Position numbers and translations under genes: made by a program. From Armatimonadota bacterium (GTDB taxonomy: Bacteria > Armatimonadota > Armatimonadia > Armatimonadales > Armatimonadaceae), in the NCBI GenBank assembly GCA_043754515.1, contig JAYUUO010000121.1, positions 1 through 39,786 on the forward strand: a stretch of 39,786 bases of DNA, given 5' to 3'. Below, in pieces: positions 1 to 39,786 of the stretch (the stretch's first letter is position 1; each line of letters opens with the position of its first letter). Below the pieces are notes generated by a model. The model worked only from the letters and a program-made list of their open reading frames with translations, was not told the origin of the DNA and searched no databases.

Positions 1-35
1 ACGGGTCTCCCCGTTCCGCGCCGCTATACGCCCGG

Positions 36-1409
36 TCACCCACGCCCGAGCACCGTCACCATTCCTTGCACCGTGGCTTGCACGAGTTGTGGGAACGCCA
101 CCGTCGCCATGCCTTCGACGCCCGTGTGAAGAACCTCGCGTAGCGGCTCCGTCCACTCGACGCCGATGCCAGACCGCCCGCGCAGAATGCCGATGATGCT
201 TCCCACCGTGGCACCGTTCGAGTCGGTCTCCAGGCACCCCTGCACCGCCTTACAGACGGACGGCCCGAACTCCCCTTCGCCCCACAAAAGCGCGACCGCG
301 ATGATCTGCGCGTTCGGGATCGCGTGACGGGCGAAGTGGGCGTACCGGTCGTCCCATTGCGCGTGTATTCGTCCGATGGCGTCGTCGTACGCAACGCCCG
401 CCGTTCGCCACTCCAGCACGGTTTGTATCGCCTGCGTCAGGCGGCAAGATTCGGGGATCTGCGCCAGCCCCGCCCGGATTACGGTCGCCACATTGTCCGT
501 TACAAACGCCGCCGCCGTCATCGCGGCGATCCACATCGCCGCATAGATACCGTTGCGGACGTGCGATACGGAAGCGTCCCGCCACGCGAACTCGGCCGCC
601 CTCTCGGGGTTTCCCGCGGATACGTAGCCCCAGTAGTCTCCGCGAATGGCCGCGCCGTTCCACTCACGGAACGGGTTGCGGTACTTCGCCGTCTCCGGCG
701 GGTTGATACCAAGACAAAGATTCCTGTACGCGATACACTCGGCGGATTGCATGTGCATCACCGGCAGGTTTTCCAGCCACAGCGAGCCGACCTGCTCGGG
801 AGTCACGCCGACCCCGAAGCGAGAGAGTGCCGACATGCCGAGCACCGTGTAGTTTAGCTCGTCATCCTCTATCATGCCGTTGCGCAACCGATCCGCCCAG
901 GGATGCTCCGGGTCATCGGCTTGCAACTCGTATTGATCCAGTAGCTCCGCGCGGTCCTTGATCTTCTCCCACTTGACGTAGCCCTCGAGCGGGAACCGCT
1001 CTATCGCTTTGAGTAGGCCCCACGACTGCGTGTGTTGCTTCCCCTCGAACGGCAGTCCGAGCAGACAACCCGCGCAACGCCCCGCCCACGCCCCGCCGAC
1101 CTGATCCTGCAAACGGGCGAAGTCCTGTTTGTTAAGCACCGGCAGTTCAGGAGCTTCCGCCGGGCGCGCCTCGCGTATCGCGACTAGGTTACTCGGCTCT
1201 TGGAAAGGAAACTCATCGGAGAGCGGTAGTTGTATGGTCTGGTCGAGCAGGTTTTGCGCGGGCGTCCAGTTCGCCCGGCGCGACAGATCTGTGGAGAGTA
1301 CCTGGTCGAACCAGACCTCCACGCTGTCCATCTCGCGTCCTTCGGCGCGGCACTGCTCGCGCTCGGCTTCCATAGCGACGCGGTTTATGGCGAGCCACGA
1401 ATGCTTCAT
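36..1409 (-). CDS. ADP-ribosylglycohydrolase family protein
   Basis: Motifs GAWAGRCAGCLLG, EDDELNYT, NPFREWNGAAIRGD, RDASVSHVRNGIY and ETDSNGATVGSI. Start moved to ATG 1409 (MKHSW), which has an AGGAG Shine-Dalgarno upstream. Confidence 0.85.
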   Translation of the reverse strand: MKHSWLAINRVAMEAEREQCRAEGREMDSVEVWFDQVLSTDLSRRANWTPAQNLLDQTIQLPLSDEFPFQEPSNLVAIREARPAEAPELPVLNKQDFARLQDQVGGAWAGRCAGCLLGLPFEGKQHTQSWGLLKAIERFPLEGYVKWEKIKDRAELLDQYELQADDPEHPWADRLRNGMIEDDELNYTVLGMSALSRFGVGVTPEQVGSLWLENLPVMHMQSAECIAYRNLCLGINPPETAKYRNPFREWNGAAIRGDYWGYVSAGNPERAAEFAWRDASVSHVRNGIYAAMWIAAMTAAAFVTDNVATVIRAGLAQIPESCRLTQAIQTVLEWRTAGVAYDDAIGRIHAQWDDRYAHFARHAIPNAQIIAVALLWGEGEFGPSVCKAVQGCLETDSNGATVGSIIGILRGRSGIGVEWTEPLREVLHTGVEGMATVAFPQLVQATVQGMVTVLGRG

Positions 1410-1491
1410 CGGTTGTCGGCTCCTTCTAAATGGGTATGGCTTGCTTTTCACCTCGCGCGAACCTTTTTCCTGCCGGTACAATGAAAGAGCA

Positions 1492-2256
1492 ATGTTTCCA
1501 ACCTTCGGTGAACGACTTCTCGTGCTGGGACAGACCGCGTCAACGCAAGACGACGCGAAGCGTCTGGTCGAAACGCGAGGGGCGGAAGCGGCGGGAACCG
1601 CCGTTTACACCGAGCATCAGACGGCGGGACGCGGGCGGTTCGGCAGGGCGTGGCACGCGCCGCGCGGTGCGAACGTCTGCCTGACCGTTATCGCGGGCCC
1701 GGTCCCCTTCGCCCAACTATGGCGAGTGACGTTCGTGACGGGCGTCGCGGTCGCCGACGCGCTATGCGAGTTTGCCACTGACACGGACGTGAGGTTACGC
1801 TTCCCCAACGATATTCTGCTGAACGGCAAGAAAGTGGGCGGGATTCTGGTTGAAGCAGAGTCCGGCTCTGGCATTCCGGCGGGCACGTCACTTCCGCTAA
1901 TCGGAATCGGGATCAACGTTCGCGGCGACACGGACGTAATGCCGCCCGATGTCGCGGTCCGCGCTACGACCATCGCGCGGGAGACCGGCGCGACGTTGCC
2001 ACTTGCGGATGTGCGCGACACTATCCTGCGAAGCCTTTCCGCAACCTGGGAAGACTGGTCGGGCGGCGGAAGTTTCGCGTCCATCCTCGCCCGGTGGGAC
2101 GCGCTCCACGACCGGGACTCGCGGCGAATATTCATTCTTGACGGCGAACCCGTTTCCTGCCGTGTGAACCACATTTCGGAGGAGGGCCACGCCCTGATCG
2201 AGTTGCCGGACGGTGCCACGCGCCGAGCATCCGTGTCACAAATAATCCTGGGCTAA
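1492..2256 (+). CDS. birA: Biotin--[acetyl-CoA-carboxylase] ligase, class I (no N-terminal HTH)
   Basis: STQD, QTAGRGRFGRAW, FPNDILLNGKKVGGILVE and IGIGINV motifs. Start at ATG 1492, 9 nt after a TACAAT box. Confidence 0.92.
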   Translation: MFPTFGERLLVLGQTASTQDDAKRLVETRGAEAAGTAVYTEHQTAGRGRFGRAWHAPRGANVCLTVIAGPVPFAQLWRVTFVTGVAVADALCEFATDTDVRLRFPNDILLNGKKVGGILVEAESGSGIPAGTSLPLIGIGINVRGDTDVMPPDVAVRATTIARETGATLPLADVRDTILRSLSATWEDWSGGGSFASILARWDALHDRDSRRIFILDGEPVSCRVNHISEEGHALIELPDGATRRASVSQIILG

Positions 2257-2309
2257 TCGCGCGGGACGAAGAAAAAGGAACTACCCGGCGCGGTGCCGAA
2301 AGATGAGCA

Positions 2310-3938
2310 ATGACACGCTCTCGCTTACACCCGTTTTTCGGCCTCTTTCTGCTAATCGCGGGATCGCGCGCTGCCCTCGCCGCCGACCCGCCGGTAGCAC
2401 CTGCCACCGCGCCACCTGCTTCGGCGGCACCGGTCGCCCCCACCCCGGCCACCCCGGTGGCCCCGGTTGTGGAAATCCCGGACTACGTGGGGGCGGTCTG
2501 GGAACCCGCCTCGCCGAAGAACTTTAAGCCGTCCAACCGTCCCTCCCCCGAACAGGCGATTGACCGAATCGTGATCCACGACATCGAAGGCTCGGCGATG
2601 TCGGCGGTGCGCTGGTTCCAGAACGATGTCGCGGAGGTATCGTCACACTATGTCGTGGACGGCAAGACCGGGTGCGTCTACCAGATGGTTAAAGAGCGCG
2701 ACATCGCCTGGCACGCGGGCGACCGCATCACCAACGCCCGTGCCGTCGGCATCGAGCACGAGGGGTTCGGCTACAAGCCGGGTTACTTCAACGGGGTCGA
2801 GTACGAGGCATCCGCGCGGCTCGTGCGCGACATCGCGTTGCGCTATAACATCCCCCGCGACCGCGCCCACATCATCGGGCATTTCGAGGTGCCGGACTCG
2901 GCCAATCCGGGTAAGTTCGGCGGGCGGGGTGGGCATACCGACCCCGGACCGTACTGGGACTGGGATTACTTGATGGCCCTGATCCGCAACGCGGCGACCC
3001 AGAGTTCGGGCTATTTGAGCGGCATCACTCTTCACCCTGGCGAGACTCGGGATCTCGCGTTCGCCCTCACCAACACCGGTGATGACGTATGGCTCGCCGA
3101 CCTCAAGGCGGCGGAAGACGCGCGGTTGCGGACAATAGGCCCGGTGTACCTCGGTGCCTACGCGACCGGGGGCGCGGCATGGGGGCCGGAAAGTGCTTTC
3201 TATGGGGAGGGCTGGGTCAGCACGCGCTTCGTCGCATCGTCCGCTACGGGCGACGTGCCTCCCGGCGCGTCGGGTACATTTTCGGTGCCGCTTCACACCC
3301 CGTTAGATGTGCTAGGGAACGTCACCGAGACGTTCCGCCTGTACAAGGTGCCGCCCGCCCCGCATCTGCCGGTGCCTTTCGGCCCGACTATTTCGGTAGC
3401 CGTAAGTATCGAGCCGTGGGAAGTGGTTGTGCCTCTCCCCCCCGCGCCCCCCGCCGGGTGGAATGCGAAAACGCTACCAGATAGCGCGGGGACGCCTGAC
3501 AGGGGAGCGCGGGTGTTCTGGCACAAGGGCGGGAAGGCGGGCGGTGTCGGGACAACAGCGAACGCGACGCGCTGGCAGACCGACCTGCCGCAACCTGGCT
3601 TGTGGGATGTTTACGCACGCTACCCGCAGGGGAAGGGCCGGACACAGGGCGCGACTTACCGGATTACCACGGCGACCGACGGCGTGCGGACGCGGACGCT
3701 GGATCAGCGGGGGAGCGGCGGGCGGTGGCAGTTCTTAGGTCGCTACCGGTTCGCCGTCGCGCCGCGGTCAGCGGAGCCCGGAGTTCGTCCCGGCAACGTA
3801 TTGCCGAAGGTACCGATGGCCCAGGGCGTAGTCGAACTGATACCGGGAGGGGGCGGCGTGACCGTGGCGGGCGACGTGTCTTTCATCGGCCCATACCCGG
3901 CGAGTTCTCCGCCGGGCGAACCCGTCCATCTCCCTTGA
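2310..3938 (+). CDS. Secreted N-acetylmuramoyl-L-alanine amidase (Amidase_2) with Ig-like and C-terminal golvesin-like domains
   Basis: Signal peptide, Pro/Ala linker, motifs IVIHDIEG, SSHY, AWHAG, GIEHEG, GHFEV and HTDPGPYWDW. The C-terminal WDVYARYP...LDQRGSGGRWQFLGRY pattern is golvesin-like. Confidence 0.88.
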   Translation: MTRSRLHPFFGLFLLIAGSRAALAADPPVAPATAPPASAAPVAPTPATPVAPVVEIPDYVGAVWEPASPKNFKPSNRPSPEQAIDRIVIHDIEGSAMSAVRWFQNDVAEVSSHYVVDGKTGCVYQMVKERDIAWHAGDRITNARAVGIEHEGFGYKPGYFNGVEYEASARLVRDIALRYNIPRDRAHIIGHFEVPDSANPGKFGGRGGHTDPGPYWDWDYLMALIRNAATQSSGYLSGITLHPGETRDLAFALTNTGDDVWLADLKAAEDARLRTIGPVYLGAYATGGAAWGPESAFYGEGWVSTRFVASSATGDVPPGASGTFSVPLHTPLDVLGNVTETFRLYKVPPAPHLPVPFGPTISVAVSIEPWEVVVPLPPAPPAGWNAKTLPDSAGTPDRGARVFWHKGGKAGGVGTTANATRWQTDLPQPGLWDVYARYPQGKGRTQGATYRITTATDGVRTRTLDQRGSGGRWQFLGRYRFAVAPRSAEPGVRPGNVLPKVPMAQGVVELIPGGGGVTVAGDVSFIGPYPASSPPGEPVHLP

Positions 3939-3983
3939 GTCAGCGAAATATTACGGATATGGGTGCGAAACCGCGCCGCGCAA

Positions 3984-4013
3984 TGCAACCTATTTCCTCT
4001 GACGCGCGTCTAA
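3984..4013 (+). promoter_or_regulatory. Putative ECF-sigma promoter for the 4060 gene
   Basis: TGCAAC, 17 nt, then CGTCTAA; fits the AAC-N17-CGT consensus of ECF promoters. Confidence 0.45.
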
Positions 4014-4059
4014 TAATTACGTCGCGGACATCGCGGCGCGGGCGTGGGGAGATGAAAGA

Positions 4060-4452
4060 ATGATCGCACCTAAATTAGTACAATTCGCCGGAAGCCAGGC
4101 CGCCAGGCAGACCCTACAGAAACATAGCAAGACGGGCGGTGCCCTTGATCTGAAGTTCGGGATGCACCTGTTATTTCGCGAGCGGGAGGTTTCGCCACTG
4201 CATAAACTGCTTGCGCTCGGCCTGGGTGCGGCACTGACGTGGTTCCTTATCGCGCTGGAAACGCCGCTCGAGGCGATAGTGGCGACGTTCCTGCCGCTGG
4301 CGGGGATTGCGATTGACGCACTGATAGACGGTGCGGAAGTGATTATCTGTCCGCTAATATTCGCGTCGCTGATGCTCCCGTACCTGGCACCGAAGGTGCT
4401 GGTGGAGGCACTCCGAAGCACGCGTTCGGGCATGCCGCAACCGATCCGCTAG
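4060..4452 (+). CDS. Small hypothetical membrane protein
   Basis: 130-aa ORF with GGGAGA SD and hydrophobic segments, followed by a terminator. Confidence 0.7.
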   Translation: MIAPKLVQFAGSQAARQTLQKHSKTGGALDLKFGMHLLFREREVSPLHKLLALGLGAALTWFLIALETPLEAIVATFLPLAGIAIDALIDGAEVIICPLIFASLMLPYLAPKVLVEALRSTRSGMPQPIR

Positions 4453-4492
4453 GCGGAATCCGGTGTGACACCGCTAAAGTCGGGTAGATAAT

Positions 4493-4528
4493 AGGGCGCG
4501 TCTGGATAGCCAGACGCGCCCTTTTATT
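4493..4528 (+). terminator. Intrinsic terminator between convergent genes
   Basis: 13-bp stem AGGGCGCGTCTGG/CCAGACGCGCCCT, ATAG loop, followed by TTTATT. Confidence 0.75.
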
Positions 4529-4552
4529 GCCATACTGTGACGCGGTTTCCTC

Positions 4553-6538
4553 TCAGCCGCCCCAAAATGAGTACGGCGTCACCCCGAGATACAAGCCGAT
4601 CAGGTGCCACAGGCAACCTACCACCATCTGCCCCAGCACCAGTCCCAGGAAGAACGGCATCGCGGCGCGATACAGGCGCACGCCCCCGTAGCGCAGTATC
4701 AGCCCTTTGCAGATCCAGGCGATAAGGAGTGGCATCCAGACCAGGTTCATGCTCCAGGACGACGAAATAGCGTAGCCGATGGGGTGGAGCGGCCACCACG
4801 GCACCCGAATTCGTAGCACCATCAGGAGCACGCAGAATAGGAACCCGACCAGAATAGCGACTTGCCCGTACACACTCGGCGGCGTCGGCGCATGCATCCA
4901 GCCGCTCAGCCGGTTGTACATCTCCCAGGCGAACCCCGCCCCCTGGCCAAACTTCGCCTGCGTTCCATACGCGTACGCGCAGTGCAGAAACGCCCAGAAT
5001 GTTGCCAGGGTGCCGGTAATACCCGCGAGGATCAGGCACCAGAACATCGTTTTGCGGCTGGCCTTCAGGTCACTGACCGCCTTCTCCCCCTCTATCATTA
5101 TGGGCTGCGGGTGCGAGCGGTAGGCGCGGTTGAACCAGTAAAAGAACGAGAGTCCCGTGAGATCCCGCGCACCGAACGCGGCAGTGCCCGCGACCCGGGT
5201 CATCATGTGATCCGGCCCGCTGAAATGCAGGTCATGGACAGGCGGACCCAATTCGGCGCGTAGCCGGGTCACGGCGAGCGACAGCGCGAAGTAGATCGCG
5301 AACGCGGTCGCGGCGACCTGGGGAGACATTCCCGCCCAGACCATGAAGGCGACCAGCGCGCCGAACCCGGCGAGGCCGCCGAGTATCGCCGCCCGATAAG
5401 ACAGGCCTTCCGTCCGGTCATCCAACTCGGACGTCTCCCCAAAGGCCCGCTTGATCAACTCGCGGAAGTAGCCGCGCCCGTTCCAGAGCATAAATACCAG
5501 GATCGCCGCGTACCCGCCGAACGCCTGCTCGCGCAGGAACGGGAAGTCGGGCACGACGTCGAGCGCGAACTGACGTGACAGGATCAGTTGTGCCTTCCAG
5601 AAGAGGTAGAACGACCAGCAGGAAAACAGCAGGTCGAGCGGCAACAGATAGCCGAGACCGATCACGAACGGGTAGAACGAGTAGGTTGTGAATCCGACCG
5701 CGTTCCACGGGCGCACCGCCCAAATCCCCTGCCCCTCTATGTCGTGGTGTTGCAGATTGAGGGCCGGGACTGCCGGGTACAGGTAGTGCAACCCGTTGAT
5801 AATCTCGATCACCGCGCACAGCCCGAATCCCCACCAGAAAAGACCGCTCCGCCACAGTTTCGCTTCAGGGTCGGTCATCTGTAGGGGGATCTCGATCACG
5901 GGGAATGGTAGCCGCTCCCGCTCCTGCCAGCCGCGCCGAACCAGCACGTTCAGGCACTGCATGACCCAGAGCAGTAGCACAATAAATAGAGACCAGAGCG
6001 CGACCGGCTTGACCCATAGGCGGTAGTTTTCGGGCCGGTATAGATCGGCGTTCCCCTGGTAGTAGCCCGCGAGCGCGGTCTTGTCAGACACGAGCAGATC
6101 CGCGGGAAGGTACGCCCCGAAGTTCGTCAGGTAGCCGTTCGCGGCGTTGTCGAAGTGGTACGGGTGCCCGAGCATCTGGATCAGGCACGGGATCATGTCG
6201 TGTCCGGCGAGCGCGGAGCCGAGCGCGACCATAGAGTAGACGGTGAGGAGTTCGGCCTGTGACAGCGCGGCGCGTGGCACCACGCGTGCGACCAACGCGT
6301 TTACTAGTAGCACCGCGATCAGCGTGAAGAACGCGTTGGCGAACAGCGAGATGGTCGTGAAATACGGGCCGTGTCCCACCTTTTCAGCGAGGATCACCCA
6401 CCAGACATTGGCGATCGTGAGCGGTAGCCCAACGAGTAGAGTGCTCCACCAGCGTAATCGGTTCGGCGCGGCGCGGCGCGGGGGTGGCTTCGCGAGAATA
6501 CCAGCGTCGTTCGGGGCACGGTCCGTCTTTGAAACCAT
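4553..6538 (-). CDS. Polytopic membrane protein, DUF6785/DUF6784 type (possible transporter)
   Basis: 661 aa with many TM segments; motifs ELLTVY, WQERERLPFP, RLRAELG and WWPLHPIGY...KGLILRYGG...PFFLGLVLG. Confidence 0.75.
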   Translation of the reverse strand: MVSKTDRAPNDAGILAKPPPRRAAPNRLRWWSTLLVGLPLTIANVWWVILAEKVGHGPYFTTISLFANAFFTLIAVLLVNALVARVVPRAALSQAELLTVYSMVALGSALAGHDMIPCLIQMLGHPYHFDNAANGYLTNFGAYLPADLLVSDKTALAGYYQGNADLYRPENYRLWVKPVALWSLFIVLLLWVMQCLNVLVRRGWQERERLPFPVIEIPLQMTDPEAKLWRSGLFWWGFGLCAVIEIINGLHYLYPAVPALNLQHHDIEGQGIWAVRPWNAVGFTTYSFYPFVIGLGYLLPLDLLFSCWSFYLFWKAQLILSRQFALDVVPDFPFLREQAFGGYAAILVFMLWNGRGYFRELIKRAFGETSELDDRTEGLSYRAAILGGLAGFGALVAFMVWAGMSPQVAATAFAIYFALSLAVTRLRAELGPPVHDLHFSGPDHMMTRVAGTAAFGARDLTGLSFFYWFNRAYRSHPQPIMIEGEKAVSDLKASRKTMFWCLILAGITGTLATFWAFLHCAYAYGTQAKFGQGAGFAWEMYNRLSGWMHAPTPPSVYGQVAILVGFLFCVLLMVLRIRVPWWPLHPIGYAISSSWSMNLVWMPLLIAWICKGLILRYGGVRLYRAAMPFFLGLVLGQMVVGCLWHLIGLYLGVTPYSFWGG

Positions 6539-6585
6539 GCTCCATTATCGCAGGAAAAAGTACCGTGCGCAACGAAACAGGGATA

Positions 6586-8742
6586 GTGCCTTCATTTCCC
6601 TACCTTCTCTATTATGTTGCCATCTCAGCACTCGCTATAATTATCCCCCCGCCCCGCGCATTCGCCGCGCCCCCTGCGCCCCGACGCTATGTGCTCACGA
6701 TCGCCCGGACACCCACGCGGCGCGTTCGCCCCGATGAGGCGGTGGGGATGGGAATTGACGGGAGCGATCACGGGACCACGGACCGTTTATTACACCCCGA
6801 CACGCTCCGCGCCTTGCGGTCGCTCCGCCTCCCGAACCTGACGTACCGGTTACGCACGGAACTCGCCATTGAGACGTGGCACTGGAACCCTGAAGGCGTC
6901 TGGAGCGACCCTGCTCACGAGCGGGGCTACTTCGTGTCTGGCGTAGCGGGTGGCGGCGCGATCCGTCGTAGCTGGGGCTACCGACTGCCCCGGCGCGGCT
7001 CCACCGGGGATCAGGCGAACAACGACGGCTACTCGCGCCTAGCCGATAACGACCGCGCCACCTTCTGGAAGTCGAACCCGTACCTCGACCCTTATTTCAC
7101 CGGCGACCCGGCGACCGCGCACCCGCAGTGGATCGTGGTTGACCTCGGGCGCATCCTTCCCGTGAATGCCGTTCGCGTGGAATGGGCGGTGCCCTACGCG
7201 ACCCGCTGGCGCGTCGAGTACTGCATCACCGCCCCCGGCGACGAAGGCGGCGAGTTTTCCGCGACATTTAACGCTGGCGCGAAGTGGCACCCGTTCCCTG
7301 GCGGCGCGGTCACGAATGGCTCGGGCGGCATACAAACTGTTCGGCTGGGCAAGACCCCACGCGCGACCCGCTTCGTGCGCATCACGCTCGCGGGCGGCTC
7401 GCGCACCGCCCCCTCGGGTGGCACGGGCGACATCCGCGATGCGCTCGGCTACGCCGCGCGCGAGATCGGCGTCGGCGTGATCGGGGCGTCCGGCGCGTTC
7501 GCCGATCACGTCCGGCACGTCCCGGACGGCAAAGAGCAGACCATAATCCACGTGTCATCGTCCGACCCGTGGCACCGTGCCACCGACCGCGACATAGACA
7601 CCGAACAGCCCGGTCTCGACCCGCTCTTCGCCGCCAAACTCTCGTCGCGCCCGATAATGCTCCCGGTCGGCATCGTGTACGATACGCCGGAAAACGCCGC
7701 TAATCTCCTCCGTTACGCGCGCCGCCACCGCTTCCCGGTGACACAGATCGAACTCGGCGAGGAGCCAGACGGTCAATACCTTTCGCCGGAGGATTACGGC
7801 GCGTTGTATGTCCGGTTCGCCCGCGCCCTGCGCCGCGTTGACCCCGCCATAAAGCTCGGCGGCCCATCGCTACAGACCGCGACCGACGGATGGATCCACT
7901 GGCCGGACGCGGCGGGCGACACGTCCTGGATGCGCCGGTTCCTGGCGTACCTGCGCCAGCATCGCGCATCGGACACGTTCAACTTCTTCTCGCTGGAATG
8001 GTACCCGTTCGACATTCTCACCCCGTCGTCCGAGTCGCTCCTGCGCTCGCACCCCGCCCTGCTCGACGACTCGCTGACACGCCTCGCCCGCGAGGGAGTC
8101 CCGACCGACATCCCTTGGGTTATTTCGGAACTAGGTTGGTCGCCATTCTCGTCGCAAAGCGAGGTCGAGCTACCCGGCACGTTACTAGATGCCGAGATCG
8201 TCGCCCGGTTTCTGACGAAGCAGAACGGCACCGCCTACTTCTACGGCGTGCAACCGGGTGCGCTTGAGTTCGAGGAGGGCGCGACAGCGGGCGTCTCGTG
8301 GGGCGGCCTGTTCGCGTTTCTGGCGGACGACACCGGGCGCGTAACGGCGACGCTACCCACGGCGTGGACGGCACGGATGCTGATGGACGGCTGGTTTCAG
8401 GTGGGGGCGGGGGATCAGTGGCACACGCTGTACGAGGCGACCGCCCGCCGCGCACGCACGGGCAAGGACAACGACGCGGTCGGCACATACGCTTTGAGGC
8501 AACCCGGCGGCAGATGGTCGGTGCTACTCCTCAACCGCGACGCACGGAACGCGTGCCGGGTCACACTCCCGACACGTAACCCGGTGTCCGTCCAGCAGTA
8601 CGGCCCGGCACAGTATAAGTGGCATCCAAACGGCGCGGGGGGCCGTCCCGCCTATTCCCGCCCTCCGCGCCGGTTCGTGGAGGTCACACGCACGCTTACC
8701 CTACCCCCGATGTCGCTCACCGTCGCCACCTGGGTCCCTTAG
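6586..8742 (+). CDS. Secreted discoidin (F5/8 type C) domain protein with a glycoside hydrolase-like (clan GH-A) barrel
   Basis: Signal peptide from GTG 6586 (GTG 6565 also possible). Discoidin motifs DNDRATFWKS, PQWIVVDLG and TRFVRI; candidate catalytic motifs ELGEEPDG and ISELG. Confidence 0.7.
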   Translation: MPSFPYLLYYVAISALAIIIPPPRAFAAPPAPRRYVLTIARTPTRRVRPDEAVGMGIDGSDHGTTDRLLHPDTLRALRSLRLPNLTYRLRTELAIETWHWNPEGVWSDPAHERGYFVSGVAGGGAIRRSWGYRLPRRGSTGDQANNDGYSRLADNDRATFWKSNPYLDPYFTGDPATAHPQWIVVDLGRILPVNAVRVEWAVPYATRWRVEYCITAPGDEGGEFSATFNAGAKWHPFPGGAVTNGSGGIQTVRLGKTPRATRFVRITLAGGSRTAPSGGTGDIRDALGYAAREIGVGVIGASGAFADHVRHVPDGKEQTIIHVSSSDPWHRATDRDIDTEQPGLDPLFAAKLSSRPIMLPVGIVYDTPENAANLLRYARRHRFPVTQIELGEEPDGQYLSPEDYGALYVRFARALRRVDPAIKLGGPSLQTATDGWIHWPDAAGDTSWMRRFLAYLRQHRASDTFNFFSLEWYPFDILTPSSESLLRSHPALLDDSLTRLAREGVPTDIPWVISELGWSPFSSQSEVELPGTLLDAEIVARFLTKQNGTAYFYGVQPGALEFEEGATAGVSWGGLFAFLADDTGRVTATLPTAWTARMLMDGWFQVGAGDQWHTLYEATARRARTGKDNDAVGTYALRQPGGRWSVLLLNRDARNACRVTLPTRNPVSVQQYGPAQYKWHPNGAGGRPAYSRPPRRFVEVTRTLTLPPMSLTVATWVP

Positions 8743-8770
8743 CCCACGCGCGGTACTGTACAATAGTGGC

Positions 8771-10696
8771 ATGGCAAGACGAACCCCGCGCACCGACCCC
8801 GGTGCGACCCCGACGAAAACCGACGAGGGACGCAAGAAATCATCCGGGGCGAGCGAGGCGGCTAGCACGCCGCTGACGATTCCGGCGCGGTGGGAGAAGC
8901 TACGCTCGGACGTGCGTGCCACGCTCGCGGCACTTCCGCGCGCCTTCGCGCTGGTCTGGGCTGCTAGTCCTGGATTAACCGTCACTCTAGCCGTGCTCGC
9001 CGCGGTGGGTAGCGGCGTCCCCGTGCTGACGGCGTGGCTGAGCAAGCTACTCGTGGACGCGGTGGTGTCAGCCGCTCGGAGTCCGTCTCACCCAATCCGC
9101 GCGGTGGTTGTTCTCGTGGTCGCGCAGTTCGCGCTCTACATGGTCTCCTCCGTGATGCAGTCAGCGCGGTCGCTCACGGAGCAGACACTTCGCGAACTGA
9201 CTGGCAACCGGGTTCAACTCACGCTGATGGAGCACGCGAACCGGCTGGATCTCGCCCTGTTCGAGAACCCGACGTTTTACGACAAGTTGCAACGCGCCCA
9301 GCGCGAAGCCGTCAGCCGCCCACTCGGTATCGTGGAGTCCGTGTTCGACCTCGTCGCCTCCTGCCTGACGTTCTTCTCGCTGATCGCACTGATGGCGCGG
9401 CTCGGATGGCTCGTGGGCGTGATCGCGCTCGTCGCTCCCGTTCCCAGCTTCATCGCCTCGTCGCGCTACGGCCAGCAGGGGTATTGGCTCGCGTGGCGGC
9501 AGTCGGCGGATCGGCGCATGATGGGCTACCTGTTGAAACTCCTGACCGAGGACACCTACAACAAGGAGATTAAACTGTTCGGCCTCGGCCCGCGCTTCAT
9601 GGCGCGGTGGAAAACAATCGCCGACCGCTTCTTCCGCGAGAACCGCGCCCTGATGACACGTCGGTCTCTCGCGGGATTTGCGTGGGGCAGTCTGACCACG
9701 CTGTTCACGAGCGGCACGTTCCTTTTCGTCGCGCTACGGGTTATCGCGGGTGCACTGACATTCGGCGACCTGACATTTTACACGCAGGCGGTCGGCTCCG
9801 TGCAGTCTAGTTTCCGGGGTATCCTGTTCGGGATCTCGTCGCTCTATGAGGGTAGCCTGTATCTCAACACACTGTTCGAGTTTCTGGACATCGAGCCGAC
9901 GATCCGCGACCGCCTGGACGCCGTGCCGCTCGCCCGCCCCTTTACCGCCGGAATTGAGTTTCGGGACGTCGTGTTCACCTATCCGGGGAAAGACAAGCCA
10001 TCCCTCGCTGGGGTCAGCTTCACTGTGTATCCGGAGGAGACCGTCGCGCTGGTCGGCGAAAACGGCGCGGGCAAGACCACCATCGTGAAACTGCTCACGC
10101 GGCTCTACGAACCTGATAGCGGCGCGATTTTTCTGAACGGGCGTGACATACGCGAGTACGACATTGCCAGTCTGCGCGATGCCATCGGCGTGATATTTCA
10201 GGACTACGTGACATACTTCCTGAGTGCCGCCGAGAACATCGGCGTCGGGCGGCTGGAGGAGAGTGACGACCGTGAGCGGGTCGAGGCGTCCGCCGCGAAG
10301 AGCGGCGCGGACGCGGTGATCACGAAACTTCCTAAAGGGTACGAGACGACGCTCGGGCGGTGGTTCGAGGACGGCTACCAGTTGTCAGGCGGCGAGTGGC
10401 AGAAGGTCGCGCTCGCCCGCGCTTTCATGCGCGACGCCGACCTGCTGGTGTTAGACGAGCCGACCGCGAGTCTGGATGCCCGCGCCGAGTACGAGATATT
10501 CGAGCGGATGCAGCAGTTGACGCGCGGCAAGATGGCACTGTTTATCAGCCACCGGTTCAGCACGGTGCGACTAGCCGACCGGATTATCGTGCTGGAACAC
10601 GGCACCATCCGCGAGAACGGCTCGCACGAGGAACTACTCGCGCTAAACGGCATCTATGCCGAACTGTTCAACCTGCAAGCGTCGGCTTACCGCTAG
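8771..10696 (+). CDS. ABC transporter, fused permease/ATP-binding (exporter type)
   Basis: N-terminal TM domain, Walker A GENGAGKT, signature LSGGEWQ, Walker B LLVLDEPT, H-loop ISHRFS. Confidence 0.95.
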   Translation: MARRTPRTDPGATPTKTDEGRKKSSGASEAASTPLTIPARWEKLRSDVRATLAALPRAFALVWAASPGLTVTLAVLAAVGSGVPVLTAWLSKLLVDAVVSAARSPSHPIRAVVVLVVAQFALYMVSSVMQSARSLTEQTLRELTGNRVQLTLMEHANRLDLALFENPTFYDKLQRAQREAVSRPLGIVESVFDLVASCLTFFSLIALMARLGWLVGVIALVAPVPSFIASSRYGQQGYWLAWRQSADRRMMGYLLKLLTEDTYNKEIKLFGLGPRFMARWKTIADRFFRENRALMTRRSLAGFAWGSLTTLFTSGTFLFVALRVIAGALTFGDLTFYTQAVGSVQSSFRGILFGISSLYEGSLYLNTLFEFLDIEPTIRDRLDAVPLARPFTAGIEFRDVVFTYPGKDKPSLAGVSFTVYPEETVALVGENGAGKTTIVKLLTRLYEPDSGAIFLNGRDIREYDIASLRDAIGVIFQDYVTYFLSAAENIGVGRLEESDDRERVEASAAKSGADAVITKLPKGYETTLGRWFEDGYQLSGGEWQKVALARAFMRDADLLVLDEPTASLDARAEYEIFERMQQLTRGKMALFISHRFSTVRLADRIIVLEHGTIRENGSHEELLALNGIYAELFNLQASAYR

Positions 10697-10771
10697 AAGC
10701 AGCGGACAATCACCTTTAGCGCGGACATGTGTACCAGCGATATGGATGTGCCCCGCGCGGTACGCGGGCAC

Positions 10772-10844
10772 GCGCCCGTGGTCTAAGGGATAAGGCGGCA
10801 CTTTTGTAAAGTGTACGATGTGGGTTCGATTCCTACCGGGCACT
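10772..10844 (+). tRNA. tRNA-Thr(UGU), atypical acceptor stem, no encoded CCA
   Basis: Cloverleaf: acceptor GCGCCCG/CGGGCAC (one C-A mismatch), D arm GTCT/AGGC, anticodon arm GCACT-TTTGTAA-AGTGT (TGT at 10805-10807), T arm GTGGG-TTCGATT-CCTAC. Confidence 0.8.
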
Positions 10845-11693
10845 CTGTCCCCGGACACGGCTTCGATGACATAATCCGGCTAACCCGCCGATGCTTATCA
10901 GGAGCCAGGTGCCCGGTTCGGGTACGACGTCCGCGCCGAAGTCCGGGGTCGCGAGGCCCAGGATGACGCCGATGGCCTGCGCATCGTACTTCGCGCCGGT
11001 ACTCGTCGCCGCGCCCGTTCCACGATTCACGCTGTACAGATTTCCGCCATCGTCCGCCACCTGTAACTGATTCGCGCTGTAGACCATCCCGTAGGTGCCC
11101 TGCCCGGTAGCAAAACCCGCCGACGTGGTAAGCCGCGTCGCCGCGCCCGTGCCGGTGTTTACGGAGTAGAACGCGTCGCCCGACTGACCGGGCGACAGGA
11201 ACAGCGAGCCGGTGTTGTCGAACGCCAAACCGCCGTCAATGTCGGCCCTTCCCTGCCCCAAAACCCCCACTTTGGTCGTCGCCCCCGAAGCGAACACGCG
11301 CAAAAGTTCGGTGTCGGTGCCGTCCGAAGTTGGGGCGATCCCCCACAGATTCCCGTTATTGTCGCCGGTAATGCTGGCGACCACCTCGCCGTTCGGAGTC
11401 GCCAGCGACACCCCCGCTCCGAGACCCCCCGTAGAGGTCGAAACCGTATACAGAGTGTTCGCGCTGTCGAGTAGATAGAGTTGCTTGCTCTGGCCGAACC
11501 CGAGCGACGCCGGAATGATCGCCGGGGCGAAGTTCGCGCCGATCTGTGTGAATGTCCCCGTCGCGAGACTCAGAGTGCCGAGGCGGTTCTGATCCGTGAC
11601 AGTGTACACCGACTGCGCTCGCGCCGCTGATCCGCCTCCCACTAGAAAGGATGCGGCGACGAATAGGAAGGCAATAGGGATAGTATTTCTCAT
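10833..11693 (-). CDS. PEP-CTERM sorting-domain surface protein, probable beta-propeller
   Basis: Signal peptide from ATG 11693, repeated (L/F)YxVxxxTG units, C-terminal VPEPGTWLL + hydrophobic helix + basic tail. Confidence 0.88.
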   Translation of the reverse strand: MRNTIPIAFLFVAASFLVGGGSAARAQSVYTVTDQNRLGTLSLATGTFTQIGANFAPAIIPASLGFGQSKQLYLLDSANTLYTVSTSTGGLGAGVSLATPNGEVVASITGDNNGNLWGIAPTSDGTDTELLRVFASGATTKVGVLGQGRADIDGGLAFDNTGSLFLSPGQSGDAFYSVNTGTGAATRLTTSAGFATGQGTYGMVYSANQLQVADDGGNLYSVNRGTGAATSTGAKYDAQAIGVILGLATPDFGADVVPEPGTWLLISIGGLAGLCHRSRVRGQSAR

Positions 11694-11727
11694 GCGGCGG
11701 TTATCATAGCGTTTGTTTTTCCTCTGG

Positions 11728-13920
11728 TCAGGGCGTGAGTGGATACAGGTTCGCGCGCGGAATCGCTTGCATCGTCTGCCCCGAGTACGACCAGTAGAGT
11801 TGGGCGGAGGCGACGCCCGTGGCATGGTAGTAGTCCATGGCGAGCGGCACCCGCTGTCCCGCGGTCAAGTGCACCGTCGTCACGCTCTGGTCAAGCCGTG
11901 GCGAATGAGCGGTCCAATCCTCGATTACGGTGGCCCCATTCACCCGGACACGCACCCCAGACGCGGTGACGGTATAGAAAGAATAGTCCCCGGTTACGGG
12001 TGCCTGCGCGAACCCTTCCCAGCGGACGGCGAAGTTGTTGTGCCCCAGCCCGCCGATGCCGGGAATCCCGGACTTGCCCCAGTTGAAAGCAACCCGCGAA
12101 TCTGTGCGCGTCCCGACGGACGTGCCGGTCAGCGCGGTACCCGAGTAGTAGGTGCCTTTCAAACCGGTTCCGGCCCCGACGGTGGCGGTATCGAGCCGGA
12201 GCACGGTCACGGAAGGCGACGGAACGGTGAGCGAAATACTGCCCGCGCTGGAAACCGGCACGTCGGTCAATTTTGTAATCGCCGTGTCCGTCGCGCTACC
12301 GCCGATACCAGCGAGCTGCCAGACGCGTGCGCTGGACGCGCCGCCGAAGTTCGCCACGTTGACCGTCACTGGCGTTGACCCCGAAGACTCTTTCGCGATG
12401 ACCACGATGCTGACCGCGCCGCCCGCGCTGTCCTGCGAGGCGAACGCCGACACAGTGTTCGGGTCGGGCGCGGCGGCGGAGACCGACGTATCACCGAAGC
12501 CGCTCTTGTTCCCGTCGTAGTTGCGGAACATCGAAATGGCTTTGTACGCGGGCGTCCCCGGATTCGGCGTCGTCCAGCGCGTCGCCAGATCAAGCCCTTC
12601 CCGGCCCAGAATGCCTAGAATATCCGCCTGCGTAGTCGCGCCGTTCATGTGCCCTTCCGCGCCCCAGTTGTACTCGGTCAAGCCGATCAGCGTGCCGGGA
12701 TAGTACTGAGCGACCCAGCCTTTGAGGCGCGGCGCGAGTTGAACGTAGTCGGCGATCCACGTCTCGTCTTTATAAATCGGATCCCACAGAGAGCGGGTCG
12801 AGCGGTTCCGCCGCGACTGCATGTCCGCCGAAACGTCGTTGCCAAACTCTCCCCCTTGCGGGTAGATATGCACGCTCAAAACGTCGAGCAGGCGTTTATT
12901 GTTGGTCTTGTCGTAGTCCGCATATTTCGAGAGGAGCCAGGGGATGTAATCGGCCTCGCCGTGCGTGCTGCGATCCGGCGCATGGTAGAAATCGTATCCG
13001 TGCGACGGCCCCCACTGCTGATCCCGCCCGGAATAGAAGTAGCCGCTCCAGCCCCACTCTTCGGGACCGACTATTTTCGCCGAAGGGTCAACGGATTTGA
13101 TCGCCTCGCCGTAGGTTCGGAACTTGTCCCACATCGCATCCATGGACGCTCCGACCGGCTGCACATCCCGGTGCGACCCGTGCCAGATGCTCGACTCGTT
13201 GTCCATAAGGTAGTAGCGAACACCACCGTTCGCGGCGGTGCCCCATTTATTCACGAGGTGCTGTACCCAGCCTCGTTGGAGCGCGACCGAGTTTTGCATG
13301 TTCGCAAGGTTAGGGTCATTGCCGGTGATAGGCTGGCCGGTAGATTTGTAGATGCCGTTACCGCCTCCGGGGTAGTAGGGGTCGAACGATTGTTGGTCCG
13401 GGTATTTCGAAGCGGGGAACGAGGCGAGTCGCCCGCGCGGGTCGTTTCCGTTGCCGACTTTCGCGACCCAATCAATCAGCGGGATGGTCAACATGCTGAG
13501 TGCCCCGCCCGCTTTGTTCACGGCGACGAAGGTATCGCTGCGCTCTCCGGGAGTCGCGCTATCGTCCGGAAAACTCTCGAAGAAGTAGTCATTGCCTTTA
13601 TTGTCGGCGTTGAGTTGCCAGTTGTAGCGGGTCGTATTATTGCCGCCGATACGAACCAGCGGGCAGTTCAGATCGCTGATCGCGCTTCCAGGATAGCAAA
13701 GCCCATAGATGAGCGGCGAGATAGGGTGCCGCCCCGCGTTCACATCCACGGATATCGTGACTGGGACGTTCGCGGCGAGAACTTTGCGCGTCCGACTAGT
13801 AACCACGGACGCGGTTTTACCGGTCTGCGCGCACGCAACACCAGCGAGTACATATAGTGTCAGCGACAGCGAGACGCCAACAAAGAAGTACGAACGAAAA
13901 TGGTACGACATTATCCCCAT
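11728..13920 (-). CDS. Secreted glycoside hydrolase family 44 (endoglucanase/xyloglucanase) with C-terminal PA14 domain
   Basis: HPISPLIYG, RIGGNNTTRYNW, MDNES (acid/base), GPEEWGW, HIYPQ and TEYNWG (nucleophile). PA14 motifs GLKGTYY and NNFAVRWEG. Start at 13920 or 13911. Confidence 0.92.
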   Translation of the reverse strand: MGIMSYHFRSYFFVGVSLSLTLYVLAGVACAQTGKTASVVTSRTRKVLAANVPVTISVDVNAGRHPISPLIYGLCYPGSAISDLNCPLVRIGGNNTTRYNWQLNADNKGNDYFFESFPDDSATPGERSDTFVAVNKAGGALSMLTIPLIDWVAKVGNGNDPRGRLASFPASKYPDQQSFDPYYPGGGNGIYKSTGQPITGNDPNLANMQNSVALQRGWVQHLVNKWGTAANGGVRYYLMDNESSIWHGSHRDVQPVGASMDAMWDKFRTYGEAIKSVDPSAKIVGPEEWGWSGYFYSGRDQQWGPSHGYDFYHAPDRSTHGEADYIPWLLSKYADYDKTNNKRLLDVLSVHIYPQGGEFGNDVSADMQSRRNRSTRSLWDPIYKDETWIADYVQLAPRLKGWVAQYYPGTLIGLTEYNWGAEGHMNGATTQADILGILGREGLDLATRWTTPNPGTPAYKAISMFRNYDGNKSGFGDTSVSAAAPDPNTVSAFASQDSAGGAVSIVVIAKESSGSTPVTVNVANFGGASSARVWQLAGIGGSATDTAITKLTDVPVSSAGSISLTVPSPSVTVLRLDTATVGAGTGLKGTYYSGTALTGTSVGTRTDSRVAFNWGKSGIPGIGGLGHNNFAVRWEGFAQAPVTGDYSFYTVTASGVRVRVNGATVIEDWTAHSPRLDQSVTTVHLTAGQRVPLAMDYYHATGVASAQLYWSYSGQTMQAIPRANLYPLTP

Positions 13921-14108
13921 CCTTTTAGAAACACAGGAGTGACTGCCCTTATTATCGGCACGGCATGGGCATTTTCTCACAGCGTGTGACTTCAGACCGT
14001 CGTCGACTGTTCCGCGAATGTCGCCGGCGGATACGTGGGCCAGTCCTTACTGATGCCGAGACCGAATACGCAGTCGTATGAACATCAATTCCATTCTCGT
14101 TCGGTTGA

Positions 14109-14122
14109 TGCTAACGTTGGCA
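14109..14122. promoter_or_regulatory. Putative LacI-family operator upstream of the GH44 gene
   Basis: Near-perfect palindrome TGCTAACGTTGGCA with a central CG, just downstream of a possible minus-strand promoter (TTGCAC-N18-TATACC, 14157-14128). Confidence 0.4.
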
Positions 14123-14282
14123 AATAAGGTATACCCGGATACACCCCGGAAGTGCAATCAGAATCTGGTGCCAGCGGGCATAAGACATGTATCGAGAGGC
14201 AATTTTGTTGCTTCTCATGAAAGCGATCGCGTGTACGGCTAGAACCGGGGGATGGAATAAAATCTCTGATAGTCCTAAATTA

Positions 14283-15289
14283 TAGCAAAATCAAAAATGA
14301 TTAATGTTTGTGTGCAATAGCCCATGCGTCCTTATTCTCTTGACCTACGGGAGCGGGTGATCCGCGCCTTACAAGGCGGCGCGAGGCAGAAAGCCGTCGC
14401 CGAACAGTTCGACGTATCGCTCTCCACCGTGCAACGCTTCTCCTATCAATACCGCGCGGAGGGACACCTGCGGAGCAAGCCGTCGCCGGGACGTCCCGCC
14501 AAGGTCACCCCGGCGCGGGAGACCGATCTCCTGGAACTCGCCACGGGCGAGAACGCTACATTAGTCAGCATCGCCCGGTCGTGGCGGGAGAAAACCGGCG
14601 AACACATCGCCGCCTCCACAATCCACTATGCCTTGCGGCGGCTCGGCTACACGCACAAAAAAAACACGGGACGCGGCGGAACGTGACGAGGGGAAGCGCG
14701 AGCGGTTCCGACTCGCTTTAGCCACGGTCGCGCCGGAGCGTCTGGTATTCCTGGACGAATGCGGCTTCTCTCTTGCGTTGTACTGGCTCTATGGGTGGGC
14801 GAAGAAGTCGGAGCGGTGTGCCGAGAAAGTCGCCTGCCAGCGCGGGGTCAACCGCTCGCTACTGGGGGCGATGTCTCTGACGGGGATGTGCGCCTTCGCG
14901 ACGAAGTTAGGCGACTTCAAGCGCGACGACTTCGGGGGGGGCTGACGGCGGAGTTGCTCCCCGTGCTCGGCGAGGGGTCGGTGATAGTTGCCGAGAAATG
15001 CTCAGCATTTTCGCGACTAGACAACGCCTGGATTCCTCATGGGGGGAACATCGCCGCGCTGGTGGAAGCGGCAGGCTGTTCGTTGCTGTACTTGCCGCCT
15101 TACTCGCCGGACTTCAACCCGATCGAACTGGCTTGGGGGTGGATTAAGGGGGAGGTACGCCGGATCTGCCCGAGGGATGACAAGACGCGAGAAGAGTCCA
15201 TCGGCGCGGCCATCGCCGCCTTGCTGGGCGAGTCCGCCCCAGCGTGGTTTAGGAACTGCAACATACTTCAATGATCAATGAATGTGCTA
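14283..15289 (+). mobile_element. IS630-family insertion sequence, degenerate
   Basis: Imperfect terminal IRs (left TAGCAAAATCAAAAATGATT; right, reverse-complemented, TAGCACATTCATTGATCATT), each flanked by TA. Exact ends are uncertain by 2 bp because both sit in TATA runs. Confidence 0.88.
14324..15274 (+). pseudogene. IS630 transposase split over three ORFs
   Basis: HTH start YSLDLRERVI; DDE motifs FLDECGF, LDNA and YLPPYSPDFNPIELAW. Frame breaks at A8 (14657-14664) and G8 (14934-14941), plus a 27-bp in-frame insertion. Confidence 0.85.
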
Positions 15290-15698
15290 TATAAGGAGCA
15301 AGGAAGTACATCGTTGTCCAAGGGACATAGGCGGTGTTCTTACAGGGGAAACGGCGGCGGACATGAACGACAGTGCAATTTCTCGTGCGAATGAGACTAT
15401 GTTCGAGAAAATCGGAACGTCTTACGTGTATCGGACAGAGGTAGGCTTTGTTTCCGCGTCCGAAGATGATAAGGCGGTGGATTTCTCCGATGTAAAACTA
15501 TCTGTCGCCGAGGTTGTTATCCTCGCGGACGGGCAGAGTTGGCACTTCGCGCGACGGCCCAACGTGATCACCGACTACTTTTTTGATGGGTCAACTTCCT
15601 CTGGATTTCGCAATACGCTTTTCGCGGACGGTCATGCCAAGGCGTTGCCAGAACAGAAGTTCTTCCTTCTTTGGGTAGGCGGCCTTGGTGTCCCTTGA
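15288..15698 (+). pseudogene. C-terminal fragment of a DUF1559/prepilin-associated H-X9-DG protein
   Basis: YIRSKEVHRCPRD, TSYVY and NTLFADGHAK motifs. It begins at the IS end and no prepilin N-terminus is visible. Confidence 0.6.
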
Positions 15699-15818
15699 TT
15701 ATTGTCCCTGATTTTGCTTCGGAGACAAGCGAGCGATGACCTCGGTGACGAATGCCAAAAGATATTCGATACCGCTCCCGATCTGCCTCACGATTCACCG
15801 CCTCGGCGGGCCCGACAC

Positions 15819-17336
15819 TCACTCGCGCACGATTCGAAGACCGACATACGGGCTTTTGAAACCCGGCACGTTGCCGCCGCGCACCGTGACCCGTTGCGCC
15901 CGCGCGTCCAAGAACCAGCAACCGCCGCGAAGCACCTGCTCCGTCGCGTCCGGGTCACGCGCGACCGGATCCGCGGACGGGCTTTTCGCGTAGTAATCCG
16001 GTACGAACGCGTCCTCGCACCACTGCCACACATTCCCCGTCATGTCGTAGACCCCCCACGCGTTCGCGCGCCGGTTCGCGACCGGGTGCGTCCGGTTCTC
16101 GGCGTTCGCCGCGTACCACGCATATTCGTTCAGGTCGGCCTCGCGCACCGTGGAACGATCCTCGCCGCGCGGGTACTGTCCGTCGGAACCCGCGCGGCAC
16201 ACGTACTCCCACTCCGCCTCGGTCGGGAGCCGGTACCGCGCCTTGCCGCCCGAACGCGCGGTCAGTGCCTTACAAAACGCCCTGGCGTCGTTCCATGTCA
16301 CGGAGTCAACCGGCAAATCATCGCCGGGGAACGCGGACGGACTCACCCCCATTACCACCTTGTAGACCGCCTGCGTGACTGGGGTTTGCGAGATGAAAAA
16401 GGGACGAGTGATCCGGATGTCGCGGGCGGGTTGCTCGACGGCGTTCGTCGGGTTCCAGACGCCCGCCTTCGTCAGCGCATCCTTCTCAGCGTCCGTCGTA
16501 CCACGGACGAACGAACCGGCGGGGATCCGCACCCACCCCATACCCGCGAACTGCGCCTCGCCGAAATCGGGCACGGTCGCGGGATCCGAGTCGGGAAGCG
16601 TCTCCGCGTTGCCGGAGCGCAACCGCACGTCCGCAAACCAGACCGTGCCGGTCTCGCCGCCAAGCAGGAATGACGGCATCAGATTGCCCACGGTCGGGGC
16701 GTCGGCAACATTCGCGGCAGTGAAGGAGCAGACATACCGCTTCCACCGCGCACTGAGCGTGACGGTGGAACTTAATCCGATTCCGTGGTGATCGCCCGCG
16801 CCGACCTGCGCGTATACTGGGACCGAGCGCAACCTGTCGGCACGGGCGCGGAACGTCAGGGTGTACGTCTTGCCGTTCGCGAGCATTGGGAGACTCTGAT
16901 ATAACTGTACGTGCCAGTTCGTGCCGGTCACCTTTGTCACCGCGATACGCACCGCATCGCCGTCAACGCTCATCTCGCCCTTGCCGCCGTCGTACTGGCC
17001 GAAGTCCCACGCGCCCGGTGCCGTGGTCGGCTTGAGCAGATCGGGACCCGGCGGTTCGACCGGGGCTGGCTTCCCGGCTTCCGCCTTCTTCGCCTCTGCC
17101 GCTTCGTCGAACGCAGCGAAGGTGTGATTGTGCAGGGCGTAGTACAGACCACGGAAGTTACGCGCTCCCCCGCCGGCGGGCGCGACGTGGCAATAAGAAC
17201 ACGGCTTCTTCTCTGCCTTCGCGTATTTCGGCAGGGCGTTCGCAGCGCGACAAAGCCCCAGCGCGAGGAGTATCAGGACCGCGCCGTAGCAGACGATGGC
17301 GGCGCGGCGGGACGGGATAACGGCTTCGTGTATCAC
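15819..17336 (-). CDS. Secreted fusion of monohaem cytochrome c, CBM4/9-like module and FGE/SUMF1-family domain
   Basis: Signal peptide; CSYCH; WHVQLYQ...GKTYTLTFRARA...GTVWFADVRL; PVTQAVY, YRLPTEAEWEY, NAWGVYDMTGNVWQWC and RGGCW. Confidence 0.88.
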   Translation of the reverse strand: MIHEAVIPSRRAAIVCYGAVLILLALGLCRAANALPKYAKAEKKPCSYCHVAPAGGGARNFRGLYYALHNHTFAAFDEAAEAKKAEAGKPAPVEPPGPDLLKPTTAPGAWDFGQYDGGKGEMSVDGDAVRIAVTKVTGTNWHVQLYQSLPMLANGKTYTLTFRARADRLRSVPVYAQVGAGDHHGIGLSSTVTLSARWKRYVCSFTAANVADAPTVGNLMPSFLLGGETGTVWFADVRLRSGNAETLPDSDPATVPDFGEAQFAGMGWVRIPAGSFVRGTTDAEKDALTKAGVWNPTNAVEQPARDIRITRPFFISQTPVTQAVYKVVMGVSPSAFPGDDLPVDSVTWNDARAFCKALTARSGGKARYRLPTEAEWEYVCRAGSDGQYPRGEDRSTVREADLNEYAWYAANAENRTHPVANRRANAWGVYDMTGNVWQWCEDAFVPDYYAKSPSADPVARDPDATEQVLRGGCWFLDARAQRVTVRGGNVPGFKSPYVGLRIVRE

Positions 17337-17367
17337 GGGTTTCGGCTTTCGGACGCTCTGTCCAATG

Positions 17368-19155
17368 CTACGCGGCCTTCTTAATATACGTCAGCGGTTT
17401 GCGGTTGTTACGCCCGGCCTGATCTTTTTTGGCGATCCCGGCGAGATACAGCGCGGTCGCGTACACGTCGCCGTGGTTCGGGATCAACGCCATATACTCG
17501 TCGTACTTCGCCTGTTTGAACGCGGCGTGCTTCGGGTCATCCCAGCCGACAGGCCCTTCACCCGTTATCGCGTTGAAGTCCGGGTGCGACTTGCCGTCCG
17601 GCAGGAGCGGAACCGCCAGCATCGTTTTCGAGCCGACACCGCCCCACTGCCGGTCGCCCTGCACGGTGCCGCCCAGAAATGCCGCCGAGGTGACTTTCCA
17701 GTGCTGGGAGATGTCCTGTCCGTCAACCATCTTCTGCTTGTCAGACTCCGGCATCGTGGATTTCAGGATGCTGTCTACGTCCCCGTGGATCGTTCGCCCG
17801 AACTCGGACGTCAGCACGATGGTCGTATGTTCCCAGATCGGCTTGCCTGTGCGGCGGTGCGGCGTCTTCTTAAGCAGTTCGACAAGTGCCGTGAGCGGCT
17901 CCCAGAGTTGCCGCTTGAGCATGTCGGTCTGGTCAGGCTGGCCGCGCGGCGTCTTGCGGTCATTCTCCCATAGATCCTTGCGACCATGGTGCGAGTCGAA
18001 GCTACGTATGTCACGCGTCTCGATCCACGCCACGCAGGACAGATCCTGGCGTAGCAGCTCGTATGTCATCATCGCTTGGACGTTCGTGCTCGGACAGAAC
18101 TTGGTGCGCGCTTTATTCCCGTTCACGCTCTGGTACGTGATCAGCTCGTCGCCCGGCTTGACGTTAAACTTCGCCTTGAGTTCGGCGTCGTAGAACAGCG
18201 TGGAGAGCATATTGCGGTCCAGCTTCTTGCCCGCAGCCGTCAGGTTTCCGTAAATCTCGCGCGCCGAGTTGTACGCCTTGATCGTCTCGATGCTGCTGTC
18301 GCGGCGCAGATGGACGTGCGAATCATCCAGAAACCGCTCGATCTGCCGGTTCACCACGTCGCTCGAATTGCTGTGCATACGGAGCAGGAAGTCGCGCAGG
18401 TTCGCCGGGGTGCTGGCGTAAATCGTGTGCGCGTGCGCGGGGCCGAGGCCCGCGTAGTAGCCTTTGCGCCCCGTGTACTGCACCTCGTTCAGCTCGCCGT
18501 CCGATAGCCACCAGTGCCACGAGACGTTCGGGAGCACGTGCCCCTGGCCGTAGGTTTGCGCGAACGCCTGCGTTACGGAACGCTCGTCATTTTCGCGCTC
18601 GCCCTGAAGGTGCAGGTCATACGACCCCATGTGCGCCTTGAGGCGGTCGCCAGAGTGGAACTCGCCGGTGTGCATGGACGACAGAACGGCCATGTCCGCG
18701 AACAGACTCTTGCCCCCTTCGGCAAGATACCCGTGCCGTATGTTACCGGTCTTCGTGATGTAGTGGTCTGGTTGCCCCCACTTCAGGACGCGGTACCGCT
18801 CGTTGCTGATCTGGGCGGCGGGGAGACGCGTGACGACGTTGTTCGCGGTATCGAGCGGGCTGAACATGTCGTAGCTCTCCCACCCGCCTTCCACGAACCA
18901 GTAGATCAGGTAGTGCGGATCGGCGGCTTCCTGGACTTTCGCGGCGATGCTGTCGGCGAAGGCGCGGCCCTCGCGCGGGTCGCCGTGGCGCATCAGATAG
19001 TTCAGAAAGTCCGCCGCGCCCAGCGCGAGTCCGGTCTGCGCACCGCGCCGCAGAAAGGAGCGGCGGGACAGAACGCGCGGGTCAACCGTCGGCTTCTCCA
19101 GCGGACTGTCGTATTGGGGCGGGCCCATTTCGGGGCAGGGTTCATGCTGGCTCAT
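17368..19155 (-). CDS. Tat-exported DUF1501-family protein
   Basis: Twin-arginine SRRSFLR; GGWESYDMFSP, FDSH, TTIVLTSEFGRT and SQHW motifs. ATGA overlap with the upstream gene. Confidence 0.8.
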   Translation of the reverse strand: MSQHEPCPEMGPPQYDSPLEKPTVDPRVLSRRSFLRRGAQTGLALGAADFLNYLMRHGDPREGRAFADSIAAKVQEAADPHYLIYWFVEGGWESYDMFSPLDTANNVVTRLPAAQISNERYRVLKWGQPDHYITKTGNIRHGYLAEGGKSLFADMAVLSSMHTGEFHSGDRLKAHMGSYDLHLQGERENDERSVTQAFAQTYGQGHVLPNVSWHWWLSDGELNEVQYTGRKGYYAGLGPAHAHTIYASTPANLRDFLLRMHSNSSDVVNRQIERFLDDSHVHLRRDSSIETIKAYNSAREIYGNLTAAGKKLDRNMLSTLFYDAELKAKFNVKPGDELITYQSVNGNKARTKFCPSTNVQAMMTYELLRQDLSCVAWIETRDIRSFDSHHGRKDLWENDRKTPRGQPDQTDMLKRQLWEPLTALVELLKKTPHRRTGKPIWEHTTIVLTSEFGRTIHGDVDSILKSTMPESDKQKMVDGQDISQHWKVTSAAFLGGTVQGDRQWGGVGSKTMLAVPLLPDGKSHPDFNAITGEGPVGWDDPKHAAFKQAKYDEYMALIPNHGDVYATALYLAGIAKKDQAGRNNRKPLTYIKKAA

Positions 19156-22100
19156 CGGGTTTCTTTCGTGGGCGCGGTCCGCGATTCGGCGGGGCGTGAG
19201 ATGCGGCCGTGGAACCGCGTTAGTAGCGCGAGCCGCCGCGCCCGCGCCTGGGCGGGCAACTCTTTCGTTGGCGCGGTGACCGCGCTATTCAAATATTCCG
19301 GCGAAAGCACCAATGCCTTGATCAGCGGACGGATCGCGTAGTGAGTGCTTGCGGTCGTCGCCCAGAGGCGGCGGTACAGCCCGCGCTCGTCGGCGTCGTA
19401 GCGCAAGTCGCGCCCGAAGTACCAGATGAAATGCGTCTGGAGCATCGCGCGGATGAACCGCTCCTTGTTCTGCGCCTGCGTCGCGAACGCTTGCAGTCCC
19501 GCGCCCTTGAACGGGTACGAGGCGACGACGGCCTGGTCGGACGCGTCCAGCATCATGCCGGTGTCGTCGTGCATACGGAACACGCCGCTGTCGTCCCAGT
19601 GGCGACGCTGATACGCAAGCGGGGTCAGCACCTTATGGCACGAGTAGCAGACCGATTTCGGGTCGGTAGTCGCGGACGCCGTCAGGCCGTTGCGCACTTT
19701 CAGCACCTCATCCGGCACCTCGAAGACGTAGCCAAGAAACTTCTCGCACACCTGCGCCGGGTAGTTGAAGTGCGGTAGACCCGGCTTGCCTTCGATAAAG
19801 CCCTTCATGGTCAGTACGCCCGTCTTACCGTAGAACGCCGGGCGCGCCTTTCGCTTGCCGCCCGTGTCCACCGTATAGTCCGCCGTCAGAATCTCCTTGA
19901 ATGGGCGGTCGTGCGTAGCGATATACGTCCACAGCCGCGCCGGTTCGTCCTGTTCGGGCGTGCCGTGCGACTCGATATACAGCCGGGTTCGCCGGAAGTA
20001 GAAGTCCTGAAACTCCGGCAGTGTCAGGTATTTGTCTACCAGCGCGGACAGCGGCTCGCCGCGATCCACCCGAGCCAGTTCGTCCGCGCTGGGCGTCCGC
20101 GCCAGAATATCCTGCGCGATCTTGACCAGTTGTAAGCGGCGACGCTGTTTCGGGTCGGTCGTGGTCATCAGCGAGCGCGGGCGGGTGAACAGGAAGTCCG
20201 GGTGCGCGAGCAACGCGCGGGTTAGTCCTTCCCACGCGGCTTGTTGCGCGGTCAATGCGGGCGCGACGAACGCCAGGCGCGGCGCGTCGGGGTTTCCAAG
20301 CACGACGCGCGGCCCGCCGATCTGCTCCCAGTGGTAGTGGAGCGGCGACTGCTGGATATTGAACGAGCTAGACGCGTCCACCACCACCTGTGCGCCGACA
20401 TGCGCGTGGTAGGGGTAGACGATGCGGGCGATCGGCGACGACGCCCGCGCATGTACCACTACCGGCACGTTGGTCTCGTTGTCCACCTGACCCGGGAATA
20501 TCAAGCCGACCTTGTAGAACCGCGCCGGATCGAAGCCGCTTTTTCCCACCGATAAGGGCGTGTACAGCAGGCTCAGGTTCTCTACCTTCGCGCCCTTGTC
20601 GTCGGTGTCCTGCAAAATGTCGGGACCGACCGTGTTGTACGGGTTAAACGCACCGACCTGGAACTTGCCCCACTTGTCGCGTCCGGTCGCGGTCGCGCCG
20701 CGCAGGGTCAGCACCGGCGCGGCTCCGGTTACCGGTGCGTTAAACGCGGTCGGGAGAACGGGCGCGGGCGCGGCGGTGTCAACCGGGGCGAGACGAACCG
20801 CGTCCGCGACGACGCGTTTGTGTGTGTTCTCGTTGCGCACCTCGACGCCGTCACCCGGCGCACCGAACTGAAACGCGGTGCCGAGGTCCCAGGAGGCCAG
20901 CGAATCAGCGGTTTCGTCAACGGCGAACGTCGCCTCGTTACGAGGCGGTAGCGGCTGGGCAGGCGGAACGGCGAGGCGACTCCGTTTGTCCCCTGACACA
21001 ACTTCGACCAGTACATTATCCGCTCCACTGGTCGGTGCGCCACGGCGGCGGTTTTTAGTACCAGGCGCGGGTGTCGTCGGCTCCGGGAATCGTCGCCATG
21101 TCAGGGCGATCTCGTAGGTCCCGGATTTCGTGACAGGGAGCGGGAATGTTACCCGCGAGCGCCCCTTGTTCTCGTTCGCGTCCTCGTAGGAGGTGAAGTT
21201 GTCCTCACCCCGGATGTGCCAAGCCCCTTCGGCGCGGATGGCGGCATCGGTGATCGGGACCACCGTCTCATCGCGCGCGGGGAGCGGCCCGCGGAGCATG
21301 ACCGAGGAGACCGAAACGTTCCCGTGCGTCCCCTCATTCGTAACGGTGACCGTCTGACCAGCGTCGCCCGCGACGAGCGCGAACGGCTGTTTAAGCGTCA
21401 CGGACGCCGTACGCGGCGCGGCTTTTTCGTCGGGCTTAAAAGTGTCTTTGCTCTGATCCACGAACTCCGAAACCAGTGCGCGCGGGTTTGCCGAGACCCG
21501 GACCTCCACATCACGCGCCGTTGTCATGCCTTTATCATCACGCAAAGTGAGCGCGAACCGCAGGTCTTGCGGCGCGGTTAACGCGAGCTGATTCTGGGCG
21601 CGGTACACGTTTTGCAGGAAGCCGAGTGCCTCGCGCTGTTCTGCTGGGGACGGGTCGCGGAACAACATCCGGTTATACAGATTTCGGATCGCGGTCACGG
21701 TGGCGGGGTTCGTCTTCCCAGTCGAGACGGGGAGCGCGGCGGGAAACCCGGCGAAGGGGCCCGTGCGGGATAGGTACGCCCGCGAGGCGATGTCGCGCCC
21801 GAGCAAGTCAACCCCGGTCAGATATTCGGGCGTCGCACGGGTGCTCTCGTCGAACCGCTTGATGTAGTCCGCGCCGCCGAACATGTACGCGTTTTCGGCG
21901 AACAGGTCTCGCCCTTCGCGCTTCCAGTCGTCGCCGAAGATCGCGTGAACCTTGCCGCGCAACTGCTGGTACGACAGGAACGTGTTGTCCAGCCCCTCCG
22001 GCTGACGGGTACCGGCATACGAGGCAAGCAGATGCGCGGGGAACTGCTCGTCCGTGTGCGTCCCGCTCCCCTGACGCTTCTTCTGCAAGTCTTCGGCGAA

Positions 22101-22616
22101 CCGGGTGAACAACGCGACTTCAGCGGGTGTGAGCGGCGTCATGTCCACCGGCGGCATCTTGATCGTTTTGTCGGTCGTGGACACGCGCTCGATGATGGAC
22201 GCGTGGTTGTCGGGATCGAAGTGATCCTCCCCGAGCATCTTCAGGAACGCGGATTTGCTGTCTTTGAGTAGCAAAAACTGGGACGCGTTTTTCTGCCCGT
22301 GACACATAGTGCAGCCGCTACCGGAGCGGGTCATTATGGGCCAGAGTTCGCGGTCGAACCGCGCCTGGAACGCGGCGGAGTCGTTGGGGGCGAGTCCGGC
22401 AGCGGCCACGGATCGGGCGTTCGCGTCGCCCGTCTTCGCGAGTTTGTCGCGTTTGGGTTGCGCGGCTCGCGACGCCGAGAGCGTGATCACGCAGACGAGG
22501 GCGGCGGTCAGCGCCCAGCCGGCGACGGTGGAGCCGTCAACACGCTGACTCCCGCCCCCGAGATCGGCGCGGGTATCAATAGCGGCATTTTTCGGCGGGC
22601 AGTTGTTTCGACGCAT
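19152..22616 (-). CDS. Large di-haem cytochrome c, Planctomycete-type DUF1587/1595/1592/1588/1585-like, with inserted PKD and golvesin-like domains
   Basis: N-terminal hydrophobic segment; CTMCH...KMPP; LSYQQLRGKVHAIFG; LYNRMLFRDP...ALLAHPDFLF; GVLT...CYSCH; C-terminal LIKALVLSPEY. Confidence 0.75.
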   Translation of the reverse strand: MRRNNCPPKNAAIDTRADLGGGSQRVDGSTVAGWALTAALVCVITLSASRAAQPKRDKLAKTGDANARSVAAAGLAPNDSAAFQARFDRELWPIMTRSGSGCTMCHGQKNASQFLLLKDSKSAFLKMLGEDHFDPDNHASIIERVSTTDKTIKMPPVDMTPLTPAEVALFTRFAEDLQKKRQGSGTHTDEQFPAHLLASYAGTRQPEGLDNTFLSYQQLRGKVHAIFGDDWKREGRDLFAENAYMFGGADYIKRFDESTRATPEYLTGVDLLGRDIASRAYLSRTGPFAGFPAALPVSTGKTNPATVTAIRNLYNRMLFRDPSPAEQREALGFLQNVYRAQNQLALTAPQDLRFALTLRDDKGMTTARDVEVRVSANPRALVSEFVDQSKDTFKPDEKAAPRTASVTLKQPFALVAGDAGQTVTVTNEGTHGNVSVSSVMLRGPLPARDETVVPITDAAIRAEGAWHIRGEDNFTSYEDANENKGRSRVTFPLPVTKSGTYEIALTWRRFPEPTTPAPGTKNRRRGAPTSGADNVLVEVVSGDKRSRLAVPPAQPLPPRNEATFAVDETADSLASWDLGTAFQFGAPGDGVEVRNENTHKRVVADAVRLAPVDTAAPAPVLPTAFNAPVTGAAPVLTLRGATATGRDKWGKFQVGAFNPYNTVGPDILQDTDDKGAKVENLSLLYTPLSVGKSGFDPARFYKVGLIFPGQVDNETNVPVVVHARASSPIARIVYPYHAHVGAQVVVDASSSFNIQQSPLHYHWEQIGGPRVVLGNPDAPRLAFVAPALTAQQAAWEGLTRALLAHPDFLFTRPRSLMTTTDPKQRRRLQLVKIAQDILARTPSADELARVDRGEPLSALVDKYLTLPEFQDFYFRRTRLYIESHGTPEQDEPARLWTYIATHDRPFKEILTADYTVDTGGKRKARPAFYGKTGVLTMKGFIEGKPGLPHFNYPAQVCEKFLGYVFEVPDEVLKVRNGLTASATTDPKSVCYSCHKVLTPLAYQRRHWDDSGVFRMHDDTGMMLDASDQAVVASYPFKGAGLQAFATQAQNKERFIRAMLQTHFIWYFGRDLRYDADERGLYRRLWATTASTHYAIRPLIKALVLSPEYLNSAVTAPTKELPAQARARRLALLTRFHGRISRPAESRTAPTKETR

Positions 22617-22782
22617 CCGGCGGTACAGTTCCTATTCTACATCGTTGTGGCGAGAACACATCGGGGTTCGCGCGGTCACTGACTCACCGTATCAGCGCGT
22701 GAAGACCGTTCAAGGTTCCCACGTTAGAGTGGTGCAACCATCGTCCTTATTACTCGTTCTTGCTAAACTCCTGGATCTCCGG

Positions 22783-23226
22783 CTAGCTACCGGGCGGATC
22801 GACGGGAGCGATTTTGATCGGGACGTACTTTTTCGTGTTGTCATCAAGCACTAGGAAGTGACCGCCTGGGCTACTCAGAGCATCTTTCAACTTGTTCTGA
22901 AACGCCTTCTCATGCTCTTCGTCCTCATCATCCTTCTTGAACGTTTTCACATACCACGCTGTATAAAAGCAGTTTTTGTGGCTACCGGATAGATATATCC
23001 GGTGCCGTGAGGCTTTCCCGAACCTGTAATGGCGTATATGGTTGAGATCCGAGGGCAAGCCTTTCAGACTTCCAGAGTGGGCATCGAACGGTCCGGGATT
23101 CTTCTCGTTCGCGTCGTTCGCGAAGTTCACCAAACGCTTCTCGCACATTTGGTCCCTGTTGTCGCCAGTCCGGGCTAAATCGGCGAGTGCTTTCAGGGTA
23201 ATGTCGTTAACCCGCAGTGAGCACAT
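22783..23226 (-). CDS. Hypothetical protein, possible RelE/ParE-superfamily toxin
   Basis: Start at ATG 23226 with GGGGAG SD, overlapping the upstream stop. The pattern IRHYRFG-RHRIYL-YTAWYVKTFKK resembles the RelE beta-sheet. Confidence 0.5.
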   Translation of the reverse strand: MCSLRVNDITLKALADLARTGDNRDQMCEKRLVNFANDANEKNPGPFDAHSGSLKGLPSDLNHIRHYRFGKASRHRIYLSGSHKNCFYTAWYVKTFKKDDEDEEHEKAFQNKLKDALSSPGGHFLVLDDNTKKYVPIKIAPVDPPGS

Positions 23227-23587
23227 GGTCAGGCTCCCCTGCACGGAACGCGTCGCGCAGACCCTCGATTAGTTCCTTGTCGTCCGAGTTGAACTCATTC
23301 TCGAGCGCGTCTATGCCTACCATGGCAGTGTTGAACTGGGACAGACGACGCAGGAAATTGAACGCCCCGTTTATCTGAGAATAAGTCAGCCCGGGATACT
23401 CACGCATGATGTCGTCGTAGTCCACCAAGCCGTTGATAGCATCAATAAACTGATAGACGTAAACGGGTGTGCACCCCTCCCGCTCCAGAACAGGCAGGGA
23501 CTTCAGATCGCTATCAATCTTGACAAACCCGCCACTATAACTGGCCGCCTCATTGAACATGGGTATGATCATTAATGCTTGTTGCAT
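23207..23587 (-). CDS. DUF433-domain protein (putative antitoxin) with acidic C-terminal tail
   Basis: VKIDSDLKSLPVL...PVYVYQFIDAI...YDDIMREYPGLTYSQINGAFNF matches the DUF433 pattern. Confidence 0.7.
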   Translation of the reverse strand: MQQALMIIPMFNEAASYSGGFVKIDSDLKSLPVLEREGCTPVYVYQFIDAINGLVDYDDIMREYPGLTYSQINGAFNFLRRLSQFNTAMVGIDALENEFNSDDKELIEGLRDAFRAGEPDHVLTAG

Positions 23588-23600
23588 GCGAGCGTGTTCG

Positions 23601-23828
23601 TTAAATGTGAATAAGTAATTCGTCCGCGAGACTCACATTGTTACGTCTGCCTGAATACAGGGTTTGAGTCTGATTCATCTGGGACACCAAAAAGTAATTG
23701 CTGTTCTGTTCGGGCAACTCATGCTGAACAGCGTTGAACGGCCCTGCGGAGTGCTGAAAGCCCCTCTGCCTAGATCGGGGCGGTTCGGCGGCCGATTGGC
23801 GATTGATTGTCTCCGCGATTTTACTCAT
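23601..23828 (-). CDS. Small hypothetical protein (75 aa)
   Basis: ATG overlaps the upstream stop (ATGAGTAA); the ORF fills the gap in a co-directional run. No recognisable motif. Confidence 0.4.
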   Translation of the reverse strand: MSKIAETINRQSAAEPPRSRQRGFQHSAGPFNAVQHELPEQNSNYFLVSQMNQTQTLYSGRRNNVSLADELLIHI

Positions 23829-24198
23829 CCTTACTTCTACGCTCTTCCTCATCTGCCCGACCAGAACTGTTACCATGCATCTCGCTGAACGCGTCATTTA
23901 TGGTCTGCGCATCGAAATCGTTGAGAGATTTTAACCCATCACCATGTAAACGCTTCAACAGTCGGTATCTCGGGAACCAGTGCTCCATCATCTTCGTGAA
24001 GGACACATGATTCACCACTATTTTGTTCTCGAACTTGATCCTGTTCGCTGCCACCCCGTCGTCAACCGCACCGAAGTACAACGAAACATCCGTTGAGTTA
24101 ACGACCACATGTGTATAGTTCGCATAAGACGTCTTAGCGTCGAGTAAGTCAAGGTTCAGACGGGACTCGTCGGCATCATCTTTTGTTTCTTCAGCCAT
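23821..24198 (-). CDS. DUF3467-like protein
   Basis: SYANYTHVVVNSTDVSLYFG...KIVVNHVSFTKMM...LHG pattern; acidic ends; start at ATG 24198. Confidence 0.55.
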   Translation of the reverse strand: MAEETKDDADESRLNLDLLDAKTSYANYTHVVVNSTDVSLYFGAVDDGVAANRIKFENKIVVNHVSFTKMMEHWFPRYRLLKRLHGDGLKSLNDFDAQTINDAFSEMHGNSSGRADEEERRSKDE

Positions 24199-24469
24199 TT
24201 TTCTACCCTTCACCCGCGTACCCCAGAAATCTTCGCGTCACACATTAACACGGCCTCGTATCGCTTCCTGAGTTAGTGAACCCCAGGCGGCTACCGAACT
24301 GAGTGTCTCCCCCGGCACCGTTTTCGTGGAGATATCTTATCATAACTATCACCCGTCAGAGCCAATTTTTTCGGAGGCGAGTCGATATGTGGTTGGGATT
24401 AAATCAGAATAGGTGGTTATCGGCTTTCCACGCCGCGCGACGCACGCGCGGCGCGATACAATAACGAAT

Positions 24470-25825
24470 ATGTCTTCACACCTTCCCTTTGTGGAAACCG
24501 TACAAACCAGCACCCTGTCTAATGGTGTGCGCGTCATCACCGAATCCGTAGACTCCGTCGCCTCCGCCAGCGTGGGGATCTGGGTCGCCACCGGCTCCCG
24601 CGACGAGGAGCCGGAGCACCGCGGCATCGCGCATTTCCTGGAGCACATGCTGTTCAAGGGCACCGAACGCCGCCATAGCGCGAAAGACATCGCCGACGAA
24701 ATGGACAATGTCGGCGGCTACCTGAACGCGTTCACTGACAAAGAATACACCTGCTACTACGCCCGTGTGCTGTCGGGCGACGTGCCGCTCGCGTTGGATC
24801 TGCTATCCGACATGTACCGCAATTCGCGGTTCGACCCGGAGGAGACGGCGCGGGAGCGTAAGGTGATTCTGGAGGAGATCAAGGAGCGCGACGACGACCC
24901 GGATGATCTGGTGCACGACCTGTTCGCCGAAACCCTCTACCCCGATCACCCTCTGGGCCGCGCGGTGATCGGCACCGTGGAGACCGTCTCCGCGCTAGAG
25001 CCGGATCATTTGCGCGGCTACATGGCGAAGCGATACGGGCCGGGCGCGGTGATAGTCACGGCGGCGGGCAACTGCGACCACGCCCAAGTCGCGGACCTCG
25101 CCGAGCGGTATCTGGGCGACCTGCGTGGTCGCCACGAGGTTATCCCGGCGGTGCGGCCGGTCGCGGCACCCGGCGTGGTCTCGAACCACGTGCGACCGAC
25201 CGAGCAGGTAAACTTCGTGATCGGTGCGTCCGCGTTCGGCGTGCTGGACGAGGAGCGGTACGCGCTGACCGTGCTGAACACCGTTCTAGGCGACTCGATG
25301 GGCTCGCGGCTGTTCCAGGAGATCCGCGAGAAGCGCGGCCTCGGCTACACCATCGGCTCGTACGCCAACATGCACCGCGAAGGCGGTTACTTCGCGGTCT
25401 ACGGCGGGACATCGCCAGCCACCTATGTCGAGTGCATGGACACGGTGCGCGCCGAACTCGCCAAGATCCGCGAACACGGCGTCTCGGACGCCGAACTCGC
25501 GCGGGCGCGGGCGCAGGCGCGGAGCGGCCTGGTGATGAAGCAGGAGTCCATGTCGGCGCGGATGAGCCGCATCGGGGCGTCCGAAATCTACTACGGGCGT
25601 GTCGTCCCCCTCGCGGAGGCGCTGGAGAAGATGGACGCCGTGACGCCAGACGACGTGCTGTCGGTCGCCCGTGCCGTGATCCCCGAAGACCCAACGCAAC
25701 TAAACGTGACCGCGATCGGACCGCTCAAAAAGAAGCGGGTGGCCGCGGTTCGCAAAAGTGTATCCGCGCTGACGGGCGCGGGTATAACAACCACTGGAGG
25801 AACCAAACGAAGTGGCGGAAACTAG
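24470..25825 (+). CDS. M16 (pitrilysin) family zinc metallopeptidase
   Basis: TLSNGVRV, GSRDE, inverted zincin HFLEH, NAFTDKEYT and SRLFQEIREKRGLGY. Confidence 0.95.
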   Translation: MSSHLPFVETVQTSTLSNGVRVITESVDSVASASVGIWVATGSRDEEPEHRGIAHFLEHMLFKGTERRHSAKDIADEMDNVGGYLNAFTDKEYTCYYARVLSGDVPLALDLLSDMYRNSRFDPEETARERKVILEEIKERDDDPDDLVHDLFAETLYPDHPLGRAVIGTVETVSALEPDHLRGYMAKRYGPGAVIVTAAGNCDHAQVADLAERYLGDLRGRHEVIPAVRPVAAPGVVSNHVRPTEQVNFVIGASAFGVLDEERYALTVLNTVLGDSMGSRLFQEIREKRGLGYTIGSYANMHREGGYFAVYGGTSPATYVECMDTVRAELAKIREHGVSDAELARARAQARSGLVMKQESMSARMSRIGASEIYYGRVVPLAEALEKMDAVTPDDVLSVARAVIPEDPTQLNVTAIGPLKKKRVAAVRKSVSALTGAGITTTGGTKRSGGN

Positions 25826-26051
25826 CAACAGTATTAATCAGGTCTCGCGGTTCGACGCGCCCGACATCGAGTGCGACGGGTGCGCGACCGCCATTAAAAA
25901 TGCGCTGGGCAAATTACCCGGCGTGACCGTGGTCGCCGTGGACGTGGACGGCAAGCAGATCGCCGTCACGCACGAGCCGACCACGGCATCCGTGGACGGA
26001 CTCGTCGCCGCGCTCGACAAAGCCGGATTCCCGGCGACGGTTCAGAAGTAG
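25812..26051 (+). CDS. Heavy-metal-associated (CopZ-like) metallochaperone
   Basis: 79 aa, IECDGC metal motif, ends with ALDKAGF; GGAGG SD before the GTG. Confidence 0.88.
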   Translation: MAETSNSINQVSRFDAPDIECDGCATAIKNALGKLPGVTVVAVDVDGKQIAVTHEPTTASVDGLVAALDKAGFPATVQK

Positions 26052-26063
26052 CGGGCAGATCGT

Positions 26064-26086
26064 GGCGGGGCGGTAAACGCCCCGCC
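26064..26086 (+). terminator. GC-rich hairpin after the CopZ-like gene
   Basis: GGCGGGGCG-GTAAA-CGCCCCGCC with a weak U tract. Confidence 0.4.
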
Positions 26087-26173
26087 GAAAAGTTTCCCGA
26101 TAACCGCGTCGCGGCGGCGTAACCGATGATCCCCATTCCGCGTTTAGTAGGAAACAAAGGATCCGATGTCGTT

Positions 26174-28093
26174 ATGTCCACGCGCCGCAAAGTTTTCTAC
26201 GCCTTCACCGTCTCGCTAATCGTCGTGCTTCTGGCGTTGCCCGCAACTCGCTGGCTGGTCCGAATGCAACTCCTCCCGTTCACGCTCCCCGGTGCCATGC
26301 GCACCGCCTTCGCGAACACTACACCCTCAGACGCAGCGACAGCGGCAGAAGCCAGGTACCAGAGATTAATCGCCCGGAGTGGCAATGACTTCGACCTCCG
26401 TTTCGCCCACGCGATGAACGCTTTCTTCGCGGACAAGAACGCGGGCGAGACGTTGAAACACCTTGAGGCATTGCACACCGATTACCCGAAAAGCCCAGTA
26501 GTGCTGGCGGCGATCCTGAAGAGCATGATGCAGGACACGATTCACACTCACCGCGCCGAGGAGAACCTACTTTCAAGCCCGAGTAGGCGGACCAAAACAC
26601 CCGGTACCGCGCCGAAAACCAGCGGCCCCGCTCAGGTCGCGAAGTTTGTCGCGACGGCTCTGGAGGGCGAGAGTGCTGATCCGGATAACGCTTACTTCCC
26701 GCTGATGGCGGCGGTGGGGTACTTCGCCGGTCATCAGGACGAGGAAGCGACCGCCGCGTGGGTCCGCGCGGGCGCGAAGGCCGGGTGGAACGACTACGGT
26801 GTCCCCGAAATAACCGCCAAATGGAAGTTGCAACGCGCTCTGAACGGCGGCGACGAAACCGGTACTGTGGCGCGTATGAATTCCATGGCAGCCATTGTGT
26901 TCCCCCAGTATACCCAGATGCGCTCCGCGGCGCGCATGGCGGCCGTTACGGCCATGACGGCGGAACTCCGTGGCGACAAAGAAACCGGCTTTGTGATCCG
27001 TCGGGCGAGCCGACAGATCGGTCAGAATGTCCAGAACCACGGAACCAACTTCATTTTCAACCTCGTCGGGCGGGCAATGTTGAGTATGGCGATGAGCCGT
27101 GCCGGGGGCGCGGAGAACGCCGACAACCCGTACAGGGGCATAGACAAGAGCGACCGTTGGGCTGGAGACAAACAGGTTGCGTACGGGACGTATCTAGGTT
27201 CCATCGGCCATCCCGAGGAGGCCGTTGCCGTCGCCAATGCCATCAAGGAGGGAGACACTCTGAAGGCTCTCCGGAGTGACGTCAGTCCGCGTCTGTACTG
27301 GGGTATCAGTCCAAGAACGATGCAGTTGTTCGGGGCGTGGTTCGCCGACTTTCTGCTCCTCGCCGGGGTGCTTTTCTCGCTGGTATTCGCGGGCATCTTC
27401 AAACTGGTCTACCGGTTCTCGCCGCGCCTCCAGAAGGGCGAGGCGTTGCAAAAGTCGGCGATATGGGGCGTGTGTGCCGGGGTTTTTCTTCCGATCGTGG
27501 CGAGCATGGCAGTGATCGCCGACGTTGGTTTGTTGCTGGGACCCGACCTGACGACGAAGATCGCGTTCGCTTCCGCCGCGATCGGGCTTATCGCGCCTCC
27601 CCTTTTCCTGAAGTTGACGCTCCGTGAAGTCGGGCATGGCTTACTCGTCATGCTGGCTACCATCGCGTCGCTGGCGGCACTGATCGGGATGGGCACGGTA
27701 TGCAACCTGTTCGGTCAGGGCATGACTTCCGCATTGGGTATATCTGGCCATCAAACGCAGGAGGATGTGCCTCGGGAGGCGGTCGAAAAAATTATCGCGC
27801 CGTGGGTTTTCGGGTTGATGATAGCGTCGGTCCCGCTGGGCCTTCTCGCGCTGTTTGGCGTGTTCAGCCGAATACTGCGCGTACCATTCGCGGCGGGCGT
27901 GACGCGCGGCATGAGGGCGATGGCGGTGCCGCTGTCCTGCGTGCTCGTTATCTTGTGGAGCGGCGCGTTCCTGTTCACGCTTCATCATGAGCGGGCGGCG
28001 ATCCGTGAGATGGAGCGTATAACATCCATCGGGGAGATGCAGTACATGCGCGAAGTCCAGGCCGGGACGCCTTCGGGGTCGGCGGGGCACTGA
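26174..28093 (+). CDS. Hypothetical membrane protein with a large helical extracytoplasmic domain
   Basis: N-terminal anchor, TPR-like segment (DPDNAYFPLMAA) and about 6 C-terminal TM helices. Confidence 0.75.
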   Translation: MSTRRKVFYAFTVSLIVVLLALPATRWLVRMQLLPFTLPGAMRTAFANTTPSDAATAAEARYQRLIARSGNDFDLRFAHAMNAFFADKNAGETLKHLEALHTDYPKSPVVLAAILKSMMQDTIHTHRAEENLLSSPSRRTKTPGTAPKTSGPAQVAKFVATALEGESADPDNAYFPLMAAVGYFAGHQDEEATAAWVRAGAKAGWNDYGVPEITAKWKLQRALNGGDETGTVARMNSMAAIVFPQYTQMRSAARMAAVTAMTAELRGDKETGFVIRRASRQIGQNVQNHGTNFIFNLVGRAMLSMAMSRAGGAENADNPYRGIDKSDRWAGDKQVAYGTYLGSIGHPEEAVAVANAIKEGDTLKALRSDVSPRLYWGISPRTMQLFGAWFADFLLLAGVLFSLVFAGIFKLVYRFSPRLQKGEALQKSAIWGVCAGVFLPIVASMAVIADVGLLLGPDLTTKIAFASAAIGLIAPPLFLKLTLREVGHGLLVMLATIASLAALIGMGTVCNLFGQGMTSALGISGHQTQEDVPREAVEKIIAPWVFGLMIASVPLGLLALFGVFSRILRVPFAAGVTRGMRAMAVPLSCVLVILWSGAFLFTLHHERAAIREMERITSIGEMQYMREVQAGTPSGSAGH

Positions 28094-28097
28094 CGGT

Positions 28098-28793
28098 GTG
28101 CGTCTATCCGTAATCATCCCGGCATTAAACGAGGCGGCGGCGATAGGAGAGACTCTTGCCGCCGCAACCCTCGCCTGCCCTGCGGCAGAAATTGTCGTGA
28201 CGGACGGCGGTTCGACGGACGCGACACGCGAGATTGCCCGCGCGGCGGGTGCCACGGTGATCGAGACGGAGCGAGGCCGGGGGCACCAGCAGAACGTGGG
28301 GGCAAGCGCGGCGACCGGAGACGTGCTGGTTTTCCTGCACGCCGACACGCTACTCCCGCCCGGAGCCGGTGCCGCCATTGATGTGGCGTTGTCGAACGGC
28401 GCAACCATCGGCGGGAACTTCCGCCTGTGCTTCGCCCCACGTTCCCTTTTCAACGACCTGTTCGCGCGGGTTTACAACGCCCGGTCACGCGCGGCCCGGC
28501 ACTACTACGGCGACTCCGTAATATTCCTGCGCCGGGGCACTTGGGACGCCCTCGGGGGCTTTCGAGAGCGGATGCTGATGGAGGACTGGGAACTGGTCTG
28601 TCGGCTCGAAAGCCACGCGCGGAGCACGGGAACGCGTACCGTGCTCCTCCCGCTGACGGTGACTACTTCGGCGCGACGGTTCACCGGCAGGCGACGTTTT
28701 CGGTACCTATTTCTGTGGGTCTACCTCCACTACTTGCACGCGCGGGGCGTCTCCGGGGACACACTCGCCCGTCTCTACCCCGACACCCGCTAG
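28098..28793 (+). CDS. Glycosyltransferase family 2 (TIGR04283-like)
   Basis: SVIIPALNEA, DGGSTD, FLHADT, YGD, MED and TTSARRF. Confidence 0.88.
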   Translation: MRLSVIIPALNEAAAIGETLAAATLACPAAEIVVTDGGSTDATREIARAAGATVIETERGRGHQQNVGASAATGDVLVFLHADTLLPPGAGAAIDVALSNGATIGGNFRLCFAPRSLFNDLFARVYNARSRAARHYYGDSVIFLRRGTWDALGGFRERMLMEDWELVCRLESHARSTGTRTVLLPLTVTTSARRFTGRRRFRYLFLWVYLHYLHARGVSGDTLARLYPDTR

Positions 28794-29578
28794 CGCGGCT
28801 TCGGGTTCGACCGGAAGAAGAATTCGTTGCCGAGCAGGAACTGCTCCGCGAAGCCGGGCGGTAGCGACGCGAGTTGGGACGGATACTGTTGAATAGCCGC
28901 CGCTTTATCGCCCAGCACTCCCGCGACGATAATTCTTTGCCCGTTCGCGAGATCCCGTAGACCTAGATTGTCGAACAGGCGGTTGCGGCTCCAGAAAAGC
29001 CAGACCGGGTACTCGTATAACTCCGGCGTCTGCTTGCCGGTGTTTTCCGTCGCGGATAAAATATCGCCGACGATTCGGTAGGTGGCTTCGTGATCCGGGT
29101 GACTGTCGCGGCGGTGCGGCACGTAGACCTCCCGCGCCGGAGAATCCTCCAGATGGAGGGTGAGAAGCGTGTTTAACCGCGCTTGTTGTTCGGCGTCTAA
29201 TGAGGACAGCGCACCGTCGGGGAAGCGCAAAAACAGGATGTTGTCGTGGGACACGCCTAGCACGCCGAGCGCGGCGGTAGCCTCCGCTTCCCGGAGCACG
29301 ACCAGTTTCCGGCGTGCCATATCCGGGATGTTGTCCCCGTAGCACGCGCCACCGTCCGTGACGAAAACAACTGTGACCGGGACACCGATACGTCGCTTGA
29401 GGGCGATCAGCCCGCCGCAACCGAACGTCTCGTCGTCCTGGTGCGGCGCGATAATAAGCGCGGGCTTTTCGCTAACACCAACCGGCTTGCAGAGCACGGG
29501 CGCGACGTAGCGGTGGATTAGGGCGCGACGAAACGCCCGGCGATCCCGTCTAAGGGTTTGTAGAAGTGATTGTTTCAT
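28790..29578 (-). CDS. PIG-L/LmbE family deacetylase
   Basis: APHQDDETFGCGG, VTDG, REAEA, HPDH and YPSQ. Start at ATG 29578 avoids overlap with the GT4 gene. Confidence 0.9.
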   Translation of the reverse strand: MKQSLLQTLRRDRRAFRRALIHRYVAPVLCKPVGVSEKPALIIAPHQDDETFGCGGLIALKRRIGVPVTVVFVTDGGACYGDNIPDMARRKLVVLREAEATAALGVLGVSHDNILFLRFPDGALSSLDAEQQARLNTLLTLHLEDSPAREVYVPHRRDSHPDHEATYRIVGDILSATENTGKQTPELYEYPVWLFWSRNRLFDNLGLRDLANGQRIIVAGVLGDKAAAIQQYPSQLASLPPGFAEQFLLGNEFFFRSNPKPR

Positions 29579-29615
29579 CCCGGTCGAGTGTTTTTGTAGA
29601 AGCGTGAACTCCCCC

Positions 29616-30854
29616 ATGACAGAAAACGCATTGGAGAGCGGGGCGCGGGCCTCGCCTGTTTTATCACGTCCGGCGGCGTCCGCCCCCACACGAGTCGGGA
29701 TGTCCTCCGCGAACTCCGTGCTCGTGCTGTGTGCCGGTTCGGGCGTCGGCGGGATGGAGCGCGTCGTGCGCAACCTGACCGTCGAGCTGAATAGCCGCCG
29801 CATCCACGCCGACGTCATCCTGCCGGAGTGCGAAGGGTCGGAGAACACCGCCACCTGGTTCGCGGAGGCGGGCATCACTGCTAGTCGCTCCCCCGCTCTG
29901 ACGCACGGCTTCGGCAAGCGCCGACTGTCGGGCATCCCGCGCCTCGCCATGCTGATCCGCTCCTTCCCCGCGGGCGTCGTGAACATCCATTATGGCATGA
30001 ACTTCGCGTCGCTTAATGACGTTCTCGCCGCACGCCTCGCGGGGAAGCGGTGCGTGGTGTCCCTGCATGCGGGCGGCGGCTCCGACCCGTTGCCGAAACG
30101 GACCCGACGACTCAAGAACGAGTTCGCGGCGCGGTTCTGCTCGGCCGTAGTCGCGGTTAGTTCGTTCCAGGGGCGCGAGATAGGTAAGCACGGTACCGAG
30201 GTGGGAAAGATCATCGTCATCCCGAGCGGCATCCCAGCACCCATCCGCGACCTGCCGAACCGCGACCAGTTGCGTGAACAGTTCAGCGTCCCCGCCACGG
30301 CGTTCGCGGTCGTCACCGCCGCGCGCCTTGGCAAACCGAAAGGGATTGCCGAACTGATCACGGCGGTAGCGGGGATGCCGACGGACGCGCGACTGCAAAG
30401 GAACCACGGAGTGCCGTATCTGCTGATCGCGGGCGAAGGCCCCGAGCGCGGCGCGCTGGAGGATCTCGCGAGCCGACTGCTCCCTGGTCGGCACCGCTTC
30501 CTCGGATTCGTCTCCGGGATGAGCGAGTTGTACTCGGCGGCGGATCTGTTCGTTTTGCCGTCGCACGAGGAGAGTTTCGGGCTGGTTTATGCGGAGGCGC
30601 AGTTGCACGGGCTACCCGTAATCGGGACCACGGTCGGCGGTGTGCCGGACACCGTCGGGGACGACCTCACGGCTTCGCTGGTACCCCCGCGCGACCCCGA
30701 CGCGCTACGCGAGGCTATCGTGAGTCTCTGGGAGGATCGGGAGCGGCGCGAGACGATGGCACTACTCGGCAAGATACGCGCCGAGCGGAACTTCTCCATG
30801 AAGGCGATGGCGGACGGATACCTGCGCGTGCTGTTCCCCGCCGGATCGCGCTAA
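29616..30854 (+). CDS. Glycosyltransferase family 4
   Basis: GGMER, ARLGKPKG and DLFVLPSHEESFGLVYAEAQLHGLPVI. Start could be 29616 or 29700. Confidence 0.92.
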   Translation: MTENALESGARASPVLSRPAASAPTRVGMSSANSVLVLCAGSGVGGMERVVRNLTVELNSRRIHADVILPECEGSENTATWFAEAGITASRSPALTHGFGKRRLSGIPRLAMLIRSFPAGVVNIHYGMNFASLNDVLAARLAGKRCVVSLHAGGGSDPLPKRTRRLKNEFAARFCSAVVAVSSFQGREIGKHGTEVGKIIVIPSGIPAPIRDLPNRDQLREQFSVPATAFAVVTAARLGKPKGIAELITAVAGMPTDARLQRNHGVPYLLIAGEGPERGALEDLASRLLPGRHRFLGFVSGMSELYSAADLFVLPSHEESFGLVYAEAQLHGLPVIGTTVGGVPDTVGDDLTASLVPPRDPDALREAIVSLWEDRERRETMALLGKIRAERNFSMKAMADGYLRVLFPAGSR

Positions 30855-31969
30855 TCGGTTAGCGACGCCGCGAGCGCGTTCAGGAACCGGCGGCGTAGCG
30901 CAAGCCACCCCAGCTTGCCCTCACCGTATTCGGTCGGGTACACGCTGTTCGTCAGCACCGCGACCACGAGATCGTTCGCCGGGTCAATCGTAAGCACGGT
31001 GCCCGTGTAGCCGGAGTGCCCGATGGCTTGCGGCGAGAGCAGATCGCCGACCGGATTAAACCCGTTGCCGTCCGTGTAGAACAGGAGCGACTGCCCGCCG
31101 ACACCGGGGATCTGATTCTCCCGAATACGGGCGAGCGACGGGGCGCCGAAAATCCGCGCCGCGCCCGGATACAGAACCGCGTTGCCGAAGCGGGCGACGT
31201 CCCGCGCCGTGCCGAAAAGCCCCGCGTTGCCGGAAACGCCCCCTATCCCCCGCGCGTTGCCGTCGTGAACCGTCCCGCATAGCGTGACGGGCTGTTCCGA
31301 TTCGGGACCTTCCTCGGACTGTGTCGGCGCGATGCGCTTCCGGAGGAGCGCGTCAGGCTCGTACATCGTGTCAATCATGCCGAGCGGCGCGAAGACGTTC
31401 TCGCGGGCGAACGCCGCCAGCGTCTTCCCCGAGATGTCCTCAACGATCCGCCCGAGCAGGATATAGTTCAGGCACGAGTACTCATAGCTCGCGCCGGGTG
31501 CCGGGCGGTTTTCGGCGGGCGTAGACAGGATCGTGTCTACCGCGCACTCCAGCCCCGGCCCCGACTTGTAGAGCGGGAGCCAAGCGGGAAGCCCGGAGGT
31601 GTGAGTCACTAACTGGCGGACGGTGACCGCCTTCCAGTGGTTGACCCGGTCGCCCCCGAACAGCCACTCCAGCGTATCGGCGTAAGACAGCAGGCCGCGC
31701 TCCACTAGAATCAGGATGCTGGACGCGGTCGCGAGTGGCTTGGTCAGGGAGGCGAGGTCATAGAGGGAGTCCGGGCGGGCGACGGAGCTACCGCCGTGCG
31801 TCCCGAACGCTAGGTCAACGAAACACTGGTTCCGGCGGTACCCGCAAATGGTCGCTCCTGGGTACGCCGAGCCGACGCCGCCCCGGAGCATTTCCAGCGC
31901 GCGGCCGAGGCGGTCGCGGTCTATGCCGACCGATTCCGGCGTGACGGGCACGATCTCACGGCTGAACAT
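30851..31969 (-). CDS. Serine hydrolase, beta-lactamase class C-like (AmiE/YbbE-like)
   Basis: SxxK (ASLTK), LVTHTSGL, YSCLNY, GTVHDGNA, GNAGLF and GHSGYTGT. Confidence 0.9.
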   Translation of the reverse strand: MFSREIVPVTPESVGIDRDRLGRALEMLRGGVGSAYPGATICGYRRNQCFVDLAFGTHGGSSVARPDSLYDLASLTKPLATASSILILVERGLLSYADTLEWLFGGDRVNHWKAVTVRQLVTHTSGLPAWLPLYKSGPGLECAVDTILSTPAENRPAPGASYEYSCLNYILLGRIVEDISGKTLAAFARENVFAPLGMIDTMYEPDALLRKRIAPTQSEEGPESEQPVTLCGTVHDGNARGIGGVSGNAGLFGTARDVARFGNAVLYPGAARIFGAPSLARIRENQIPGVGGQSLLFYTDGNGFNPVGDLLSPQAIGHSGYTGTVLTIDPANDLVVAVLTNSVYPTEYGEGKLGWLALRRRFLNALAASLTD

Positions 31970-33314
31970 CGGCGGGCGTTCCTTCCGTTTTCGGCAGGAT
32001 GGGCATCGGCTTGACCCGGCGCCAGTTGCGCGGGACGGAGCGCGACGCGAACAGCCCGCGCCCGACCGATTGCAGATACCGCTCCGAGCGGCCGTCGTGG
32101 GTCATCCCGTCGTACGAGAAAAAGTTAATCCCGGCGGCTCCCAGGCCCCGGTACGCCTGCCCCTTCGCGACGGCGGACTGCGACGGCACCTGCCATGCGC
32201 CGACGCCCGCGATGATCGGCTTGCCGGGACAGGCGGCGATTGCTTCGCGGATCTGACGCGCGGCGACCTGCGTGGAGCGGTTGTAGCTCATCGGGCAGGC
32301 GGCATCTAGCAAGCCAGTGTTCAGCCAGTCGCGCCACGCTTGCCCCTTGTCGTTGTAGGCCACGCCGTAGCCGGGGAAGACGGCGGCAGAAAGGATCGTA
32401 TCCGGCTTGGCGGCGTGAACCGCTTCGGAAACCCCGCGCACGGTCGCCGTGACGTTCTCGCGCCGCCACTGGTCCCACTCGCGTGGGTGCAGGTAGCACC
32501 ACGCCAGGCGACTACCGGTACGCACCTTCGCGTCGGCGGCGTATATCTCCCCCGCGGTCAGTCGGGGCGCGAGCCAGTCCCGGAACAGCCGCAGATCCTC
32601 GTTGCCGTACGAGAAACGGCTCGCCGGGTAGCGGACGTAGTCCATATGTAGCCCGTCAACGCCGTAGCGGTTCGCGACATCGGCGAACACGGCGCGGATG
32701 TATTCGCGCACGGCGGGTAGCGCGGGGTCCAGAAACGCCCCCTCGCAGTCGCGGCTTTCGGTACGTTGGACACGCCCCTGCTTGTCGCGGACGAGCCAAT
32801 CGGGGTGCGCGTTTATGACGTGGCGCGGCGAGTACGGGGCGCGGGACTTGTGCCACACTAAAAACGTGTTCATCCAGGCGTGGACTTCCAGCCCGGCGGC
32901 GTGCCCCTCCTCGACCGCTACGGCGAGTGGATCGAAGTCGTCGGGCGTGCCACGGAGTTCCTCGGAGCGCGGCTCGTAGACGGAGTTGTAGAACGCGTCG
33001 CCGCGCCCGCGCACCTGCACGAATAGCGTGTTGAAATTATATTTCTTCGCCAGCGCGACGGCATTGCGGATCTTGGCGCGCGAGGTCATCGAGTCACGCA
33101 CGACCCACATGGCGCGTATCTCGCCGTCGGGGGTGAACGCGGTCGGGGGGGCGGTGGCGAGAACTTTCTCCGGTGAAACGGGGAACGGGTCGGTCAAAGG
33201 CGGGGCGGGTGCCGGCGGGGGCGGGGAGACCGGGGCGTCGGGAGACTGACCGAGCGCGGGGCGCGTGAGCAAAGCACAGGCAAGGAGAGGGATGAGTGGG
33301 GCGATACGAGTCAT
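31956..33314 (-). CDS. Secreted glycosyl hydrolase-like family 10 protein (GHL10, YddW/DigH-like)
   Basis: Signal peptide; EIRAMWV, QVRGRGDAFY, DPLA, HAWMN, DGLHMDYVRYP, WRRENV and PMSY. Confidence 0.9.
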   Translation of the reverse strand: MTRIAPLIPLLACALLTRPALGQSPDAPVSPPPPAPAPPLTDPFPVSPEKVLATAPPTAFTPDGEIRAMWVVRDSMTSRAKIRNAVALAKKYNFNTLFVQVRGRGDAFYNSVYEPRSEELRGTPDDFDPLAVAVEEGHAAGLEVHAWMNTFLVWHKSRAPYSPRHVINAHPDWLVRDKQGRVQRTESRDCEGAFLDPALPAVREYIRAVFADVANRYGVDGLHMDYVRYPASRFSYGNEDLRLFRDWLAPRLTAGEIYAADAKVRTGSRLAWCYLHPREWDQWRRENVTATVRGVSEAVHAAKPDTILSAAVFPGYGVAYNDKGQAWRDWLNTGLLDAACPMSYNRSTQVAARQIREAIAACPGKPIIAGVGAWQVPSQSAVAKGQAYRGLGAAGINFFSYDGMTHDGRSERYLQSVGRGLFASRSVPRNWRRVKPMPILPKTEGTPADVQP

Positions 33315-33362
33315 TGGCGGGAAGCCTTTCCGCGGCGAGCGGCAAACCGGGTGATAGTCGTC

Positions 33363-33391
33363 ATTCTAGCCGCGAACCGGTACCCCGTCAA
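33363..33391 (-). promoter_or_regulatory. Sigma70-type promoter for the GHL10-serine hydrolase operon
   Basis: TTGACG-N17-TAGAAT on the minus strand, about 50 nt before the ATG. Confidence 0.75.
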
Positions 33392-33491
33392 GGGAAGAGT
33401 CGGGGCGTGGTCACCCATTCAAGGGCGCGACTTGGGGCGCGGCGCGGTCGGCCAGCATCCGCCGGAGTGTCCGGCGGACGGGCGCGGCGGT

Positions 33492-33908
33492 TTAGTGTGG
33501 CGTTTCTTTCACGGCGTTGCGGTTCCAGCCCGGAATCTCGATCACGACCGGTTTGGTGCCGTTCGGGACACACTGGCACCCCAGGCGCGACTTGATGGTA
33601 CTGTTCGGTGCCTCTTCCAGTTCGTCGAGTTCCGCGTCGGTCGCCTCGTTACAACTGTCCATTCCCTCACGGACGATGACGTGGCAGGTGGAGCAGGCGA
33701 GTACGCCGCCGCAGGTATGTTCCAGAGGGATGTCGTGCCCCTCGCATATATCGAGTATCGAGCCGACCAGGCCGGAGCGTTCGTACGGGAGATCTTTGGG
33801 ATCAACAGTCAGCACATGCGGCTCGCCGTCGTGGTATATCGTAATCTGATACGCTTGTTTGGGCTTCTCATACGGGGTCGGGGAAAGGTAAGGGTTTGTT
33901 CCTGCCAT
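33492..33908 (-). CDS. fdx: 2Fe-2S ferredoxin, ISC/adrenodoxin type
   Basis: LEHTCGGVLACSTCHV and SRLGCQ; start at ATG 33908. Confidence 0.9.
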   Translation of the reverse strand: MAGTNPYLSPTPYEKPKQAYQITIYHDGEPHVLTVDPKDLPYERSGLVGSILDICEGHDIPLEHTCGGVLACSTCHVIVREGMDSCNEATDAELDELEEAPNSTIKSRLGCQCVPNGTKPVVIEIPGWNRNAVKETPH

Positions 33909-33917
33909 GATACGGCT

Positions 33918-33979
33918 ACTGTACCCGGCGAACCGGGGGGTGCGCAACCGTTGCGCGGGGAACCAGCGCGTGGTATGCT
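33918..33979. promoter_or_regulatory. Back-to-back promoters for fdx (-) and rpmH (+)
   Basis: Plus strand TTGCGC-N17-TATGCT with extended TG; minus strand TTGCGC-N18-TACAGT. Confidence 0.55.
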
Positions 33980-34012
33980 GTGCCGGACATTTTTAGGAGT
34001 ATTGACTGATTT

Positions 34013-34162
34013 ATGAAACGAACTTGGCAACCCAAAAACCGCCGCCGCCTGCGCGTGCATGGCTTCCGTAAGCGGATGCAAACCCTGGACGGACAGAACG
34101 TCCTCCGCCGCCGCCGCAACCGCGGTCGGCACGTACTGACGGTGTTCGCCTACAAGCATTAG
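34013..34162 (+). CDS. rpmH: 50S ribosomal protein L34 (missing from the ORF track)
   Basis: Translates to [56 protein letters not shown]. Confidence 0.98.
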
Positions 34163-34588
34163 GTGCTCCCGAAACCGAACCGGCTGGCACGGCGGCGCGA
34201 CTTCGCCGCCGTCTACGGGCGCAAGAAGTCTTGGGCGAACAGGCTACTCGTGCTCTACATCCGGTGGCATCCAAAAGATAGTCCCGACGCGGAAACGCGG
34301 CGGTTCGGTTTCTCCGTATCAAAAAAAGTAGGCAAAGCGCATGACCGGAACGGCGTCAAGCGGTGGCTACGAGAGATCTGTCGGCTCGTGGGAACGGGCG
34401 GCGGGGAAACGTGGCGGCAGGGCTTCGACGCCGTTTTCGTCGCGCGAGGCGAGTCGGTCGGGGCGACCCAGGCGCAATTGGATGTGGCCGCCCGTGAACT
34501 GGCACGGCGGGCGGGAGTGTTCCGCGCAATCGGCGCGATGCCCCCGGTGTCGGATGTGTCGGGGAAAGATCGGAAGGCGGATGTATGA
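34163..34588 (+). CDS. rnpA: Ribonuclease P protein component
   Basis: [33 protein letters not shown]; follows rpmH. Confidence 0.96.
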
Positions 34589-34872
34589 ACCGAGTCGGTG
34601 AAGCGGTCGTCGGGTTCCTGGTCTGGTGCATCCGCGCCTACCAGCGCACCGCCCCGTACCGCCCGCCGATGTGCCGATTTACGCCTACCTGCTCCGAGTA
34701 CGCCGCGCAAGCAATCCTGCGGCACGGGGCGGCGCGGGGGACATGGCTCGGGGTTTGCCGCGTCGCCCGCTGTCACCCGTTTCATCCTGGCGGTCATGAT
34801 CCCGTTCCCAGTGGGAAGGTTAGTTTGCGCCCCGCCGAAGACACGCGCCGCCCGGAGCACTCGCCCGGATAA
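34585..34872 (+). CDS. yidD: Membrane protein insertion efficiency factor
   Basis: [10 protein letters not shown]...[14 protein letters not shown]; canonical position. Confidence 0.96.
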
Positions 34873-34910
34873 ACGCCACGCCCGGTGCCTGTTAGAAAGT
34901 TTTACTGGAG

Positions 34911-36215
34911 ATGCTTTTGAACCGTCCAACCACGACTCCCAACGACAAGACCGCGCCCCGATGGGTGTCGGCCCGCGTCGCCGCGTTTTTTCTGCTGTTC
35001 CTCGCCGTAGTCATGGGCGCGGCGGGGTGTGCCCCCGGCACGCCGTTCGGCCAGCAGATCCCCGTGAGCGCGAACCCGCTCCAAGTCATCGGCGACGGCG
35101 AGGCGAAGGTGAAGGTCGCCGACGACGCCGCGAAAGCCGGGAGTATCGAGGAGTCGAAGAAGATCTACGCGGACGCGGTCGCCTACTACACGGTCGCGGC
35201 GGGGAAGTACAAGGGGCAGGAGACGGGCCTCCGCGCGACGATGGTGGCGGCCACCATCGCGTCCGAGAAACTCGACCAGAAGCAACAGGCTTATACCCTG
35301 CTCAAGCGCGCCCTCAAGGACTACCCCGTCGGTAGCCTCGGCACCTCCACGCTCCCAGCCGATGCGATCACGCTTTACGAGCGGGTGACGCAGGAACTGG
35401 ACGCGCAGAACAGCAAGACGTACTACTACATGGCGATGGACTCGCTGATGAAAATCGCGGGCAACAACGCCGTGCTGGCTCTTTTCATCGTCGCCCTCGC
35501 GGTGACCCTGATGACCTGGCCTCTGCGCAAGCAGGTCCTCATCCAGAGCAACGAGATGAAGCGGTTCATGCCGGAGCTCAAAAAGATCCAGGATAAGTAC
35601 AAAGACGAAATGATGACGTCGAACGAGAAGGTGCAGGAGTTCAACAAGAAACACGGCATCAACCCGCTCGCCGGTTGTCTTCCCGCGCTCGCGCAGTGGC
35701 CGATCACGCTCCTTATGTACCAGGTCATCGCGCACTACCAGTTCCACTTCACCCAGCATCACTTCCTGTGGATCAATCCGGCACTCAGCACAGCGGCTCA
35801 CAAATGGCCCTCGCCGTTCAACGGGGCGATCGCGGCGAACCTCGCCGAGTCCGATATGATCCTGATGATCGCCTACGTCGGGTCTATGTTCCTACAGATG
35901 CGATTCAACCCGCAGTCGTCCCCGGACCCGCAACAGGTCGAGCAACAGAAGCAGATGGCACTGATGATGCCGATCATGTTCTTCTTCGTGATGTACAACG
36001 GACAGTGGGCGTCGGCCTTCGTGCTATACTGGTTCATGTCTAACATTCTGACACTCGGTCAGCAGTGGGTCATTAATCAGAAACTGCCGAAACTTAACCC
36101 GCTCATCCTCGACGCGGACGGCAACGCGGTGAACTCCGTGACCGCGTCCCAGACGACGTCGGGACCACTCCAGCCGAACCCGCGCCTGATCTCGCCGAAG
36201 AACCGGAAGAAGTAG
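34911..36215 (+). CDS. yidC: Membrane protein insertase YidC/Oxa1 family
   Basis: PELKKIQDKYK, GINPLAGCLP, FLWI and LYWFMSN...QQ; canonical position. Confidence 0.93.
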   Translation: MLLNRPTTTPNDKTAPRWVSARVAAFFLLFLAVVMGAAGCAPGTPFGQQIPVSANPLQVIGDGEAKVKVADDAAKAGSIEESKKIYADAVAYYTVAAGKYKGQETGLRATMVAATIASEKLDQKQQAYTLLKRALKDYPVGSLGTSTLPADAITLYERVTQELDAQNSKTYYYMAMDSLMKIAGNNAVLALFIVALAVTLMTWPLRKQVLIQSNEMKRFMPELKKIQDKYKDEMMTSNEKVQEFNKKHGINPLAGCLPALAQWPITLLMYQVIAHYQFHFTQHHFLWINPALSTAAHKWPSPFNGAIAANLAESDMILMIAYVGSMFLQMRFNPQSSPDPQQVEQQKQMALMMPIMFFFVMYNGQWASAFVLYWFMSNILTLGQQWVINQKLPKLNPLILDADGNAVNSVTASQTTSGPLQPNPRLISPKNRKK

Positions 36216-36255
36216 CGGCGACCACCCTTAGCGAAGCCGCGCAAAGAACGCCATT

Positions 36256-36747
36256 ATGACCGACAGCATTCCCAACACAAACAACGACATACAGGCAGTC
36301 AAAGACAAAGCACTGCAATGGGCGGAGGGCGTCGCTAGTGCCGCCGCTCCCGAACTCAGCCTGACCGCGCGGATCACCTCCGAGGAGCCGGAAGGGCTAG
36401 TGATCGCGTTCGAGGGGCCCGACGCGGAGCGGATGGTCGGGCGTAACGGGCAGATACTCGACGCGATCGGGTTCATTGCGGGCCAGGTCATCAACCGGCG
36501 TGGGAACGCGCGGCTCCGCGTCCTGTTCGACGCCGACGACTACCGCCGCAAGCGCGAGGAAACGCTGGTGAAACTCGCCACGGAACTCGCGGAACAGGTG
36601 ATCGCGACCGGTCAGGAAGCCGTCCTGGATCCGCTCTCGCCGATGGAGCGGCGCATCATTCACAACGTCGTCGCCGAGATGGACGGGGCACAGACGTACA
36701 GCGAGGGCATCGAGCCGGACCGGTACATCATCATTTCGCCTCAGTAA
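36256..36747 (+). CDS. jag: Jag/EloR/KhpB RNA-binding protein (KH + R3H domains; Jag_N absent)
   Basis: MVGRNGQILDAI (KH), DYRRKRE and PLSPMERRIIH (R3H), TYSEG. Confidence 0.9.
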   Translation: MTDSIPNTNNDIQAVKDKALQWAEGVASAAAPELSLTARITSEEPEGLVIAFEGPDAERMVGRNGQILDAIGFIAGQVINRRGNARLRVLFDADDYRRKREETLVKLATELAEQVIATGQEAVLDPLSPMERRIIHNVVAEMDGAQTYSEGIEPDRYIIISPQ

Positions 36748-36758
36748 GGAGACCGCCC

Positions 36759-38396
36759 GTGGAGTATTTCGTCGGTGTTGACGTCGGGACAGGGAGCGTA
36801 CGCGCGGGGGTATTCTCCCCCACCGGGGAGCGGCAGGGCATGGCGACCCGCCCCATCAAGATCTGGCGACCCAGGCCGGGGTACGCCGAGCAAAGTAGCG
36901 AGGATATATGGAACGCGGTCGGTGCCGCCGTCCGCGATGCCGTCCTGGAGGCGGGCGTCGCGCCGGGCGCGGTTCGTGGCATCGGCTTCGACGCGACGTG
37001 TTCCCTGGTCGCGCTCGGCGGGAACGGCTCGCCGGTGACCGTCTCACCCGACGGCGACCCGGCGCAAAACATCATCGTCTGGATGGATCACCGCGCCGCC
37101 GCCGAGGCCGACGAAATCAACGCGGGTAGTTATGACGCCCTGCGGTACGTGGGCGGGAAGTTCTCGCCGGAAATGGAGCCGCCGAAACTTCTCTGGCTCA
37201 AACGCCATCTGCCCGACTCCTGGGCGAGGGTAGCAAAGTTCTTCGACCTCGCGGACTTCCTGACATACAAAGCCTCCGGCATTGACGCCCGCTCCCTCTG
37301 CACGAATGTTTGTAAGTGGGGATACCTGGGCCACGAGAACCGTTGGGACGCCGCGCTCTATGACGGTATCGGCATCGGAGACGTTTTCTCGCGCGGGCAA
37401 GTCGGCACCGACATCCGCCCGCTCGGCGAGCGAATCGGCACGCTGACCCCGGAATCCGCCGCGCACCTCGGGCTTGGCACGGAATGCGCGGTGGCAGTGG
37501 GCATTATTGACGCGCACGCGGGGGGACTGGGGCTGTTAGGCGCGGCGTGGGCGGGCTTGGATGCGTCGGAACCGGCAGTGCTGGAGGGGGTAATCGCGCT
37601 GATCGGCGGCACCTCCAACTGCCACATGGCGGCGTCGCGCGAGCCGAAGTTTATTGACGGCGTTTGGGGACCTTACTTCGGCGCGATGGTACCCGGGATG
37701 TGGCTGACCGAAGGCGGGCAGTCGGCGGCGGGACAACTGATAGACCATGTGATCGAGGACTCCTCCGCCTTCGCCGATCTCGCCTACGTGTCGGAGGAAC
37801 GCGGCACTACAATCTACTCCCTTCTGAACGAGTGCGTCGAGCAACAGCGCGAGGGAGCGGGCCTATCCGATGTCGCCTATCTGACGCGCGACCTGCACGT
37901 TCTGGACTATCACCTCGGCAACCGCTCTCCCCACGCCGACACCCACGCGCGCGGCACGGTGGAAGGGTTGCCGCTCGACCTTTCCTCGGATTTCGATGCG
38001 CGGCTTTACCTGGCGACGGTGCAATCTATCGCGTACGGGACGCGGGAGATCATCGAAACGCTGAATGCGAGCGGCTTTGCCATCACGCGGATAGTGGCAA
38101 CGGGCGGGGGGACGAAGAACGCGCTCTGGCTCCAACAGCACGCGGACGCGACGGGCCTGCCGGTGACACTGGGGCGCGAACCCGAATCGGTACTGCTCGG
38201 AGCCGCCATACTCGGCGCGAACGCCGCCGGTACGTTTGATTCGGTCACGGACGCGATGCGGGCGATGGGCAGGGCGGGAGCCACGACCGAGCCAAACCCC
38301 GCCGTCCGCGCTTACCACGATGCCAAGTACGTGGTCTACCGGTCGCTGTACGCGTCGCAACGACGGCACCGCGAGATCATGCGTGTGGCACCCTGA
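36759..38396 (+). CDS. FGGY-family pentulose/ribulose kinase
   Basis: GVDVGTGSVRA, GIGFDATCSLV, WMDHRA, IDAHAG, GTSNCHM, EGGQSA and GNRSP; AGGAG SD. Confidence 0.93.
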   Translation: MEYFVGVDVGTGSVRAGVFSPTGERQGMATRPIKIWRPRPGYAEQSSEDIWNAVGAAVRDAVLEAGVAPGAVRGIGFDATCSLVALGGNGSPVTVSPDGDPAQNIIVWMDHRAAAEADEINAGSYDALRYVGGKFSPEMEPPKLLWLKRHLPDSWARVAKFFDLADFLTYKASGIDARSLCTNVCKWGYLGHENRWDAALYDGIGIGDVFSRGQVGTDIRPLGERIGTLTPESAAHLGLGTECAVAVGIIDAHAGGLGLLGAAWAGLDASEPAVLEGVIALIGGTSNCHMAASREPKFIDGVWGPYFGAMVPGMWLTEGGQSAAGQLIDHVIEDSSAFADLAYVSEERGTTIYSLLNECVEQQREGAGLSDVAYLTRDLHVLDYHLGNRSPHADTHARGTVEGLPLDLSSDFDARLYLATVQSIAYGTREIIETLNASGFAITRIVATGGGTKNALWLQQHADATGLPVTLGREPESVLLGAAILGANAAGTFDSVTDAMRAMGRAGATTEPNPAVRAYHDAKYVVYRSLYASQRRHREIMRVAP

Positions 38397-38442
38397 GCGG
38401 CGGCACCCTCGGGCAGGCAGTTTCGGGGGTTGGGGGCCAGAG

Positions 38443-38727
38443 ATGAGATACTCCTTTGATGGGATGATGCGAATTCCGTCCCTGCGAGCGAGAGCGGGAG
38501 TTATGTACATGATCGGGACCCGCTTGCTCATGGAAGTAGCCTGTCTTCGTGCCGTGGCGACTCTGTTCTGTAAACCCCTGTTCTGTGAGTTAGTGTTCGC
38601 GGGGAGCCTCTTTGTAGTGCTCCTGATGGTTTCGCGGGCAACATTTCGCGAATCACTCACGATGGCGATTTACTACACCGTCACATGGGCTTGTATTCAC
38701 TACGTCCGCACACAGAGGAGAATCTGA
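38443..38727 (+). CDS. Small hypothetical membrane protein
   Basis: Hydrophobic ORF in an AT-richer patch; start uncertain. Confidence 0.4.
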   Translation: MRYSFDGMMRIPSLRARAGVMYMIGTRLLMEVACLRAVATLFCKPLFCELVFAGSLFVVLLMVSRATFRESLTMAIYYTVTWACIHYVRTQRRI

Positions 38728-38894
38728 TGAGTGTAAGTAAAACCGTATGAAATCCTGTATCCATAATCATAGTGCTCCTTGTCCTTACCTTCCTGATAAA
38801 TCGCTTCGGGAAGGAATCGTTCGGAGGACTCGTGGTAAGCATTTGCATGACATCGGTGGTGTTCGGGTGGTGGTTGACGTTACCACATAAATAG
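38727..38894 (+). pseudogene. Small two-helix membrane protein with an internal TGA
   Basis: GAGGAG SD, ATG overlapping the previous stop. Reads MSVSKTV*NPVSIIIVLLVLTFLINRFGKESFGGLVVSICMTSVVFGWWLTLPHK, with TGA at 38748-38750. Confidence 0.4.
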
Positions 38895-38912
38895 CAGAGC
38901 TGTAAATCGAGT

Positions 38913-39371
38913 ATGAGCCCTGAAACAAAGAATTTGCTAGAGACCGTTGAACTAGCCCCTCGCACTAGGTCGACAAAACCACGGATAGAAAGAGTGCTGC
39001 CGAACGGGGTGTTTGTTTCTACCGCGTACGAGACGGAAGGCATGATGAACAAAATCCGGTCGTTGTGCGGACCCATCTCTGAGAAGATCGGACACTCCTG
39101 CGGTATAGACGGGCCCGTACAAGATTCCAATCACACGGCAGAGATTTATGTGGCGAATGTTCTCTCCGTGCGCTTTTCTAGATACGGCGATCTGTTCGCG
39201 ATCCGTGTTCACGAAGACGTTCTGGACATATACTCCGAGAAAATCGCACCCATCGTAGAGGCGAAGGGGTATGTATACGTTCGTATTGATGACCTTGACG
39301 AGTCGTATTCGGGGGCCAATCCGAAATACATCGGGCGGACTTGGTGGGATCGTTTCTTTGATTATATGTGA
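38913..39371 (+). CDS. Hypothetical protein
   Basis: 152-aa ORF with protein-like composition, ending GYVYV...LDESYSG...TWWDRFFDYM. Confidence 0.65.
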   Translation: MSPETKNLLETVELAPRTRSTKPRIERVLPNGVFVSTAYETEGMMNKIRSLCGPISEKIGHSCGIDGPVQDSNHTAEIYVANVLSVRFSRYGDLFAIRVHEDVLDIYSEKIAPIVEAKGYVYVRIDDLDESYSGANPKYIGRTWWDRFFDYM

Positions 39372-39588
39372 TCTGGCATACGAAGTTATAATTAACATGT
39401 TTTGGAAGCGTCCGAATAATTCGGAGCGAGCCAAGTCGTGATTTGTACATCACTTACCAAAGACAGTACCATGCTGTGGTATGAAGAGGGGAAACCGATT
39501 TACCTATAGCGTAGCCAGGTAAGCGCGTGTTCTGACGGTTGAAATGGCTCGGGCACGGTTATGCCGAGGAGGAGCCGGGGTGGGTTCC

Positions 39589-39646
39589 GTTTTTTTTGCC
39601 TTTTTTTGGTGTTTTGTTGAAGTCGGGGGGAAAGGTGTTGTATAAT
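39589..39646 (+). promoter_or_regulatory. Strong sigma70-type promoter with upstream T tracts
   Basis: TTGAAG (39617)-N18-TATAAT (39641), T tracts at 39589-39615, GAGGAG SD downstream. Confidence 0.7.
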
Positions 39647-39666
39647 CGGCGCGAGGAGTACGAGAC

Positions 39667-39786
39667 ATGACTACAGTTTTCTCCGTGACGAACCCACTCT
39701 ACCTCCCCAATCATCCGGTTCGGCGTTTGTTCAGCGCGTCCCTCGAAGGTGCCGCGCTCCGCTCGGCAGGTAAAGGATCACCCGCT
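39667..39786 (+). CDS. Start of a gene truncated by the window edge; function unknown
   Basis: ATG after promoter and SD; frame open to the end of the window (MTTVFSVTNPLYLP...). Confidence 0.6.
   Translation, partial: MTTVFSVTNPLYLPNHPVRRLFSASLEGAALRSAGKGSPA

Follow-up and report, generated by a model that had tools for sequence, protein, structure and literature searches.

A co-inherited pair of an exported dihaem protein and a divergent DUF1501-type protein, with an optional FGE-fold partner, at an Armatimonadota locus

The window analysed here is a stretch of 39,786 nucleotides from an Armatimonadota bacterium (contig JAYUUO010000121.1 of assembly GCA_043754515.1), in which three open reading frames on the minus strand follow each other in the order A, B and C. 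Gene A (19152..22616) encodes a predicted exported dihaem PSCyt/PSD-type protein of 1154 residues with a beta-sandwich insert, gene B (17368..19155) a divergent DUF1501 protein of 595 residues with a Tat motif, and gene C (15819..17336) a protein of 505 residues in which a small haem domain is joined to a CBM4/9 domain and an FGE-fold domain. The junction of A and B is an ATGA overlap, the spacer between B and C is 31 bases, and there are three CxxCH motifs in total (A102, A990 and C46), as the sequence-only reading had reported. That reading also took all three proteins to be exported, which agrees with the Tat motif of B and with the hydrophobic N-terminal segments of A and C (best 17-residue mean hydropathy 2.05 and 2.63). 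The source genome carries cytochrome c assembly genes of a Ccm-type system, and with CxxCH motifs in exported proteins haem attachment is predicted. The same gene order and motifs are seen again in relatives at 35-70% identity, thus the locus is more than a chance arrangement.

The surroundings of the three genes are less informative. Scans for promoters (3 against 2.6 expected by chance) and terminators (11 against 10.6) were at chance level, and we found no recurring CAZyme, transporter or respiratory neighbour common to the loci. A GH44 gene (11728-13980) had been proposed as an adjacent, linked function, but about 1.8 kb with an IS630 remnant inside separate it from C. Neither this gene nor five further flanking ORFs had a match across 47 related loci, and all six were rejected as parts of the system.

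The assignment of A depends on the method that is used. Against Pfam it has only sub-threshold matches (Golvesin_C 28.6, PKD 19.6 and PSCyt3 16.8); among 30 A members there was no PSD4, PSD3 or PSD5 match (PSD4 0/30 at E<=0.05), and PSCyt3 was found sub-threshold in 18. In profile-profile comparison, the conserved C-terminal core (residues 794-1110, 19287..20237) is equivalent to the PSD4-PSCyt3-PSD2 region of group III proteins (98.5%, E 1.7e-15 over 305 columns, 27 proteins), and the N-terminal cytochrome aligns with that of group III at 92.7%. The first helices of the core also match the N-terminus of PSCyt2 (90.9%), but only over 88 columns, and full PSCyt2 and PSD1 are sub-threshold in 11/30 and 4/30 members; residues 189-341 gave a probability of 0.7% for a PSD3/PSD5-type segment. 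The earlier label of a DUF1592-like protein thus fails by Pfam and holds by profile-profile alignment, and on the latter basis A is a dihaem protein with a DUF1592/1588/1585-type core. The first haem motif (CxxCH 102-106, 22299..22313) lies in a PSCyt1-like class I cytochrome domain. Its H106 is conserved in 84 of 90 A rows and M154, the likely distal ligand, in 87 of 90, and the motif is lost in one myxobacterial homologue. The second motif (CxxCH 990-994, 19635..19649) is invariant in all 84 rows with a residue at those columns, as is H949 (84/84 rows with a residue at that column), a candidate distal ligand of haem 2. The predicted model of A is of good quality (mean pLDDT 89.4, pTM 0.86), and in a search with the whole model there was no Foldseek match at E<=0.001 and the best Z was 7.1. 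The helical core was barely covered by this search, so we make no claim of a new fold.

The insert of A (residues ~352-784, 20265..21563) is predicted to consist of beta-sandwiches like Golvesin_C and the C-terminal domain of xanthan lyase together with a PKD-like domain, and it matches the structure 6F2P with an E-value of 2.8e-7. Golvesin_C is matched in 25 of the 30 members, PKD in 22 and CBM60 in five. The Myxococcota proteins have a single CBM60-like module at this position instead of the Golvesin_C/PKD-type sandwiches, and two differing carbohydrate-module-like inserts fill one slot of A. The idea of sugar-binding-type folds in two subunits is thus consistent with the predicted modules of A and C. 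However, the structural matches of the A sandwiches are weak and unspecific for sugar binders (best Z 7.1): GOLD, PPC and collagen-binding domains are among the best of them and reach the same Z. This leaves room for A-B as a haem-linked metalloenzyme that acts on a non-carbohydrate substrate, such as a small anion, a metal or a protein, with the sandwiches as calcium- or protein-binding spacers. Sugar-pathway neighbours are not conserved and all C members seen outside the Armatimonadaceae are without a CBM, which would fit such an enzyme. It is harder to reconcile with CBM60 above the cut-off in 4 of 5 myxobacterial A proteins, with CBM4/9 above the cut-off in C, and with the recurrence of CBMs as add-ons across the PSCyt family in the available parts of PMC5615132 and PMC3542564; we consider it somewhat unlikely, though a serious candidate.

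The gene adjoining A is of the DUF1501 type and not DUF1552, as judged by profiles. The Pfam match of B to DUF1501 (PF07394) is marginal, at 30.7 bits for a gathering cut-off of 27 and 25.2 in the six-frame search, but profile-profile comparison gives 98.6%, against a probability of 7.5% for DUF1552 / HXXSHH (PF07586, 31 members), and the genome search gave no DUF1552 / HXXSHH match to B. The cross pairing of a DUF1592-like protein with DUF1501 that had been pointed out at this locus therefore stands, with A aligning end to end with group III, but it also occurs in other Myxococcota pairs. The twin-arginine motif (R31-L35, 19051..19065), an RRxFL at residues 31-35, is kept in 129 of 131 homologues, and the hydrophobic stretch of B is weak (best 17-residue mean hydropathy 0.81). 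In a tree of 39 B rows and 8 outgroups, built with a quick method without bootstrap, B forms a separate long-branch clade far from the other Myxococcota DUF1501s. When clustered at 50%, this clade has only four near-full-length representatives, and the ESM Atlas contained neither B nor a homologue.

The model of B (pLDDT 88.9, pTM 0.91) is predicted to have the alkaline-phosphatase/sulfatase fold. It matches 50 entries of the alkaline phosphatase superfamily with Z of 14.7-18.9 (7PTH at Z 18.9, rmsd 4.4 and 273 aligned residues), among them LtaS, EptA and BcsG, and the Foldseek match to the superfamily has an E-value of 4.6e-5. At the sequence level there is no Sulfatase Pfam match, and a PDB sequence search with the B profile returned chance-level matches only (E>=0.73). 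Seven residues, E89, H167, E379, D387, H389, E451 and H485 (spanning 17701..18891), are each kept in 132 of 132 B rows, and the topology of the model suggests them as candidate metal ligands. His167 is at the inferred nucleophile position at the start of a helix (167-177, 18625..18657) conserved in 132/132 rows, with Arg171 (+4) and Gly177 (+10) placed as in the sulfatase signature. H167, D387, H389 and H485 have counterparts in each of the 31 canonical DUF1501 proteins compared, and E451 is Glu in 30 of these and Asp in one, while E89, R171 and H175 are specific to the B lineage. Additionally, the canonical proteins are mostly without an acidic residue after strand 1 and without Arg at +4, and B keeps both.

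Alignments to sulfatases give indirect information on the nucleophile. The canonical DUF1501 profile matches 16 sulfatases at 91.5% with its conserved His beside the catalytic Cys, but the comparison with the B profile is not significant (6%, E 0.006) and aligns the signature elsewhere, and a one-sequence run puts His on Cys at an E-value that is again not significant (0.086). The acidic ligands of B (after strand 1, and E451) align with sulfatase aspartates. This register favours H167, and S168 beside it, which is invariant in B, could be the nucleophile as well. Either residue would also suit B as a hydrolase or a transferase of phospho or sulfo groups, working via phospho-His167 or Ser168 as a distant analogue of LtaS, EptA or BcsG and trimming or decorating surface polysaccharide, with A as a scaffold or redox-sensing regulator. 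The fold of B is that of hydrolases and transferases and its acidic residue and Arg at +4 are in keeping with such chemistry. Polysaccharide-synthesis genes directly follow B in 4 of 7 Myxococcota loci, and DUF1501-DUF1800 pairs travel with bacterial chitin synthases according to the available part of PMC5122149. However, these four loci come from closely related myxobacteria and the remaining three are without this context, there is no recurring membrane domain or lipid-donor partner, and an obligate partner with an invariant haem is left unexplained. We judge this reading rather unlikely.

Gene C had been read as a possible maturation protein because of its FGE fold. The domain (residues 267-504, 15825..16538) matches Pfam FGE-sulfatase at 155, but alignment to Streptomyces FGE (6MUJ, 2Q17) finds no copper-binding cysteine pair in C, and the pair is absent in all 17 C-group rows. 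Maturation by formylglycine formation is thus rejected. FGE requires both cysteines and a Cys/Ser-x-Pro-x-Arg target, as given in the accessible part of bioRxiv 10.1101/2021.05.21.445229, and this motif is absent from B. Its family has His-Ser-Gly-x-Arg, with a His at the signature position, and neither of the two cysteines in mature B is there. Although an FGE-fold gene adjoins a sulfatase-fold gene, C as a formylglycine-generating maturase that activates B is hardly credible. FGE folds that are without the cysteines are protein-docking modules in PorK and Tsi3, as described in the available portions of PMC12421860 and the same preprint. C falls below every named NCBIfam cut-off, its group has a C-terminal motif of its own, and the monophyly of the group is weakly supported (SH-aLRT 63). 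A search for longer relatives of C returned multi-repeat FGE proteins. At one locus (L003) the FGE gene downstream of B falls outside the C group as a paralogue with 27% identity, and it was not counted.

The N-terminal modules of C vary freely among members. In the window the haem motif (CxxCH 46-50, 17187..17201) belongs to a small mobile domain, and two unrelated proteins of the source genome start with this domain too. In C it is followed by the CBM4/9 domain (residues 109-208, 16713..17012; Pfam CBM_4_9 37.1 for a cut-off of 25.9). The closest solved relative of the latter is the laminarinase CBM4 1GUI (E 4e-9), whose Trp residues act as sugar clamps. One of these is kept in C and the second is replaced, so that glycan binding is a prediction from the alignment. 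Six Armatimonas C proteins not linked to B have CBM4/9 matches that are sub-threshold (15-20 bits), and among the members seen the haem and CBM are absent outside the Armatimonadaceae.

Comparison of the related genomes shows that the conserved obligate unit is the A-B pair, and the triad proposed earlier did not hold as a unit, given that C directly follows B in only 9 of 47 loci. A and B are nearly always single-copy and are inherited together in six or more phyla, also where they are not linked. A is upstream of B in 33 of the 47 loci, and 13 of the other 14 genomes have one A elsewhere, about 1.8 Mb from B in the closed chromosome of L011. Of the 32 genomes in the family of the window, 10 have both A and C, 9 of these have B as well, and the remaining 22 have none of the three genes. 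These counts are not independent, since the carrier genomes are kin. A compact form of two genes is present in the cultured myxobacterium Hyalangium versicolor H56D21, and no FGE-type C was found in the seven B-carrying Myxococcota genomes.

C is present in 14 of 46 B genomes and missing from 32, and is unlinked from B in the six Armatimonas-type genomes mentioned above. This, together with its variable N-terminal modules and the weak support for its monophyly, could mean that A-B is the unit and C a separate periplasmic ligand-binding protein of the same pathway that makes no contact with A-B. Against this, C comes immediately after B where the two are linked, an arrangement seen at three separate places of the B tree, and in the three groups sampled C was never found in a genome that had neither A nor B. 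This shows a functional link and leaves contact undecided. We regard a C without contact as quite improbable. Within the three groups sampled C is an optional but specific partner of A-B, and the functional link suggested for the three genes is borne out by the co-inheritance of A and B and by this dependence of C.

Our preferred reading, to which we give a probability of roughly 0.4, is that the co-inherited proteins A and B work together as a periplasmic redox enzyme whose substrate is a sugar or glycan, probably an anionic one, and that C is an accessory for docking or for shuttling electrons; conserved residues and predicted folds are the basis on which this chemistry is proposed. B would be exported folded by Tat with its metals already in, and A and C by Sec, with haem supplied by the Ccm-type system. 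D387, H389 and H485 would form one metal site of B and E89, H167 and E451 the second, with a histidine where the nucleophile normally is. R171, R381 and R384 may bind the anionic group of the substrate. The glycan would be captured by the interchangeable beta-sandwich insert of A, and electrons would pass from the substrate to the invariant haem 2, then to haem 1 and on to a periplasmic carrier, which in the Armatimonadaceae could be the haem of C. The FGE-fold groove of C may bind a fixed ligand, which could be the substrate, the product or a surface on A-B. A bolder version is in our view doubtful. In it A-B-C would be a periplasmic glycan oxidoreductase with three subunits and a new class of chemistry, the sulfatase fold of B having become a redox metalloenzyme connected to haems. 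C, its copper cysteines lost, would be permanently docked with its extra haem and glycan-binding module, and the old FGE-sulfatase partnership would live on in a new role.

Planctomycetes and verrucomicrobia are rich in PSCyt/DUF1501 pairs (a single genome can have as many as 109 PSCyt2 matches), and the papers that we found give no function for them. Genomes with the A-B lineage nearly always have a single copy of it, a cultured myxobacterium carries it in compact form, and it offers invariant candidate ligands and a swappable substrate-binding slot, so that knockouts, mutagenesis and glycan arrays are practical ways to study it. The lineage is also a bridge between the two published pairing rules. 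We know of no precedent for a redox role of the alkaline-phosphatase fold, and if the chemistry is indeed redox, the role would to our knowledge be unprecedented.

The general idea is not new. The cytochrome/DUF1501 pair and a carbohydrate-redox hypothesis for it were published in 2012 and 2017, and the 2012 paper had put forward electron transfer to sugars (available parts of PMC3542564 and PMC5615132). The available text of these two papers mentions neither the window's A-B lineage nor the FGE-fold partner, and a wider literature search that covered few subscription journals found no description of the lineage.

Compared with the pairs of group III (PSCyt3/PSD4/PSD2; DUF1588/1592/1585) and DUF1552, as covered by the available part of PMC5615132, A aligns end to end in its N-terminal cytochrome and core, and CBM add-ons, the two-gene layout and a Tat-type partner are shared. 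Unlike them, A is below all Pfam cut-offs for the group III domains, its partner is of the DUF1501 type with no neighbouring DUF1552 gene, and a genome nearly always has a single copy, where PSD4 matches can number up to 30. The PSCyt1/PSCyt2/PSD1 (DUF1549/1553) and DUF1501 modules of the PVC superphylum, in the accessible part of PMC3542564, likewise have a Tat-motif DUF1501 protein beside an exported cytochrome with carbohydrate-binding add-ons, and a five-residue His/Asp/Glu core is common to them and B. However, B is a clade of its own with lineage-specific residues, A resembles PSCyt2 over its N-terminal columns and is not a full PSCyt2 and PSD1 protein, and the third gene is FGE-fold where the partners described there are PPC, Big_2 or WD40. 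Other Myxococcota DUF1501 pairs (L153, L158/L187, L190 and L194) show the same cross pairing, and their partners weakly match the A core, the group III C-terminus and the PSCyt2 N-terminus, but their enzymes are far from B in the tree. B resembles the alkaline phosphatase superfamily (type I sulfatases, NPP/ENPP, LtaS, EptA and BcsG) in its predicted fold, and differs in the His at the inferred nucleophile position, the missing Cys/Ser-x-Pro-x-Arg motif, identities of 7-14% and its obligate cytochrome partner. C is similar to non-catalytic FGE-fold proteins (PorK/GldK, Tsi3, PvdO and the Treponema variable protein) in being without the two cysteines, and is set apart from them by its NCBIfam scores, its C-terminal motif and, in the Armatimonadaceae, its fusion to haem and CBM4/9 domains. 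Taken together, A-B-C appears to be a variant lineage within the already published, unsolved cytochrome/DUF1501 system.

The three ORFs of the sequence-only reading are confirmed, all on the minus strand. Gene A (19152-22616, 1154 aa) codes for the exported dihaem protein and is joined by an ATGA overlap to gene B (17368-19155, 595 aa), while gene C (15819-17336, 505 aa) follows after 31 bases; the three CxxCH motifs are at A102, A990 and C46. The nearest relatives are in Armatimonadaceae. A and B have one copy each in the window's genome, which also has cytochrome c assembly genes and, outside the operon, four canonical DUF1501 genes and one DUF1552 gene. The suggested link to the neighboring GH44 gene did not hold up, as about 1.8 kb including an IS630 remnant separates it from C and no GH44 match was found in 47 related loci. 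The IS630-family transposase in this interval (14324-15274, plus strand) is fragmented, with HTH and DDE in separate ORFs, and the GH44 protein (11728-13980, minus strand) has a C-terminal PA14 domain; against the EpsB model it reaches 335 bits, far under the cut-off. Upstream of A are three low-GC ORFs (GC 52-59%; 22783-24213, minus strand), one with a weak DUF3467 match; an overlapping pair among them has no Pfam match and, judged by eye, may be a small toxin-antitoxin pair. A DUF6785/DUF6784 membrane gene (4553-6538, minus strand) is about 9 kb from the operon, and membrane proteins of about its size lie near three related loci (L033, at 16722-18728, L034 and L035).

The conserved unit is A-B. 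The 47 loci with a relative of B come from Armatimonadota, Abditibacteriota, Verrucomicrobiota, Planctomycetota, Sumerlaeota, Myxococcota, one frameshifted MAG labelled Actinomycetota and unclassified genomes. A is upstream of B in 33 of these, with unrelated genes intervening in some, and exactly one A is found elsewhere in 13 of the 14 genomes whose B locus showed none. Six of those 14 loci have less than 150 bases upstream of B and thus give no evidence of separation; in L011, however, about 1.8 Mb of a single closed chromosome separates the two genes. It is very probable that A and B work together, and we are much more certain of this than of any mechanism. The genes inserted between them (L025, L026, L027, L033 and L047) code for Uma2 nucleases, a transposase-like protein, DUF6678 and an ankyrin protein, the last seen in only one of the 47 loci. 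Four Chthonomonadales-type loci have a protein of 1000-1300 aa directly upstream of A (L008 2-3013, L027 907-4437, L036 2652-6527 and L037 2683-6558), with no Pfam match in the three that were scanned. The B family itself is tight and isolated: clustering at 50% leaves four near-full-length representatives, beyond which other full-length proteins fall to E 1e-32 or worse, and in a quick tree that includes eight canonical DUF1501 proteins as outgroups it forms a single long-branch clade. It occurs only here and there: 32 of 351 Armatimonadota genomes have it, as do 6 of the 201 genomes from the order to which the L012 genome belongs (one of the six broken), and it was absent from the three other genomes searched in the window's own genus.

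The triad had been put forward as the unit, yet C directly follows B at just nine of the 47 loci (one of the nine has frameshifts along its whole length), a count limited by the 12 loci with less than 1.5 kb of downstream sequence. C is optional for A-B but specific: in the three groups sampled, only genomes with A or B had it. A profile of eight C domains matched at E<1e-80 in 14 of 46 B genomes. Of the 32 genomes in the window's family, 10 have both A and C, and nine of these 10 also have B; the exception is an assembly of 89% completeness in which A sits at the end of a contig. None of the three was found in the other 22. In wider samples C turned up in 6 genomes of 351 and in 2 of 201, always together with B, although these samples overlap the family set, one of the 2 was the centre genome, and only 7 to 13 candidates per genome were scored. 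The genomes are kin and not independent, so these counts should be read as patterns and not as statistics. A score gap (333-431 bits against at most 239) marks off the C group, whose members have a C-terminal motif in common; its monophyly support is weak (63), and B proteins with a C lie in three parts of the B tree. In six genomes, all from a single genus, C and A-B are unlinked; five of these C proteins have the haem, a weak CBM4/9 and the FGE domain, and one is without haem. That C acts apart from the pair is quite improbable.

Pfam finds a CBM4/9 and an FGE-sulfatase domain in C. Its small haem domain is also N-terminal in two unrelated exported proteins of the window's genome (contig C48, 8895-9254; contig C163, 13836-14516), which have no informative Pfam match; the haem motif may resemble the N-terminal one of Cyc2-type proteins. 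An FGE fold could mean that C matures B by making formylglycine, the maturation option of the sequence-only reading. The domain is without the cysteine pair of Streptomyces FGE and B has no Cys/Ser target, so formylglycine maturation was rejected and C as a maturase of B is hardly credible. In PorK and Tsi3, cysteine-less FGE folds are docking modules (PMC12421860; bioRxiv 10.1101/2021.05.21.445229).

B is a marginal DUF1501 by Pfam (30.7 bits against a cut-off of 27) and DUF1501-type by profile (98.6%); DUF1552 was rejected at 7.5%. Its confident model (pLDDT 88.9, pTM 0.91) matches the alkaline-phosphatase/sulfatase superfamily (best Z 18.9, rmsd 4.4, 273 aligned). Twelve residues are invariant in 132 B rows (E89, H167, S168, R171, H175, E379, R381, R384, D387, H389, E451 and H485); five of the invariant residues are family-wide, as judged from 31 canonical DUF1501 proteins, and E89, R171 and H175 are lineage-specific. 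H167 is the first residue of the helix behind the second core strand; Arg at +4 and Gly at +10 are spaced as in the sulfatase signature. An alignment of the canonical DUF1501 profile to 16 sulfatases reaches 91.5% and places the His equivalent to H167 beside the catalytic Cys, but the alignment of B itself to these sulfatases falls short of significance and puts the helix in the wrong place, and thus we infer the register of H167. The metal-site assignments, from topology and the active sites of alkaline phosphatases and sulfatases, are candidates. The Tat leader of B (residues 1-60; 19000-19155, minus strand) has a long N-terminal extension, with a cysteine kept in most non-myxobacterial homologues; the Asp-Phe-Leu and Gly conserved behind the twin arginines are unusual for a cleaved signal.

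A has only sub-threshold Pfam matches. Its model (pLDDT 89.4, pTM 0.86) runs from a class I cytochrome domain through a helical segment and a long beta-rich insert to a helical C-terminal core with the second haem motif. Over its full length this core aligns with 27 group III (PSCyt3/PSD4/PSD2) proteins (98.5%, 305 columns), and there is a local alignment to the PSCyt2 N-terminus (90.9%, 88 columns); by profile alignment the segment ahead of the insert matched neither. According to He et al. 2017 (PMC5615132), PSCyt3 adjoins DUF1552 and PSCyt2 adjoins DUF1501, so a group III-like core beside a DUF1501-type protein bears out the cross pairing against that rule. Cross pairing is not unique to A-B: the partners of other myxobacterial DUF1501 proteins are likewise mixed in type, though the scores for this are weak. 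Most members have an insert made up of a Golvesin_C-like part and PKD, similar to the C-terminal domains of xanthan lyase 6F2P, and its structural matches are weak and mixed; five Myxococcota A proteins have a CBM60-like module in the same slot, four of them over the cut-off. An amidase elsewhere in the window (2310-3938, plus strand) has a Golvesin_C domain over the cut-off, the same module family.

The best-supported reading, at a probability of roughly 40%, is that A-B would be a periplasmic metalloenzyme-cytochrome oxidoreductase whose substrate is an anionic sugar or glycan, and that C would be an accessory to it. It is unlikely, though worth keeping in view, that the substrate of A-B is not a carbohydrate. 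Four related Myxococcota loci have Wzc-like, UDP-sugar dehydrogenase or epimerase genes directly after A-B (L038 4071-7296, L039 3590-5206, L040 6565-9869 and L041 11807-18569). Such polysaccharide-synthesis neighbors would suit a B that acts on surface polysaccharide as a hydrolase or transferase, a rather improbable role.

The glycan oxidoreductase reading has precedents. Kamneva et al. 2012 (PMC3542564) described DUF1501 together with PSCyt cytochromes that bear carbohydrate-binding modules, and suggested that electrons are passed to proteins or sugars; He et al. 2017 (PMC5615132) proposed a role in carbohydrate metabolism. No account of the A-B lineage was found in the literature searched, with most subscription journals outside its coverage. 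The A-B(-C) lineage belongs to the known cytochrome/DUF1501 system. What is added here is a cross-paired branch of it, nearly always in single copy, whose A and B are tightly co-inherited, along with candidate lineage-specific active-site residues, a putative swappable binding slot in A and a dedicated FGE-fold partner in C.
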